Positions 1 to 64,000 of a stretch of 64,000 bases of DNA are shown one piece after another (within the stretch, counting starts at the first letter, position 1; each line of letters starts with the position of its first letter). The DNA comes from an uncultured delta proteobacterium (GTDB taxonomy: Bacteria; Desulfobacterota; Binatia; UBA9968), in the NCBI GenBank assembly GCA_963745035.1, contig CAVUVW010000027.1:192001-256000 (forward strand), in the 5' to 3' direction. The position numbers were made by a program, and so were the translations under genes. A model generated the notes under the pieces. It saw only the letters and a program-made list of their open reading frames with translations, made no database searches and had not been told where the DNA came from.

Positions 1-100
1 AGATGAACACGGCTGGAGGCAGATTCAGTTAAGAGGGATCATTCGAACGGCGCAGCGAATGGCTGCTCGTAACCCGGAAGTCCGGGTAAAAAGATGCGAT

Positions 101-550
101 ATGAATCCGAAAATTCTCGAATCTTTGAAATTGGAGCATGACGAGCTGCACGCAGATCTCGTCCGGGCGACCAAAGCCGGCGGCAAGACGGGCGAGGCGG
201 CGAAAGATGTGGCGAAAGTTCTCCATGATCATTTCGTAAAGGAGGAAGAATTCGCGCTGCCGCCGATCAGTTTGTTGGCTGCGCTGGCGCGCGGCGAAGT
301 CGACGAACGAATGCGCGGTGTTTTGGTGATGACCGATCGGCTCAAGGCTGAGCTGCCGGATATGTTTCGGGAACATGAAGCCGTCGTGGCGGCGCTAGAA
401 AGACTAGCCGCGGCGGCGGAGGAAGAAAAATTGCCGGAACACGCGCGCTTTGCGGAAAAGTTGAGGCTGCACGCGAAAACAGAAGAAGACGTTCTCTATC
501 CGGCCGCCATACTGGTCGGCGAATATCTTAAACTCAAGCTGGCGATCTAG
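101..550 (+). CDS. hemerythrin (HHE) domain protein
   Basis: Motifs EHDELH, HFVKEE, EH, HAKTEEDVLYP fit the H/HxxxE di-iron hemerythrin pattern; ATG at 101 preferred over the ORF-track start at 59. Confidence 0.85.
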   Translation: MNPKILESLKLEHDELHADLVRATKAGGKTGEAAKDVAKVLHDHFVKEEEFALPPISLLAALARGEVDERMRGVLVMTDRLKAELPDMFREHEAVVAALERLAAAAEEEKLPEHARFAEKLRLHAKTEEDVLYPAAILVGEYLKLKLAI

Positions 551-599
551 ATAGCCTCAGCGCAGCTATGGGCAGAGGCCCGACGAAGGATACTTCTTT

Positions 600-1097
600 A
601 TGCCCGGAGCAATTCACCGCTATCTTGCCGGCGATCACGAGCGTCTCGATACCTTACTCGAGCGCGCCATGTCGGATCCGGAAAATATCGACGCCGCGGC
701 CTACGCCGAATTTCGCGCCGGTTTGCTCAAGCACATTGGCATCGAAGAGAAGGTGCTTTTCCCGGCGGCACGAAAGCAGCGTGGCGGCGAAGCTCTTCCA
801 CTGGCGGCCAAGCTGCGCCTCGACCACGGTGCGTTGACGGCACTGCTCGTGCCGTTACCGACGCCGCCGATTGTTGCGGCGATTCGCGCGATTCTCAGGG
901 CCCATAACACCATTGAAGAGGACGCCGGAGGTGCCTACGAACAGTGCGAAGAGTTGACCGGCGCCGAGATCGATCGGATTTTGCTCGAGATGCGCAATTT
1001 TCCTGATGTGAAAGTGCTGCCGCATGTCGACAGCCAGTTTGTCATGGAGGCTGCGCGCCGAGCGCTGGCAAGAGCGGGCTACAACTTGAAGGTGTGA
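600..1097 (+). CDS. hemerythrin (HHE) domain protein
   Basis: DHERLD, HIGIEEKVLFP, DH and HNTIEE motifs. Confidence 0.85.
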   Translation: MPGAIHRYLAGDHERLDTLLERAMSDPENIDAAAYAEFRAGLLKHIGIEEKVLFPAARKQRGGEALPLAAKLRLDHGALTALLVPLPTPPIVAAIRAILRAHNTIEEDAGGAYEQCEELTGAEIDRILLEMRNFPDVKVLPHVDSQFVMEAARRALARAGYNLKV

Positions 1098-1249
1098 GTT
1101 CCGCGCTATTGACCAGTGCGCGCTGCCGCGAGTAACCCTACCAGAACACACTGCAATTGAGGCTTTGGCGAAGTAATCGTTCGCGTCACGCTGCGCCGGG
1201 AATAAGATCGCAACAAGGAGCGTGGCCGCTGACTGCGCGACTTGCTGTC

Positions 1250-3539
1250 TCAAACTCGCTCGCGTTTCGGCTCGAATGTGTAGAGCGTGCTTGGTAGCTC
1301 AGTCTCGGCTTCGATCCGGCGCGGGTTCGGATAGCGCAAGGCCTGCCAGCAGAGCCAGACCAGAGGGAAAGCTCCGCCGATGATGAATAGAGCGTCGCCC
1401 GGCAGGCGCAACCATTCGAGAACATTGACCCAGGGCAAATCGATAAACGCCAAACTCCGCGCGTACCAGTAGCCAATGTCCACGGCGTAATAGAGCTGGA
1501 CGATGCCGAGCGGGAAAAGATTGACGAACGCCATCCACGCCAAGCCGATATTCAGAGACCAGAAAGAAATCTTGGCCGCGCGATCGCTCCACCGTTCGGC
1601 ACGCAGTCAAGTAACGCAAACAGAACAGCAGAAGCCCGGCGGCCAGCATGCCGTATACTCCCATCATCGCGGTGTGGGCGTGATTGGCGGTGAGCGCGGT
1701 GCCGATTTCATAATAGCTTACGACCGGCAGATTGATTAAGAATCCAAATACTCCGGCGCCGAGAAAATTCCACACCCCTACCGAGACCAGAAACCAGACG
1801 GCCCAGCGGTGCAAATGATAGCGTTCGGCAGTCTTCTGTTCCCCCGATTTGATAAACGACCAGGCCTCGAGGGACAGCAGCAACAATGGGATCACCTCCA
1901 TAGCGGAGAAAGTCGCGCCGAGAGCGAGATGCGCCACCGGCGTGCCGCTAAAATAGAGGTGGTGCATCGTGCCGATGACGCCGCCGAGGGAGTAGAGGAT
2001 GATATCTAAATAGATAACGCGCAGGGCGGTGCTCTGGCGCACGACTCCCAACAAGACGAACATGTAGGCAACGACCACGGTGGTAAACAGTTCGAGAAAA
2101 TCTTCCACCCAGAGATGCACCACCCAAAAGCGCCAGAAGTCATTGACCACAAAGCTTTCACGAGGGCTCGCAAGCAAACCGACGGCGTAGAAGGCGGGAA
2201 TGGCGAGGGCGGCGTAGAAGAGCAACCACGGCATGTTGCCGAAGTGTTGCTCGCGCAGGGTTCCGCGCAGGCCGCGAAACAATATGAAGACCCAAAGAAA
2301 AAGACCGACGACGAGCAGGATCTGCCAGAGCCTGCCGAGATCGAGATATTCCCAGCCCTGATGACCCAGCCAAAACCAGAGCCCCTCGCCCAACCAGCCG
2401 CGCGCGCCGGCGTACTCGCCCGCGAGACTGCCGAAGACGACGATGGCAACGGCGATGAGAAGCACAATGGTAAGCGCGCCCTGGCCGCGGCGCTCCCGCC
2501 CAGCGATCAGCGGCACAATGAAAATACCGGTTGCGAGGTAAGAGGCCGATACCCAGAATATCGCCAGCTGAACGTGCCAGGTGCGCATGATGTTAAAAGG
2601 TAGGATCGCCGAGAAGTCGATGCCGAAAAATCCTTCCGGTTCGGCGCGATAGTGCGCGATCAGGCCGCCGGTCAAAGTTTGCAAGACAAAGAGCAACGAA
2701 GACACGAAGAGAAACCATACGATGGCTCTCTGCGCCGGGCGTAACCGCCACTTGCTCGATGGAACGGAATTGAACCGGTTTGGTTTCCGCGTCGCTCCAG
2801 CCCAGCCAGTCGTAGCGGCCAAAAAAATACAGGATGAGACCGGTTCCGCCTAACAGGCCGATGATGGAAATCACGCTCCAGATAATGGCATCGGCGGTAA
2901 TGAAATTACCCGCCAGCGGCTCCGGCGGCCAGTTATTGGTGTACGAGTAGGATTGTCCGGGACGATTCGCCGTCGCGGTCCAGGCCGTCCACGCAAAGAA
3001 AGCGGTGAGTTTGCGAATATCTTCGGGATTGGTAATCCACTCGGCCTGTGCTCCGCCGCGCGTTTGTTTTGCAAAAAACATCGAGCGGTAGTGCTCCTCC
3101 ATCATTTTGTGCGCCGCCGCTCTCGGCGCGCTCCAGCCAAGCGAATCCTCCGCCGGGTTGTAAGTGTTTTCGTGCAGCTCGGCGGCAACCCGCTCGCGCG
3201 CTGAGAGATCCGCCGGCGGGCACGCCCGCATAAGCCTCGATGAGAAACTCGGCGCTTTTGTGCAGGTACTCGGCGGTAAAATCGGGGCCGAGATAAGCGC
3301 CATGGCCATAAACCGAGCCATACTCCATCAACCCATAGCGCTGGAAAACATTCATGCCGCTGACAATATCGTCGCGGCTAAACAGGATCTTCGTCTCCTG
3401 CAACGACTTTGGCGGGGATCGGCGGTTGGTCACGGTAGACCAGATAGGCGAGGATGCCGAGCACGGTAAAACCGAAGAGGTAAGTCAGCATCGCTCCTTG
3501 AAACCAAAGAGACGAAATCGGCATGGGTTCCCTTGCCAT
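1250..3539 (-). CDS. norB: quinol-dependent nitric oxide reductase (qNor), split by at least 4 frameshifts
   Basis: Consecutive fragments carry GSVYGHGAYLGPDFTAEYLH, SYTNNWPPEP, HVQLAIFW, WVVHLWVEDFLELF, GTMHHLYF, HAHTAMMGVYG and WLRLPGD; GGAGG RBS before ATG 3539. Confidence 0.9.
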
Positions 3540-3744
3540 AAGATCGTACCTCCGCCTTTCCTCATTCATAGTCCGCGATTTCCATGCAAATCAATGGGGA
3601 ACAATAGCGGAACGCCTATCAAGGTCCTATGGCTGCGGTGCCAGATTGGCTGCGACGCAGTTCTTACTGGTGGCAATGAAACGCGCGGATTCTCCGAAAT
3701 ATGAGAAATATCTTCGTTAAAGACTCGAAAAACTGCGGCTTCGT

Positions 3745-3761
3745 TTGGCATTTCTGTTGCT
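3745..3761 (+). promoter_or_regulatory. putative sigma-54 (-24/-12) promoter
   Basis: TTGGCATTTCTGTTGCT has GG-N10-GC spacing, about 50 bp upstream of ATG 3814. Confidence 0.6.
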
Positions 3762-3813
3762 CCTACGAAAGTCATTGTTTCAACGGAGTTCATTTAGTTT
3801 GCAAGGGGGAATC

Positions 3814-4530
3814 ATGTTTACTGACAAGATCGAGCTCAAAGATCTGGACAAAATGGACGCGGAGTATCGAGATCTGCTGGGGCGTGTGCTGACAATACAG
3901 GCGGATTGTGAAATCGGCGGGCCGCATCTTTACGTGGAACAAATGCTCCCTGCGGCGCCCACCAAGCTCGATCAGCTGATTGTAGCGCGCACCGCCGCCG
4001 AGGAGATCGATCACTTTCGCAAAGTGGCACGGGTCGCCGGAGACATGGGAGTTGACGTTTCTTTTGTGCTCAGCCAGCCCAACGAAAAACGCTTCGTTGA
4101 CTCCTTCCGCGGCTTGATCACGACCTGGGAAGACAACGCCGTGTTCGGGTTTCTGATCGACCGGGTTGGGCGCTACCAGCTTGAGGAGTTTTACGATTGC
4201 AGCTACCTGCCGCTGCAGCGCATCCTTCCAGACATCGTGACCGAGGAATTGGGCCACATCGACTACGGCTACAACAAAACTCGCGAGCTGCTCATGAAGG
4301 GTGACGAGCAGAAAGAGCGGGTGCAGAAAGCGGTCGATTACTGGTACGTGCGCGGATTGGATATGTTCGGCCGCAGCGGATCGAAGCGTGCCGAGCGTTA
4401 TCGTCATTGGGGACTCAAGCGGCGTAGCAATGAGCAAGCACGCGAGGACTACATCAACGAAGTCAATCCGATTCTGTTGAGTATGGGCCTTAGAATTCCT
4501 GATCCTCTCAAGGGGCGACGCTATCTCTAA
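3814..4530 (+). CDS. PaaA/PaaC/BoxB-like ferritin-fold di-iron protein (aryl-CoA epoxidase family)
   Basis: QADCE, AAPT, EEIDH, SYLPL, EELGH, LDMFG and WGLKRRSNE motifs; GGGGGA RBS. Confidence 0.8.
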   Translation: MFTDKIELKDLDKMDAEYRDLLGRVLTIQADCEIGGPHLYVEQMLPAAPTKLDQLIVARTAAEEIDHFRKVARVAGDMGVDVSFVLSQPNEKRFVDSFRGLITTWEDNAVFGFLIDRVGRYQLEEFYDCSYLPLQRILPDIVTEELGHIDYGYNKTRELLMKGDEQKERVQKAVDYWYVRGLDMFGRSGSKRAERYRHWGLKRRSNEQAREDYINEVNPILLSMGLRIPDPLKGRRYL

Positions 4531-4556
4531 ACAGCAGGTACCGAAAGGAGTGTCCA

Positions 4557-4748
4557 ATGACGGAACCAGCAATGAATACCGAACAGCTCGATACGCATCT
4601 CCTTGAAGTGGTGCGCGCGCTACACGGCGCCGTGAAGCAGGGCGTATCGCATGCGAAGGATCCCGCGTTAGTCGATGCAGCTATCACGGACTGTAAAGAG
4701 ATTCTCGACGTCATCATGGCAGGTAAGGTGGAGGAGTGGTTGAACTAG
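4557..4748 (+). CDS. small hypothetical protein (63 aa)
   Basis: AAGGAG RBS; directly downstream of and co-oriented with the PaaA-like gene. Confidence 0.6.
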   Translation: MTEPAMNTEQLDTHLLEVVRALHGAVKQGVSHAKDPALVDAAITDCKEILDVIMAGKVEEWLN

Positions 4749-4801
4749 AAGTTTGCGGGTCACCAGGAGCCACTCGGGTAACTGTTTTCGGGAGGTGGAG
4801 T

Positions 4802-5047
4802 ATGAAAAGAAGAACGAAGGTCGGCATCGTCGTCGGCGCGATCTACGGAATGTCGATTCTGTGGGGCGCGTTTTATCAGTCGTTATCCGAAGGCGCCCTG
4901 ACGATTCTCGCCACGGTCGTGCTCGGGATCGGCGCTGGACTGATCTCCGGTGGCTTGCTTTTCGCCCTGATCGCGATGTGTCCGGCTGAAGAAGAGAAAA
5001 AGGCAGTGTCGTCCGCACATCCCGGAGATTACCGCGCAGCCGCTTGA
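4802..5047 (+). CDS. small two-TM membrane protein
   Basis: GGAGGTGGAG RBS; two hydrophobic segments and a charged tail. Confidence 0.6.
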   Translation: MKRRTKVGIVVGAIYGMSILWGAFYQSLSEGALTILATVVLGIGAGLISGGLLFALIAMCPAEEEKKAVSSAHPGDYRAAA

Positions 5048-5159
5048 TACTTATGCAAACGGCCGATCGGAGGAATTCTCTGTTCGTAGCCCATGACAAG
5101 CTTGTTTCTATGACCAAGCTTGTCACAACACCGCATACTTAACAGCCGCCCCTGGATGG

Positions 5160-5320
5160 CTACGGCCGAGAGCGTTTTGTACGAATTGATCGGTGACGAT
5201 GACGGCGTATTCGGCTGCATGTCGCTGCTCGCCTGCCGCGACCTCTGTCCCAAGAACCTCCCGCTCTCCACGGAGATCGCTTTCCTCAGACGGAAAATGG
5301 CCGCGCAGGACTTTAAGTAA
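5160..5320 (+). pseudogene. frdB: C-terminal relic of fumarate reductase iron-sulfur subunit
   Basis: [29 protein letters not shown]...IAFLRRKM resembles the C-terminus of Wolinella/Campylobacter-type FrdB; the rest of the gene is absent. Confidence 0.7.
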
Positions 5321-5505
5321 TTCAGCTGACCTACCGGTGTTTTTGCTCCGACCCCGATCTGTTACAGCGTCATTCTTTTTGCTCGCTGAGCAGTTACTCG
5401 CGCGGCAGCATTCCTAAACGCGATAGCCGGCTCGATGCGTTTTGCAAAGATGCGAAATTCAATTTCTGCGCGTGGAAAAACATCTGCAGATTCGGCTATT
5501 GACCG

Positions 5506-5521
5506 CGGCATATCGGTTGCG
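5506..5521 (+). promoter_or_regulatory. putative sigma-54 promoter of the DASS transporter
   Basis: CGGCATATCGGTTGCG, GG-N10-GC, about 30 bp upstream of ATG 5551. Confidence 0.45.
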
Positions 5522-5550
5522 TTGTCAGTCGGATGGGAAGGGAGGTTGTT

Positions 5551-7045
5551 ATGAGCAAGATAATGACAACAGGCGAGATGGGTTCCGGCGCGTTGAGCCG
5601 CTCAGAAAAAGCGGCGCACCCGCTGGAGCAATTATTGGAAGGCTTTAGTGCCGATTGTCGTAGGGAGTGGCGTTGTTGTTCTTGCCGATTCCCGAAGGGC
5701 TCACGCCCAACGCCTGGTATTACTTCGCGCTGTTCGTGGCGGTGATCATCGCCTTGATTCTTGAGCCGATTCCCGCCGCGGCAGTGGGATTGATCGGTGT
5801 GACGGCCGCTACAGTGGGACTCCTGGTGACACCCAAGCCGGCCGACGCCATCAAGTGGGCCCTCTCAGGATTTCAGGACGGCACTGTTTGGTTGATCTTC
5901 GTCGCTTTCATGTTTGCGCTGGGCTACGAGAAGACCGGTCTGGGTCGGCGCGTGGCGCTGAATCTGGTGAAATGGCTCGGCAAGAAGACACTTGGCCTCG
6001 GCTATGCCGTGGCGTTGGCGGATCTCGCCCTCGCGCCGTTTACGCCGTCGAACACCGCGCGCAGCGGTGGCACGATCTTTCCGGTGATCAAGAATATTCC
6101 ACCGCTCTATGGCTCGGAGCCTAATACTCCGACAGCGCGCAAGATCGGTGCGTACATCATGTGGACCGCGTTCGCCACGACCTGTCTGACCAGCGCGATG
6201 TTTCTCACTGGTCTGGCGCCGAATCTTTTGGCGTTGTCGTTGGTGAAGAGCACCGCAAAGGTCGACATCACCTGGACGGAATGGTTCATGGGGATGGCGC
6301 CAGTGGGAATCGGGCTGTTTCTCGATACTGCCGCTGCTCGTCTACAAGATCTATCCGCCGGAGCTCAAGAGCAGCCCCGACGTGCCGGTGTGGGCGGCAG
6401 CCGAGCTCGGCAAGATGGGCCGCATCAAGCTCAAAGAGATCGGCATGGCGCTACTCGCAATGCTCGCTCTTGGGCTTTGGATCTTCGGCGGCGACTTCAT
6501 CAATGCGACCACAGTGGCGCTGCTGGTGTTGTCGTTGATGGTGGTAACCCGCATCGTCGAATGGGACGACGTGCTCGCGCACAAACAGGCGTGGAACGTG
6601 CTCGTGTGGTTTGCCACTCTGGTGACGATGGCAGACGGTTTGAACAAGGTCGGTTTTCTCAAATGGTTTGCCGGCGGCGCGGCCAGCGCCCTGGGCGGCT
6701 ACTCGGTAATGACCATCCTCGTGGCGCTGACGGTGGTGTACTTCGTCGTGCACTACATGTTTGCGAGCCTGACCGCGCATACCACCGCGTTGCTGCCGGT
6801 GCTACTCACCGCGGCGATTGCGGTCCCCGAGATGCCCGTGAAGCTGATTTCCTTGCTGTTCTGCTACACGCTCGGCTTGATGGGGATCATCTCTCCGTAC
6901 GCGACCGGCCCCGGCCCGATCTATTACGGCAGCGGGTACGTGACCCGGAAAGAGTTCTGGACCTTGGGTCTGATCTTCGGAGCGATTTACCTCGCGGCGA
7001 TCCCTGGCGATCGGTATCCCGTACTTGCGGTTCTATCTGGGCTGA
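5551..7045 (+). CDS. DASS family anion permease (CitT/TtdT-like di/tricarboxylate antiporter), frameshifted
   Basis: PIPEGLTPNAW, GYEKTGLGRRVAL, PSNTARSGG, HYMFASLTAHT and PYATGPGPIYYGSGY motifs; frame changes near 5630-5670, 6325 and 7000; true end likely PYLRFYLG-TGA at 7045. Confidence 0.85.
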
Positions 7046-7160
7046 GATCAGCGCATTCTCCCGAGTGGGATCAGGGCTCGCGAAAAGCGAGCCCTGCGTG
7101 TTTGTGGTCAATGAAATTTCAAGCACGCGTCAAATACCAAATATTTTTGTGATGTGAAGC

Positions 7161-7175
7161 TGGCATCCATATTGC
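7161..7175 (+). promoter_or_regulatory. putative sigma-54 promoter
   Basis: TGGCATCCATATTGC, GG-N10-GC, upstream of the kinase/AAA gene. Confidence 0.4.
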
Positions 7176-7189
7176 GGCAAATTGCAGAT

Positions 7190-8769
7190 ATGAAGCGAGA
7201 TCAGGCTACACACTCACAAACCCGCGGTGCTGCTCAGGAAACCTTAGTTTCCGCTATGCTCGATCCGGCATTTTACCCGAATCATCCGGAGGAAATTCTC
7301 CACAAGGAAACTCACATCTCACATATTTTTCTGGTGGGCGCTCTCGTTTACAAAATCAAAAAGCCGGTGCGCTTTCCGTTCTTAGATTTTTCGACGGCGG
7401 CGAAGCGACGTCACTTTCTCGATGCAGAACTGCGACTCAACCGCCGGCTGGCGCCGGCGGTCTATCTTGGCGTGGTGCCGATTTTTCAAGATCATGGAGG
7501 CTGGCGCCTCGATGGGGGCGACGAGCCGATCGAATATGCGCTGCTCATGCGCCGCTTGCCGGAAAAGCGCATGCTCGACTATTTGCTGGAAACCAAGCAA
7601 ACGAGCGCCGCGATGATGGAGCAGTTGGCGGACCGCTTGGCGGCGTTCCACCTTGGCGCGGAACGGGTGAAGAGAGGGGTCTCGGTCGATCACCTGCCGG
7701 CGATTGCGCACGAGTGGCACAAGAATGTTGCGGAGTTGCGGCCGCTTCTGGCAAATGGCAATGAAGGCGATCTCGATGGCATCGCGACAGCGGGGGATCA
7801 TTTTCTTCGGAGCCATGCGGCGCTCATCGCGCGACGGGCGGCGGATGGCTGGGTGCGAGATGTGCACGGCGATCTTCACGCTGAGCATATCTGTTTTGCG
7901 CCGGAGGGCATCCAGATTTTCGATTGCATCGAGTTCAGCGACGAGCTGCGCCGTTGCGATCTAGCTTCCGAGATCGCATTTCTATCGATGGATGTTTCCG
8001 TTCGGGGCGGCGAGCCGCTCATTCGGCCGTTTGTCGAGCGCTATCTCGGAAAGATCGACGATCCGGATATCCAGTCTTGCTGCCTTTTTACGAATGCTAC
8101 CGCGCTTTGGTGCGGGCCAAGGTCCATGCGCTCCGGCTGGGCACCTGGGGAAAGGAATCAACGCGCTACTTCGATTTCGCCAAGCGCTTCAAATGGAACC
8201 GATTTCAACCTTTTCTCGTGCTCGTAAGCGGATTCACCGGTAGCGGTAAGTCGACTCTCGCGCGCGCGCTGGGCGCGCGGCTCGGCATGGTGGTGATCAA
8301 TTCCGATGAAACGCGCAAGCGTATTGCTGGGAAGCAGGGAAGCGAAATTGTGCCGGTGAACACGGGCATCTATAGCCCGGCGATGACCGAGAAAACTTAC
8401 GAAACGATGGCGCTGGAAGCGGAAAGAGAAGTTCGCGCCGGGCGGGGCATGATTTTGGACGGAACTTTCGTGGCGCGCACGCAACGGGAAAAATTTATCC
8501 TGCTGGCACAGCAGTGCAAGATTCCCTTGCTGGTGATTCATTGCCGAGCATCGGAGGATGCGAGCGCGGAGCGGCTTCAACGCAGGGCCGCGGCCGGAGA
8601 GCACACTTCGGACGGACGCTGGGAAATTTATCTGGCTCAGAAAGCAGCGTACGAGGAGATGGATGAAATTCCCGCGGACTCTCGGCTCGAACTCTGCACC
8701 GAAGCGTCTTTGGAGAAACTTGCTGCGCAGGTGGAAGATTTTCTGGCGGCGCGGCTCGATTCCAAGTAG
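7190..8769 (+). CDS. aminoglycoside-phosphotransferase-like kinase fused to P-loop AAA_33 domain (COG2187/COG0645 type), one frameshift
   Basis: ETHISHIFL, YKIKKPV, ELRLNRRLAP, HGDLH and FDCIEF, then GFTGSGKST and SDETRK; frameshift near 8075. Confidence 0.85.
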
Positions 8770-8854
8770 CGCCTCACCTTAACAGAGCTTCGTCGCCTAG
8801 CCCTTCAGACCCTGATGGGACGGCGCTGATTCTCCGTGGTGAAGACCGAGGCCG

Positions 8855-9277
8855 TCAAGTGTCTTCGCTGCCGCGTACCGGACCGCGCATGGATTTTTTA
8901 TCGCTTTGATGGCGTTTGTCGGCAAGCAGGCGGAGCTTGGCGCGGCGTGAGCGCTGCCTCTTTTGCCGGCGAATTTTGGCGATGCGCCGGGCTTCTTCAC
9001 TGGCGACGCCTTTGATCGACGCCTCGATTTTGTCCAGCAAGAGCCGGCGGGCGATGAAACGATTGAGGCCCTGGGAGCGTTCTTTCTGGCAGCGTACGCG
9101 CAGCCCCGTGGGTCGATGGTGCAGCACGACGCAGCTCGACACTTTGTTGACGTTCTGACCGCCAGCTCCCGACGAGCGGATGAATTGCTCGTCGATGTCC
9201 TGCTCGCGAATGCCCATTGCGCGCATGCGCTCCAGCAGCAGGCTCTCTTTGTGCGATGAGACCGGAAAAAGAGCCAT
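8855..9277 (-). CDS. class I peptide release factor-like peptidyl-tRNA hydrolase (ArfB-like ribosome rescue factor)
   Basis: RSSGAGGQNVNK, CQKERSQGLNR and a basic C-terminal tail. Confidence 0.85.
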   Translation of the reverse strand: MALFPVSSHKESLLLERMRAMGIREQDIDEQFIRSSGAGGQNVNKVSSCVVLHHRPTGLRVRCQKERSQGLNRFIARRLLLDKIEASIKGVASEEARRIAKIRRQKRQRSRRAKLRLLADKRHQSDKKSMRGPVRGSEDT

Positions 9278-9706
9278 CGCGCTAGCTCAGCGATGGGCCG
9301 AGGGGCTCAGGGTCCTGGCCGCGTTGCCAAAGCAAACAAGCGAACAGCACAGCAGAAATTTGTTTCAACTTTTGCCTCCCAAAAACCATCGATCGCAAGA
9401 GCCAAACCTTTCGTCAGGGACTCTATACCGTTTCTATTCGCTCATGCTACCTGCCATAGACCGCAGTGTGAAGTAACGTTGTTACGATTTCTAAAAACTA
9501 TAATGGCCCGCGGCCGAACATCCGCTCATGACCTTGGTCTTGCGGTGCTCAGCGTATGCGTCAGCAATTTTGAACGCAAAACGAGGCATAATGAGGTGCC
9601 TCCCGGACTACGCTTGTTGCCTTGGACTCCGAACTGCTATGTTTGGAGTTCACCGTCTCGCTTCAACAGCTCGCTGTTTCAGCAGTTGGACGCGAGTAGA
9701 TTCCGT

Positions 9707-11344
9707 ATGGAAATTTTTGACGCTGAATTCTTTGTGCTGACCCTCGCCCTGGTGGGCGTTGTAATCATCATCGCGGCGCTACTCTCCGGCCTCATCGATA
9801 GCAGCGACCTCCCGCAAGTCGGCGTTTTTTTAGCGCTCGGCGCGATGCTCGGCCCGGCCGGCTTGGGACTGCTCGACGTGACTCTGGATTCGCCGATCCT
9901 TCGCGTCGTGGCTACCTTGAGTCTGGTTCTGGTCTTGTTCACGGATGCCGTCAGCCTGACCATCGCGGAAATGAGCCGCCATGGCGCGCTCGCCTTTCGT
10001 GTCTTGGGTCCCGGGACACTTCTTTCCGCAGCACTGGTGTCCCTGGCGGGATGGAAGCTGCTCGAGCTTCCTCTTCCGGCAGCGGCGATCCTGGGCGCAG
10101 CGCTCGCTTCGACCGACCCGGTGATGCTGCGCGGTTTGCTTCGACGACCGGGTCTTCCGGAACCAGTGCGCCTGGCGCTGCGGCTCGAAAGCGGCCTTAA
10201 CGACGTGGTTCTTCTGCCCGTCATTCTGGTAGCGATGTCATTTCTCGGTCGGGAAGCGTTTCCCACACCCACCGAGTGGGCGCGCGTCGGTCTCGACCTG
10301 TTTCTTTTGGGACCCGGCGCCGGAATCGCAGTGGGGCTGCTCGGAACCTCCGCGCTGGAAATGATCAGGCGTAAGACTGGAGTCCTGCGCGATTATGAAT
10401 CGATTTATTCACTGGGCATAGCCTTCACGGCTTACGCCGCCGCGGAAGCGGTTCACGGCAGCGGCTTTCTCGCCGCGTTCGCGGCCGGGTTGACCATCGC
10501 GGCCCTCGACGTCGAGCTTTGTGATTGTTTTCTCGAATACGGCCAAACCACTGCCGAGATGGCGCTGCTTTTTACCTTCGTGCTCTTCGGCGCCTCACTG
10601 ATCTGGGGTGGATTTACCGTGTTGAGCTGGCCGGTTGCTCTCTTCGCCCTGGTCGCGCTGCTGATCCGTCCGGTGGCATTTTTCATCTCCCTCGCCGGCA
10701 CCCGGTTGGACTTCCGCAGTCGCATGTTGATCGCCTGGTTTGGACCCCGCGGTCTCAGCTCGCTGCTCTTGATCCTCGTGCCCGTGTTCGCCGCCGTTCC
10801 CGGCACCGAGCCTTTGTTTTTCATCTGCTGCTTTTTCGTCCTGCTTTCCATCGCCCTGCACGGCGGTTCGCTGATGTTCCTTAAACGCAATGGATCTCGA
10901 GCCAGAGTGCCGGCGACCGCCGCGACCAATCTTGCCGGCAACGCCACGCCAGATCTGCCGGCGGATTCAACTTCAACAACGGGCACCAACCAAGGCGTCG
11001 ATCTCATCACGATCCCGGAGATGCGCGCTATCCAGCAATCCGGCGCGCCGAATCTCGTTCTCGATGTGCGCGCCGAACGCAGTCTCGCCGCCAGCGACCT
11101 GCTCGCGCAGGGGGCGGTCAGAGTTCCGCCAGATCGCCCGGTCGAGCGTCTCAAAGAGCTCGACGTACCGCGCCAGACCTGGCTCTTCGCCTTTTGTGCT
11201 TGACCCGACGAAGCGACAAGCGCCCGTGTGGCGCGAGAGCTTAAAAAAGCCGGATGGAGCAAAGCGCGCGCGCTGGTCGGCGGCTGGGAAGCCTGGCAAG
11301 CAGCCGGATTGCCGGTCGAGGCGAAGCCGATGCAGGCAATTTGA
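9707..11344 (+). CDS. NhaP/CPA1 cation:proton antiporter fused to C-terminal rhodanese domain; in-frame TGA at 11201-11203 probably selenocysteine
   Basis: LASTDP, LESGLND, SGFLAAF and WFGPRGLSS CPA1 motifs; rhodanese VLDVR...GAVR...FCA-TGA-PDEATSARVARELKKAGW...ALVGGWEAWQAAGLPVE continues in frame to the stop at 11342-11344. Confidence 0.8.
11204..11240 (+). promoter_or_regulatory. candidate bacterial SECIS hairpin
   Basis: Stem GCGCC (11220-11224)/GGCGC (11230-11234) with apical loop CGTGT starting 21 nt after the TGA; G then U near the start of the loop. Confidence 0.55.
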
Positions 11345-11516
11345 TGATTGCGACGTGGTCGTCATGGTGTCTACCAAATCTGGACAGAAGTATAGTTTTC
11401 AAAGCGCTTTGATTTTTTGAACGTCTCGAACGGGGCGAAGCTGTGAACGGCTTGAATGCAACCGTTCAGCAAATGTTTGCTCCTCGCTCCTTTCCTCCAC
11501 TCCTCCTGCGGCCGCG

Positions 11517-12545
11517 CTACTTCTCCAAGAGCGGTTTCATCCGCTCGAGCAGTTCTGCCGGCACAGTGCCGATCTCCCGTCCCAGAGCCTCGACCTCCTC
11601 GCCAGTCATTAAACTGGGCTCGAGCCCTTTGCTCTTGGCATCGGCGATGACATCAGGATCCTTGATCATTTTATTAAATCCGTCGCGCAGCGCTTTGAGG
11701 CGATCGGCGGGCATTCCCGGAGGGCCGAAAAACGGCCGGCCCATTTCGTCGGGGAGCACGAAAATTTTCGCGATCCGCCGGTGCAGGTCGCTGACTTTTT
11801 GCTTGTCCATCCACTCCCACACGGTGGGCACATTGGGCAGATTGGCATGACGCTTCTGTCCGCCCTGAGTGAGCACGCGGACAAAACCTGTCTTGGCCCA
11901 AGTGCGGCCCGGCTCGCTGCCGAAATAGGCCTGCACCGAGCCGCACCAACACTGCATCTCGCCACGCTCGATCGCCAGATTGGCATCGGCTGCGCCTTGA
12001 TAGCCCGGCACCATGGTCAATTTAAGGCCAAAGGCTTCCTGGAGAAGCCTGGGGAAATAGTAGGCCGCCGTGCCCAGCCCCGTTGCGGCGCACTTGGGGG
12101 GCTCAACGGCATTGCGCAGGTCCAGCAAAGTTTTGTAAGGAGTGTCGGCCCGGATATAGAAAATTCGATCGGTCTTCTCCGGGGAGCCGATCCAACTGTA
12201 CTTGAACCACTCGAACTTGATTTCGGGTTGGCCAGAGAGCTGCTGGATGTAGAGCCCGGGGCTCACCACGCCAAGGGTCAAGCCGTCCGGCTTGGCGACG
12301 CTGTAGATATAGTTTGCCGCGATCATCGAACCGCCGCCTGTCATGTTTTGCACCACGAAGGTCGGATTGCCCGCAACGTATTTACCCAGATACTGAGCGA
12401 TGATCCGCGCCCACACGTCGAACGCCCCGCCCGCGGTGAACCCGACGCGGATTGTTACAGTCTGGCCCTGGTAGAAAGGTGTCTGGGCCGCAAGATCGGA
12501 TTGCCAAAGCAAACAAGCGACCAGCGCCAACAGTAATTTTTTCAT
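11517..12545 (-). CDS. tripartite tricarboxylate transporter (Bug/TctC) substrate-binding protein
   Basis: Signal peptide; GFTAGGAFDVWAR, VQNMTGGGS, AKPDGLT and PGYQG motifs. Confidence 0.9.
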   Translation of the reverse strand: MKKLLLALVACLLWQSDLAAQTPFYQGQTVTIRVGFTAGGAFDVWARIIAQYLGKYVAGNPTFVVQNMTGGGSMIAANYIYSVAKPDGLTLGVVSPGLYIQQLSGQPEIKFEWFKYSWIGSPEKTDRIFYIRADTPYKTLLDLRNAVEPPKCAATGLGTAAYYFPRLLQEAFGLKLTMVPGYQGAADANLAIERGEMQCWCGSVQAYFGSEPGRTWAKTGFVRVLTQGGQKRHANLPNVPTVWEWMDKQKVSDLHRRIAKIFVLPDEMGRPFFGPPGMPADRLKALRDGFNKMIKDPDVIADAKSKGLEPSLMTGEEVEALGREIGTVPAELLERMKPLLEK

Positions 12546-12716
12546 CCTGCCCTCCAAAGGCCACCGATTCGAAGAATCATACCCGGGTCGGGAACTCTAT
12601 AGCCGTTTCTCTCAGCTCCCGCTACTGTTACATTGAAAGATGGACTCAGCAGCATGCGGATCCGTCAGGCGCATGCGCAGGTGTATAGAAGCAACTGAAA
12701 ACCATAGGCAAGACCC

Positions 12717-14708
12717 ATGCAAGACGAATCAGCTTCGACCGACACTTCTCCCCACGGCGTGGGCGGTGCCCGGTACTTCGATCTGTGGCGTGCGCAGGCG
12801 AAGCCGCTGAGTATCCTCGCGGCGTGCTGCACGCTCGCGGCGTCGAGCTACAGCGAATCCATGCTCATGTTTCTCAGTCAGTTCGCTTCGATATACTCAT
12901 TTTCCTTTCTCGTCATGCTGTTTGCGCTGGTATTGCCCGGAAGACTTTTTGTTCTGAGCATCCCGCTCGCGCTGGGGGCTTTAGACGCACTTGACCGCAT
13001 CAACCAACTCAAGATTTCCGCACTTTCCTTACCGATAACTTTCGTCGACGTGAGAACGGCCGTCGCCGACCCGGCGGTTCTTGTGAACGCTCTCGGCATA
13101 CGCGCTGAGCTCGACAGATTCGTATCCATCGCTTTCGGCGTGCTCGCTTTTGCGCTCCTTGCCGCCGCTTTCTACAAGCTTCGGGGTTATTCGTCTCTTG
13201 ATCACCTCAAGCTTTCGCGAGCACGCGGCCAAACCGGAACGCGATCTTTTTCCTTGATTGTGCATGTTGTTACGTTTGTCGTCGTCTTAACCGTCGCCCA
13301 GGATTGCCTAGTCAGGTACGGCAGATTCGTGCATGCCCGCGTTACCACAAACGCAACGAATCTAGGGCTGGAGCTTTGGCTGCCGTCGAGCCAGGTTACG
13401 CTGTCGCGGGAGCTGGGCGTTATGGAATATATGGCATTCTCATTCGCGACCAACGACGCGGCCGATGTCTCTCTCGAGCATGGGCTCGGCCCGACCGTCA
13501 AGGAATTGCGGCTTGCCGCTGCCCAGTTCGTCAACAGGTCAGTGCATCAGCCGAAGACGCTCTTGCCCAATATCGTATTTTTTCATGCGGAATCGACCTT
13601 CGATCCCGCCATCGCTTTCAGGCTTTCCGCGCCTGTCGAATTGCCTTTATGGTCCAAACAACGCGAGACAAGGGCGCTCGGTCCGCTGCGCGTGAACGTC
13701 ATTGGCGGGGGAAGCTGGGTTACGGAATTCGAGGTAGTCACCGGAGTCGACTCTAGAATTTTCGGGTATCAGGGTTTTTACACTCATTTCGATATCGCGC
13801 CGAAGGTGAAGAACTCTTTCGTAGAGTATCTGGTCAGGAAGGGATACAAGACGGCGGCGTTCTATCCTGTCGAAGGCAGTTTCTACAATACGGAGAAAGC
13901 ATTCAGGTCCTATGGCTTCAGGAAATTTGTCGATGGTCGGGTCCTACGTTTGCCGACGGACTGGGGAAGTCTCGTCGATCGCGACATCATCCGGGCAGTC
14001 ATCGAGCATGGCGCTTTCGAGAGCTCCGGTCCATTCTTTTACTTTGTCAGTACCTCTGAGAATCACGGCCCCCACCATTGCCGCTCTTTTGCGAGTGAAC
14101 AGCAATTTCTGACGACGTTTGCAGGAAAGGTGCCCTTTGAACAAAACTGCGAGCTTAATGAATACCTGAAACGAGCCGCATCCACATCCGACGCGTTCGA
14201 GCTCGTGCTCAATCAGTTAAGGCAGATCGAGATCCGGACGGGGAGACCTTTTGTCCTACTGGTCTATGGCGACCATCAACCGTGGTCCTTCACCAAGGGG
14301 GTCTATTCCGTACCGGGAGGGACTGCCGCGGAGGCGGGTTTCAAGGATTACTCCGGCGTTCGAACCGGTGCCGACGGCTATCAGACAGTCTTCCACTTGT
14401 TGGCATCGGACCGGACGGTTATACGGAGCCGCTTTACACAGCCGCCACCGGCAGCGCTTCTTCCCACTCTCGTGAGCGCGTTCGTCGCCACTTCTTATGA
14501 CGACCTTTATCTACCGGTAAACTTTCTTGCCTTCGCGAGCTGTGGCTCGGATATACGTGCCGCAGCTTGTGAGCGTTATGCGGAGCTTGCGCGCTCCGCG
14601 AAAGAGGCTTTGCTCAAAGAATCATCTTCGCAGGTCTTCGACATCGGAGCTCGACCAGCCCGCGGTCCTCGCCCGGTGGCGCAAACCGGGACCGTTTTGC
14701 CTCATTAA
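12717..14708 (+). CDS. LTA-synthase/sulfatase-like membrane phosphotransferase
   Basis: N-terminal TM helices; HAESTFDP, GGSWVTEFE, ENHGPH and YGDHQP alkaline-phosphatase-superfamily motifs. Confidence 0.75.
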   Translation: MQDESASTDTSPHGVGGARYFDLWRAQAKPLSILAACCTLAASSYSESMLMFLSQFASIYSFSFLVMLFALVLPGRLFVLSIPLALGALDALDRINQLKISALSLPITFVDVRTAVADPAVLVNALGIRAELDRFVSIAFGVLAFALLAAAFYKLRGYSSLDHLKLSRARGQTGTRSFSLIVHVVTFVVVLTVAQDCLVRYGRFVHARVTTNATNLGLELWLPSSQVTLSRELGVMEYMAFSFATNDAADVSLEHGLGPTVKELRLAAAQFVNRSVHQPKTLLPNIVFFHAESTFDPAIAFRLSAPVELPLWSKQRETRALGPLRVNVIGGGSWVTEFEVVTGVDSRIFGYQGFYTHFDIAPKVKNSFVEYLVRKGYKTAAFYPVEGSFYNTEKAFRSYGFRKFVDGRVLRLPTDWGSLVDRDIIRAVIEHGAFESSGPFFYFVSTSENHGPHHCRSFASEQQFLTTFAGKVPFEQNCELNEYLKRAASTSDAFELVLNQLRQIEIRTGRPFVLLVYGDHQPWSFTKGVYSVPGGTAAEAGFKDYSGVRTGADGYQTVFHLLASDRTVIRSRFTQPPPAALLPTLVSAFVATSYDDLYLPVNFLAFASCGSDIRAAACERYAELARSAKEALLKESSSQVFDIGARPARGPRPVAQTGTVLPH

Positions 14709-14896
14709 ACAGCGGTCCGTCGTTGTCCGACCATCGGTTCCCCTACGGCGGTCGGCGCAGAAACAATTCAGATGGACATTGCTCTGCCCGCAACGCGGGA
14801 GCACACAATGCAACCAATTCACTAATTCACTTATCCACTTGCGCTCAGCGTTTAGGGAATGTCATGAGGAGGTTCGATTAAATTCTCTAGTTGGTT

Positions 14897-15055
14897 TTAA
14901 TCTTCCCGAACTGACATCCCGCATTCGTCCTCGTGATCAAGCAGGCAACTCTCGCACAAACTGGCGCCGCAAGTAGTACAGTTGAATTCGTCGCCGTGGC
15001 GAATGTCGTGCCGGCATTGACCGCACTCTATGGTTCCATTGATGAGCTGAAACAT
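14897..15055 (-). CDS. small Cys/His-rich putative zinc-finger protein (52 aa)
   Basis: CGQC-x11-CTTC-x4-CESC-x3-H-x3-C; divergent from dinB. Confidence 0.55.
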   Translation of the reverse strand: MFQLINGTIECGQCRHDIRHGDEFNCTTCGASLCESCLLDHEDECGMSVRED

Positions 15056-15262
15056 CGTGACGCGTCGCTCTCGATCTCGCGTGCGAAGCGATCCACAAAA
15101 CGATTGATGCAATTCGTATATACGCGGCTTAGCACGATCGCATTGACACCGGCAATGAAAAAATCCGCAGCGCGAAAGTTTTTCCTTGGTTGTCGCCATT
15201 TCCGGACAAAACAATTTCCCGGCGTCGCAAAGCGGCCCCGATTATGAAACAATCCGCAGCCC

Positions 15263-16348
15263 ATGCGCATCATCGTGCACGTCGATATGGACGCGTTCTA
15301 TGCGGCGGTCGAGGAGCGCCTCAATCCCGCGCTGCGAAATCTTCCCGTTGTCGTCGGCGCCGACCCGAAGGAAGGTAAAGGCAGAGGCGTCGTCACCACG
15401 GCCAACTATAGGGCGCGAAAGTTCGGCATCCGCTCGGCTCTGCCGATCTCGCGCGCGTGGCGCTTTGCTGAAACGGCGCGCCGACGCGGCGAACCCGCAA
15501 CCGTTTTTATTCAGCCGAATATGCCTCTCTATCGCGAGGTCTCCGGCCGCATTATGCAAATCGTGCAGCGCTACGCCGACGCCTTCGAGGAGGCAAGCAT
15601 CGACGAAGCTTATCTCGATGTCTCGTCATCGGAGAATTTCGCCGCCGCGCGGAGCCGGGTGACGAGGCTCAAGGGCGAGATCCGCGACCGCGAGGGGCTC
15701 GGCTGCTCAGTCGGCATCGCTCCGAACAAGCTGATCGCGAAGATCGCCTCGGACCGGCAAAAACCGGATGGTCTGACCCTCGTCGAGCCCGAGCAGGTCG
15801 CCGATTTTCTCAATCCGCTTCCTATTCGAGTGATTCCAGGAATCGGGCCCAAGAGCGAACAGTTGCTTCACGAGAACCATCTTCGCACCGTCGAGGATCT
15901 GCGCCGGGTTCCGGAGTCCGCTCTGGTGGAGTGGTTTGGCAAATGGGGAAAGCGCCTATTCGAAAAAGTCCGCGGCGTCGATGACTCTGAAGTGTCCAAC
16001 GAATGGACGCGAAAATCCCTCGGCGAGCAGGAAACTTTTGAGGAGGATACGCGCGATCAGTCCATCGTCAGCGAGCGTCTCGATGGTATGGCGGAACGGA
16101 TCATCAGCAAGCTGACGGCCAAGGAGTTCAAAGGCTTTCGCGCGGTGACCTTAACCGTTCGCTTCGGTGACTTTCAGACGAGCAATCGCTCCCGTAGTCT
16201 GAAGGAGGGCATCCGCATCGATGACGATGCCTTGCGCCGGCTCAAAGAAGCGGCGTTGTCGCTTATCCTGCCTTTCTTTGACGCCCGCGAGAATCCGCGC
16301 GGAAAAGCATTCCGTCTGATCGGCCTACGCGTCGAGAAACTTTTTTGA
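15263..16348 (+). CDS. dinB: DNA polymerase IV (Y family)
   Basis: HVDMDAFYAAVE, NYRARKFGI, SIDEAYLD, AKIASDRQKPDG and IPGIG motifs. Confidence 0.95.
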   Translation: MRIIVHVDMDAFYAAVEERLNPALRNLPVVVGADPKEGKGRGVVTTANYRARKFGIRSALPISRAWRFAETARRRGEPATVFIQPNMPLYREVSGRIMQIVQRYADAFEEASIDEAYLDVSSSENFAAARSRVTRLKGEIRDREGLGCSVGIAPNKLIAKIASDRQKPDGLTLVEPEQVADFLNPLPIRVIPGIGPKSEQLLHENHLRTVEDLRRVPESALVEWFGKWGKRLFEKVRGVDDSEVSNEWTRKSLGEQETFEEDTRDQSIVSERLDGMAERIISKLTAKEFKGFRAVTLTVRFGDFQTSNRSRSLKEGIRIDDDALRRLKEAALSLILPFFDARENPRGKAFRLIGLRVEKLF

Positions 16349-16499
16349 CGAATGGGCGGCAGCCTGAGAGGACCCCCGCAGGCTGAGGCTAAAATCGTGG
16401 AAGTTCGCGTCCGAATCAGGAAAAGGTTTAGCCAGGGACTTATTCCGGTACTCAAAGTAGTCGCAAGACGTGTGGAGACAAAGGTTGGCGCGTTGCCGA

Positions 16500-17669
16500 T
16501 CACTGCTTTGGCGGCAGGTGATAGGCAACCGAGCCCGCTTTTCCCACGCGCAGGGATTCATCCAATTTGGTATCGATGATCGCGTGGTTTGGATCGCGAA
16601 AAACATTCATCGGGTCCAAGCCCTGCTCCACTTTCTTAATCTCGCGCCGCAGCAAATCCCGATACAACACAACCCCGCGGTCCGAAGCCGCAAGCCGTTC
16701 ACGAGTACGGTCGAGTATCGGCCCCTGGGTTTCCCACGCCATGAAATCTTGGGCGTCGACGTCATCGAGACGAAACTTGGTGAACGGATGGCGAACGTTG
16801 AGCGGATTCTTGAAAGGCTTGCGGTAGCTCACCGGCACATCGTCTTTGTTCGCCCGCGGCTCCGTCGAGTCCGGCACGAAATGGACGTAAACGATCCAAG
16901 TGTGGGTGTCGTCGATGGGCACGCGAATCTGTGTGCGATTGGCTTGTCGCAAAACGGTTGGAAACAGCAGCGGATGCTCTTCCACTTTGCCATCCTTGAA
17001 AAACCGTCGCTTGACTATGCCGCGATCGAATTCCTCGACCTCAAACTTTGTCAGGTTGTCGATGGTGCCGCGGGTCGTGCTCTCAACTTTAAAGCCGTCG
17101 GTGACAAGCTCTTGATGCAGTATATGCAAGTGGGCCGTGTCGACGGAGTTTTCCATCGCCTGAAGCCAGTTGCAGTCCAGTTGCGGCAACGCGCGCAACC
17201 AGTGCCAGCCATCGGTGCGCGCCCAGACATCGTACTTTGGAATCTCCGGCGCCGGCGGAGGCCCGAGGTAGGCCCAATAAAGGCCCGCCAACTTTTGGAC
17301 CGGATAAGCTTTGTGCTTCACAGTGCGGCAAAAATTGCTATCTGCCGGCTCGGCGGGGGTTTCAACGCAATTACCCTGAATATCGTAGAGCCAGCCATGA
17401 TAGGCGCAGGCAATGCCGCGTTCCTCGACTCTGCCATAAGATAGCGACGCGCCGCGATGCGAACAGCGATCGTGCAGGAGACCGGCTTCTCCCTTTTTGG
17501 TTTGAAATAACACCAGATCTTCGCAGAGGATCCTGACAAACTTCACCGGGTTGTCTTCCGGTAACTCCGCCGCAATGGCGATCGGATGCCAGTAGCGGCG
17601 CAGCAATTCTCCCGCCGGCGTTCCAGGACCAACGCGCGTCAATATTTCATTGTCTTCCGCTGTCAGCAT
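16500..17669 (-). CDS. Rieske non-heme iron oxygenase alpha subunit (phthalate 4,5-dioxygenase/LigX-like group)
   Basis: TRVGPGTPAGELLRRYW, CSHRG...CAYHGW, ENSVDTAHLHILH and QD motifs. Confidence 0.9.
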   Translation of the reverse strand: MLTAEDNEILTRVGPGTPAGELLRRYWHPIAIAAELPEDNPVKFVRILCEDLVLFQTKKGEAGLLHDRCSHRGASLSYGRVEERGIACAYHGWLYDIQGNCVETPAEPADSNFCRTVKHKAYPVQKLAGLYWAYLGPPPAPEIPKYDVWARTDGWHWLRALPQLDCNWLQAMENSVDTAHLHILHQELVTDGFKVESTTRGTIDNLTKFEVEEFDRGIVKRRFFKDGKVEEHPLLFPTVLRQANRTQIRVPIDDTHTWIVYVHFVPDSTEPRANKDDVPVSYRKPFKNPLNVRHPFTKFRLDDVDAQDFMAWETQGPILDRTRERLAASDRGVVLYRDLLRREIKKVEQGLDPMNVFRDPNHAIIDTKLDESLRVGKAGSVAYHLPPKQ

Positions 17670-17726
17670 ACCTGCTCCTTCTCGAAAGGTTATCTTCCGT
17701 GAATTGGTTCTTGGTTTCAACCAGAG

Positions 17727-18296
17727 TCAAATCTTCCGGCAGATCAGATCGCCCTTTGGAAATGGCAACAGCACGCAGTCTACCCGCGGATCATTTTCGG
17801 CACGGTTCAGAAGCTCCGTCTGGAGGCGGGGGGAAGTTACGTTATCGATGACGAGCAATCCACCGGACACGAGGCGCGGGACCGCTTTCTCGTAGACCAT
17901 GGCATTGAGCTCCGGAGGTTGAAGATCGGAGAAGCAAAACGCGATCTCGTCAAAACGGGTGGCGTAGTCGAGGGCGTCGCCATGAACGGCTTGGACCGAA
18001 CCTCCCGCTCCGGCGCGGGAGATATTCTCGCGGGCCAAGGCGACTTTCTTTTCATCGAGCTCGACTGTAGTGAGCGTAACGCCTCGCGCACGAGCGGCGA
18101 GCGACAGCCACAGAGTGGAATAGCCGGCGCTGCTCCCCAGCTCCAGAAATGCGCCCTGCGGCGCCGACACCGCAAGAAGCGAAAGGCAGCGCCCGACGTC
18201 CACGGCAACACTGCGCAGCGACCGCTGATCGCGTTCCGTCTGTTCCTCCAGCTCGCGCATCACTTGCCGCATGGCTGGGGAAATATCATGAAACAC
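17727..18296 (-). CDS. class I SAM-dependent O-methyltransferase (YrrM/caffeoyl-CoA OMT-like)
   Basis: LELGSSAGYST, VELD, GDA and GGLLVIDN motifs; GTG start overlaps the radical SAM stop. Confidence 0.85.
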   Translation of the reverse strand: MFHDISPAMRQVMRELEEQTERDQRSLRSVAVDVGRCLSLLAVSAPQGAFLELGSSAGYSTLWLSLAARARGVTLTTVELDEKKVALARENISRAGAGGSVQAVHGDALDYATRFDEIAFCFSDLQPPELNAMVYEKAVPRLVSGGLLVIDNVTSPRLQTELLNRAENDPRVDCVLLPFPKGDLICRKI

Positions 18297-19698
18297 GTGC
18301 GCCTCCCTCGAGGTTCTCGAACGGCACGCTGCGCCGGTTGATCTGCTCCTCGATGTCCTGTGGAAATAAATTTTCCTTTATCATCGCGAAGTCGCCGTAG
18401 GCGCCATGCACCGGGCCGAGCAAGTTGCGCTCGGCCAGGAGCCCCGGCTTGCGCGTGCCGAACTTCGGCAACTTGTCGCGATATTTTTGGTAGAGCTCAT
18501 ACCACGTGCGGGTCATTAGAATGTAATAGTCCAAAGGCACCGGCGGCTGCTCGGCCTCTTTGCACAGCGCGGTCGACGGCTCGCGCCGCCACTGTTGCGG
18601 CCGCGGGAAGATGCCGCGCGACATCAAGTATTCGAATCCGGAAGTCATGGACTTGACCGCTTCCTCAACAGTCTTGAACCCATGCGGCCGCGCCATTTCG
18701 ACGCCGGAGACAAAGCTCGGCTGCACCATGCCGTTGCCGAACACTTCGACCGCGTCTTCCATCCAGCGTACCCAGTTGTCCCAGCCGACGCGCTCAGCCT
18801 TGCCGGGATTGATCCACGGAAAGAGCTTCTTGTCCCACACCTCCATGTTGAAGTGGATGTGATCGGCGCCGGCATCCTTGTAGCGCTGCACTTCTTCGCG
18901 CGGCCGCGCGTTGACCTCGAAAGTGATGCGCGGCTTCGATGCGATGTTCTTGATGGCGCGAATGTACTCTTCGTAGAAATCCACTTCGCTCTTGCTATGC
19001 AGTGTCTTGGTGATGGTACCGCCGCTGAGCACGAAGTTTTGCCCGGCGCCGATCTTTTGCGCGTCCCCGGCGACGTGCTCGCATACCTTGACCACATCGG
19101 CCACCGACTTTACCGGCGCGTTCAAGGTGAAGTCGCGCGACAGCTTCATCTGGCGCGCGTTCTCGTTGATATCGCAGAATTTACACTCTTCCTTGGCGCC
19201 CCAGTATTGGCAGTTGCGAAAGATCGTAATGAATGAGCCGAAGGCGACAATCTCATGATAAGGCGTGCCGTCCGGCAAGTTCTTGAAATAGTAGTCCGGC
19301 GTTTTAGGGATACGCACGTGCGCTACTACATGCCCGTCCACGGTCAAGACGAGCCTGCCATCAACGACGTCGATGAGATAAGGTGAGTAGGGCGACAACG
19401 AAGTTTGAATAGCCACCGGGCGCATGTCGTAGGGCCCGTTCAAAAGAACAAAGTGCTCGGGGACGCGCCGGTGCTCGTTCCTCTTGAACTCCGACATCGG
19501 CACGAGGTCATAGGAAAACAATCTATACGACTTGACCAGCGCGCCTGCCGAAGCGTCGAGGGCGGCGTCGCTGAACCAGTGGCCGAGGCTCAGCATATGT
19601 TGCTTGAGGATCGTCTCCTTGGGCACGTCCGGGTATTTTTTGAAATACGATTCCAACGCATCAAGGTTGGAGTCCGTCGCGGCCGACGTTTTTGCCAT
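18286..19698 (-). CDS. radical SAM protein with atypical CX8CX2C motif
   Basis: CQYWGAKEECKFC, LSGG, GAD-HFNMEVW, PGK and SFVSGVE; reminiscent of biotin-synthase-like/MSMEG_0568-type proteins. Confidence 0.8.
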   Translation of the reverse strand: MAKTSAATDSNLDALESYFKKYPDVPKETILKQHMLSLGHWFSDAALDASAGALVKSYRLFSYDLVPMSEFKRNEHRRVPEHFVLLNGPYDMRPVAIQTSLSPYSPYLIDVVDGRLVLTVDGHVVAHVRIPKTPDYYFKNLPDGTPYHEIVAFGSFITIFRNCQYWGAKEECKFCDINENARQMKLSRDFTLNAPVKSVADVVKVCEHVAGDAQKIGAGQNFVLSGGTITKTLHSKSEVDFYEEYIRAIKNIASKPRITFEVNARPREEVQRYKDAGADHIHFNMEVWDKKLFPWINPGKAERVGWDNWVRWMEDAVEVFGNGMVQPSFVSGVEMARPHGFKTVEEAVKSMTSGFEYLMSRGIFPRPQQWRREPSTALCKEAEQPPVPLDYYILMTRTWYELYQKYRDKLPKFGTRKPGLLAERNLLGPVHGAYGDFAMIKENLFPQDIEEQINRRSVPFENLEGGARVS

Positions 19699-19759
19699 CT
19701 CACGCTTCCTTTCGCCGGTAATCTATCCCTTGCTTTGCCCTGCGCGCTCGCCCGAGCTG

Positions 19760-20872
19760 CTATTTCAAAATAGCCTGTGCCGCTTTGAAAGCGGGCTCGC
19801 GCACCTTCTCAAGTTTTTCTTCCGACTGATTCTCCACTTGCAAGAAATCAGTAACCGAGATCGCATCTTTCGCCGGGATCGTGCCCATTTCTCGCAGCCA
19901 GCGGGTATCGACATCGAGGCGGCGCGTCGCCTGACCAAGCGCCTTGGAAACTATCTCCTGCCCTTCGCGCCCCAGCAGCCAATTGACGAAAACTTTGGTG
20001 CTGTTTGGGTGCGCCGGCGCCTTGATGATCGCCAGATTGCCGCTGCCGCTGGTACCGTACGTTCCCTCTTTAAGCGTTGGCAGCGCCCTGATCGGCAACC
20101 CGGCCTTCAAAAACGGCGCAAACGTATAATAACTGAGGCCGATCATGACGGCGACACGCCCCTTGGCCAAACTCTCCGCGAGAACGCGCTGATCGCGCCC
20201 GAGATATAAATCCTGGGCGGCCAGATTCTTGAGATACTCTTCGCCTTTCGCATGCCACATGTACGACCAGTTAGCGTCGCCGCCGCCCAGACTGCGCGGA
20301 TCGAGTAGTCCGATTTTCCCTTTCCACTTCGGATTGAGAAAATCATCCATCGAGCGAAAGTCCTCAGGCTTCGCCAGGTCGGCGTTGTAGTAAATGGTCT
20401 GCGGCAAGAAAGCTTGAAAACTGTAGATAAACCTTTTTGCCTTATCGACCCACAGATGGCCGCCCCACCATTGCTTTTGCTCTTTGACTTCCGGCAGCGT
20501 CATCCACGGTTCGATCGGGTCGATGATCCCTTCGTCCAACATCCCTGAGATGATCGAAGAAGAACCGCCGATGTGCAGATCGAAGTGGCGCACGCCCGCT
20601 TTGAATTCATCCGCCATCCGGCGCACCCCCGCGCTGCCGCGGGCGGTAAACGTTTCGACTTCGATGCCGTAGCGTTTTTTGAATTGATCCTCGACCTGTT
20701 TTTTCAACTCGGCGCTGGCGGGCAGTGATACCGTTACCTTGCCTTCTTTCTTGGCGGCATCAATCACCTTGTCCCATTCCAACGGCCCGGCTTTGCTTTG
20801 TTGGCCGTAGACCGCAGGCGCGAAGATCAGGAGCCAAAACAGGCCAAAAGACAAAACATTTCTCGCGACCAT
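19760..20872 (-). CDS. ABC-type extracellular solute-binding protein (Fe3+/polyamine-like cluster)
   Basis: Signal peptide; WDKVIDAAKKEGKV, LNPKWKGKI and APAHPNSTKVFVNWLLGREGQ motifs. Confidence 0.85.
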   Translation of the reverse strand: MVARNVLSFGLFWLLIFAPAVYGQQSKAGPLEWDKVIDAAKKEGKVTVSLPASAELKKQVEDQFKKRYGIEVETFTARGSAGVRRMADEFKAGVRHFDLHIGGSSSIISGMLDEGIIDPIEPWMTLPEVKEQKQWWGGHLWVDKAKRFIYSFQAFLPQTIYYNADLAKPEDFRSMDDFLNPKWKGKIGLLDPRSLGGGDANWSYMWHAKGEEYLKNLAAQDLYLGRDQRVLAESLAKGRVAVMIGLSYYTFAPFLKAGLPIRALPTLKEGTYGTSGSGNLAIIKAPAHPNSTKVFVNWLLGREGQEIVSKALGQATRRLDVDTRWLREMGTIPAKDAISVTDFLQVENQSEEKLEKVREPAFKAAQAILK

Positions 20873-21198
20873 GATCTGGATTGGCAAGCTTATGTCTCCA
20901 TTAAGGGATCTTCTCGCGAATGGATTAACAATCCTTTTCGTCGAAACACTTGTCAAGTAAACTCTTTTACCAGCCTGCGAGCAATACTCCCCCCTTCAAC
21001 TCGGACATCGGCCACGAGAACAGGCAGTAAGACAGGACGGTCAATGACCCTCAATTTTCTTGACTTCTTATCCATGGCGGATTTACATGTCAAACAATTC
21101 GATTTTAGGTGGAGACTCAGTTTGAAAGCGATTGGCAGCCGGATTCGCGCGTAAGCTTCTCGACTGAAGGCGACGCCAGTCGCCGGTGAAAAATCATC

Positions 21199-22258
21199 AT
21201 GGATGCGCAAGCTCGTCGAACGTCCGTAAAGCGATACAACGCGGGTATTCAGCGCGCCAGGGGGCTATTGGAATTGGCCTCCGGTTTGTACGACAGTTCC
21301 CTGTCGTCAGAGTCGTGGAAGGCCGCCGAGGGGGTGCTGCAAACCGATACCCCCATCGGCAACGCGCTCAGACTATCGCTTACGCCCAAACCGAACGATA
21401 GCAAGGGCGTCGCGCTCTCCTTCACTACCGGCGGTTTTGACGCGATCAGAGCGGTGGCCGAAGGTGAGTTTTCGCTCGCTTGGGTGAACCCTTCGGTGCA
21501 ATTGACAATGGCCTACCGGGGCAAAGGCCCGTTTCCCAAACGCCTTCCCGTGCGAACGATCGCCGTGTTTCCGTCTTACGACGTCATGGGCTTCGCGGTC
21601 CACGAATCGACCGGAATCACTTCCATCTCTCAGATCAAAAAGGAACGCTTCCCGCTCAAAGTTTCCATACGGACGGATGGATAAAGCCGCTCGAAAGACA
21701 GACTCGACGATGTTCACGGTGGCGGAGGTCTTGCGGGCCGCCGGATTTACGCTGGAGGATATCCGCCGGTGGGGCGGAGAAATTCATCTGGCAAGCAGGC
21801 CCAGCGCTCCTACGCGCCGGGCGGACATCGAAAGCGTACGGGTCAACGCGGTTTTCGATGAGGGAATCAAGAGCTGGGCGCGAACCGCGCTGGAAAACGG
21901 GTTTCGCTTCCTGCCCATCGAAGGATCGATCCTGAAGCACATGACGGCGCTGGGGTACCGGCCGACCCGCATGCCGAAATCGCGATTCGAGGGAATGGAG
22001 GCAGATATTCAGACACTTGATTTCAGCGGCTGGCCGATGATCGTGCGCGCGGACATGCGTGACGACGTGGCCTATGCCTTGTGTGAGACGATCGAGAAGC
22101 GAAAGGACACGATTCCGACGGATAATTACAAGCCGCTCGATATCGCGCAACTCTGCGCCAATGACGAAGAGTCGCCTTACGATGTCCCATTGCATCGAGG
22201 CGCAGCGCGTTTTTATCGCGAGAGAGGATATCTGAAGCAGAATTTTCGCGGAAAGTGA
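21199..22258 (+). CDS. TAXI-type solute-receptor-fold protein, frameshifted near 21675
   Basis: AYRGKGPF...VRTIAVFP, GITSISQIK and VPLHRGAARFYRERG TAXI-like motifs; no signal peptide. Confidence 0.7.
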
Positions 22259-22327
22259 GATAACGATACTCGTTTAGTATCGTAAGAACCGGTTTCGACT
22301 GGAATTCGCAGGTGGAGGTGACCAAGT

Positions 22328-22672
22328 ATGGCTTTAGTACGATGCGTTACAGAAATGGGCATGGGAGTGGATGTTCACGGATTGGACTACACTGCTGCCG
22401 CCAAGCGGGCGGTGTTCGATGCGATTCATCACAGCAGCTTGGGATTTCCGCGGCTGGTAGGCAAGACCGCGGACGATATGCGGGTGGATGTCACCATCGG
22501 CGTGCCCAAGCCCGAGGCCGTAGACAAGAAGGCCGTGCTGGAGACGCTGCCGCACGGCGGCGGCCACATCAACGTGGTCCAAGGTGGATTGCAGGTGCTC
22601 AATGAAAAGGGCGACGACGGTTGGCTGATCGCCAACGCCATCATCGTCGTCAGCATCGACGACGGAAAATAA
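22328..22672 (+). CDS. Lin0512 family protein
   Basis: EMGMGVDVHGLDYTAAAKRAVFDAI, VTIGVPKP and GGL signature. Confidence 0.85.
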   Translation: MALVRCVTEMGMGVDVHGLDYTAAAKRAVFDAIHHSSLGFPRLVGKTADDMRVDVTIGVPKPEAVDKKAVLETLPHGGGHINVVQGGLQVLNEKGDDGWLIANAIIVVSIDDGK

Positions 22673-22709
22673 CTACTAGTCGATCAGCCGTAAGCCGCAG
22701 CGACATGTG

Positions 22710-23248
22710 CTACTTCTTCTCGGAATTTTTTTCCGGCGGAGGCACCTTCGCCTCGATTTTCACGGGCGCGACACCGTCCTTGGTCATGCCCAATTCTTTC
22801 GCTGCGCCTTTTGACAGATCGATATCACGCCCTTTGACGTAGGGGCCCGCGATCGTTGATTTTGACATCAACCGAGGCTCCGGTTTCCAGATTTGTAACA
22901 GTAGCCTCCGTTCCCAGCGGCAGCGTCGGATGTGCGGCAGTTTTATCGTTTTGATCGAACTTTTCTCCAGTCGCTGTTTTCTTGCCATGGAAACCGGGAC
23001 CGTAGAATGAAGCTTCCCCCATCTGTTCGACGATCGGCTTGCCGTCATTGCCCTGTTGGACAGTAACTTTGTCTTTCACCAAGTCCTGACGCCCTTCGGC
23101 TTTTTCGGTAATTTCCGCCTTTCGCTTTACCTTTTCTGCGATCTTCTTGGCCTCTTTGGTGTCCTTGTCTGCGCTTGAAACATATCCGCTCAAGGCAAGG
23201 GAGATTAGAAGGGTAATCAGAATGCGTGTAGCCATAATATTCTCCATT
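22710..23248 (-). CDS. rlpA: RlpA-like double-psi beta-barrel (septal ring lytic transglycosylase family), frameshifted near 22840
   Basis: GEASFYG, GKKTATGE, TAAHPTLPLGT, INDRGP(Y) and RDIDLSKGAA motifs. Confidence 0.85.
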
Positions 23249-23340
23249 TTGCTCCGCGTCCGACGCAAAAATAGATCGGCGCTGCAATGAGGGACCGGTC
23301 ACGATTCATATACCCGGCGCAGACTTGGCACGTGTACTTG

Positions 23341-23356
23341 GCAAGCCTCGTACCAA
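23341..23356 (-). promoter_or_regulatory. putative sigma-54 promoter of the rlpA-like gene
   Basis: Minus strand TTGGTACGAGGCTTGC, GG-N10-GC; three near-copies of GAAATCG just upstream at about 23361-23390. Confidence 0.45.
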
Positions 23357-23614
23357 CAACGGAATCGCTTGGAAATCGATTAGAAATCGCAGGGCGATGA
23401 GCGTGTCTCTAAAAAGGGACTAATCCTTTGGAGGAATTGACCTTAATAAATCGAGAAGCTTGTCGGCAATTCCCCCATCGACGTCATCCGGGCGAGGTTC
23501 CACGTTTTCCGGATTCCGAAAACGTGGGAATAAGCTATCTTTCGCTCGCGGGTACGTTGGAGGTGACCCTGACAAAACCGGAAAGCGGGGCGATCTTACC
23601 AGCGCAGGAGGAAA

Positions 23615-24598
23615 TCAGAGGTTCGGCGATTTCAGCACCTGCGGATTTACGACATTGATCGGCGCGCCGGCGGCGTACGCGACGATCTGATCGAAAATGT
23701 CGGAAAATTGGACCTCGTACTCGTCTCGTGTGACATAACCGATGTGCGGCGTGCACACGACGTTTTCCATGGCGAATAACGGATCATTAACGTCGAGAAC
23801 CGGCTCCTCTTCATAAACATCGACGGCCGCCAGACCGGGCCGACCGGCTTTTAGAGCCGCAAGCAATGCGCCGGGCTCGATCAGACCAGCGCGACTGGTA
23901 TTGACCAACAAAGCCGTCGACTTCATGCGGGCAAGGTCCTGGCTCGTCACGATGCCGCGGGTCGCTTCAACCAGGCGCATGTGAAGCGAGAGCACGTCAC
24001 ACTCGGAAAAAAATTGCTCCTTGTTGCGCGCCGCCGCAAATCCGTCGCTGCGCGCTTGGTTGAGCGAGCCCTCGCGCGCCCAAACCAGGATGTTCATCCC
24101 GAAAGCTTTGCCGTAACCGGCAACAACGCTGCCGATCCTACCGTAGCCGTAAATTCCGAGCGTTTTGCCGCGCAGATCATTGCCGACGCCGATCTGCCAC
24201 TTTCCCGCCTTGAGCGCCGACATCTGTTGGGGCACCTGGCGCATCGCCGCAAGTACCAGCGCCCAGGTAAGTTCCGCGGCTGCATAAGACGGCGTGCCGG
24301 CGTGCTGGCTCGACGATACAATGATTCCCAACTCAGTGCAGGCATCGACATCGATGTGCGGGTAGACGCTGCGTTGGCTTATCAGCTTGAGTCGGTTCAG
24401 CCGCTGCAGCAGTGGCCTGCGGATCTCGGTCCGCTCGCGTATCAGCACCAGCACCTCGGTGTCCTGCAATCGCTCGGCGAGCGCATCGACTTCCTGAATG
24501 TGGTCGTTCCAGATTCTGACCTCGTGACCCGCCAGCTTTTTGTAGCATTCGAGCGTGCGCAGGGTATCGTGATAATCGTCAAGAATGGAGATCTTCAT
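23615..24598 (-). CDS. D-2-hydroxyacid dehydrogenase family protein
   Basis: ILDDY, LIRERT, GYGRIG, VNTSRAG, DVYEEEP and TPHIGY motifs. Confidence 0.9.
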
Positions 24599-24759
24599 CA
24601 TCGGAAATTCAATGTCACAGCGGGCTTTATGCTTGGAGCTGTCCTCATCCGAGCGCGGTGAACTTTTGCTAATTGCAAACCTAGACGATCATGCTTCCAA
24701 CCTTAGAGCCCGTAAAAGCGCGCGTGTTCTTGTACGAGCAAGTCCAATGCTGCACGGTT

Positions 24760-25741
24760 TCATGATCCGAGCTTGAACAACGTCCGCACGAAATCCTTTA
24801 CCGCTATACGCGTCGCATTCGCCGCCGCCTCGCTGTAGCCCGTGTGAGCATCTCTCTGCGTGCACGGGTCTTTCCAGGTGAACCGCTCACCGGAGTCGGC
24901 ATTGATGATCGTGCCAAGCGGCTCTTCCTTGAGCTTGCATGCGCGTAAGGTTTGCACCCCCTCTGATAACGATGGCGTCTTGTTGCCGAGCGGATTGTCG
25001 AAACTATGATGCGCGCCGGCGTACTCCGTCAACACAGCATCGCGTCCGGCAGCGCGCAGGCGTTCGAAATACGCGCGGCACGGCGCCGCCGGAGTGTAAT
25101 CGTCGGCCGTCCCATGGAACTGTCGTATAGGCGTGCCTACGTCGGTGTCGCCGATAAACGTTGTGGCGCACCCAGGATAAAATGGCATGTGGGCCGCGAA
25201 CGCAGCGCGCGGATTCCACATCCGCTGGAACCGCTTTAGGCTCGAATAGAGCGACGAAACACCGCCGAGTGAAAATCCCATGATCGCGATCCGAGTGGGA
25301 TCGATGCGCGGGTGGTTGGCGAGCACGTCGAAGGCGCGGTAGGCATCGAGAATCAAGTTATACGGGGTGAGCTGCCCGAGGTTCTAGAAGTACGGCTCAG
25401 CCCTCGCCCCGAGAAGCTGTCGACGAGGAATGACGCGATCCCCATTTCATTGAGAGTTTTTGCCCAAAGCTCGTCGCGGGCATTGGAGCCGGCTGAGCCA
25501 TGTTGGGGAATAACGGCGGGCAACCGACCACCGGCACCTTGGGGAAATCGTAACTGGCCGGCGATCGTGAACGGTTTGCCGTTTTGGTCGCCGGTCAAGA
25601 ACTGGCGGACGGACAGAGTGAGCGTTGCAATGGGGTAATTTCCGTTCGCGCCGCCAGATCCTTAACGCTCGGGTCGGCTAGCGCCGACTGAGCCCATGCA
25701 AAGCCGACAACCGCACAAACTACTCGCAAAGCGCGTGTCAT
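24760..25741 (-). CDS. secreted dienelactone hydrolase/alpha-beta hydrolase, frameshifted
   Basis: Signal peptide from ATG 25741; PAV.HGSAG, VDSFSGRG, GFSLGG, HGTADD and YAGAHHSFD motifs spread over three frames. Confidence 0.75.
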
Positions 25742-25962
25742 GGTCCTTCCTTGTCGCTCGGTCCAGAAAAGGGAACTTGCCCTTGGCTGGTTTTTTGCCG
25801 CAGAGAGTAGCCCCTATTGAAATATGGTGTCAACCTAATCTCCCGTGAGATAACAATTAGGCAGAGCGCGGTCCGACTCGAACGCGCCGCAGATTGATTG
25901 TTCCACGGAGCCGCGATGACCAACATGAACATGCCCCGCCGTGCCCGGGCAGGACGTCCGGA

Positions 25963-27294
25963 ATGATCGATACCCATGTCGCCGACAAATCAGGAAAGCG
26001 TCGGATCTTTTTCGGCTGGTACATGGTTGCCGCGAGCGTCGTCACCAACACGATCTTCTCCGCCGCCTATTTCCAGGGCTTCGGCGTTCTCATCATTCCG
26101 ATGGAACGCGCCTTCGGCTGGGACCGCTGGGTTATTTCGGCCGCCATGTCGCTGCGCCAGTTGGAGTCCGGCATCGTCAGTCCAGCCGTCGGCTTCCTGC
26201 TCGACCGCTTCAGCGCGCGCAGATTGATTTTCTGGAGCGCGGTGATTTCGGGCGTCGGGTTCATCGGCCTCGGCTTCACCGCCGGCATAGCCACCTTTTT
26301 TCTCTTCTTCGTGATCATTTCCCTAGGAGCATCCGGCGTGAGTCACGCGGTGACCTGGCCCGTGATCATCTCGCGGTGGTTTCGCCGCAACCGCGGTCTG
26401 GCCACCGGGCTTGCGGTAACGGGTCCCATCTTCGGCTCGCCGCTGGTCATACTGAACACGCAGATCGAGGAGGCGTACGGCTGGCGCGCCGTCTTGTTCG
26501 GCTACGGCGCCATCATCTTGATCGGTATCACATTGCTGAGCATGCTGGTGCGCGACCGGCCGGAGCCCTACGGTTTGCGGCCCGATGGCGACGCGCCGGA
26601 GGATAGCTCGTCGATGGAACAGTCTACCGGCCCATCACAGCGGCGCACGGATACCGGGCTCACGCTCCACGAAGTGTTCCGCACTAAGGAGTTCTGGCTA
26701 TTCACGAGCTACTTGTCGGGTACCTTCGCCGTAAACTCTGCAGTCCAAGGCCACATGATCCCTTACTTTCAGCAAGACATCGGACTTAGCGCGTCTTGGG
26801 CGGCCGTGGTCATGTCTTTTGTCTTCATCCTCAGCGGTATCGGGCGCATCGGTGGTGGCTTTCTACTCGACCGGATGGACTATCGCCTCGTCCTGGCGGT
26901 CGTGGCCGCGATGATGGCCCTAGCGCTGCTCTATCTTCAGGTGATGGAAGTCAAAACGGTTTTGGCCACATTGCCCTTCGCGTTCGGTTTTGGCGTTGGC
27001 TTTGGCTGTCTCGTTCCGATGCGCGGCACGGTGGGCAGCATCATGTTCGGCACCCGGACGCTCGGAGGAATCTTGGGCCTGCTGCAAGGAGGCCCCATCG
27101 CGGCAGGTGTTGTCGGCCCATTGGTCATGGGCTTGGTCTTCGACGTGAACGGCAACTACTCCGCCGCCATCTGGGGACTCATCGTCATCAGCGCGCTCAT
27201 GGTGCCGCTGTCGCTTGCTATGGCTTCGCCCGCTGAGTTGGCTAGGCGCATGAGCAGCAGCGGATCTAGCCTCGTGAATTCGTGTTCGTGTTAG
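25963..27294 (+). CDS. MFS transporter (oxalate/formate or monocarboxylate-like)
   Basis: FFGWYMV, GFLLDRFSAR and WFRRNRGLATG motifs; about 12 TM segments. Confidence 0.9.
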   Translation: MIDTHVADKSGKRRIFFGWYMVAASVVTNTIFSAAYFQGFGVLIIPMERAFGWDRWVISAAMSLRQLESGIVSPAVGFLLDRFSARRLIFWSAVISGVGFIGLGFTAGIATFFLFFVIISLGASGVSHAVTWPVIISRWFRRNRGLATGLAVTGPIFGSPLVILNTQIEEAYGWRAVLFGYGAIILIGITLLSMLVRDRPEPYGLRPDGDAPEDSSSMEQSTGPSQRRTDTGLTLHEVFRTKEFWLFTSYLSGTFAVNSAVQGHMIPYFQQDIGLSASWAAVVMSFVFILSGIGRIGGGFLLDRMDYRLVLAVVAAMMALALLYLQVMEVKTVLATLPFAFGFGVGFGCLVPMRGTVGSIMFGTRTLGGILGLLQGGPIAAGVVGPLVMGLVFDVNGNYSAAIWGLIVISALMVPLSLAMASPAELARRMSSSGSSLVNSCSC

Positions 27295-27439
27295 CATGTT
27301 CGTGCTGGTAAAATTCACGGCCACGATCTACGATCAGGGCTCTTTTTGCAGCCTTGTGTGATCGGAAAATAAAAGACGCGAAACGCGGCCGGACATTCGG
27401 CATCAGAGTATAACGGATCGAACACTTTAGGAGCTGCCC

Positions 27440-28522
27440 ATGTTCGACAACATTGTTTTCCGCCAACTGTTCGACGCTACTTCGTCGACCTATACCTACC
27501 TCGCCAGCGACCCGCAAAGCCGCGAGGCCGTGATCATCGATACAGTCTTCGAGCAGCACTTCCGCGATCGCGCGCTGGTGGAAGAACTCGGCTTGAAGCT
27601 GCTCGCTGTGCTCGACACGCACTGCCACGCCGATCACGTGACGGGCGCATGGTTGATGCAACAGGCGACCGGCTGCCGGATCGGCATTTCGCGGCGCTGC
27701 GCCTTATCGCAGGGCGCGGACCTTCGCTTTGATCACGGCGACCGGGTCGCTTTCGGGAAACGCTATCTGGAAGTGCGCGCGACGCCCGGACATACCGATG
27801 GCTGCGTCACCTACGTCACCGACGACTACCGCATGGCGTTCACCGGCGACTGTCTGCTGATCCGCGGCGCCGGCCGTTGCGATTTTCAGCAAGGCAACGC
27901 GGCCACGCTCTATCGCTCCATCACGGAGCAGATCTTCAGCCTGCCGAACGACTGCCTGATATTTCCCGGCCACGACTACAGCGGCCGCACGGTGTCTTCG
28001 GTCGCCGAGGAGCGCGCGCACAATCCACGCATCGGGGGTCAAGCCGATGAGCGCGACTTTGTCGGCTTCATGGAAAACATGAACCTTCCGCACCCCAAGC
28101 AAATTGACGTCGCCGTGCCGGCGAATCTGCGTTGCGGCAAGCCGCAAGATGAAAAGGTGCCGCGGCCCGCGGATTGGGGACCGGTGCGCCGGAGCTACGC
28201 CGGGCTGCTCGAGATCGATCCAGAGTGGGTCGCCGAGCACCTGTCCGAACTCCACGTGCTCGACGTGCGCCAGCCGGAAGAAGTGGCGGACAAGCTCGGC
28301 CACATCGCCACGGCGCAATGTGTCCCGTTAAACGAATTGAAAGACCGCCTGACGGAGGTACCGAAGGACAAGCCCGTCGTCCCCGTCTGTCATGCGGGCA
28401 TGCGCTCGGGTCAAGCCACGATCATCCTGCGCGATGCCGGCTTTTCTCGGGTAGCCAATTTACATGGCGGTATGCTTTTGTGGCACCAGATGGGGTTGCC
28501 GGTAAGGCGCGGCACGATCTAA
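27440..28522 (+). CDS. persulfide dioxygenase (ETHE1-like MBL fold) fused to rhodanese
   Basis: FRQLFD..SSTYTY, THCHADH, TPGHT, GRCDFQ, PGHDY and NPR motifs; C-terminal LDVR...CHAGMRS rhodanese. Confidence 0.9.
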   Translation: MFDNIVFRQLFDATSSTYTYLASDPQSREAVIIDTVFEQHFRDRALVEELGLKLLAVLDTHCHADHVTGAWLMQQATGCRIGISRRCALSQGADLRFDHGDRVAFGKRYLEVRATPGHTDGCVTYVTDDYRMAFTGDCLLIRGAGRCDFQQGNAATLYRSITEQIFSLPNDCLIFPGHDYSGRTVSSVAEERAHNPRIGGQADERDFVGFMENMNLPHPKQIDVAVPANLRCGKPQDEKVPRPADWGPVRRSYAGLLEIDPEWVAEHLSELHVLDVRQPEEVADKLGHIATAQCVPLNELKDRLTEVPKDKPVVPVCHAGMRSGQATIILRDAGFSRVANLHGGMLLWHQMGLPVRRGTI

Positions 28523-28696
28523 ACAAGCTCATCAGGCGAGTTCGTAATCGCCGGGACAAACGCGTTAACCCGAGTTTCAGCGAAGCAATATTTCGGTTGA
28601 CATCTTTTTCCTCCTATTCGATAAATCGGGTGCATCTACGAGCTTTCTGCACGCGGCCACTCTTGAGGGGCGCGAAGCGCCGAAAACGGAGGAGTC

Positions 28697-29299
28697 ATGG
28701 CATATAAACTCGAAGGCAGCCTTCTCGAAGTCTGCAATTGCGACGTGCTCTGTCCCTGCTGGGTCGGCATGGACCCGGATAATGGAACTTGCGATACGGC
28801 GCTGGCGCACCATTTCGAAAAAGGCGACATCGACGGCGTGGATGTGTCAGGCCTCACGATGGGCTTCACCGCGCATGTTCCTGGAAACATCTTGCAAGGC
28901 AACTGGCGCGTCGTTGTGCACATCGATGATCACGCCACGAAAACCCAGGAAGAGGCGCTGCTCACGGTTTATACCGGCAAACAGGGCGGTCCCGTCGCCG
29001 ACCTAGTGAAGCTAATCGGCGAGGTGGTTTCCGTAGAGCGCTCCCCGATAACGTTTCAAGTCTCGGAAGGCAAAGGAACCTTGCGTATCGGCAACGTGGC
29101 TGACTGTGAGATGGAGCCCTTTCGCGGCCCCAACGGCGAGGTGACAACGCTCCGCGATTCCATATTTACCACCATTCCCGGTTCGCCGGCGTACGTGGCC
29201 AAGGCGACCAAATACAAGATGAATAACCCTGCGCTGGGGCAAAAGATCGACCTCAAAGATCATAACGCGATCCAGGGAAAGTTTATTTTTCAGAGCTAG
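28697..29299 (+). CDS. DUF1326 domain protein
   Basis: LEGSLLEVCNCDVLCPCW, G.IDGVDVSGL and GNW motifs. Confidence 0.85.
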   Translation: MAYKLEGSLLEVCNCDVLCPCWVGMDPDNGTCDTALAHHFEKGDIDGVDVSGLTMGFTAHVPGNILQGNWRVVVHIDDHATKTQEEALLTVYTGKQGGPVADLVKLIGEVVSVERSPITFQVSEGKGTLRIGNVADCEMEPFRGPNGEVTTLRDSIFTTIPGSPAYVAKATKYKMNNPALGQKIDLKDHNAIQGKFIFQS

Positions 29300-29335
29300 G
29301 TTCCCGTCCAGCAAGCCAAACGATTCGACGAATCC

Positions 29336-30088
29336 ATGGCCGACCGCAGCAGAGCTTTCTTTGGCTTGATGGTTTCGTTGGTCGCGCTGGCTTGGTGTGC
29401 TCTATGGATCTGGGATCGCTCGCCTTATGGCCGCTACCTGGGGCACGGGCAAATCGGCGAGATTGGCGCCGGCTCTCTCCTGCTCCCTATCACTTTGTAC
29501 CTGATCGGTTGGACACTGATGACGGTGGCCATGATGTTGCCGACGACTTTGCCGCTGCTCGAAATTTTCCGTCGCTTGACCGCGCAGCGTCGGGATCAGG
29601 TTCATCTCCTGGCCCTGGTGATCGCGGGCTATCTGGGCGTATGGCTGGCATTCGGCATGGCAGCTCACGGAGCTGACTGGTTGCTGCACGAAATCATCGA
29701 GCGCAGTTCCAGGCTCGAAGCAAATGCGTGGCTGATCGGCGCGGGCACACTGATCTTAGCCGGCGGTTTTCAGTTCAGTCGCTTAAAATACCGCTGTCTC
29801 GACAAGTGCCGCGCGCCCCTGAGTTTCGTCACCGAGTACTGGCGCGGCCGCCGCGAGCGGCGCAACGCATTCTTGCTGGGAATTCATCATGGCCTGTTTT
29901 GCGTCGGTTGCTGCTGGGCGTTGATGCTTTTGATGTTCGCCGTCGGAGTCGGGAATGTCGCCTGGATGTTAGCGCTCGGGGCGGTGATGGCCGCGGAGAA
30001 GAACTTGCCGTGGGGGCGCAAACTGAGCGCGCCTTTAGGCGTCGTTCTGATCGGGTGGGGCGGGATGATCTTCCTCAATCACCTCTGA
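29336..30088 (+). CDS. DUF2182 predicted metal-binding membrane protein
   Basis: WTLMTVAMMLP, QFSRLKYRCLDKCRAP, CVGCCWALM and EK motifs. Confidence 0.9.
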   Translation: MADRSRAFFGLMVSLVALAWCALWIWDRSPYGRYLGHGQIGEIGAGSLLLPITLYLIGWTLMTVAMMLPTTLPLLEIFRRLTAQRRDQVHLLALVIAGYLGVWLAFGMAAHGADWLLHEIIERSSRLEANAWLIGAGTLILAGGFQFSRLKYRCLDKCRAPLSFVTEYWRGRRERRNAFLLGIHHGLFCVGCCWALMLLMFAVGVGNVAWMLALGAVMAAEKNLPWGRKLSAPLGVVLIGWGGMIFLNHL

Positions 30089-30098
30089 GAGATTGGCC

Positions 30099-31211
30099 AT
30101 GGAACAGAAAAGCACCGACAAATACTTTCCGACTGTCGGCGATGGCAGCGGGCTCGCTCAAAGCGATGGACTTTATAAGGAAGAGCTGCAGCTTGCGCTG
30201 CGTAATCGCGGCATGCCGCTGGAGGCGCTGCGCTATCCGATCACACCGACCGGCCTGCACTACCTGCTGATCCATTACGATATACCGACGGTGGACGCCG
30301 ACGGCTGGCGCCTCAAAATCGGCGGACGAGTCGCCAAGCCGCTCGAGCTCTCTCTGGAGGAAATCAAAAAACGGCCGCGCCGAACGATCCCCGTCACCAT
30401 GGAATGCGCCGGCAACGGCCGGGCGCTATTCGCGCCGCGGCGCATAAGCCAGCCGTGGCTTCTCGAAGCCATCGGCACCGCCGAGTGGACCGGCACGCCG
30501 CTGCGAACCATCCTGCAGGAAGCCGGCGCCAGTGCGGACACCGCGGAGATTGTTTTTACCGGTTTGGATCGAGGCGTCGAAGGCGATCAGGTGCAATACT
30601 ATCAGCGCAGTCTGACTCTCGATGAAGCGACGAAGGAAGAGGTCTTGCTCGTCTATGAGATGAACGGCGAGCCGCTGCCGCCGCAGCACGGCTATCCGCT
30701 GCGGCTCGTGAAACCCGGTTGGTACGGCATGGCGAGCGTAAAGTGGCTCGACCGAATCGAGGCTATTGCCGAGCCGTTTGAAGGCTATCAAATGGTGCGC
30801 GCCTATCGTTACGCGCAGTCCGCCGACGGGCCGGGAGAAGCGGTCGACGTGATCAGGGCGCGCGCCTTGATGATTCCTCCAGGCATCCCAGACTTCATGA
30901 CCCGCGATAGGCTGGTCGACGCCGGCCCGGTGATTCTTACCGGCAAAGCGTGGGCCGGGCTTGGCGTCGTGTCGCGCGTCGAGGTGAGCGTCGACGCCGG
31001 CGCGACATGGTCCGAGGCGCGCCTCGACGAATCGCCATCACCCTTCGCCTGGAGATCATGGACGTTCGCCTGGAATGCTACACCGGGAACTTACCTGCTG
31101 CAGGTGCGCGCGAGCGATGCGGAAGGCAATGTGCAGCCGGCCGTTCAAGAGTGGAACTTCGGCGGCTACGGCAACAACGGTGTACAGCGCGTGAGCGTCG
31201 TCGTGCGGTGA
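30099..31211 (+). CDS. sulfite oxidase family molybdoenzyme (cytoplasmic, no Tat signal)
   Basis: ECAGNGR Mo-ligand Cys, AEWTG, MNGEPLPPQHGYPLR and SVKWL motifs plus Ig-like dimerisation domain. Confidence 0.9.
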   Translation: MEQKSTDKYFPTVGDGSGLAQSDGLYKEELQLALRNRGMPLEALRYPITPTGLHYLLIHYDIPTVDADGWRLKIGGRVAKPLELSLEEIKKRPRRTIPVTMECAGNGRALFAPRRISQPWLLEAIGTAEWTGTPLRTILQEAGASADTAEIVFTGLDRGVEGDQVQYYQRSLTLDEATKEEVLLVYEMNGEPLPPQHGYPLRLVKPGWYGMASVKWLDRIEAIAEPFEGYQMVRAYRYAQSADGPGEAVDVIRARALMIPPGIPDFMTRDRLVDAGPVILTGKAWAGLGVVSRVEVSVDAGATWSEARLDESPSPFAWRSWTFAWNATPGTYLLQVRASDAEGNVQPAVQEWNFGGYGNNGVQRVSVVVR

Positions 31212-31336
31212 AATCTTTCGCGCGGTATCTGAGAAAAATCATACATCAAATTTTGCGGCGACATAATTCTCTTCAGTTCACTAATCCGCCGGCGGTTACG
31301 ATGGCAACACAGGCCCGTTGTTGGGTCGCGTATGTT

Positions 31337-31785
31337 CTAGTCCGCCTCGACGAGCGCCGCGAGTTTCGCTAGCGCGTCGCGCCAGCCGGCCTCGTTATCG
31401 GCGAGCGGCACACCGGGCGGCAGCCCGTCGTGCACGGCGAGGACATCAGTGCCGCCGGCGTCTGCATCGGCAAGCGAGATCGTGATCGTCATCTCGCCAC
31501 GCATTTCGGAATTTGTCGTCTCGAACTCGACCACTTCAACGACCTGCACATTCGTCACGAGCTTCACAAAACGGCCGTGGCGCGGTCGTCTTACCGGTCC
31601 CGGTCGGCTCGTCGTACGTTAGTGAGATCCGGAACGAGCCGCCTTCGCGGGGCTCAAACGCATGCACGTGCCTGGTCATACCGGTCGGCACCTTCCACGT
31701 TGCGATCGCGCGCGCATCGAGAAGCGCGCGATAAACGTTCTGCGCGAGGCGCGTTGATGCGGCGACTTACGCGGGTCGAGCTCAC
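31337..31785 (-). CDS. SRPBCC/AHSA1 family protein, frameshifted
   Basis: VSRRINAPR...W.VP.GM...GGSFRISL...EMTITISL...NEAGWRDALAKL across frames. Confidence 0.7.
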
Positions 31786-31949
31786 GCCCCGAACATTAGC
31801 ACGCGAAGCGAGACGAGCAACACGCGACCGGTGACCACATTCCGGTCAGTCACAGCAGTTGATTGGAATGTGTGGAACCTAAGTTCGTGTAACGTTTTCC
31901 GTTTCTGTTTACTCACGCCTCACGGCTCGCGCCTCGTGCCTCTTCTATC

Positions 31950-33080
31950 TCATTTATTCTTGCGCGTCTCTTCAAGCAGGTTCTGGATCGGCGTGAAATC
32001 CATCCACTCGGGGCGATTGATCATGATGTACTCTTTATCCTTTCTTCGTCTTGCAAGAGGCGGCACCAGTTCGGGCGGCAGGTCCTCTCTGAGCGAGCCG
32101 ACCCTGAGCTCATCGGTGTTCGCCTGCAGGAAAGCGGTCTGTCCTTCCGGCGAGAGATACCAATTGATGAAAACGCGCGCCGCGTAAGGGTGTGGGTGTT
32201 GGTTCAGCAGCACCATGGCGCCGGAGCCGGAACCGATCCCCGGTTGCTCCTCGATCTGGTACGGGTCGAGCTCGGTGACGGGAAGCTTCTGCAGCGCCGC
32301 GCGGTCGATCCTCCGGCACAAGAAACACAGCGGGTATTTTCCTTGCGCCAGCCAGTCGGTTCCCTGACGGAGGTCGCGGAACATCGTCGGTTCCATATCG
32401 CGCAGCACGCGCTCGATAAATTTCGGTCCGAGCCGGGGATGGTGATACACGTAAGTCAACGCGCTCGAGCCCTGGCCCGGACGGATTTGCAGCGCCGCCC
32501 ACTTGCCCTTCCACTTGGGCTGAACCAGATCCCAGGCCGATTTGATTTCTTTCTCGTTGACCATGCTGGTGTTGAACGAGATCGGCGCACCGTAAAGCGC
32601 GCCTTCGTACATGAAGATGTACTGGCCTTCCGGGTCGATGTAATGGTGCTTTCCCTGCCACCATTTCGACACGTCGCTCACGCTCGGGTGAGTCAGTATT
32701 GGAGCGAGCGGTTCGATGATTTTGGCCTTGTAGAGATTGAGATAGATGGCGGAGGGAGCGCCGAGGAAAACATCGGCGAGAAATTTCCCGGCCCTGCGCT
32801 CACCGAAGAGCTTGGGAAAAAGATCGCTGCCTCTTCCCATGGTCGTGCCGGCAAATTTGATTTTCGGGTAGCGCTTCTGAAAAGCGGCCCAGATCACCTG
32901 CGCGTTGCCGATCGAGTCGGTCGCGTAGACGGCGACCTGTCCCTCCTCCTCCGCTCGTTTCACCGTCGCTTCCCAGTCCTGAACCGCGACAGGCCGTTCG
33001 GCCGCGGGCGCGACGCCGGTCAGGACAAACGCAAGCAGGTAAACTGAAATTACATATCGCTTCGCCAACTCGAGAATCAT
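31950..33080 (-). CDS. ABC-type extracellular solute-binding protein
   Basis: Signal peptide; WEATVKRAEEEG, ERRAGK, PKWKGK and HPYAARVFINWYLSPEGQ; paralog of 19760. Confidence 0.85.
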   Translation of the reverse strand: MILELAKRYVISVYLLAFVLTGVAPAAERPVAVQDWEATVKRAEEEGQVAVYATDSIGNAQVIWAAFQKRYPKIKFAGTTMGRGSDLFPKLFGERRAGKFLADVFLGAPSAIYLNLYKAKIIEPLAPILTHPSVSDVSKWWQGKHHYIDPEGQYIFMYEGALYGAPISFNTSMVNEKEIKSAWDLVQPKWKGKWAALQIRPGQGSSALTYVYHHPRLGPKFIERVLRDMEPTMFRDLRQGTDWLAQGKYPLCFLCRRIDRAALQKLPVTELDPYQIEEQPGIGSGSGAMVLLNQHPHPYAARVFINWYLSPEGQTAFLQANTDELRVGSLREDLPPELVPPLARRRKDKEYIMINRPEWMDFTPIQNLLEETRKNK

Positions 33081-33307
33081 AACCGTTCCTCCGTTACCCG
33101 TGTCCGTCGGCGTCCCGGTGCGGCGTCGTGAAAATAAAGAAGGCGTTTTCGAGCGGAGGTTATCCGATCGCAGCCGGCGCGGTCAACTAGGTCGGCATCG
33201 ACTTTATTTTCGGTTGAAAAGAAAACCCGGCTTCGATACGTTTCCCAGCAGGATTTGAGGCCTTTTAAGAAATGCCGGAGCCTGCGCTCTTGGCGGGGAG
33301 AACAGAG

Positions 33308-34117
33308 ATGGCGCTCGTCGATGGCTTCAGCCACCTTGTGGTTCAGGTAACCGATCTCGACCGGTCGGAAAAGTTTTACCAGGAAGTCCTGGGACTGGAC
33401 GTGGTCGGAAGGAATCTCGTGAACGAGGACGGGCCCAACGCGCTTCTCAAGACGAATACCGGCCAGATGGTTCTCCTGATCCAAGTCGCCGAAGTCGAGC
33501 CGTTCCGTCCCAATAGCAACAGCATCCATCATGCCTGGCTCTTGACGGTCGAACAGTACAGGCTCGCGCAGGAAAGATTGCAGGCCTTCGGTTATAGCAT
33601 CGAGGACAGCCGCGAAGAGTTCCGGGCGATGGGCGAAAGAAGCATGGATATCTACGATCCGGACGGTCACCGTTATCAGATCCAGGCCCACGGTCCCGAA
33701 GCGACCAAGATCATCCGGCCGAGCGCCGGCAAGGTGAACTGCGGCAAGATGGACGACTTCGACGCGGGCTCCGTTACGCCGTTCAGCAAGGAAATGTTTT
33801 TCCTGGTGCGCCTCAATGAAGGTTTCTTGGCGCTTTCGAGTTGGTGCACGCACCGAAACGGCAAGATCAAGTGGGAAAAGGAGCATTGGCGTTTCTACTG
33901 CCCGTTTCATAGCGCCACGTACAATCGCAGGGGCGAGTTCACCGGTCACCTGGAAAATGTCGGTCCGCTCAGACTGCACCCCGTCACGATCGCAGAAGAC
34001 GGGAGCGTGATCGTTGACACCGCCGAAGTTCTCGTGCGCAAAGATCATAGTCCGGATCAAGTTGTCAACGCCGCTTGCGGCGCGCGGTTCTGTGCCGCTG
34101 ACGTGGAGCGAGTTTAG
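33308..34117 (+). CDS. VOC (glyoxalase-like) domain fused to Rieske [2Fe-2S] domain
   Basis: N-terminal SHLVVQVTDLDRSEKFY...YDPDGH; C-terminal CTH...CPFH. Confidence 0.85.
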   Translation: MALVDGFSHLVVQVTDLDRSEKFYQEVLGLDVVGRNLVNEDGPNALLKTNTGQMVLLIQVAEVEPFRPNSNSIHHAWLLTVEQYRLAQERLQAFGYSIEDSREEFRAMGERSMDIYDPDGHRYQIQAHGPEATKIIRPSAGKVNCGKMDDFDAGSVTPFSKEMFFLVRLNEGFLALSSWCTHRNGKIKWEKEHWRFYCPFHSATYNRRGEFTGHLENVGPLRLHPVTIAEDGSVIVDTAEVLVRKDHSPDQVVNAACGARFCAADVERV

Positions 34118-34153
34118 CGAGAAGTTTCAGGCCGAGTGAACAAGGAGGAGATC

Positions 34154-34621
34154 ATGGCCGATATCGAGGGCCTCAGCCACAGCGCCATTTGCGTTCATGA
34201 CCTCCGCGAAGCGGAAGACTTCTACTGCAATGTCCTTGGCGCCCGCCTCGGAACCCGCGTCAACTTCAAGACCGACGACGCCGTCCGAGGTAGATCGGTG
34301 CATGGCTCGGTCATCCTGGAAGACTACCTTCTGGCCTTGATGGTGCCGCGCGACTTTATGCCGATGCCTCCGGCGGAACAACACCGCGGCGCGCACGGCT
34401 TTCGCCACGCCTTTCGCGTGACGCGCGCTCGCTTCGACGAAATCACCGGCGAGCTCAAGCGGCGTCAGATTCTGTTCGAAGGCCCGGTGGAGCACCCCGA
34501 GCAAAGTCCTTTTGGCGAGTCGATCTACTTCAAAGACCCGAGCGGAAACTTTCTCGAAATCCTCTGGCGGCGGGACGAGCACGTGAGCTACGACAAACCC
34601 TACGTTACCGGTGTCGGATAA
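34154..34621 (+). CDS. VOC family protein
   Basis: SHSAICVHDL, RHAF and YFKDPSGNFLE (H/H/E metal set); AAGGAGGAG RBS. Confidence 0.85.
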   Translation: MADIEGLSHSAICVHDLREAEDFYCNVLGARLGTRVNFKTDDAVRGRSVHGSVILEDYLLALMVPRDFMPMPPAEQHRGAHGFRHAFRVTRARFDEITGELKRRQILFEGPVEHPEQSPFGESIYFKDPSGNFLEILWRRDEHVSYDKPYVTGVG

Positions 34622-34644
34622 GCAGCGAACGTACTTTTTCACGC

Positions 34645-35544
34645 ATGCTCATGGACGGCATCAATCACATTGTCATCGAAGTCGCCGATCTCGAGCGAGC
34701 CAAGGATTTTTATCGCCTGCTCGGCTTCGAATTCGCCGGCGACGATTGCATGCCGGAGTGCGGTCGCAACGCGTTGTTCCGAGCCGCTTCGGGTCAAGTC
34801 GTTATCCTCTCGGAAACTCCGCAGCCTCGTTCGCTTCCCGAAACCGGCGTGCATGAGGCCTATCGGATCAGCCCATCGAACCGCGACGCCGTCGCTAAGC
34901 AATTGGCGGATTACGACGTGCCCGTGCACAACTATGAGGAAGACCGGCCGAGCGAAAAGGGTGACAATTTTTATTTTTACGATCCGGACGGCAATCGCAT
35001 TCAGTTGATCGCGGCGGCGACTGCCGACGCACCCCGCAAGATTCTCGGCATCGACCACGCGGCGATCGAGTGTCACGACCTCGAATGGGCGGAAGATTTC
35101 TACGTAAAGCGGCTTGGCTTGACCGTGGATCATCGAGTCGGCTGGCGCACCGACGACTATGTGCGCGCCAAGCTCTGGGGCGAAGGCAAAGAGAACATGG
35201 CGCCCGGCACGCGCCGTTGGGACCAACGCTACACGGTCATGGAGCAGAAGCGGCGGCTGCCGCGTCCCAACACGCATTTTTTTGTGCGCGTCGGCGATCA
35301 GGTGCTGGGCATCTATCTCGCCACCCAACATCGCCAAGAGCCGCCCGAGGAACAAATCGTCGGCACGCCGAGAGTCGCTTTTCGCGCCAGCCGCCGAGTC
35401 CTGGATCAAACGGCGCAGCTGCTCGCGACGACGCGGACGCCGATCCAGGGGCCGGTGGAACATGCCGAGCCGGCGCCGATCGCGGCTTCCCTCTACGTCA
35501 GAGACCCGGGCGGAAATTTTCTGGAGATCTGCGTCCCGCGGTGA
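34645..35544 (+). CDS. two-domain VOC family protein
   Basis: INHIVIEVADLE...YDPDGNRIQ and IDHAAIECHDLE...RDPGGNFLE. Confidence 0.85.
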   Translation: MLMDGINHIVIEVADLERAKDFYRLLGFEFAGDDCMPECGRNALFRAASGQVVILSETPQPRSLPETGVHEAYRISPSNRDAVAKQLADYDVPVHNYEEDRPSEKGDNFYFYDPDGNRIQLIAAATADAPRKILGIDHAAIECHDLEWAEDFYVKRLGLTVDHRVGWRTDDYVRAKLWGEGKENMAPGTRRWDQRYTVMEQKRRLPRPNTHFFVRVGDQVLGIYLATQHRQEPPEEQIVGTPRVAFRASRRVLDQTAQLLATTRTPIQGPVEHAEPAPIAASLYVRDPGGNFLEICVPR

Positions 35545-35606
35545 AACGAGTCGCGGTAGCGGAACCGGTCGAGGATGGAAGATCGCAAAATCATTTAAAT
35601 TGCACG

Positions 35607-35646
35607 TTGAACCTCTGGAACCTTTGGAACCGTTGGAACTTTGGAC
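35607..35646. repeat. 9-bp period degenerate tandem repeat (TTGAAC/TGGAAC core)
   Basis: TTGAACCTC TGGAACCTT TGGAACCGT TGGAACTT TGGACA. Confidence 0.7.
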
Positions 35647-35751
35647 AATTGAATTGAAATCCGCTAAGTCAAAAATGGCACTCGTGCTTCTCCAACATTC
35701 TGCCGTCGATCTCATCGATCCTCGATCCTCAAACTTCTCGTCGGAGGTACC

Positions 35752-36966
35752 ATGGCTGAACTCTACCCCTACCCGCGCTTTTCCCTGACCGAAAGAGACC
35801 GCCGCTGGAAGGCCGTGCGAGACCTGATGCGTCAGCACCGGCTCGATGTCATCGTTACGCCGAACAACACCGGCCACTCGATGGACTTTCAGTCGAACAC
35901 TCGCTACCTCACTCATTGCGGCGGCGGCGGCGATGCCGATATCGCGGCGGTTTTTCCGTTGGAAGGAGAGGTGACCGCCATCGCGACCAGCGCGGAGCCG
36001 CGCTGGCCGCCGGTTCAGGACTGGACCCAGGATGTGCGCGAGGCCCGGCGCAACTATGGGCGGGTGATCGTCGAGCGGCTGAAGGAACTAAAGGTCGAGC
36101 GCGGGCGCATCGGCATCACCGGTCTCGGTGAGGTCGAGGGAACGCGCACGCCTGAAGGAACCATCCTTTACGGCACCTGGAAGCAGATTCGCGAGTCGTT
36201 TCCCCAAGCCGAGCTGGTCGATGCGACCGAGGTTCTGGCCGAAGTGCGCTATGTGAAAAGCGTCGAGGAAATCGCGGCGCTGACAAAGTCCATGGAGATC
36301 ATCGAGCTCGCTTATGAGGCGGAGATCAACGCGGCCAAACCCGGGGTGAAGGACTGGGACGTGTGGGCGGAAACGCAATGCGCCCTCATGCGCAACGGCT
36401 CGGAGATGCCGGTGCATTGCAACTGGGTCTCGGGGAAAAAACCCGAGCGCACTCTCACCCGTCCGAGCATGCGCATTCTCGAGCGCGGCGATCTGATCAT
36501 CAACGAAGTCGAGTCCTCCTGGATCGGCTACCGCTCCCAAGGGGTTCAGCCGGTCTTCGTCGGAGTGGCCGACCCGGTGTTCCTGGAGCTGATCAAAGTC
36601 CAAAGAGAAATCTTCAATCGCATGATGGAAAATCTCAAACCCGGAGTGACGGTGAAGGAATTAGCCGAGCTGGCGGCAACCTGCGCGGAACGAGCGGCGC
36701 CGACGTCCGGTCCGGCGGCTGGAGCTACCGCGCAGCTCACCATGCACGGACGCGGCGCGGGCGACGATGGGCCGATTATCACCTCCCACGCTCGCAGCCC
36801 GCGCCAGCTCTCGGTCGCTTTACGCGAGAACATGGTCTTTATTTTCAAGCCTTCCGCGAAAGCGAGGGACGGCTCGCTTTGCACATGGGGCGACACCGTG
36901 TTGATCACCGCTAAAGGCGGCCAAAGATTGGGAAAGCGGCCGCACGATCTCGCGGTGTCGACGTGA
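35752..36966 (+). CDS. M24 (creatinase/prolidase fold) hydrolase
   Basis: ERDRRW, creatinase N-domain, R.VKS.EE, LERGD and HG motifs; GGAGG RBS. Confidence 0.85.
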   Translation: MAELYPYPRFSLTERDRRWKAVRDLMRQHRLDVIVTPNNTGHSMDFQSNTRYLTHCGGGGDADIAAVFPLEGEVTAIATSAEPRWPPVQDWTQDVREARRNYGRVIVERLKELKVERGRIGITGLGEVEGTRTPEGTILYGTWKQIRESFPQAELVDATEVLAEVRYVKSVEEIAALTKSMEIIELAYEAEINAAKPGVKDWDVWAETQCALMRNGSEMPVHCNWVSGKKPERTLTRPSMRILERGDLIINEVESSWIGYRSQGVQPVFVGVADPVFLELIKVQREIFNRMMENLKPGVTVKELAELAATCAERAAPTSGPAAGATAQLTMHGRGAGDDGPIITSHARSPRQLSVALRENMVFIFKPSAKARDGSLCTWGDTVLITAKGGQRLGKRPHDLAVST

Positions 36967-37126
36967 AGTTCCTCAAACGCGAACGTGAGGGCAGTGTCCG
37001 ATCAGTCCAGCTGCGCTGCGCTGTCTTTTCGTCCCAAATTTAAGCAATCGATCTTGCTAAATTTATTCTTGACGTTTTGAACGGAGCGCAGCGGTTGAAC
37101 TGCTTGAACGTTTTGAACGCCGTTCT

Positions 37127-38266
37127 CTATTTAGTGAACCCGTAAAAGCGCGCGGTGTTATCGACGAGCAGCTTCGCTTGCTCGCCTCGCCGATATCACT
37201 TCGCTTGAGGAAGACATCGACCGCGCCGTAGAGCCGGTCACCGTGCGGGATGTCCGAGCCGTAAACCCAGCACTCGTCGCCGAACTCTTCGATGGCGAAC
37301 GGCAGCAGTTTCTCGTCGACCTCGAAGCCGAAGTAAATCTGTCCGCGCTCGATGTATTCCTTGGGCGGATGCTTGCCCGTGTAGCCTCTGTGAAAATCCA
37401 CTCCCGCGCGCGCGCCGGGAAAGCCGCTGTATTCTTCGATTCGCTCCACCAACGCGGGCACCCAGGAGCAGCCGGCTTCGAGAAACGCAATTTTCAAGTT
37501 CGGATAGCGATCGGCGATGCCTTTCGAGATTACGCGGTGAAAGGCGAATTGCACGGTGAGCCAAAACGATATCGCCGTCTTGTCGTGGTGCGTGTCGTTC
37601 ACTTGGCCAAGCGCGCGAAAGCTGTGTCCGGTATGCACAGCCACGGGAAGCCCGGTTTCGTTGGCCGCAGCCCAGATCGGTTCCATGGGCGGGTCGTCGA
37701 TTCTCACGTCGCCGGTGACGCCGAGCAACATCACGGCCACCGCTCCTCTCTCCTTGCCCCGCTCGATTTCCCGAACCGACGCCTGCGGATCGACGGGATC
37801 GATGATCGTGACCCACTTTAAGCGATCGGGATATTGACTGGTAAGGTCGGCGACCCAACTGTTGTACGCGCGCATCATCGCCACTGCCAACGCCCGATCG
37901 TAAGTGATCGGATAGGAGAGAAACATAGTCGGATAGATCACTTGAACTTCTGTATTCTCGCGGTCCAACTGTTCGATCCGAGCTTTGACCGAGCGCATCT
38001 CCGCGCTTTCGACGGGGTCGTGAGGACTGATGCCCGGCGTGACTTTCGCCGGCACGCTCGTTTTTGCTGAGAGGAAAACCGGCTTGCTGATAAGGCCCGC
38101 TCCGCACGGGAAAAGAGCGGGTATCGATCATCCAGTAGAGCGGCCCGTCCGGACCGGTCTCGATGATACTCGGCTTGCGCTCTTTTAATTTCGGATCCCA
38201 GTATTTGTCCGAAAACGTCACTTCGGATTCCGATACATGCCCGTCGGCGTCCCACGCCTTGATCAT
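37127..38266 (-). CDS. amidohydrolase_2 family (ACMSD/LigW-like) protein, frameshifted
   Basis: DADGHV, QVIYPT, AYNSW, VAVH, FLEAGCSW and GSDIPHGD motifs; C-terminus DNTARFYG in another frame. Confidence 0.85.
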
Positions 38267-38431
38267 GCGCACCTCTACGTCCAAACACCTTGGTTGTTGA
38301 TATCGGTAGATTTATCACAGCATATGGCCGAATGTTAACTTTGGGTGCGTGGGAGCGCGATGCATTTCACAATACTCAACTCCGGCTGAGAACCTTGCGC
38401 GTTCCGGCGCTTTCATTCTACTCTGAAAAAA

Positions 38432-39640
38432 ATGATTACTTTCGTCGACGTCGAAGAGGCGCGGGAGCGGATCAAGGATCAGATTTATCTGTCGCCCTTT
38501 CCTCACTCGGCAACCATCAGCCGGATGACCGGAAACAAAGTGTTCTTCAAACTGGAGAATTTGCAGCTCACGGGCTCGTTCAAGGAACGCGGCGCGCTCA
38601 ACCGGCTGCTGACGCTCACGTCGCAGGATGCACAGCGCGGCGTGATTGCCGCGAGCGCCGGCAACCACGGCATGGCCGTGGCTTATCACAGCCGGCGTCT
38701 GGGTATCGCTTCGACCATCGTCATGCCGCGATCGGCGCCGCTCATCAAAGTCACCCGCGTGCGCCAGTATGGCGCCCAGTGCCTGCTCCACGGCAGCGAT
38801 TACGACGGCGCCTACGCCGAAGCGAAGCGCCTCAGCGCGGAACAGGGTCTCACTTTCATCTCGGCCTTCGATGATCCGTGGATCGTCGCCGGCCAGGGCA
38901 CCATCGGCCTCGAGCTCTACGAACAGAATCCCGAGCTCGACGCGGCGGTCGTGCCGGTGGGCGGCGGCGGCTTGATTGCCGGCGTCGCGCTCGCGTTAAA
39001 AACCTTGATACCCAAGTTGCGCATCATCGGCGTGCAAAGCGAAGCGGTGCCGTCGATGAAAGCAGCGCTGGAAAAAGGCGCGCCGGCAAAGCTGCCGGCG
39101 GCAACGACCATCGCCGACGGCATCGCCGTGCGCGCCGTCGGAGCAACGCCCCTCGAGTTGGTGAAACACTACGTCGACGATATCGTCACGGTGAGCGAGG
39201 GCCAGATCGCCAACGCGGTGCTAACTTTGCTCGAGGTGGAAAAGACGGTCGCCGAGGGTGCCGCTGCCGTGCCGCTGGCGGCATTGCTCAACAAGAAAAC
39301 TTCGCTGGCGGGAAAGAACGTCGGGATTGTTGTCACGGGCGGCAACATCGATATGAACCTGATTTCGCGCATTATCGAGAGCGGATTGATCCAGGACGGA
39401 CGCCTCGGCAGATTCGCCGTGGTGATCTCCGACCGGCCGGGCAGCCTGGCGCGGTTGTCGCAGCGGGTCGCGGACTTGGGCGCCAATATTTTACAGATCA
39501 GCCATAGCCGCGGCTTCGGAAAGATGGCGATCGGCGAGACCGAAGTCGAGCTGATCCTGGAAACCGCCGGCGCCGAGCATATCCAGCGGATCTACGACAC
39601 CCTCAGCGCCGACAAATTCAAGATCAAAAACGAACCCTAG
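38432..39640 (+). CDS. ilvA: threonine ammonia-lyase with C-terminal ACT domain
   Basis: ENLQLTGSFKERGA, ASAGNH, GQGT, PVGGGGL, GGNID and DRPGSL motifs. Confidence 0.92.
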   Translation: MITFVDVEEARERIKDQIYLSPFPHSATISRMTGNKVFFKLENLQLTGSFKERGALNRLLTLTSQDAQRGVIAASAGNHGMAVAYHSRRLGIASTIVMPRSAPLIKVTRVRQYGAQCLLHGSDYDGAYAEAKRLSAEQGLTFISAFDDPWIVAGQGTIGLELYEQNPELDAAVVPVGGGGLIAGVALALKTLIPKLRIIGVQSEAVPSMKAALEKGAPAKLPAATTIADGIAVRAVGATPLELVKHYVDDIVTVSEGQIANAVLTLLEVEKTVAEGAAAVPLAALLNKKTSLAGKNVGIVVTGGNIDMNLISRIIESGLIQDGRLGRFAVVISDRPGSLARLSQRVADLGANILQISHSRGFGKMAIGETEVELILETAGAEHIQRIYDTLSADKFKIKNEP

Positions 39641-39694
39641 AGCGAGCCTGCACAACGCGGCAGCAACGGTTGTCCTCCATCCGCGACTCTCTCA

Positions 39695-40486
39695 TCATCG
39701 GCGCGCATCTTTCGCTCTATCGATCGGCCGGTTTTCGGCGCCGGACTCCACTGCCGCCACCAAACTATCGGCAAGCAGGCGGGCGATACAGTTATAGCTC
39801 ACGTCGTTCATATGGAGGCCGTCGCTCGAAATGATGTCCTCCGTCTTGTATTGGCCGCTCGATATCCAGTGCCGCATCACCGCAAAGCGGTGGAACACGG
39901 CCACGTTGGTGTCGTTGGCTACCGCAGCGATGGAATCCACGACCGGCAGGTGCATGCGTCGCGCGAGCACGCGCGGCGCGAACTGCGGGTCCATCAACAC
40001 GACGTCCGCCGCTGCCGCCTTGAGACGGCTGATCCCCTGGCGGATTGTTTCGCCATAGCCCTCGATGTTCTCGCTTAGCAGCAACTGATTGCTGCCCGTC
40101 TGCCAGACGACGAGCTGCGGATGGTAGGGAAGCACGTCGCGCTCAAAACGAGCCAGCATCTGCGACGCTAGCTCGCCGGCGACGCCTTTGTTGATCACGG
40201 TCACCGCGAGCTGCGGCCAACGATGGCGCAATTCTTCGGCGAGCACAGCGGGATAGGCGCGCGCCGGGTCGGAGGCGCCTATCCCGGCCGTCGAGGAAGA
40301 ACCGATGGCGACAATGGCGAGGGGTTGGCGCGAGCGCACCGCGCGGGCGGTGTTGGGCAGCTTCACTTTGAAGCGCGTCATCTCCTGGGGCGCGCTGCAA
40401 GCCAATGCCTTGTGCGCGGCTCCGGCGGAGGCCGCGAGAAGCAGGAGCGAGACGAGCGAGGACGTCGTCCATAGAAGCCTACTCAT
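39695..40486 (-). CDS. SGNH/GDSL hydrolase
   Basis: GSSST, NKGVAG, WQTGSN and DGLH motifs. Confidence 0.88.
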   Translation of the reverse strand: MSRLLWTTSSLVSLLLLAASAGAAHKALACSAPQEMTRFKVKLPNTARAVRSRQPLAIVAIGSSSTAGIGASDPARAYPAVLAEELRHRWPQLAVTVINKGVAGELASQMLARFERDVLPYHPQLVVWQTGSNQLLLSENIEGYGETIRQGISRLKAAAADVVLMDPQFAPRVLARRMHLPVVDSIAAVANDTNVAVFHRFAVMRHWISSGQYKTEDIISSDGLHMNDVSYNCIARLLADSLVAAVESGAENRPIDRAKDARR

Positions 40487-41276
40487 CGCTCGGCGCCGGG
40501 GATGGATGGGCGTTTCGCGGCGGGGATACCACGCGTCACGAAGTCGGCCGTCGCTCGGCCGATGCAGTCATACAGCTTGGCAGCAACCTCGCGGCTTTTC
40601 TCACCCTCCCCAGCCCGCAGATCCAGCGCACCGCTCTCGGCCCAATGACGCATGATGCCATGGCGGCGGAACAGCGGCACGTCGTTGACATCCGCTAGCT
40701 CTCGCAGCGTGGCGCGATAGGGCTCGAAGTGGATCACTGCGTCGGTCGCGCGCGAAAACTGCATGCTCATCAATACTATTTCGGCCCCGGCGGCGCGAAC
40801 TTTGTCGATTCCGGTCTGCACCGTTTCCCGGAACTCGTCAATGTCGGTCCCGCGAACGGCTTCCATCGTGCCGGTCTCCCAGATCACAAGCGTCGGCTTC
40901 AAGGGTAGTACGTCACGATCCAGGCGCTCGGCTCCCTGCTTCGCCGTCTGCCGCCCTACTGCGAGGTTGATCACCTTGATCCGCTTAGACGGAAAATTTT
41001 CGGAGAGCGCCGCGGCCATACGCGCGGGCCATGCGAGTTCGGGCCCGCCTGCCGCGACTCCCATGGTAGAGGCTCCGCCGAGCGCGACGATGACGACTTC
41101 TCGGCGGCCGGCGAGCGCTTTGGCTGTCTTTGCCAAGGGCGGCGCAAACGCGTAGAAGCGCTCGGGCACAGGGCACTCCCGCTCCTGGGCGAGATGCGCC
41201 TGCGACCGTGCATAGAAGCCCAACGGCCATAGCCGCTATCGGGACCATGCGAGTTGCGGGGAAAGACAGGGATCAT
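40483..41276 (-). CDS. SGNH/GDSL-like protein (degenerate), frameshifted N-terminus
   Basis: LGGAST, WETGT and MRHW; paralog of the adjacent SGNH gene but lacks DxxH. Confidence 0.7.
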
Positions 41277-41279
41277 CCT

Positions 41280-42461
41280 CGTGCTCCTTTGCTCGCCGTC
41301 GGCGCCCCAAGGGCGCCGCCGCTGCGGCGTGCCCTGTGCGGCGACAAACCACTCCAGCAGCGCGGCGACGGCGATCATGATGACGACGCCTGCCGCATCG
41401 ATACGGCAAACTGCATGGCAAGACCGCCGAAGAATTCATTGAGCACCAGGTGGCCCAAGACCGAGAGCAGGATGCCGAGGCAGAAGATATAGAGGGAGTT
41501 GCGCCCGCAGACGAGGAAAGGCCATGCGGCCGAGCTGGTCAAAAACCGCGCCTGCTGGCGGATCAGGCTCGCGGCGAGCAGCGCGACCGCGAGCACGTTC
41601 ACTAGGCGAAGAAGTCCCAGATCCGTTTTGCTCAAGAACGACCATAACGGTTTGCGCTGACCAAGACTGGAAGCGGATCATAGAAGCCGTGCAGTGTCCA
41701 GTTGAACCGAATCACGAACCCCGCCAGTGAGAGCGCTGCGGCCAGCCAGAACAGCCAGCGACTGCCGAGCCAGGAAACCCCACCACGAAGGTTGCGCCAG
41801 CCAAACCATGCGCCCAGCATGAAAGAGCGCCTGCCAGGCGAACGGATTTAAGAACCATACCCGATCCGGGCCGGGATACGCCGACAGCGCGATTCGATTG
41901 TCGAACTGCACCGCCAGCCACAGCGCGAACGAGACCAAGCATATCACCGCCGGCCAGGATCGGAACCCGACTCAGCACGACGGGGAGAACCGCCAGCAGC
42001 ACAATGTAGAGCGGCAGGATGTCCATGAAGGCGGGTTGGAACTGCAGTATCAACGCCTGGACCAGCGCCAAGCCGGGCTCGTTCAGAAAATTGGTGGCGC
42101 CAAACTCCTCGCTATAAAGCGATTTGTTGAGGGTACCCTCGGTGTAGGCCACCACCGCCAGGAATACCATGAACAGAAATATGTGGGCGACGTAGAGCTG
42201 CCAAACCCGGTGGTATACGCGAACGCCGGCGGCAAGGAAACCCTGACGCTCCAGGGCGCGACCGTACACCATGCCGGCGGTATAGCCGGAGATCAGGATG
42301 AAGACCTCGGCAGCATCGGCGAACATCACCGATTGAAGTGTAAACGCCGCCAGGATGTTGTTCGGGAGATGATCGAGAAAGATGCAGAAGAGGGCGAGAC
42401 CGCGGAAGAAATCAAGCCGGAGGTCGCGCTCCATAGCCAAAGGATGACTCGCGACAGCCAT
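41280..42461 (-). CDS. opgC: OpgC domain membrane protein, frameshifted
   Basis: RDLRLDFFRGLAL, DAAEVF, DILPLY, NPFAWQ, K.DL..LR and GRNSL motifs; 3' end approximate. Confidence 0.85.
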
Positions 42462-42635
42462 CAGATCAACTCCGCGTCAAAAACACAGCGTATGAAAAGC
42501 AGCCTCGACAAACGCTCTACCGGAATATTCCTATCGGATATCGGCGCCAATTTAAACCCGATCGGTGCCATCGATAGGGTATCGATTTCGGATCGCGGAC
42601 TTGCCGAAGACAGGAGGGACGATTGCCGCGTCACC

Positions 42636-42704
42636 CACGAGTTCATGAAGGGCTCGCTCTATCACGTGACGGCGCGTGGCAACGATTCAACATGCAAGTG
42701 CTGA
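42636..42704 (+). pseudogene. tiny relic of a Y1/REP-associated tyrosine transposase N-terminus
   Basis: EF..GSLYHVTARGN resembles the RAYT N-terminal motif G..YHVT.RGN; truncated immediately after. Confidence 0.4.
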
Positions 42705-42827
42705 TCCAATGCTTTAAATGTGTTCAGCGCGCCGCGCGCACATGAACTACGCCGACTCCTTGCAAGCATATCGTTTCTTCACCGAGGCGCCGCTATCTCG
42801 TCAGGCAGCGGGATAGCGGCGGATGCC

Positions 42828-43582
42828 TCAGAGGATGGCGGCCAGTTTGCCGATCGCCTGCGACGCCCCTTGTCGATGGGATCGCCGTGGCCGAAAACGG
42901 CGCGCTGGAACGTGAGCTTCGCGAGCTTCTTCACACTCTGGTGCGCCTGGGCCATGTCGGCGGTGTACTGGGGATTAGGACCGGCGAGTTTGTTGCCGGT
43001 GTTGTTCATGGCGTCGCCCAGGATGAGCAGCGACCCCGCCGGATCGAACACACATACGTGACCCAGTGTATGGCCGGGCGTCGCGATCACGCGTAGGCCG
43101 AACACTTCGTCGTTGTCAGCGACAGCCTTGAGCGGGCGCGGCGACTTGATTTGCGGGATGTCCGCAGCGCCGGCGTATGCCGTCGCCTTGGCGGCCGCGC
43201 CTAGCACTTCTCCTACGCTGCCAATGTGATCGGGATGATAGTGAGTCAGGATGACGTGGTGAACCGCGTCCCAACTCAGGCCCGCGGTGCGAACGACGTC
43301 CGCGATCTTCGACGCGTTGCCGGCCGTGCCCGTGTCGACGACCGCCGCCTCCTTCCCGCGTACAAGAACGTAGGCGTTAACGAAACCCAGGTTGACCTGA
43401 AGGGCTTGGGCTGGTCCCAGATTCTGCGCGTGGGCGATCCCGGTTGCGAGATTGCGGTCGCCGATGGCGATACTCCATCCGCTGCGCCCGAAACCGAAAT
43501 TGAGCTCGTTCCATACGGCGAAACTGCCGACGGCGACCTGTGCCAACCACGTTCGGCGACTGATTTGTTGAGCTTTCTCCAT
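42828..43582 (-). CDS. MBL-fold metallo-hydrolase with Tat-like signal
   Basis: SRRTWL, VDTG, THYHPDH, TPGHT, GD and GHG motifs; C-terminal frameshift likely (ORF track ends at 42779). Confidence 0.85.
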
Positions 43583-43699
43583 TGAGTACCTCCAGACTTC
43601 AAGACAAGCCCTTCTTATGCACGCGTATCGGAAAACATTCAGGACTGTCTCGTCTCATCCTTCGAAAGTCAATTCTGTGGACGAGCAAACTAGATATGT

Positions 43700-44748
43700 A
43701 ATGCTTATACGGTTGTTTCAGCAAGCCCCAATAGGTTGTGTGTTTATCCATGATTGAAAGTTTTGGCCAAATCCTGAGCGCCTCGAATGCGGCCGTAAGC
43801 TGTAGGCCGCTGTTGAGTTCCCAGACCGAGCAAGGTCTGGAAAGCGGCCATGGGTTGGTGACGCCGATTGTGGCGAAAAACAAACTCATCGAGGTAAACC
43901 TGGAGTTGCCCGCGGCTGACACCGTGGTAGGTGCCGATCAACCATTGCTGGAGGTTGCCCATAGCGCGGTCAGCCAAGGGCACCACCGATTTGGCTCCCT
44001 TGCGCAATTCGTTTGTCTTCGGTTGCACCCGCGCGATGTGCCGATACCCGCTTTGGTCCAAACCCGTGAAACTCTTCAGAGCATCGGTGTAGAGGGTCGA
44101 GCCAGGAGCAATGTGCTTGTGGATAAATCCACTAAGCGTGGTTGCTTTAAAGTCTGGGATCACACCCATTCGCACTCGCCCCGACGCCTTGCCGCGTTTC
44201 TCAACGGCCACCAGGACAAGAGCGGCTCGACGCCCTTTAAGTTGACGACTACCACGCAATCCCACCTGGGGACCGCCGATCCAAGCTTCATCAATCTCTA
44301 CCTCTCCATGCAGAGGCTCGCGGGCCAAGTTGACCATCGCTCGGCGCAGCTTGTGAAGCATCATCCAGGCCGTTTCGTAACGCTTCAGTTCCAGTTGACG
44401 CTGGAGCAAAAGCGCAGAAATCCCACGCTTATCAGTCGTCATCAGGTACGTCGCCCAAAACCACAAGACCAACGATATTTTGGTGTTGTGGAGAATAGTC
44501 CCCGAGGTCAGAGACACCTGATGTCGACACGCGGCACACTGCCAGAGTCGCCTCAGGACATACGCGCGCTGGTTCCCGCACCGTGGACACTTAAATCCGT
44601 CTGGCCAACGGCACATAGCCAGATACTCCTGACAGGCCTCTTCGCTAGCGAACTGCCGCTGGAATTCTCGCACACTACGGGGAAACGCGGGCCGTGCCAT
44701 GCCCGCACACTATATGTTGGGTTTTGCTGAAACAACCGTATAAGCATT
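43700..44748 (-). mobile_element. IS1595-family insertion sequence (1049 bp) with TIRs and 8-bp TSD
   Basis: Perfect 25-bp TIR AATGCTTATACGGTTGTTTCAGCAA at both ends; flanking direct repeat AGATATGT at 43692-43699 and 44749-44756 (alternatively 10-bp TAGATATGTA with ends one base inward). Confidence 0.93.
43744..44700 (-). CDS. IS1595 family DDE transposase
   Basis: RWPDGFKCPRC...QCAAC zinc ribbon; VEIDE, TD and YLDEFVFRHNRR motifs. Confidence 0.95.
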   Translation of the reverse strand: MARPAFPRSVREFQRQFASEEACQEYLAMCRWPDGFKCPRCGNQRAYVLRRLWQCAACRHQVSLTSGTILHNTKISLVLWFWATYLMTTDKRGISALLLQRQLELKRYETAWMMLHKLRRAMVNLAREPLHGEVEIDEAWIGGPQVGLRGSRQLKGRRAALVLVAVEKRGKASGRVRMGVIPDFKATTLSGFIHKHIAPGSTLYTDALKSFTGLDQSGYRHIARVQPKTNELRKGAKSVVPLADRAMGNLQQWLIGTYHGVSRGQLQVYLDEFVFRHNRRHQPMAAFQTLLGLGTQQRPTAYGRIRGAQDLAKTFNHG

Positions 44749-45229
44749 AGATATGTAGCGCCTGTCTAACCTGCTGGACCAACACTGCGGGCGGCAATGA
44801 AGCGTCCAGACTGAGCGCGCTTTGTGGTGTTTCTAGTGTGGCAAGCTGATTTTCGAGCAGTGACGGGTTCATGAAATGACCCTTGCGGTGTTCCAGCCGG
44901 CGCCGTATCACGTCTGGCGTTGCCGCTAACTGAACAAAGACGACGTCCTCGTTCACACGCAAGCGCGCGCGATAGTGCCGCTTTAAAGCAGAACAAGCCA
45001 GAATGCCGTTCTCATTATTCTCCAAAGCCGCCTGAATAACAGCGCGCAATGCGTCAAGCCATGATCGCCGATCCGTATCCGTCAATGGCTGGCCTCGACG
45101 CATCTTTTCAATATTGCCTGCAGGATGGAATTCATCCCCTTCGTAGAACCGCCAGCCGAGCTCTTGTGCCAGAAGCTTGCCGACCGTGGTTTTTCCCACG
45201 CCGGCTACGCCCATGAAAATGATAAACAT
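44747..45229 (-). CDS. gntK: gluconokinase (GntK/IdnK family)
   Basis: MGVAGVGKTT, EGDEFHP..NIEKM, LTDTDR, ACSALKR and HFM..SLL..Q..TLE motifs. Confidence 0.9.
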   Translation of the reverse strand: MFIIFMGVAGVGKTTVGKLLAQELGWRFYEGDEFHPAGNIEKMRRGQPLTDTDRRSWLDALRAVIQAALENNENGILACSALKRHYRARLRVNEDVVFVQLAATPDVIRRRLEHRKGHFMNPSLLENQLATLETPQSALSLDASLPPAVLVQQVRQALHI

Positions 45230-45445
45230 GGTGCTTGCGTGGTAGCATGCCATGGAATGGCGAGTGACTCTACGGCGGGTCGCGGAAAAGCACTGACCAA
45301 GTCTTTTGCAATGATATTTGCAGTGGACTCGACCCGCTACGACTGCTCACCAATGAACCGACCACGCTATCCGCAAGGGCGTTTGACAGAAGTCAGAATG
45401 TTAGCCATTTTATAGGGGATAACTTACGCCCCGGGAGAGGAAGCT

Positions 45446-46351
45446 ATGAAGACACTGCGATTGGAAACCACTGCGCCGTTCCAAGGCTTGGCTGAGCTTG
45501 TGGCCTATGACGAGGGCCTGTTCGAGAAGGAAGGCATCCAGATCGAGTGGATGGACCGCGAGAAGGGCGTCGACAAGAGCCCGCAGCTGAACATCACGGA
45601 TCACAAGGAAGCCTCGCGCTACACGAGCCACGGCAAAATGATGGAGCAGGGCCAGGCCGACCTCTACAACGCTTGCGAATGGGGCAATTTCTCGCGCGTT
45701 GAAACCACCGACGTCGGCAGTCGGCAGATGGGCCGTCGCTCCATGGTGAATTTCGCTGGGATCGTGGTCCGAGCAGATTCGCCGGTGCAGGTGCCTCAGC
45801 AATTCGCCAACGTGCAGATCGGCGTTCCTTTTTACAGCGGCACACACTATCTGTGTTTGCAGATGCTGGAAGGCTTCGTGCCGCGCGAGCTGATCAAGAT
45901 CGGCCGCGTGCCGAATGGCTCCAATTATCGCTTCAAGATGCTCATGGATAAGACGATCGAAGCGACGACTCTGACCGAACCGTATATTTCGTTAGCCGAG
46001 AAAATGGGTTGTCGCGTCGTCATCTCGGCTTTCCATCACGGCACCGACGTGGCTTCGGCCCGTGTCGATGCCGAAACTTACGCCGCCTTCAACCGCGCGA
46101 TCCGCGAAGCCGTGCGGCGCATCATGGCGAACAAGCGCGCCTATCTGCACTACTTCATCGACTATTACCGCGATCGCGATCCGCAGATCAGTCAGCTCAC
46201 CATCGACGATCTGCGCGAGAGCCGCCTCTATCTGGTCGACCCGGCACCGATACCGGCCGATGAGCTGCAACGCACCTACGACTGGATGAAGAGTTGGGAT
46301 TTTCTCGAGACCGCGCCCTGCGCGGCGAATCTCGTCAATATGAACGCGTAG
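45446..46351 (+). CDS. SsuA/THI5-like periplasmic-binding-fold protein lacking signal peptide
   Basis: VAYDEGLFEKEG, ACEWG and EPY..LAEK.G motifs; polar N-terminus. Confidence 0.7.
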   Translation: MKTLRLETTAPFQGLAELVAYDEGLFEKEGIQIEWMDREKGVDKSPQLNITDHKEASRYTSHGKMMEQGQADLYNACEWGNFSRVETTDVGSRQMGRRSMVNFAGIVVRADSPVQVPQQFANVQIGVPFYSGTHYLCLQMLEGFVPRELIKIGRVPNGSNYRFKMLMDKTIEATTLTEPYISLAEKMGCRVVISAFHHGTDVASARVDAETYAAFNRAIREAVRRIMANKRAYLHYFIDYYRDRDPQISQLTIDDLRESRLYLVDPAPIPADELQRTYDWMKSWDFLETAPCAANLVNMNA

Positions 46352-46510
46352 AAGCCGGCGCGAGCGGGCTGGCTGGGCTGGTCAGCCGTTCCGCCGTTCA
46401 TCCGCTGCGCTCGGTTAAAACCGTTCAAGAAATAGGCGCGGAGTTTCAGAGACCAGCGCTGGTTCTATGGTCTCGATGTGGGCGGAACCGAGGACACAAT
46501 CTTCTGCGGC

Positions 46511-47734
46511 CTAGCGCCACAGTTCTCGGCTCGCTAATTTTGCTCCCTCGCTCAAAGCGTAAAGTTTGGCAAGGGCCAGATTCGCATCGGGAAAGTGGCG
46601 CAAGCCGCAATCGGTGCAGGCGATGACGTTTTCTTTGCCGATGAGTTTGGCAAAGCGGACGATGCGTTCGGCCACCAGCTCCGGATGTTCGATAAAATAG
46701 GTTGTGTCGTCGATCACTCCGGGAAAGAGAATTTTTCCCTCCGGCAGTTTTCGTGCCTCCCAGATCTTCCACTCGTGAGCATGGCGCGGATTGGCCGACT
46801 CGATGGTGATGCCCGTGGCTTGGGCCTTAAGCACGATGTCGATGATGTCGCTCAGCGCGATGTCCCGGTGGTGCGGTCCTTCGTAGTTGCCCCAGCAAAT
46901 ATGGATGCGTACTTGCTCGGGTGGAATCGTCTTGAGCGCGTAATTGAGACATTCGACATGCTGCTCGATGACCTTGCGAAATTGTTTGACGTTTAGGTCG
47001 GCGTAGTCCGTGTTGGCGCCGGAAGCGAGGTCCGGGCAATCGAGTTGCAAGACGAAACCCGCCGCGACGATCGCTTGATATTCCCGGCGCATGACATCAG
47101 CGACTGCCTGCAAATAAGTTTCTTCATCGGCATAGTATTCGTTCCTGAAAAAACGCGCGAAACAACCGGGTGACAAGGCCGACATGAAAACGTCGTGCGG
47201 ATGCGCCGTCGCAGCCGCCGCCGCGAGCCGGGCGATGTCGATTTCCACGGCGGCGAAGTCGCACCAGTTCAGCGGGCCGGCGCAGACGTAAGCCACGCCG
47301 CTGTTGTCGTGAGCGTCGCTCTGGCTGCGGGCAAGGTCATGAAACTCGGCGATGTCGGTCCGGAAGTGCCGTGGCGCGCCTTCGATATCGCTCCTCGCTA
47401 ACCCGGTTTCGCGCGGACGAACGATTCCTCGATCGACGCTCCAGGGCGCGGCGCCGTGTGCCCGGGAGCGAGCTATCTTTTCGAGACCGCCAACGCGGTG
47501 CACGACATAGTCATTCCACGAAGTTTTACTGAGCTCGCCGTCGTCGACAATATCGACGCCGACTTCAATTTGCTGCCGCACTACTGCGTCGATGCCGCTC
47601 GTCAGTGCCGCGTCATGCGCTGCCTGATCATAGGTTTCACCGCGGCGCTTTGCCGCAAGACCGCGGCGAACCAACTCCGGCAACGGCAGGCTGCCGGTGT
47701 GGGTGGTGAGAATGCGCTCGGTACTGCGCTTCAA
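46511..47734 (-). CDS. cobalamin-independent methionine synthase II (single-barrel MetE-like) family protein
   Basis: ILTTHTGSLP, DGE, LQLD.P, HICWGN, E.ANPRH and DCG Zn ligands; TTG start after GAGGAG. Confidence 0.88.
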   Translation of the reverse strand: MKRSTERILTTHTGSLPLPELVRRGLAAKRRGETYDQAAHDAALTSGIDAVVRQQIEVGVDIVDDGELSKTSWNDYVVHRVGGLEKIARSRAHGAAPWSVDRGIVRPRETGLARSDIEGAPRHFRTDIAEFHDLARSQSDAHDNSGVAYVCAGPLNWCDFAAVEIDIARLAAAAATAHPHDVFMSALSPGCFARFFRNEYYADEETYLQAVADVMRREYQAIVAAGFVLQLDCPDLASGANTDYADLNVKQFRKVIEQHVECLNYALKTIPPEQVRIHICWGNYEGPHHRDIALSDIIDIVLKAQATGITIESANPRHAHEWKIWEARKLPEGKILFPGVIDDTTYFIEHPELVAERIVRFAKLIGKENVIACTDCGLRHFPDANLALAKLYALSEGAKLASRELWR

Positions 47735-47765
47735 TGTAAATTTCTCCTCGGCGGTCTCTCCCTGA

Positions 47766-48953
47766 TCAACGCCACAGCTCGCGGGTCGCCAATCGGGCGC
47801 CTTCCGCCAAGGCGGCGAACTTGAGGTAAGCCACGCTCGGATGAGTGTCGTTGAACCGCAGGGCGGAAGCGGCAAAGCCGCAGTCGGCGCCGGCGATGAC
47901 GTTCTCGCGGCCGACGAGCTTGGCGAAGCGCACGATACGTTCGGCGATCAATTCCGGATGTTCTACCAGGTTGGTGGTGTGGCTGATGACGCCCGGTATG
48001 AGGATTTTACCGTCGGGGAGCTTCACGCGTTCGAAGACATGGTATTCGTGTTCGTGGCGCGGGTTCGCCGCTTCGAACGAGTAGGCGCCGGCGTTGATCT
48101 TCAGCATGATATCGATGATGTCCTTGAGATCCATTTCGTGGATGCGCGGGCCGACGTCGATGCTGTAGCAGGTATGGAAGCGGACTTTTTCGGGCGGGAT
48201 GCCGCGGAGCGAATCATTGATCGCCTCGACGCGCTCGGACGCCCACTTTCTGCAGTCTGCGACGCTGAGCTCCGGGTGCATCATGTAATAGGTGACCAGG
48301 CGCGGATCATCGATCTGGAGAATAAATCCGGCTTCGACAATCGCCTTGTACTCTTCGCGCATCGCGTCGGATACGGCTTGCTCGTACTCTTCGTGGGTGC
48401 GGTAGTATTCGTTGGCAAACGTGGCGGCGACATAGGAAGACGCGATCGCAGGCATGAAGACGTCTTCGTGGGCGCGACCCTTTACTGCCGCCTTCAGATT
48501 GGCAATGTCCGTCTGCACGGCCTCGTGGCCTCGATAGCTGACCGGCCCCGTGCACGTGTCAACACTGTTTGCGCGCCCGCCGCTGCGGCCGCCAAACGGC
48601 TCGGCGATGCGCTCTGACCAAGCGTAATAGTCGGGAAAAGAGAGATATTCCCGGCCGGCCGCTCGCGGTCGCACTGTCCCAGGAGCGATAGGCTTGCGCT
48701 CGAAGCCGGTGAAGCGCTCGATAATGTAACTGAAAAAGCCCGATTTGCCCTGCTCGCCGTCGGTGACGATATCGATGCCCGCTTCGACTTGTTTCCGGAC
48801 AACCTGCTCAACGGACTCGCGCACAACCCTTGCGAGTTCGTCGCGGTCGTGGGGCTTCCCTTCCTCGCGCAGGCGAAGAAGCGCCGTCAAGGAATCGGAC
48901 CGGGCCAAGCTGCCCACATGAGTGGTGAGAATTCTCTCCGTGCTCTGCTTCAT
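47766..48953 (-). CDS. cobalamin-independent methionine synthase II family protein (tandem paralog)
   Basis: ILTTHVGSL, DGEQGK, FHTCY, FEAANPRH and DCGF motifs. Confidence 0.9.
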   Translation of the reverse strand: MKQSTERILTTHVGSLARSDSLTALLRLREEGKPHDRDELARVVRESVEQVVRKQVEAGIDIVTDGEQGKSGFFSYIIERFTGFERKPIAPGTVRPRAAGREYLSFPDYYAWSERIAEPFGGRSGGRANSVDTCTGPVSYRGHEAVQTDIANLKAAVKGRAHEDVFMPAIASSYVAATFANEYYRTHEEYEQAVSDAMREEYKAIVEAGFILQIDDPRLVTYYMMHPELSVADCRKWASERVEAINDSLRGIPPEKVRFHTCYSIDVGPRIHEMDLKDIIDIMLKINAGAYSFEAANPRHEHEYHVFERVKLPDGKILIPGVISHTTNLVEHPELIAERIVRFAKLVGRENVIAGADCGFAASALRFNDTHPSVAYLKFAALAEGARLATRELWR

Positions 48954-49017
48954 GTGATTTCTTTTCAATTCGCTGTTGATGTAATTGCTGCTGGATACCA
49001 AGAAAAGGCAACAAACC

Positions 49018-49440
49018 TTATTCTTGAGGCTTGAAGCGCTCTGTGGGAACTACTGCCATGACTTCGAGTTCCACCATCAGATCGGGGTGCGCTAAACGGA
49101 CGACACCGATGAGTGCGCTGGTCGGAAGATCCGACTTGAAAAACTTAGCGCGTTCGTCGCTCACCCGATGATACTCTTCTACATCGGTCGTAAACGTTGT
49201 CGTCTTGACCACGTCGGCGTAGTCGCCGCCAACTGCGCGTAGGGCACGGCCAATATTCTCGCAGCACTGTCTCAGTTGCGCTCGCATATCGCCGCGATGA
49301 ACCGGCTGGGCATCTACTTCGCTGCGGGAGGTCATGCCGGCAATAAACACCAACGTGCCTCCTGTGACAGCGACGACTTGCGAATGGGATTTTCGAACGG
49401 GCAGGTCTTTCGGTTGAACGATTCTTTTTGAATTGGCCAT
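49018..49440 (-). CDS. Rid (YjgF/YER057c) family protein
   Basis: VFIAG, Q, DVVK and PTS...V.RLAHPDLMVELE motifs. Confidence 0.88.
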   Translation of the reverse strand: MANSKRIVQPKDLPVRKSHSQVVAVTGGTLVFIAGMTSRSEVDAQPVHRGDMRAQLRQCCENIGRALRAVGGDYADVVKTTTFTTDVEEYHRVSDERAKFFKSDLPTSALIGVVRLAHPDLMVELEVMAVVPTERFKPQE

Positions 49441-49459
49441 ACGCTTTTCCCCGGCATTC

Positions 49460-50482
49460 TTACGGATTGAAACCCAATATTTTGTTGACCTCGATGACGG
49501 CTCTGTTGACCAGATCAACGTCGTTTTGACTGAGATAAATCACGTCTTTCCCTTGCACGTAGTCATACATTTTCGTTCCCGGGACGAAAGCTGAACTCTG
49601 ACCGTTGTGGCGCTCCCATATCGATTGAGCGTCGGGTGTAAGCAGAAAAGATGCGAAGAGATGCGCCGCATTCGTCCGGCGCGAGCCTTTAAGTACGCCT
49701 ACGTGATAGGCGGGCGCGACCACGGGTTGGACCTGGGCGTGTTCCAAAGGAGCGCCTTCTTTCTGCGCGCGAATGATGAAGCTGTTCGTCAAGGTTGTGG
49801 TCAACGCAATTTCACCGATCTGCAGCCGGGTATAGAGCTCACCCAATTTTCCCGGCACCGGATTTTGCTTCGCTAATGCCCGCCCGAAGTCGAGAAACTT
49901 TTTCTCGCCCCATCGAATCGCGAGATAGTCGATGTGTCCCACGCCCGTGACCATGCCGAGCTTTCCCTTCCACTTGGGATCGAGGAGATCCTCCCATCGT
50001 TTCGGAATGTCTTTCGGATCCATGTTCTTCGAGTTGTAGGCCGGCAAAACGACCTGATTCGCGAAAGAAACCGTGCCGTTGTTGTAGTGAATCGCCTTTT
50101 CGCTCACTCCCAGGCGTCTGTAATCGAATGGGACGTGAAGTTTGCGCTTCCAAATCGATCCGTGAAGCGCGTCAATGAGAACCATAACATCCCACTGCGG
50201 AGGGTTCCCCGCGGCGGCTTCGCTGATGTATTTACTGACATCCGCCGTCATACTGCCCGATGGGGAATAGTTGACTCTGATATCGGTGCTGAACCTTTTG
50301 TTGAACGCCTCCTCGAGCTGCTTTGTCCCTTGCGCGGTCAACGTGCCGGGCGCGTAGAATTCGAGCGGGCCTTCCTTTTTGGCTGCGGCAATGACCTGTT
50401 CTACGGTCGCTGCGTTCAATTTCAAGCTGGGAAAGAAAAGAGGTGAAACAAACAGAAGCGAAAAAAATGCCAACGTTCTCAT
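49460..50482 (-). CDS. ABC-type extracellular solute-binding protein
   Basis: Signal peptide; AAKKEG, WEDLLDPKWKGK and AAHLF..FLLT..AQ motifs. Confidence 0.85.
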   Translation of the reverse strand: MRTLAFFSLLFVSPLFFPSLKLNAATVEQVIAAAKKEGPLEFYAPGTLTAQGTKQLEEAFNKRFSTDIRVNYSPSGSMTADVSKYISEAAAGNPPQWDVMVLIDALHGSIWKRKLHVPFDYRRLGVSEKAIHYNNGTVSFANQVVLPAYNSKNMDPKDIPKRWEDLLDPKWKGKLGMVTGVGHIDYLAIRWGEKKFLDFGRALAKQNPVPGKLGELYTRLQIGEIALTTTLTNSFIIRAQKEGAPLEHAQVQPVVAPAYHVGVLKGSRRTNAAHLFASFLLTPDAQSIWERHNGQSSAFVPGTKMYDYVQGKDVIYLSQNDVDLVNRAVIEVNKILGFNP

Positions 50483-50680
50483 CTTCAAATTCTCCTCGCA
50501 ATGGCTCTGCAACGGACCCAATAATTTGGTGTGAAGAACGTGGCTACTGACTTATGCCATGCCCGACTGCCTGTCAATCGAGATCGATGGTTGCGCGCTT
50601 TGCTTGAGTTAACGAAAGATGTTTGGCTTTTTATTTCGCTTTATATAGCGTAACGGGAGTTCAAGAGGGGAGAGGGAGAT

Positions 50681-51106
50681 ATGGCTAACGCCAACAAGAA
50701 AATAGTTCAACCAAAAGACCTACCCAAGCGGGCGACGCATTCTCAAGTCGTAACCGTGACCGGCGGAGTGCTCGTTTTCATCGCCGGCATGACTTCGAGA
50801 AGCGAAAAAGACGCGGCGCCCGTCCACGCCGGCGACATGCGCGCACAGGTTCGTCAAATTTGCGAGAACCTCGCCCGGGCTTTGCGGTCGGTTGGCGGCG
50901 AATTCTCCGACATCGTAAAGACGACGATTTTCACTACCGACGTTGATGAGTTCCGCAATGCGAATGAGGTCCGTTACGAATACTTTCAATCAGACTACCC
51001 GACCGGCTCGCTCATTGGTGTGAAGCGTCTCGCTCATCCCGACCTCATGGTCGAAATCGAAGCGATGGCGGTCATCCCGCCTGATCGGTTCAAGCCTGTA
51101 GAGTAG
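50681..51106 (+). CDS. Rid family protein (close paralog of 49018-49440)
   Basis: IVQPKDLP, SQVV.VTGG, FIAGMTSRSE and RLAHPDLMVE shared with the paralog. Confidence 0.88.
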   Translation: MANANKKIVQPKDLPKRATHSQVVTVTGGVLVFIAGMTSRSEKDAAPVHAGDMRAQVRQICENLARALRSVGGEFSDIVKTTIFTTDVDEFRNANEVRYEYFQSDYPTGSLIGVKRLAHPDLMVEIEAMAVIPPDRFKPVE

Positions 51107-51155
51107 GGTGGTTCTTGAATCGGTTTGGGGTTTTGGCCGATTATCTCTTGTCGCA

Positions 51156-52190
51156 TTACTTCATTCCCAGAATCTTCGTGTACTCGCGTGTCAGGCGGTC
51201 GATCATCTCCGATTGGTTTTGCGCCATGTAGAGCACCTTTTTGCCCTGAACGTACTTGTTCGCGCGGGTGCCGGAAATGAAGGCTGAAGTGTGGCCGACG
51301 AACTCTTCCCAAATTTTCTGCGCCTCGGATGTCGTTAGAAACGCCGCAAAGAGATGGGCCGCCATTGGGTGGCGCGCGCCCTTGAGCACGCCGACGTGAT
51401 AGGCGGGCGAAACCACGGGCTGGATGTCGGCGAAGACGATGGGCGCTCCGGTTTTCTCGGCCGTGAAGATAAAGCTGTTCGTCAACGTGACCGCCAACGA
51501 TAATTCTCCCAGTAAAAGCCTGCTGTAAGTTTCTCCGAGCCGGCCGATGGCCGGAGCCTGCTGGGAAAGTGCCTTGATGTATTTGGTGGTCTCCTCTTCA
51601 CCCCACGCTGCGGCGAGCATGGCGAGGTGCGCCGGAGTCGCGTTCGTCACGCCCAGTTTTCCGCCTTTCCATTTCGGGTCGAGCAGGTCGTGCCAGCTCC
51701 GTGGCACATCGGCCGCCGGCAGAAGCTTCTTGTTGTAGGCCGGAAGCGTGAACTGGTTGGCGAAGGAAACGGTGCCGCTGTCGAAATTGATCACCTTGGG
51801 ATCAACGCCCAGAATGCGATAGTCGAAAGGCACGTGAACCTTTCTCAGCCACAACGTCGCATGATAGGTGTCCGGAAAGACGGCGACGTCGAAGTCAGTG
51901 GCTCCGCCGGTGGCCATCTGCGTGATGATACCGGCGAGATCTTTGTCCATGTTGGCCGAAGGCGAGAATTTGAATGTCACTGAAATACCGTGTTTGCGAT
52001 TGAATGCGGCATTGAGCCGTCGCGCGCCGCGTTCTTCCACCTGGGTGGGCGCATAGAATTCCAGCACGCCTTCCTTGTTGGCGGCGGCAATAACGTCTTT
52101 GACATCGGACTCGACGGCGGCAGAGCTTGCTTCCGGCAGGAGGCTTAGCAACAGAAATACGGTCAGAGCAATGGACTTCAACGAGTTCAT
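51156..52190 (-). CDS. ABC-type extracellular solute-binding protein (paralog of 49460-50482)
   Basis: Shared LEFYAP, PFDYR.LGV, GTVSFANQ and PAYHVGVLKG motifs. Confidence 0.85.
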   Translation of the reverse strand: MNSLKSIALTVFLLLSLLPEASSAAVESDVKDVIAAANKEGVLEFYAPTQVEERGARRLNAAFNRKHGISVTFKFSPSANMDKDLAGIITQMATGGATDFDVAVFPDTYHATLWLRKVHVPFDYRILGVDPKVINFDSGTVSFANQFTLPAYNKKLLPAADVPRSWHDLLDPKWKGGKLGVTNATPAHLAMLAAAWGEEETTKYIKALSQQAPAIGRLGETYSRLLLGELSLAVTLTNSFIFTAEKTGAPIVFADIQPVVSPAYHVGVLKGARHPMAAHLFAAFLTTSEAQKIWEEFVGHTSAFISGTRANKYVQGKKVLYMAQNQSEMIDRLTREYTKILGMK

Positions 52191-52347
52191 TTTGACTCCA
52201 CGTAAAAAAATAGAGTTCATTGATAGCCGCTGGGTTTGGCGCAGTCAAACGAACCGCAGCTTACGCGCCACCGACTTCGGCGGCTGAATTGAAAAACCGC
52301 CACCCCACGACTATAACCGAATCGAACGGTGCGGATTGGAGGCGTAC

Positions 52348-53537
52348 ATGTTTTCACCGATAAAATCGTCGCAGCTCTTTTCCGAAGAAGGTCTGTTTGC
52401 TTCTGGCGCTGCTGCCGGGGAGTTTGCTTTCCTGGCTCAAGACGGCCGGTCCGCAAACGGAAAATTGATCGATTCGAGCGCGGAAGCGCAGGCACGCCAG
52501 ACACTGGTCAATCTCGATGCAGGCTTAAAGTCAGGCGGGCTGGATCTGGGTGCTACCGTGAGCTTGATGGTGTATTTGCCGCACTACGAAGGTGCCAGTG
52601 AAATCGCCAACGTGCTTGCTGCTGCTTTTGGTGGGGATGCCAACAATCTTCCCGCAATCACGCTGGTCGGCGTAGCCGGCCTCGACGGTGGGTGCGCGGT
52701 CCGCATGGATGCGATTGCCACTTCCAGCCGAGATCGTGAGTCTTTCCGCTTGCGCGAACTAGCACTCGCGCAGGGCAGCCTGTGCCATGGCGTTCGAGTC
52801 GGGAATTTTGTGTTCTTGTCCGGCATCGATGCGGCGGATGGGCAGGGAAGCGTTGCCTCGCCTGTGACGATTCAATCCCAGACCACCGAAATACTTGCGA
52901 GGATCGACAAGCTGTTGAACAGCCAAAATCTTTCCCTTGGCGATCTCTGCCGCACGTTCATGTTCATGCCCGGCACGATTCACCGGCCGGGGTACGGAGA
53001 AGCGCGCAAGAAGGTTTACCACGGAATTTTTTCAGAAGATGAGTTTCCGCCCAATTCCGGCATTTACATTCCGAGCTTGGGCCGAGATATTTTGCTACGG
53101 TCTGTCGGCATTGCCTATCGCGGTGAAAAGAAAATTATCGCCAGTCCGAAAGTAAGAAAGGCTCCCGGCTCCTTCTCCCAATCGATGCGGACGGGTGACT
53201 GGCTTTGGATTGCCGGGCAAGATGCGGTGGGATTCAGCCGCGAAGTGGAGAACGAGAACAGCTTTGAAGGCCAGATCGAGGCGACCCTGCGCCATTTGAA
53301 AGACATCGTCGAAGAAGCCGGCGGCAGCCTGGACGACGTGGTGAAAACCACGGTTTATCTCATCGCCGGTCAGGACCGCTCGCGGTTTGCTCAATGCCTA
53401 TCGAGAGTTTCTTCGCTCGCTATCTGCGTTCTTCCACGATGCCAGCGGGACTGACGATGGAAGTGCAGGAGCTTTCGCCGCGCTGCCTAGTTGAGATCGA
53501 TGCGCTGGCTCTGTTGCCGGAGTCGTCGTCGCGCTGA
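52348..53537 (+). CDS. triple-repeat Rid-family protein, C-terminal frameshift
   Basis: Three Rid-like units (QARQTL.NL, FVFLSG..Q..IL, WIAGQ..Q...L..L); the end LVEIDALA lies in another frame. Confidence 0.75.
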
Positions 53538-53572
53538 TTTGCAGCTCGGAGAAGGACGATTTGGAAGAGGAC

Positions 53573-53660
53573 TCACCGCAGAGGCGCGGAGTGCGCCGAG
53601 ATAAAGAATTTGTTGTTGAGAAGTATTCCGAACTCTGCGAACTCTGAGCCTCTGCGGTGA
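53573..53660. repeat. about 88-bp palindromic intergenic element, copy 1
   Basis: 13-bp perfect IR TCACCGCAGAGGC/GCCTCTGCGGTGA; homologous to 56042-56128 in the opposite orientation. Confidence 0.8.
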
Positions 53661-53733
53661 AATATTGTTTCATCCGTGGAGGAGCTGTCGCGGTGGCGCT
53701 ATGACGCAGCAAAAAGGCACAGGGGAAGAAAAG

Positions 53734-54880
53734 ATGGGCACTGACCAGTCGATAGACCTCTATCGCACCGAGCCCGGCACTCTCGCTGGGCGCTATCTGC
53801 GATCATTTTGGCAGCCGGTTTGCCGCGCCAAGGATTTGCCTGTGGGCGAAGCCGTGCCGCTGCGGATCATGAGCGAGGACTTTACGCTTTACCGCGGAGA
53901 AACCGGCACGCCGCACGTCGTCGCGTTTCGCTGCGCGCATCGCGGCACCCAACTCTCGGCCGGCTGGGTGGAAGGTGATTGTATTCGCTGTTTTTATCAC
54001 GGCTGGAAATATGACGCGGCGGGTCAATGTGTCGAGCAACCGGGCGAGGACGCGTCGTTCAAGGCGAAGATCAAGATTCGCAGCTACCCCACCAAAGAGT
54101 ACCTCGGGCTCATCTTTGTATTCCTGGGCGAAGGCGTCGCGCCGCCGTTCCCGCGTTACTCCGACCTGGACGGCGGCATCGTCGACGTGCTGCTCAGCGA
54201 AGAGTGGCCGTGCAATTATTTCAATCGGCTCGACAACCTGGGCGATCCGGTCCATGTGCCGTTTACCCATAGAGAATCGCGCAGCAGGATCGGCATCGAC
54301 GTGGTGGTGCCCGACGCGCTGATCGCAGAGGAAAACGACGTCGGCATCAAATTGACCCGGAAGTTGGGCGGCGGGAAGACCGAGGCGCGCTACATCCTCA
54401 TGCCGAATATGAATCATCTGAGACATCCGCTGCGCATCAAAGGACCGATGGCAAAAGAACTCGGCGAAGGATCGGTGGACCGATTCTTGTGGCGCGTGCC
54501 CATCGAGAACGACCGCTGTCTTGGGGCTGGGCGTCGATGTCGTGCATCTCAAAAGCGAGGAAGCGAGAAAAAAGTTTCTACAGTTTTCCGCCGAATCGGA
54601 AGGGGAGGGTCCAAGCCATGTGGAGTTAGGGGAAAAGGTTCTGCAAGGCAAGGCCAAGATCAGGAATATGAATGGCGCCGACAATTACGAGCTGACCCGG
54701 ATCGAAGACTACGTCGCTCAGGTAGGGCAGGGCGCGATGGCGGATGCCAGCAATTTCCACCTGGGCCGCAACGACGCCGTCGTGATACTTTTCCGAAAAA
54801 TTTGGGAGCGCGAGCTGCGGGCGCTTGCGGAGTCGCAGCCGACGAAGCAGTGGAAGACGCTGTCGAAGCGCGGATTTTGA
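53734..54880 (+). CDS. Rieske oxygenase alpha subunit (phthalate 4,5-dioxygenase-like), frameshift near 54525
   Basis: PGTLAGRYLRSFWQP, CAHRG...CFYHGW, DN..DPVHVPFTH and EDYVAQVGQG motifs. Confidence 0.85.
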
Positions 54881-54897
54881 AACAGCGTAAAAAGAAG

Positions 54898-55042
54898 AAA
54901 ATCCGAAATTCGAATTTCGAAATCCGAAACAAATTCGAATTTTCAAACAATGCAAAGATTAGGGGCAAATGGAGTTTTGAGCTTTCGGATTTGTGATTTG
55001 GCTTCGTTTGTTTCGGATTTCGAGCTTCGGATTTCGAAATTT
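54898..55042. repeat. inverted array of 7-bp units (AAATCCG/CGGATTT)
   Basis: Left arm AAATCCG AAATTCG AATTTCG AAATCCG AAACAAA; the right arm is a degenerate reverse complement. Confidence 0.8.
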
Positions 55043-55063
55043 GGTTCGCTTGTCAAGGTGAGT

Positions 55064-56032
55064 ATGAAAGCATCTTTTATTAATTTTGCGCTGTCTTTCA
55101 TTTTGTTCTGCGCTGGTCTCCTGTCGGTTGCACGCGCCGCCGACATTGCGAAGGTGCACCGAACCGGCATCGGTAGTCCCAATGCGTTCATGTTCGTCGC
55201 GGGAATCGACAAGGGATTCTACAAGGACCAGGGTCTCGAGACCCTGACGATCATGGCGCAGCCGCAGGTGGGCGTGCAGGGACTCATCGGCGGGAGCTTC
55301 GACTTCAGTCAGATCCTGGGCGCGAGCACGACCGCGATCATGCGCGGCGTCGGCCTCAAGATCGTGATGGTGTTCGACAGCAAGCCGCAGTTTTGGCTTT
55401 ACGGCGCGCCGGAGATCAAGACCTTGCAAGACGTTCGGGGAAAGACCGTGGCGATTCAAACCATCGGCGGCGCCAGCGGACAGATGACTCGCGAGCTGCT
55501 CAGCAAGAGCGGCATCGATCCGCAGCGCGACGTGACGATTCAGGTCATACCTTTGGAAGGCCGGCTGGCCGCCTTGGGCAGCGGCGGGGTTGCCGCCACG
55601 GTGGTCAACGCGCCGGAGCGCACGCGAGCAAACAGGATGGGATTCAACGAGCTGGCATCCTATGGCGACCATTTCGAGTATTCGAGCGGCGGCGTTGCCC
55701 TCACGGACAAAATGCTCGCGGAGCGGCCGGACTTCGTGCGGCGGTTTTTGGCCGCCACGCTGCAAACCTTGCAATGGTACAGAAGGAACGAGAAAGAGGC
55801 GGTGAAGATGTTCGCGCGCTTTAGCAAAGTGCCGGAAGAGGATGCTCTGGCCGTGTATCGTGCATCGGTGAAGGCGTACACCGAAGACGGCACGCTATCG
55901 CCGGCCGTGCAGGAGCGCATTATCAATTTTCACAAGAACGAAGTGAAGATCGACAAGGATGTTCCGGCGCAGCGGGTTTTTAGTTTCAATCTATTGCACT
56001 CGATTTTGAGCGAGCGGGGTAAAGTGAAATAA
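55064..56032 (+). CDS. SsuA/NMT1-like ABC substrate-binding protein
   Basis: Signal peptide; DKGFYKDQGL, GIDPQRDV and R.AAL..G motifs. Confidence 0.85.
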   Translation: MKASFINFALSFILFCAGLLSVARAADIAKVHRTGIGSPNAFMFVAGIDKGFYKDQGLETLTIMAQPQVGVQGLIGGSFDFSQILGASTTAIMRGVGLKIVMVFDSKPQFWLYGAPEIKTLQDVRGKTVAIQTIGGASGQMTRELLSKSGIDPQRDVTIQVIPLEGRLAALGSGGVAATVVNAPERTRANRMGFNELASYGDHFEYSSGGVALTDKMLAERPDFVRRFLAATLQTLQWYRRNEKEAVKMFARFSKVPEEDALAVYRASVKAYTEDGTLSPAVQERIINFHKNEVKIDKDVPAQRVFSFNLLHSILSERGKVK

Positions 56033-56041
56033 GGAAATTTT

Positions 56042-56128
56042 TTACCGCAGAGACACGGAGATCGCAGAGTTCGGAATATTTGTTAATGATGAACTCTTAC
56101 CTCGGCGTACTCTGCGTCTCTGCGGTGA
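56042..56128. repeat. about 88-bp palindromic intergenic element, copy 2
   Basis: ACCGCAGAGAC/GTCTCTGCGGT IR; shares internal CGCAGAGTTCGGAATA with the reverse complement of copy 1. Confidence 0.8.
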
Positions 56129-56144
56129 AGACTCTGTTATTGAA

Positions 56145-57194
56145 CTAGAAGCCATATCTCTCAAGCACGGCCATCGCAGCGTTGAACGCCGGCTTGAGCT
56201 CGGCCCGCGTGCTGACGTCTTCGTATGCGGCGCGCACGGCGTCGTCTTTGAAAACGTCGCTGACGGGAATCGGCCGCTCCAGCCTGCCTCTCTTGACCAT
56301 CTCCTGAATGATGCGTTCGAGCGCGTGAGGCTCGATACCGCCGTCCATCGGCAACGCCCAGCTATCGACGCGATCCGGCGCCGAAGCTATGAACAGGCGC
56401 TGTTCGTCTTCATTGTGAGTAAGCTTTCGTAGCCGCTTTTCGAGGTCATAAAGGTACTGAAAATTATTCACATCGCGCATGAACCAGAAGGTGCGCGTGA
56501 TGGCGCGAAAATACGCCTTCAGTTCTTCGCCGCGATGTTCGATGGTTGCGCGCGGCGCCACCGTGACCTTGCCGGGGCGGCGCGGAAAAACTTTGTTGGG
56601 ATCGAGGATGACCGGGTAGCCTTCTTTTTCCAATTCATCGGAGAAGGGCGGCGACGAGGTGATCGCGTTGACCTTGCCGGAGCGGAGCATGTCGATATGC
56701 GCCGGGTTGTTGCGGTAGCCGAACACCGGATCGTGGACCAGCTCGACCTCGGTTTGCGGATCGACGCCCGCGTCTCTCAAGGCTTCTTCAATGAAGAATT
56801 CGACGAGACCGCCGCCGTCCGCCGAATTTTCCCGCACGCCGATCTTGCCGCCGCGGAGCTTGCTTATGTCGGTGATGTGCTTGGAGCCGTACCATTTTAG
56901 AAACGGGGTGTAACGCCAGCCGCCGACGATGTAGACATCGGCGCCTTGCACCCGCTGGACGATCGCCGATTCAGTGTCCACCGCGGTGGCGATGTCCACG
57001 CCGTGTTCCTTGATCGCGAGTCCGAGAGTGTGACTCTCGGAAGGGCCGGGCAAAAGCCCGCTGCGCTCATATTCGTAACGGGTGAGACCCTCCTGTTTGA
57101 AAAAACCCCGTTCTTCGGCGACATACATCGCCACCCAGTGGCCGACATGATAGTTGACGTTGGCGATCAGAATAGGTTGGTCCAGCGTGCTCAT
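56145..57194 (-). CDS. SsuA/THI5-like binding-fold protein without signal peptide
   Basis: MSTLDQPILIANVNYHVGH, VAEERGFF and GVDP..EV motifs. Confidence 0.75.
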   Translation of the reverse strand: MSTLDQPILIANVNYHVGHWVAMYVAEERGFFKQEGLTRYEYERSGLLPGPSESHTLGLAIKEHGVDIATAVDTESAIVQRVQGADVYIVGGWRYTPFLKWYGSKHITDISKLRGGKIGVRENSADGGGLVEFFIEEALRDAGVDPQTEVELVHDPVFGYRNNPAHIDMLRSGKVNAITSSPPFSDELEKEGYPVILDPNKVFPRRPGKVTVAPRATIEHRGEELKAYFRAITRTFWFMRDVNNFQYLYDLEKRLRKLTHNEDEQRLFIASAPDRVDSWALPMDGGIEPHALERIIQEMVKRGRLERPIPVSDVFKDDAVRAAYEDVSTRAELKPAFNAAMAVLERYGF

Positions 57195-57421
57195 GAAAGT
57201 TCTCCTTAATTGCTGTTTTGACGGCCAGAGCTTCTGAAGTATGGCTCCGTCGTAAAATGATCATCCAGCTCACAGCGAGAGTAATGTTTCATTTAACGCG
57301 TGGTTCTGCCGCGGTCAAATCCTTCCTTACAGCTGCTCCCACTTGCGACGACCGCGCGATTGCTTGACGGCAAACCTATGTGCGGATAAAGGAGGCGAAG
57401 CACAGCACGACGGGGGTTCCT

Positions 57422-58393
57422 ATGGCAGTTTTTGGACTCATCGCATTTCTTGTCTTCGCGAGTGCATCGCACGGCTTTTCAGCCGAGAGTCAAAAGGCGG
57501 ATCGAGTGCGCATCGGCTACTCGTCGATTTCCAGCAGCCGCATCGCTCTTTGGGTGGCAAACGACATGGGCTTTTTCAGGAAGAACGGCCTGACCGCCGA
57601 AGTCATCGTGACGCCGGGCGTGCAGGGAACGCAGGCGCTCATCGCCGGCGAGCTGCAGTTTTATCTCGGCGGCGTGGACTCGGCGGCGCTGGCGGCAGCG
57701 CGCGGATCCGATCTCGTCGCCTTGGCTACCGCAGAGCCCATCGAGTACAAGCTTATCACTCAGCCCAACGTCAAGACGGTTAAAGAACTACGGGGAAAGA
57801 AGATCGTCGTCGATCGCGTCGGCGGCACAAGCTACTATATCTCGCTGCAGATCCTCGAAAAGGTGGGCTTGAAAACCGGTGAGGTCGAGCTGGTGCAGGT
57901 CGGCGGCGGGGGAAATCAGCGGGTCGCGGCGTTCAAGTCCGGGTTGGTCGCTGGTGTGGTGACCTCTCCGGATCGGTTCGAGCAATTGAAAATCCCCTAC
58001 TTTGTTTTGGCGGATGCCGCGGAGATGGGCATCAAAGTGATGGGCAACTCTTATCTCACGACGCGAAGCTTTCGCGATCAAAACAAAGACGTGGTGCTGC
58101 GCACCGTGAGGGCGTTGGTGCAAGGGCGGCGTTGGGCCAAGGAGCCGAAGAATCGGCAAGAGGTGCTAAGGATCTACAATCGTTATCTGCCCAGCCCGGA
58201 TTCGGCATTTATGGACCACCTGTACCGCAAGAACGTGGAGGCGATGCCACTTCATCCTTACACCAACATCGATGATCTGAGAGTTTTTCTCTCGTATCTG
58301 TCGGATGCCAATCCGACTCTGCGCAATTTGAAGCTGGCGGAGTTTGTCGACAACAGCTATCTCAAGCGGGTGGAGCAAGAGGGAGCCAGCTAA
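57422..58393 (+). CDS. SsuA/NMT1-like ABC substrate-binding protein
   Basis: Signal peptide; RIGYSS, GFFRKNGL, QALIAG and RVAA motifs. Confidence 0.85.
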   Translation: MAVFGLIAFLVFASASHGFSAESQKADRVRIGYSSISSSRIALWVANDMGFFRKNGLTAEVIVTPGVQGTQALIAGELQFYLGGVDSAALAAARGSDLVALATAEPIEYKLITQPNVKTVKELRGKKIVVDRVGGTSYYISLQILEKVGLKTGEVELVQVGGGGNQRVAAFKSGLVAGVVTSPDRFEQLKIPYFVLADAAEMGIKVMGNSYLTTRSFRDQNKDVVLRTVRALVQGRRWAKEPKNRQEVLRIYNRYLPSPDSAFMDHLYRKNVEAMPLHPYTNIDDLRVFLSYLSDANPTLRNLKLAEFVDNSYLKRVEQEGAS

Positions 58394-58458
58394 TGTGCGC
58401 TTTTCGGTGGCTCGTAGAAGGCGTCGTGCCGTCGGTCCGCGCGGAAATCTCCCGTCGC

Positions 58459-58477
58459 CCCTCTTTGTCAAAGAGGG
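58459..58477. terminator. hairpin between convergent genes (REP-like or bidirectional terminator)
   Basis: CCCTCTTT-GTC-AAAGAGGG perfect 8-bp stem. Confidence 0.45.
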
Positions 58478-58528
58478 AAATCGCTTCGGGCAAGAATCTG
58501 GATGCTGGTTTTCACCGCATGACGGGAA

Positions 58529-59359
58529 TTAAATGGGTTGCCAGGCTGCCAGTGTTGCGGCGGTGGACCAGTCTTTGCCGGCTATATAGTCGGTGAACGA
58601 GGGTTTGGCATTGCCGAGCACACCCTGGAGTGTGATCCAGATCAGGATCTCGTTGGCCACTCCTGCGCGATCCAAAATTTCCGGCGTCGCTTTGTCGACC
58701 ATGTCCTGTCCCTTACCGGCCTTCACCAAAGCAAGAAATTCCAAATCCAGCGCGGTATCGATGGAGCCCATCTTGGGGCCGCCGATATCTCCGGAAAAGC
58801 TGCCGCTGGCGAGCACCGCCACTTTGCCGTTGTAGTGATTGCGAATGTAATCTCCTATCTGCTGTCCGAGCCGAAAGCAGCGCGCCGCGGTGGGCCGCGG
58901 TGGCAGCATACCGTTAATGTGCAGCGGCACGATCGGCAAATCCATGTGCGGCGTCAGCAGGCTCAACGGCACCATGAAAGCGTGATCCAGGATCATTTCC
59001 TGCGAGTAGCTGAAGTCGATGCCGCTTTCGATGCCATAATTCAGCAGTCCCTTGGCCATCGCCGTGTCGACTTTCAACGTCGCGCGCGGAATGCGTAGCT
59101 CCGCCATTTCCTTCGGCGCCGGACCCGTGCAGGTGTCCGAGACACCGAGGCAAAACATTGGCGCGTTGTTGTAGAAAAAGTTGGTCACATGGTCGCTGGT
59201 CAAAATCATAAGACAGTCGGGAGAAGCTGCCGAAAGGTCTTTTTTCAATCGACCGAAAGCGGAATCGAGCTTGGCCTGCACCTCAGGCGAGATCCGGTCC
59301 GGCCGGGACGTGATATTGGGATTGTGCGGCGCGGCGAGGCCCAGAGCGATCTTGCCCAT
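58529..59359 (-). CDS. LigB-like class III extradiol dioxygenase beta subunit
   Basis: APHNP, SDH..NFF, DHAF.VP, RC..LG and E...W motifs. Confidence 0.8.
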   Translation of the reverse strand: MGKIALGLAAPHNPNITSRPDRISPEVQAKLDSAFGRLKKDLSAASPDCLMILTSDHVTNFFYNNAPMFCLGVSDTCTGPAPKEMAELRIPRATLKVDTAMAKGLLNYGIESGIDFSYSQEMILDHAFMVPLSLLTPHMDLPIVPLHINGMLPPRPTAARCFRLGQQIGDYIRNHYNGKVAVLASGSFSGDIGGPKMGSIDTALDLEFLALVKAGKGQDMVDKATPEILDRAGVANEILIWITLQGVLGNAKPSFTDYIAGKDWSTAATLAAWQPI

Positions 59360-59362
59360 AAA

Positions 59363-59614
59363 CTATTCTCCCCTGACTTGTTTGAAGTAAATAGCGGGTT
59401 TCAGATCCATCAGCCGGGCGAACTGCCAGAGAAGAAAACTATGCGCGCCCATGCGGTAAAGCGCGCCGGCATCGACTTCGCGGATCGCCTTGAGCTCGGC
59501 TTCTTGCAAGTCATAGCGTTTGAGCACGGCATCGGCGCTCTGCTTATACTTTTCTTGCAGTTCCAGATCGTTAAACAAAGCGAAGAGCAGTTTGTCCACT
59601 TGATAGAGGCTCAT
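59363..59614 (-). CDS. LigA-like aromatic ring-opening dioxygenase small subunit
   Basis: MSLYQVDK, YDL.E.E..AI...D...LY.MGAH..LL; adjacent to the LigB-like gene. Confidence 0.8.
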   Translation of the reverse strand: MSLYQVDKLLFALFNDLELQEKYKQSADAVLKRYDLQEAELKAIREVDAGALYRMGAHSFLLWQFARLMDLKPAIYFKQVRGE

Positions 59615-60609
59615 TTGCTTTTCCTCATCTCTTCGTTGAGCGAGCGCACGATCGACAGGTCATAGACGTTCTCGGGCGAGACTTCGCGCTCGACCTTGAG
59701 CGATTTCCGCTGAAACGCGATCATCTTTTCCTGCAGGCTGCGCGGAATCGTGCCGTCGGCCGACATGACCCGCACCCAGGCTCTGTAAATGTCGATCGCT
59801 TCAGCGTCGGAAATCTTCATGATCGGCAGCATGCGCGCGACCACTTCTTTCTCGTTGCTCTTGAGCCAATGGAATCCCTTGAGGGTTCCGCGCAGAAACT
59901 TGCGCACCAAGTCCGGCCGTTGCGCCAGGAGTCTTTCGGTGGTGACCGCGCCGGCGGTGACGAATTCCAAATCATCGCCGTAAAAGAGCAGCTCGTTGAA
60001 GCCGTTTTTCTTGGCGATGATGCGGTCCATTTGGTTGACCACGGCCGCATCGACCGCTCCCGTCATCAGCGCCGCCAAGCGGTTGGGAGTAGGCTCGATG
60101 GCGCGCAGCACTACGTCCCTGTGCGGATCGATACCGCGCTTGGGCAAAAGATCGCGCGTCATTTGATCCAGCGCGGCGCCGAAGCTCGACACGGCGACCT
60201 GTTTGCCGCCCTTGAGATCCTGCAGCGATTTGATTTCTTTGCGGGCGAAGAGCCAGTTCAGCGGTTGGGTATCGAAAACCATGACGATCTTGAGCGGCAC
60301 GCCTCTTAGAATCGCGCCGGCGCCCTGGCCGAGAATCTGGCTGAAGTGAAAACTGCCGCCGACCAGTCCCTGAATGCCCGGCAACATGCCGGCCTGGATC
60401 GGGCGAACGTCGAGTCCTTCCTCCCGATAGAAGCCTTTCTCGTTGGCAAACCTATAAAGCAGCGCATTGCCGCTCACGCCGGCCGAGATATGCAGATTGA
60501 CTTCGTCGAGCGCGAAGGAAGGAACAGCCGGCACGAGGCTCAGGGTCAACAAGAAAGCCAGTAACAATTGGTTTGCCGCCCGATGGCACAATAACATTGT
60601 CGATTTCAT
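59611..60609 (-). CDS. SsuA/NMT1-like ABC substrate-binding protein (paralog of 55064)
   Basis: Signal peptide; shared QGL.GGSF.FSQILG and LKIVMVFD motifs. Confidence 0.85.
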   Translation of the reverse strand: MKSTMLLCHRAANQLLLAFLLTLSLVPAVPSFALDEVNLHISAGVSGNALLYRFANEKGFYREEGLDVRPIQAGMLPGIQGLVGGSFHFSQILGQGAGAILRGVPLKIVMVFDTQPLNWLFARKEIKSLQDLKGGKQVAVSSFGAALDQMTRDLLPKRGIDPHRDVVLRAIEPTPNRLAALMTGAVDAAVVNQMDRIIAKKNGFNELLFYGDDLEFVTAGAVTTERLLAQRPDLVRKFLRGTLKGFHWLKSNEKEVVARMLPIMKISDAEAIDIYRAWVRVMSADGTIPRSLQEKMIAFQRKSLKVEREVSPENVYDLSIVRSLNEEMRKSK

Positions 60610-60624
60610 AATCTTTTGTTTCCT

Positions 60625-61668
60625 CTAGAATCCATACTTCTCTTGCGCGCCTAAGGCGATGCTCAACGGATTTTTCAACTCGGGGCGGCGGCTTACTTCC
60701 TGGTAGGCGGTTTTCACCGCGTCATCCCGAACGATATCCTTGACTGACATCGCTCGGGAAAGCTTGCCGGACTTGACCATCTCGTCAGCGATTCTTTGCA
60801 CTGCTTCGGTGGTAATGCCGCCATCGATCGGTATGGCCCAGCTCTCGACACGATCGGGCCCAGTCACGATCGCCACGACGCCGCGCTCGTCCTCGTTGTG
60901 CGTGTTGGTCTTTCTTAGCTTCCTTTCGAGATCGCGCAGGTACTCGAAGTTTTTCACGTCGCGCATGAACCAGAAGGCACGAATGATCGCGCGAAAGTAG
61001 GCGCGCAGCTCGTCCGCGCGCTTCTCGATCGTCTGTCCCGTCGCGACGGTGAGCTTGCCCGGCCGGCGCGGAAAGACTTTATTGGGATCGAGAATCATCG
61101 GATAGCCTTCTTTCTCGAGCTGGTCGGAAAACGGCGGCTGTGAGGTAATCGCATCGACTTTGCCGGTGCGCAGCATCTCCATGTGCGCGGGGTTGTTGCG
61201 GTAGCCGAAGACCGGGTCGTAAATCCACTGGACTTCGTTTTCCGGATCGACGCCGGCGTCGCGGAGAGCATCGGTGATGAACACCTGAACCAATCCCTCC
61301 TTCTCCCGCATGCCGATGCGCCCGCCGCGAAGCTTGCTCATGTCGCTGAGGTGCTTGGCACCATACCAGCGCAGGAAGGGCGTATAGCGCCAGCCGCCGA
61401 CGATGTAAATATCGGCGTCGAGGGAGCGCTGGTAGATCGCCGCTTCGACATCGACCGCGGTGGCGATGTCCACACCGTGATTGGTGATCGCCATGGCGAG
61501 CCCGTCGCGCTCGAGCGGACCGGGAATCAAACCGCGCGCGTCGTATTCGTATTCCTTGAGACCTTCTTCACGGAAAAAGCCCTGCTCCTCGGCGACGAAG
61601 ATGGCGACCTGGTGGCCGACGTGATAGTTGCTGTTGGCGATCAACAGCGGTTGATCGAGTGTGCTCAT
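60625..61668 (-). CDS. SsuA/THI5-like binding-fold protein without signal peptide (close paralog of 56145)
   Basis: MSTLDQPLLIANSNYHVGH, GGWRYTPFL and DPVFGYRNNPAH shared. Confidence 0.75.
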   Translation of the reverse strand: MSTLDQPLLIANSNYHVGHQVAIFVAEEQGFFREEGLKEYEYDARGLIPGPLERDGLAMAITNHGVDIATAVDVEAAIYQRSLDADIYIVGGWRYTPFLRWYGAKHLSDMSKLRGGRIGMREKEGLVQVFITDALRDAGVDPENEVQWIYDPVFGYRNNPAHMEMLRTGKVDAITSQPPFSDQLEKEGYPMILDPNKVFPRRPGKLTVATGQTIEKRADELRAYFRAIIRAFWFMRDVKNFEYLRDLERKLRKTNTHNEDERGVVAIVTGPDRVESWAIPIDGGITTEAVQRIADEMVKSGKLSRAMSVKDIVRDDAVKTAYQEVSRRPELKNPLSIALGAQEKYGF

Positions 61669-61682
61669 GAATGTCCTCTCGC

Positions 61683-61755
61683 TGGAGTTGTTGGAGTGAT
61701 GGAGTAATGGAGCGCTGCTCGCGTCAATATTTCAGTACTCCAATACTCCATTCCT
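61683..61755. repeat. inverted array of 8-bp units (TGGAGTAA/TACTCCAA)
   Basis: TTGGAGTGATGGAGTAATGGAG ... CAGTACTCCAATACTCCATTC. Confidence 0.7.
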
Positions 61756-61764
61756 CTAGCAGTG

Positions 61765-62715
61765 TCATGTGCCAGGCGTGAAAAGTTCGTCGATCTCGAG
61801 ACGGCGCTCGGTGAGTCGTTGCTCGAAGGCGTAATCGAGGAGCGTTTCCAGAGCTGTGCGATTTCCTTCCATCGTATACGGCCAGGGATCGGCTCCCAGC
61901 AAAGCTCGTTCTTCTTCCTGCTCGGCGCCGAACCATGCCAGCGATGACCGGCGGTGATCGGCCCAGTATCTATAGGCTTGCTGTTTGGAATCTTCGAAAA
62001 CTTGTACCAGGCGCGCTCCGATCTGGCTGTCGCGCCGAAGCACTTCATCCTTGACGACGACGAGATGGCGAATCGGAAAAATTCCCGTGCGGCGATAGTA
62101 GTCGACCTCCACTTCGCGGTAGTTGGGCCAGAGCCGGCGCACGACTTTGTTGATCGCGGCGACGTCGGTTCCGCTATCCGATAAGATCTGCGCGTCCAGT
62201 TCGCCTTGCTTCAGCAGGTCTTGCATTTTCCGACCCGCGGGCGTGCGCTCGATGCGCAGCCATGCGGGCGGCGACCAGCCGACAATTTCTTCAGCCCCGT
62301 CCGCAACCCAGTAGATCTCACTCGGCGGCAAATCGAATTCATGCTGCAGCAGGCCGCGAATCCAGAGCGCGATGGGATTGAAATGCCCATGAATGCCGAC
62401 GCGCCGGCCGCGCAGATCCTGTGGGCGAGAAATATCGGAGTCGAGCCGAACCATCACACAGCTATGATTGAAACGGCGATGAGGAAACACGGGGATCGCC
62501 GTGATCGGCGCGCCGCGGCTTTTCAGCCCGAGATACTGAGCCACCTGCAGCTCGCAAACATCGAATTCCCAATTTCGCACGAAGCGACTATGGCGTTCGG
62601 CGGAGGGTAGCGGAATGATCTTCAGCTCCAGACCAGGCGACGACACCGCACCGTCGATGAGCGGGCGCGTGCGGTCGTAGTCGCCGCAAGACAAGGTGAG
62701 TTTGAGCTCAGGCAT
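61765..62715 (-). CDS. 4,5-dihydroxyphthalate decarboxylase-like (binding-protein fold) protein
   Basis: CGDYDRTRPLIDG, FDVCEL, IPVFPHRRF.H, WIRGLL, TGIFPI.H and DPWPY motifs. Confidence 0.8.
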   Translation of the reverse strand: MPELKLTLSCGDYDRTRPLIDGAVSSPGLELKIIPLPSAERHSRFVRNWEFDVCELQVAQYLGLKSRGAPITAIPVFPHRRFNHSCVMVRLDSDISRPQDLRGRRVGIHGHFNPIALWIRGLLQHEFDLPPSEIYWVADGAEEIVGWSPPAWLRIERTPAGRKMQDLLKQGELDAQILSDSGTDVAAINKVVRRLWPNYREVEVDYYRRTGIFPIRHLVVVKDEVLRRDSQIGARLVQVFEDSKQQAYRYWADHRRSSLAWFGAEQEEERALLGADPWPYTMEGNRTALETLLDYAFEQRLTERRLEIDELFTPGT

Positions 62716-62833
62716 CAGATCGATGAGATTGTTCCTGCTTCGAGAGTTTCCGGTTACCTACATTGAAGTTGCTAAAATCGGCCGATATCTCCGAGGCAAG
62801 CACGATGATCTGCGTCAGCGCATCTTATTATGA

Positions 62834-63408
62834 CTACGCTCGCTTCAGCACCCCGGACGCCTTCGCGGCGTGGGTCGCGATCGCGTCCATCAACGCGGGA
62901 GACAAGCAGTCGTACGGCTCCAGCTTGAGTTCCTTCAGCCGCGCTCGGACCGCGCCCATGTCGGCGGGGTCGGCACCGGACTCGATAATCGAGGAGACGA
63001 AGGCGGCGAATTCCGGCGGGGCCCAGCCTTCCTGCGGCGATAGTTCGGTGTGGATAAAGTCGAATCCAAAGAATGGATGTTTTTCGTTCTCGATGCGGCC
63101 GTACATGTGCACGCCGCAACTTTGCAGGCATGACGTTTGATCACTGCGTTCGCATCCACGACGGAGAGCTTATCCCCGTTGGCAGTCACGCGGAGCTTAT
63201 CGCGCGGCACCACGGCGACTTGAGAGAAGAGGGCGTCCGCCGGCTTCCAGCACTTGGTGCAACCGCAGACGTGGTTGTGCGCGCACTGGCTGTCAATCGC
63301 GATCGAGACCTTCCTGTCGGCGCAGCGGCACTGCAGCGTGCCGCCGGCGAAATTCGCCGCCGCTGGTTTGACGCCGCCGTCGACCTTCGGATGAATCGAA
63401 ATAGCCAT
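62834..63408 (-). CDS. gfa: glutathione-dependent formaldehyde-activating enzyme, frameshift near 63120
   Basis: [27 protein letters not shown] and [13 protein letters not shown] motifs. Confidence 0.92.
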
Positions 63409-63552
63409 GGTTTATTCCTCCTTCTGCGTACTGGTTAGGAGAAGCAGTACGCGATTGAACATCCTATATGCGATTCTACTAGTCAATAACGAATTGCGCT
63501 TCATATTGACGAAAACAACAGGCGGGTAGTAGAAGAATGCTAGGAGAGCGGA

Positions 63553-64000
63553 ATGAAGCGATCTTTTCCTGTGATCGATGCCGACGGCCATGTGCTCGAG
63601 CGCGATCGCGAGCTGCGGCAATTTATGCCGCCGCAATTTCGCGCCGTGGAGGGGAAACGCGAATATCCGCTCTTTTCGTGGGATGGTTGGGCGCGCGGAG
63701 CCTTGTCGCCGAAGCAGCGGGAGCACCCCAGCGTCGAGCTTTGGCTGCGCTTTCTCGACGCTACCGAGATCGCCATGACCGTGCTTTATCCCAACGAAGG
63801 ATTGAACATCGGTCTGCAGCGCGACGGTGACTGGGGCGTCGCTTTGGCGCGCGCGTACAACGACTGGCTGCATCACGATTTCCTGCGCGCAAGCCCGCGC
63901 TTCAAAGGCGTCGCGTTGCTCGCGCCGCAGGAGCCGAACGAGGCAGCGAAGGAATTGGAGCGCGCTGTTCGTGAACTAGGCATGGTCGCGGGCATGTTGC
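63553..64000 (+). CDS. amidohydrolase_2 family protein (5' part, runs off window)
   Basis: IDADGHVLE, VLYP, ARAYNDW and ELERAV motifs; GGAG RBS. Confidence 0.85.
   Translation, partial: MKRSFPVIDADGHVLERDRELRQFMPPQFRAVEGKREYPLFSWDGWARGALSPKQREHPSVELWLRFLDATEIAMTVLYPNEGLNIGLQRDGDWGVALARAYNDWLHHDFLRASPRFKGVALLAPQEPNEAAKELERAVRELGMVAGML

Follow-up and report, generated by a model that had tools for sequence, protein, structure and literature searches.

In a 64,000-nucleotide stretch of DNA from an uncultured delta proteobacterium of the Binatia (the window), the open reading frame of a NhaP-type cation/proton antiporter stops at a TGA codon in the middle of a rhodanese domain. This raises two questions: whether the TGA is a stop or a selenocysteine (Sec) codon, and, if it is read as Sec, what an ion exchanger would do with a selenium-bearing tail. 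A preliminary description, made from the letters of the window, had proposed an antiporter fused to a Sec-bearing rhodanese with a Cys-Ala-Sec motif, and had listed the checks on which that proposal would stand: the Sec machinery of the genome, TGA versus Cys in homologues, conservation of the frame beyond the TGA, and the reads at the codon. Each of these checks, run directly or in approximation, came out for a selenoprotein. We find that no other reading accounts for the sequence data nearly as well as Sec decoding, and that the gene very probably encodes a true selenoprotein in which UGA 11201–11203 is decoded as Sec. It is predicted to be an antiporter with a Sec-bearing tail domain, of a family that is widespread among soil bacteria.

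Results

A single reading frame interrupted by TGA

The whole gene, comprising the NhaP/CPA1 antiporter, a linker and the rhodanese, occupies positions 9707–11344 of the plus strand, where all features of this gene described below lie, and would encode a 545-residue selenoprotein followed by a stop; this extent is drawn from the frame and from full-length orthologues with a single TGA. Re-reading the frame confirmed the reported interruption. A single frame runs from the ATG at 9707 through a segment ending in WLFAFCA to the TGA at 11201–11203, which falls inside the rhodanese domain, and continues through PDEATSARVARELKKAGWSKARALVGGWEAWQAAGLPVEAKPMQAI to a second TGA at 11342–11344, with 46 in-frame codons between the two. 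The second TGA is the true stop codon, and conservation of the orthologous proteins ends there. The ORF listing also contains an alternative in-frame ATG upstream at 9293. We prefer the start at 9707 because the orthologues begin with M-E-x-F, which fits that position.

The claim that standard gene callers would truncate such a gene is borne out by the databases. Among the best 120 database matches (clusters), 119 end in ...C-x just before the TGA, and these are all that reach this point; 31 of the 150 listed representatives at 50% identity also end at the TGA. The precomputed Pfam annotation of these records contains PF00999 only, which leaves no trace of the rhodanese domain in the databases. 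A domain search with 'longer' lengths returned only the same truncated antiporters and is uninformative on other architectures. Taken at face value, the common end point of gene calls and database records would favor a gene that encodes no selenoprotein, in which the TGA is a real stop of a truncated or decaying gene, a leaky codon that an ordinary tRNA sometimes reads through, or a sequencing error.

Conservation of the TGA and the selenocysteine machinery

Several lines of evidence assign the UGA at 11201–11203 as Sec499 instead. The genome contains all four of the genes that the preliminary description had wished to see: profile searches detected selA (523 bits), the wing domain of selB (76 bits) and selD (385 bits), the last with an in-frame TGA of its own, together with tRNA-Sec (selC; 76.7 bits, anticodon tca), and selA, selB, selD and tRNA-Sec all lie on contig C17. 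The TGA is retained in 8/8 orthologues of related genomes, in which the protein is conserved up to the common stop and not past it. Across 79 genome loci from Binatia, Acidobacteriota, Chloroflexota, Planctomycetota, Myxococcota, Armatimonadota and others, the site is TGA in 71 and TGC or TGT in the remaining eight, and ten additional Cys-form (CxC) fusions are found among the 50%-identity representatives. TGA thus aligns with Cys in homologues, and the Cys-form fusions read CACPNE, CTCPAE, CSCPDD and similar, in keeping with the CxCPxE loop that had been quoted for related rhodaneses. SelA was detected in 5/5 genomes with the Sec form versus 2/5 with the Cys form. Both the existence of Cys homologues and the co-occurrence of the Sec form with SelA count against a gene that encodes no selenoprotein.

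Past the TGA, the frame remains a conserved coding sequence. None of 71 distinct post-TGA stretches, from several phyla, contains a stop within 41 codons, and the entropies at their first, second and third codon positions are 0.77, 0.61 and 1.51, the third being the most variable. This persistence of the TGA and of at least 41 downstream codons with coding periodicity speaks against a decaying gene. Reassignment of TGA in the genetic code was rejected because the gene itself terminates with TGA.

A base-call error at 11201–11203 was addressed in approximation, with contigs from independent runs: no alternative letter is listed there in contigs of two DNA and two RNA-library runs, in a variant table that omits 26 less-supported differences. 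Among the RNA-library contigs, none extends 31 letters or more beyond the TGA in both directions. The reading as a sequencing error was rejected, given the lack of a variant in the four runs and the conservation of the TGA across phyla. The RNA-library contigs cover 11012–11380 and do not prove transcription.

A conserved hairpin downstream of the TGA

A bSECIS-like hairpin occupies 11220–11234, with GCGCC at 11220–11224, the loop CGTGT (CGUGU) at 11225–11229 and GGCGC at 11230–11234. The preliminary description had placed it about 17 nt past the TGA; the measured spacing is 16 nt. Within the bounds of the bSECISearch model, a bSECIS is a stem-loop shortly 3′ of the UGA with a G in the apical loop. 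The hairpin fits this description, as it has a 5-bp stem 16 nt past the UGA and a G in its CGUGU apical loop.

The proposal that this is a conserved stem-loop for Sec insertion holds up on comparison. The hairpin is kept in 70/70 sequences; its stem is paired in 350/350 cells, with double-sided, compensatory changes in three of the five pairs and no pair broken, a pattern that again tells against a plain stop codon. None of 500 shuffles reached the observed hairpin score, and slid controls pair in only 28–46%. Third codon positions are frozen at the hairpin (entropy 0.44 versus 1.51 further downstream). In the Cys forms the hairpin is largely missing, with only one to five of the five stem pairs present.

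Two results lean the other way, toward a gene that encodes no selenoprotein. Single-sequence folding of an 81-nt stretch gave an energy no better than that of shuffles (z = 0.20; 113/200 fold at least as well), so the significance of the hairpin comes only from comparison with other sequences. An Rfam search of the hairpin region at E ≤ 10 found no family match, the sole match being a chance miRNA. A lower SECIS helix pairing columns 9–13 with 40–44 is not claimed, as pairing occurs in only 74% of cells. The hairpin shares no obvious motif with that of selD in this genome.

The antiporter domain

The transmembrane domain (residues 23–391; 9773–10879), with about 13 predicted helices, is assigned to CPA1 (NhaP-type) by its Pfam match to Na_H_Exchanger (PF00999, residues 23–391, 127.9 bits) and by the 13-helix NhaP fold of its predicted model. 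PaNhaP (4cza) is matched by phmmer at E 4.6e-10, and the AF2 model (pLDDT 84.4) matches MjNhaP1 and PaNhaP in Foldseek at TMt 0.71–0.76.

The ion site can be followed residue by residue. Thr136-Asp137 (10112–10117) forms the 'TD' motif of the unwound helix and aligns to Thr129/Asp130 in PaNhaP GATDP; in 42 sequences D137 never varies and T136 reaches at least 90% conservation. Glu161-Ser162-Gly-Leu-Asn165-Asp166 (10187–10204), the 'ND' motif of electroneutral CPA1 exchangers, aligns to PaNhaP ESIFND, with Glu154, Ser155, Asn158 and Asp159 corresponding to E161, S162, N165 and D166; E161, G163, N165 and D166 are invariant in the same 42 sequences. When the 4cza alignment is read against the available excerpt of the PaNhaP paper (PMC4381880), E73 corresponds to D80, T129/D130 to T136/D137 and R337 to R348. 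By this alignment, the predicted transporter core retains all ion-binding residues of PaNhaP: TD, ND, the Ser, the Glu/Arg pair and the acidic residue of H3.

A further motif sets this antiporter apart. Cys272-Asp273-Cys274 (10520–10528), within ELCDCFLEYG, lies in a predicted loop capping the N-terminus of helix 10, which begins at residue 273 in the AF2 model. C272 and C274 are both retained in 42/42 sequences, and a pattern search among representatives did not find the motif in NhaP homologues of 400–430 residues that have no rhodanese. From the topology of PaNhaP and the K/R-rich loops we infer that this loop is on the cytoplasmic side; the K/R counts were taken from a crude hydropathy script, whose overlapping segments were not used. 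The archaeal CPA1 Na+/H+ antiporters PaNhaP and MjNhaP1 (PDB 4cza/4cz8/4czb; excerpt of PMC4381880) share with the present protein the 13-helix fold and every ion-site residue, among them both motifs (TD and ND) and the Glu/Arg pair. They are only about 20% identical to it in sequence, and they lack a C-terminal domain, a Cys-Asp-Cys loop ahead of helix 10 and selenocysteine.

The linker and the rhodanese domain

The antiporter is followed by a linker of about 35 residues (395–429; 10889–10993) that is predicted to be disordered (pLDDT < 50) and varies in length among orthologues. The C-terminal rhodanese domain comprises residues 430–545 (10994–11341). Pfam Rhodanese (PF00581) matches residues 441–533 at 23.6 bits, against a cut-off of 22.2; the match spans the TGA and is reached with read-through only, and a frame ending at the TGA would leave the domain incomplete. 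Its AF2 model has a pLDDT of 95.2 and Foldseek TM values of about 0.7 to 6mxv, 3tp9, Alr3790 and GlpE.

The Sec lies in a Cys-Ala-Sec motif that follows a hydrophobic strand, F-A-F-C-A-U here and [FYL]-C-[ATGL]-U in orthologues. The partner cysteine, Cys497 (11195–11197), is at the end of the strand 492–496 and is invariant in 42/42 sequences; in the AF2 secondary structure the strand ends at 496 and a helix begins at 503, leaving U499 within the loop. C497 and U499 are both candidates for the canonical catalytic position, which is the first of the active-site loop and on which two HMMER alignments to 6mxv differ. Counting the antiporter loop, four Cys/Sec positions are invariant: C272, C274, C497 and U499.

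The closest profile is NF041203 (rhodanese_LYCAU), which matches residues 432–540 at 81.5 bits over profile positions 21–126 of 126, below its equivalog cut-off of 115 bits (78.2 bits in a six-frame genome search). NF041203 has the rhodanese fold and Cys-Ala-Sec at the same place, but the family it represents is a stand-alone protein of about 126 residues, whereas the domain here is the C-terminus of a 13-helix antiporter and is not an equivalog member. According to the available part of a review (PMC13188914), the 'form 3' rhodanese-like selenoprotein with a CxU motif was first predicted by Zhang & Gladyshev in 2005.

Related fusions and novelty of the architecture

The same genome contains a second fusion, a DedA/VTT-rhodanese with the motif LYCSU (G000:C10, L046:1468-2418, minus strand). 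Its rhodanese is the same CxU module (83.6 bits to NF041203), and its UGA, 16-nt spacer and GCGCC/GGCGC hairpin are identical to those of the antiporter gene; its membrane partner is VTT/DedA, not CPA1, and the two rhodanese domains are only about 31% identical. TsoB (NF045694, 'form 5'), as given in the accessible portion of PMC13188914, is a precedent for a Sec-bearing rhodanese on a membrane protein (rhodanese/DsbD fusion-like), but its UxxxxU motif and its membrane partner differ from those of the antiporter fusion, and the NF045694 model had no match to the antiporter-rhodanese protein at E ≤ 0.01. Other Sec-containing transporter proteins in the same portion of the review are precedents for Sec in transporter systems, and that text has no CPA, NhaP or antiporter entry.

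A literature search, in which some papers were judged by title and abstract only, found no description of a CxU rhodanese fused to a canonical CPA1/NhaP antiporter, and no paper combining 'rhodanese' with 'NhaP' or 'Binatia' with 'selenocysteine'. The preliminary description had not recognised the fusion as a characterised architecture; to this we add that the CxU Sec-rhodanese module was already catalogued (NF041203, 'form 3'). Only the fusion looks new, the module being a known kind of selenoprotein.

Gene neighborhood

Clustering of the neighborhoods of 80 loci revealed no conserved neighbor gene. The large clusters are mostly antisense ORFs over the gene itself; the true neighbors, Peptidase_S58 in 12 loci and an acyltransferase in 11, reflect synteny within Pyrinomonadaceae only. 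Neither metal-resistance genes nor genes of sulfur or selenium metabolism are conserved near the gene in these loci.

Discussion

A possible redox sensor tethered to an ion exchanger

What might the Sec-bearing tail do? As a whole, our best explanation, a Sec-containing antiporter-rhodanese whose sensor domain gates cation/proton exchange, has in our estimate an even chance of being right. In the mechanism that we envisage, SelB and tRNA-Sec would decode the UGA as Sec, directed by the hairpin 16 nt downstream within the coding sequence, and the disordered linker of about 35 residues would tether a single-domain cytoplasmic rhodanese, with an active-site loop of Cys497-Ala-Sec499, to the 13-helix antiporter. 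The rhodanese would act as a tethered sensor rather than as a substrate-handling enzyme: its Cys-x-Sec pair may toggle between selenol/thiol and selenenylsulfide (or persulfide) upon encounter with oxidants, sulfane sulfur or electrophiles, and the Cys-Asp-Cys loop, predicted to lie where the cytoplasmic funnel opens, may be its partner in exchange. This switch would open or close ordinary Na+(K+)/H+ exchange, by analogy with the C-terminal control of KefC, SOS1, NHE and SLC9C1. Under selenium scarcity, termination at the UGA would leave a 498-residue antiporter with a broken sensor. That the rhodanese is a cytoplasmic redox or sulfane-sulfur sensor gating ordinary exchange, perhaps with the Cys-Asp-Cys loop, is a tentative assignment to which we give a little less than an even chance.

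KefC, for its part, is gated by glutathione adducts. It resembles the protein proposed here in that a cytoplasmic domain at the C-terminus of a CPA exchanger responds to thiol chemistry and regulates the passage of ions, but it belongs to a different CPA branch (a CPA2 K+/H+ exchanger; PDB 8bxg and 8by2 among the fold matches), its sensor is a glutathione-binding KTN/RCK domain and not a rhodanese, and it has no Sec; the likeness is one of mechanism, not of family membership. In Foldseek the nearest solved folds after NhaP are KefC with GSH, auto-inhibited SOS1, cAMP-bound SLC9C1 and NHE1-CHP1, which by their PDB titles are CPA exchangers controlled by cytoplasmic domains. We infer a regulatory role from these fold neighbors, the kept PaNhaP ligands, the reuse of the module on DedA, the absence of a conserved neighbor gene and the disordered linker. 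Since all alkali-cation ligands of PaNhaP are kept, the alignment also favors the 'thiol-gated ion flux' of the preliminary description over its other suggestion, export of a chalcogen or metalloid species.

The likeliest rival accepts the selenoprotein and supposes that both the Cys-x-Sec rhodanese and the Cys-Asp-Cys loop serve to bind or transfer a thiophilic cation or metalloid, such as Cu+, Ag+, Tl+, Hg2+ or As(III), the exchanger being a soft-metal/proton antiporter or metal-gated. CxC-type motifs are classic soft-metal ligands, and the four invariant Cys/Sec residues form two of them, which counts against a sensor. ELCDCF also bears what we take to be a resemblance to the ELCVCDL metal box of ArsR, and the loop U-P-[DN]-E-A-T-S is acidic and would suit cations better than oxyanions. 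PaNhaP transports Tl+ (excerpt of PMC4381880). Against this, the ion site consists of the hard ligands Asp, Glu and Ser, identical to those of alkali-cation NhaP proteins, metal-resistance genes are not conserved next to the gene in 80 loci, and the rhodanese module is also found on a DedA/VTT protein. We consider a soft-metal role unlikely, at perhaps one chance in five.

Somewhat less probable still is a catalytic rhodanese, a sulfur or selenium transferase or reductase acting on a species carried by, or reaching, the membrane, such as thiosulfate, persulfide or selenite, as in transporter-plus-sulfurtransferase pairs. In the model, neither the rhodanese fold nor the active-site loop is disrupted, which fits catalysis as well as sensing, and the nearest family, NF041203, is named a rhodanese-related (seleno)protein. 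E. coli YgaP is membrane-anchored, and DedA has been linked to selenite uptake. By its PDB titles, YgaP is also a rhodanese whose solved domain is S-sulfhydrated. On the other side, the active-site loop of sulfurtransferases has the motif CRxGx[R/T], whereas the loop here lacks such basic residues; the fully conserved CPA1 ion-site residues suit Na+, K+ and H+ but not anions, and no genes of sulfur or selenium metabolism accompany the gene in the 80 loci. The weakest rival, that the gene encodes no selenoprotein, is highly improbable and already close to refuted by the comparative evidence above.

Implications

Returning to the sensor reading, its most specific form is a selenium-dependent, redox-switched antiporter family in several phyla of soil bacteria, in which a reversible Cys-x-Sec selenenylsulfide, formed within the pair or with the Cys-Asp-Cys loop, would gate a canonical NhaP antiporter; this we regard as possible but doubtful. 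The truncation described here is an error that many public protein records share. Recognizing the family would add a membrane transporter to the prokaryotic selenoproteome, extend the use of Sec to abundant soil lineages (Acidobacteriota, Chloroflexota and Binatia), and provide cultured carriers (Thermosporothrix hazakensis ATCC BAA-1881, Dictyobacter alpinus Uno16 and Acidobacteriaceae bacterium KBS 96) in which to ask why selenium should be spent on an ion exchanger's tail. If the gating is true, pH and cation homeostasis would be tied to the selenium and redox state of the cell. If the redox-switch reading is true, selenocysteine would be known for the first time in a secondary transporter, and, given the copy on DedA, the CxU rhodanese would be a portable 'selenium switch' for membrane proteins.

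Gene layout and the in-frame TGA

The antiporter–rhodanese frame opens with an ATG at position 9707 of the window and runs on the forward strand through a hydrophobic multi-helix part and a linker into a rhodanese domain, whose first two thirds close with ...RQTWLFAFCA. An in-frame TGA follows directly (11201–11203, forward strand), beyond which the same frame continues for 46 codons, PDEATSARVARELKKAGWSKARALVGGWEAWQAAGLPVEAKPMQAI, up to a second TGA that is the gene's terminator (11342–11344, forward strand). Because the gene itself terminates with TGA, this codon is not reassigned in the code. Pfam places Na_H_Exchanger at residues 23–391 (127.9 bits) and Rhodanese at residues 441–533 (23.6 bits; threshold 22.2), the latter match crossing the TGA. 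The preliminary description was accurate in reporting a TGA inside the rhodanese, an open frame of 46 codons beyond it and a hairpin downstream; the stem GCGCC/GGCGC and loop CGTGT are present (11220–11234, forward strand), and only the spacing differs, at 16 nt instead of about 17. Upstream lie an AAA_33 kinase-like ORF (7924–8769, forward strand) and a small protein that has an RF-1 domain and a GGQ motif (ArfB-like, 84 bits; 8855–9277, reverse strand), and downstream a TctC/Bug-family receptor (11517–12557, reverse strand); none of the three is kept beside orthologues of the gene.

Part of the stretch is present in 20 of the 24 public runs listed. Contigs from four soil and rhizosphere runs, two of DNA and two of RNA libraries, were aligned to the region; they cover the site, and their better-supported differences, 26 weaker ones aside, include no alternative letter at 11201–11203. 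In these four runs depth is several-fold higher over just 11201–11237, where many contigs of other genes match the UGA-plus-hairpin segment only. Their loose ends read ...TAC TG[CT] [AG]CC ahead of the TGA, that is Y-C-x, so many other soil Y-C-x-U genes carry the same UGA–hairpin element.

Evidence for selenocysteine decoding

The window's genome (7.4 Mb, 28 contigs, 92.6% complete) contains the Sec genes that the preliminary description had suggested looking for: SelA (523 bits), the SelB wing domain (76 bits), SelD (385 bits, with one in-frame TGA in a G-U-A context) and a tRNA-Sec (76.7 bits; ARAGORN anticodon tca) are all encoded on contig C17. selA, selB and selD adjoin each other (C17:315468–319742), and the tRNA-Sec gene lies about 52 kb away (C17:371273–371363). 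SelA was detected in 5/5 genomes with the Sec form of the gene and in 2/5 with the Cys form; the three Cys-form genomes lacking a match may be incomplete.

Folded as a single sequence, the 81-nt stretch was not more stable than its dinucleotide shuffles (z = 0.20), and an Rfam search of the hairpin region matched no family. Since the hairpin is unremarkable alone, the meaning of the TGA frame had to come from comparative data. Among 61 related genomes, counting full and partial orthologues that cover the site, all eight orthologues including the window's (59–100% identity) have exactly one TGA, at the site, and their protein conservation extends to the shared stop and is gone beyond it. Scanning a single genome for each species gave 80 loci, of which one (L111, at a contig end) does not cover the site; the codon is TGA in 71 of the remaining 79 and TGC or TGT in eight, with the downstream frame conserved, which answers the question of whether the TGA aligns with Cys in homologues. 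The first 41 post-TGA codons contain no stop in 71 distinct stretches, and over codons 12–41 the first, second and third codon positions have mean entropies of 0.77, 0.61 and 1.51, as expected if the region is translated and under purifying selection.

Across 70 distinct 60-nt stretches, each beginning at the UGA, all 350 cells of the five hairpin pairs hold standard pairs. Both sides change in three of these pairs (GCGUC/GACGC, GUACC/GGUAC, GUGCC/GGUAC), and the remaining pairs vary only to G-U. None of 500 shuffles reached the score of the tested structure, the hairpin plus a weaker lower helix, and sliding the partner lowers its pairing to 28–46%; this structure was derived from the same sequences, a bias in its favour. 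The lower helix, paired in 74% of cells, was dropped. The six hairpin codons are almost frozen at their third positions (entropy 0.44), and the two codons directly before the stem (GCN, ACN) are free to vary there (1.85 and 1.59). The eight Cys forms pair at 2, 2, 5, 3, 4, 2, 4 and 1 of the five positions. The central proposal of a selenoprotein antiporter–rhodanese is borne out by the Sec machinery, the TGA conservation and the hairpin covariation, and we are highly confident that Sec is decoded under SelB direction at a coding-region hairpin.

Antiporter and rhodanese domains

By phmmer matches to the archaeal antiporters PaNhaP and MjNhaP1, and by an AF2 model (pLDDT 84.4) that aligns to them at TMt 0.71–0.76, the membrane part is predicted to be a canonical CPA1 exchanger. 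The PaNhaP ion site comprises Glu73, Thr129, Asp130, Glu154, Ser155, Asn158, Asp159 and Arg337 (in the text of PMC4381880); all are represented here, in order by D80, T136, D137, E161, S162, N165, D166 and R348, and are invariant or almost so in 42 sequences. The PaNhaP C-terminus is cytoplasmic (same text), in agreement with the K/R-rich loops, and the rhodanese domain and the helix 9–10 loop are therefore predicted to be cytoplasmic. An invariant Cys272-Asp-Cys274 motif ('ELCDCFLEYG') lies in this loop where it caps helix 10, the helix that lines the cytoplasmic funnel in PaNhaP; a pattern search did not detect the motif among the rhodanese-less 400–430-residue NhaP homologues of a representative list. 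Besides 272 and 274, the family has just two invariant Cys/Sec positions, 497 and 499, making four in all.

The tail is modelled as one rhodanese domain (AF2 pLDDT 95.2; Foldseek TM about 0.7 to 6mxv, 3tp9, Alr3790, GlpE, TSTD1 and YgaP), and a disordered linker (residues 395–429) connects it with the membrane part. In the model, strand 492–496 is capped by C497, the loop consists of A498, U499, P, D and E, and a helix begins at 503. Two HMMER alignments to 6mxv set U499 and C497, respectively, on the catalytic Cys. Another rhodanese of this genome reads L-Y-U-A-C, and this reversed order would fit C497/U499 as a redox couple.

The best NCBIfam rhodanese match is NF041203, 'rhodanese_LYCAU, rhodanese-related (seleno)protein' (81.5 bits, profile positions 21–126, under the 115-bit cut-off). 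The 2026 selenoproteome review lists the CxU type as 'Rhodanese-like form 3, CxU' and attributes it to Zhang & Gladyshev 2005; its main text does not mention antiporter, exchanger, sodium, DedA or PF00999 (PMC13188914), nor do the main texts of a 2022 review and BSepDB mention antiporter or exchanger. The fusion, which the preliminary description did not recognise as characterised, is not named by these words in the main texts and may already be counted under 'form 3'; its Sec module is known, and we read the protein as a known Sec module in a probably new architecture.

Related modules and distribution

A second candidate membrane selenoprotein in the same genome is a DedA/VTT (PF09335)–rhodanese (contig C10, about 50840–51790, reverse strand; L046:1468–2418 in the extracted locus), which reads VVLYCS-TGA-PNEATSARVA, reaches 83.6 bits with NF041203 and carries a UGA, 16-nt spacer and GCGCC/GGCGC hairpin identical to those of the antiporter gene. 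Many same-genus genomes contain comparable open frames, about 380 residues long and with a single TGA. Two copies of its 3' end (TGA, hairpin, PNEATSARVALLLRAK...; C10:49866 and C10:21988, reverse strand), one of them without an upstream rhodanese, look like partial duplications or remnants. A TGA interrupts three further rhodanese-like frames. One reads VVLY-TGA-ACPHH, in UxC order, behind a hydrophobic N-terminus that is possibly a signal peptide (C15:305469–305759, forward strand). The second has YCHDYQ-TGA ahead of a CBS-like region (C13:1705614–1705781, forward strand), and the third reads IVFT-TGA-GTGASS (C13:903298–903540, reverse strand). The genome may thus encode several Sec-rhodaneses.

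Hosts of the Sec form span Binatia, Planctomycetota, Myxococcota, Armatimonadota, Verrucomicrobiota, Acidobacteriota (Pyrinomonadaceae, Bryobacteraceae, Acidobacteriaceae KBS 96) and Chloroflexota, including the cultured Thermosporothrix hazakensis and Dictyobacter alpinus. A quick maximum-likelihood tree with 72 Sec and 8 Cys rows (80 in all) nests the Cys forms among Sec forms in at least three places; as the tree is midpoint-rooted, we claim no direction of change. The gene is found in 7 of 30 other genomes of the window's genus and, as contig-end N-terminal pieces, in two genomes from two other genera of the family; to these it is restricted among the genomes examined of its phylum, 150 others having none (E ≤ 1e-60). 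The gene tree mixes phyla, with Binatia-labelled records beside Udaeobacter, Eisenbacteria and Myxococcota labels, which together with the 0/150 count suggests horizontal transfer or mis-binned contigs.

Proposed function

We tentatively propose that the tail regulates cation/proton exchange. This reading is favoured because the alkali-cation site is intact, because no functional neighbours are conserved, because the patchy occurrence points to a self-contained, transferable unit, and because the same module, with an identical UGA–spacer–hairpin, sits on the unrelated DedA/VTT protein. KefC is gated by GSH. The closest solved CPA exchangers, KefC with GSH, SOS1, SLC9C1 and NHE1, are under the control of cytoplasmic domains at their C-termini (PDB titles), which also favours regulation. 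Handling of a soft metal or metalloid would give both CxC-type motifs a role, and is unlikely beside an intact alkali-cation site. A catalytic, transport-coupled role in sulfur or selenium transfer is doubtful in a gene with no conserved functional neighbours. That there is no selenoprotein at all, as the single-sequence fold alone might allow, is very improbable given the TGA conservation and covariation.

The gene is mis-annotated throughout public databases. Gene callers truncate the protein, as had been anticipated: 119 of the best 120 90%-identity clusters terminate at ...C-x, before the TGA, and among 150 50%-identity representatives listed, 31 end exactly there, ten are CxC fusions and one is CxT. 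If the tail is regulatory, a tethered Cys-x-Sec sensor would control a Na+(K+)/H+ exchanger that is ordinary in other respects, perhaps via thiol–selenol exchange with the Cys-Asp-Cys loop, a putative contact.
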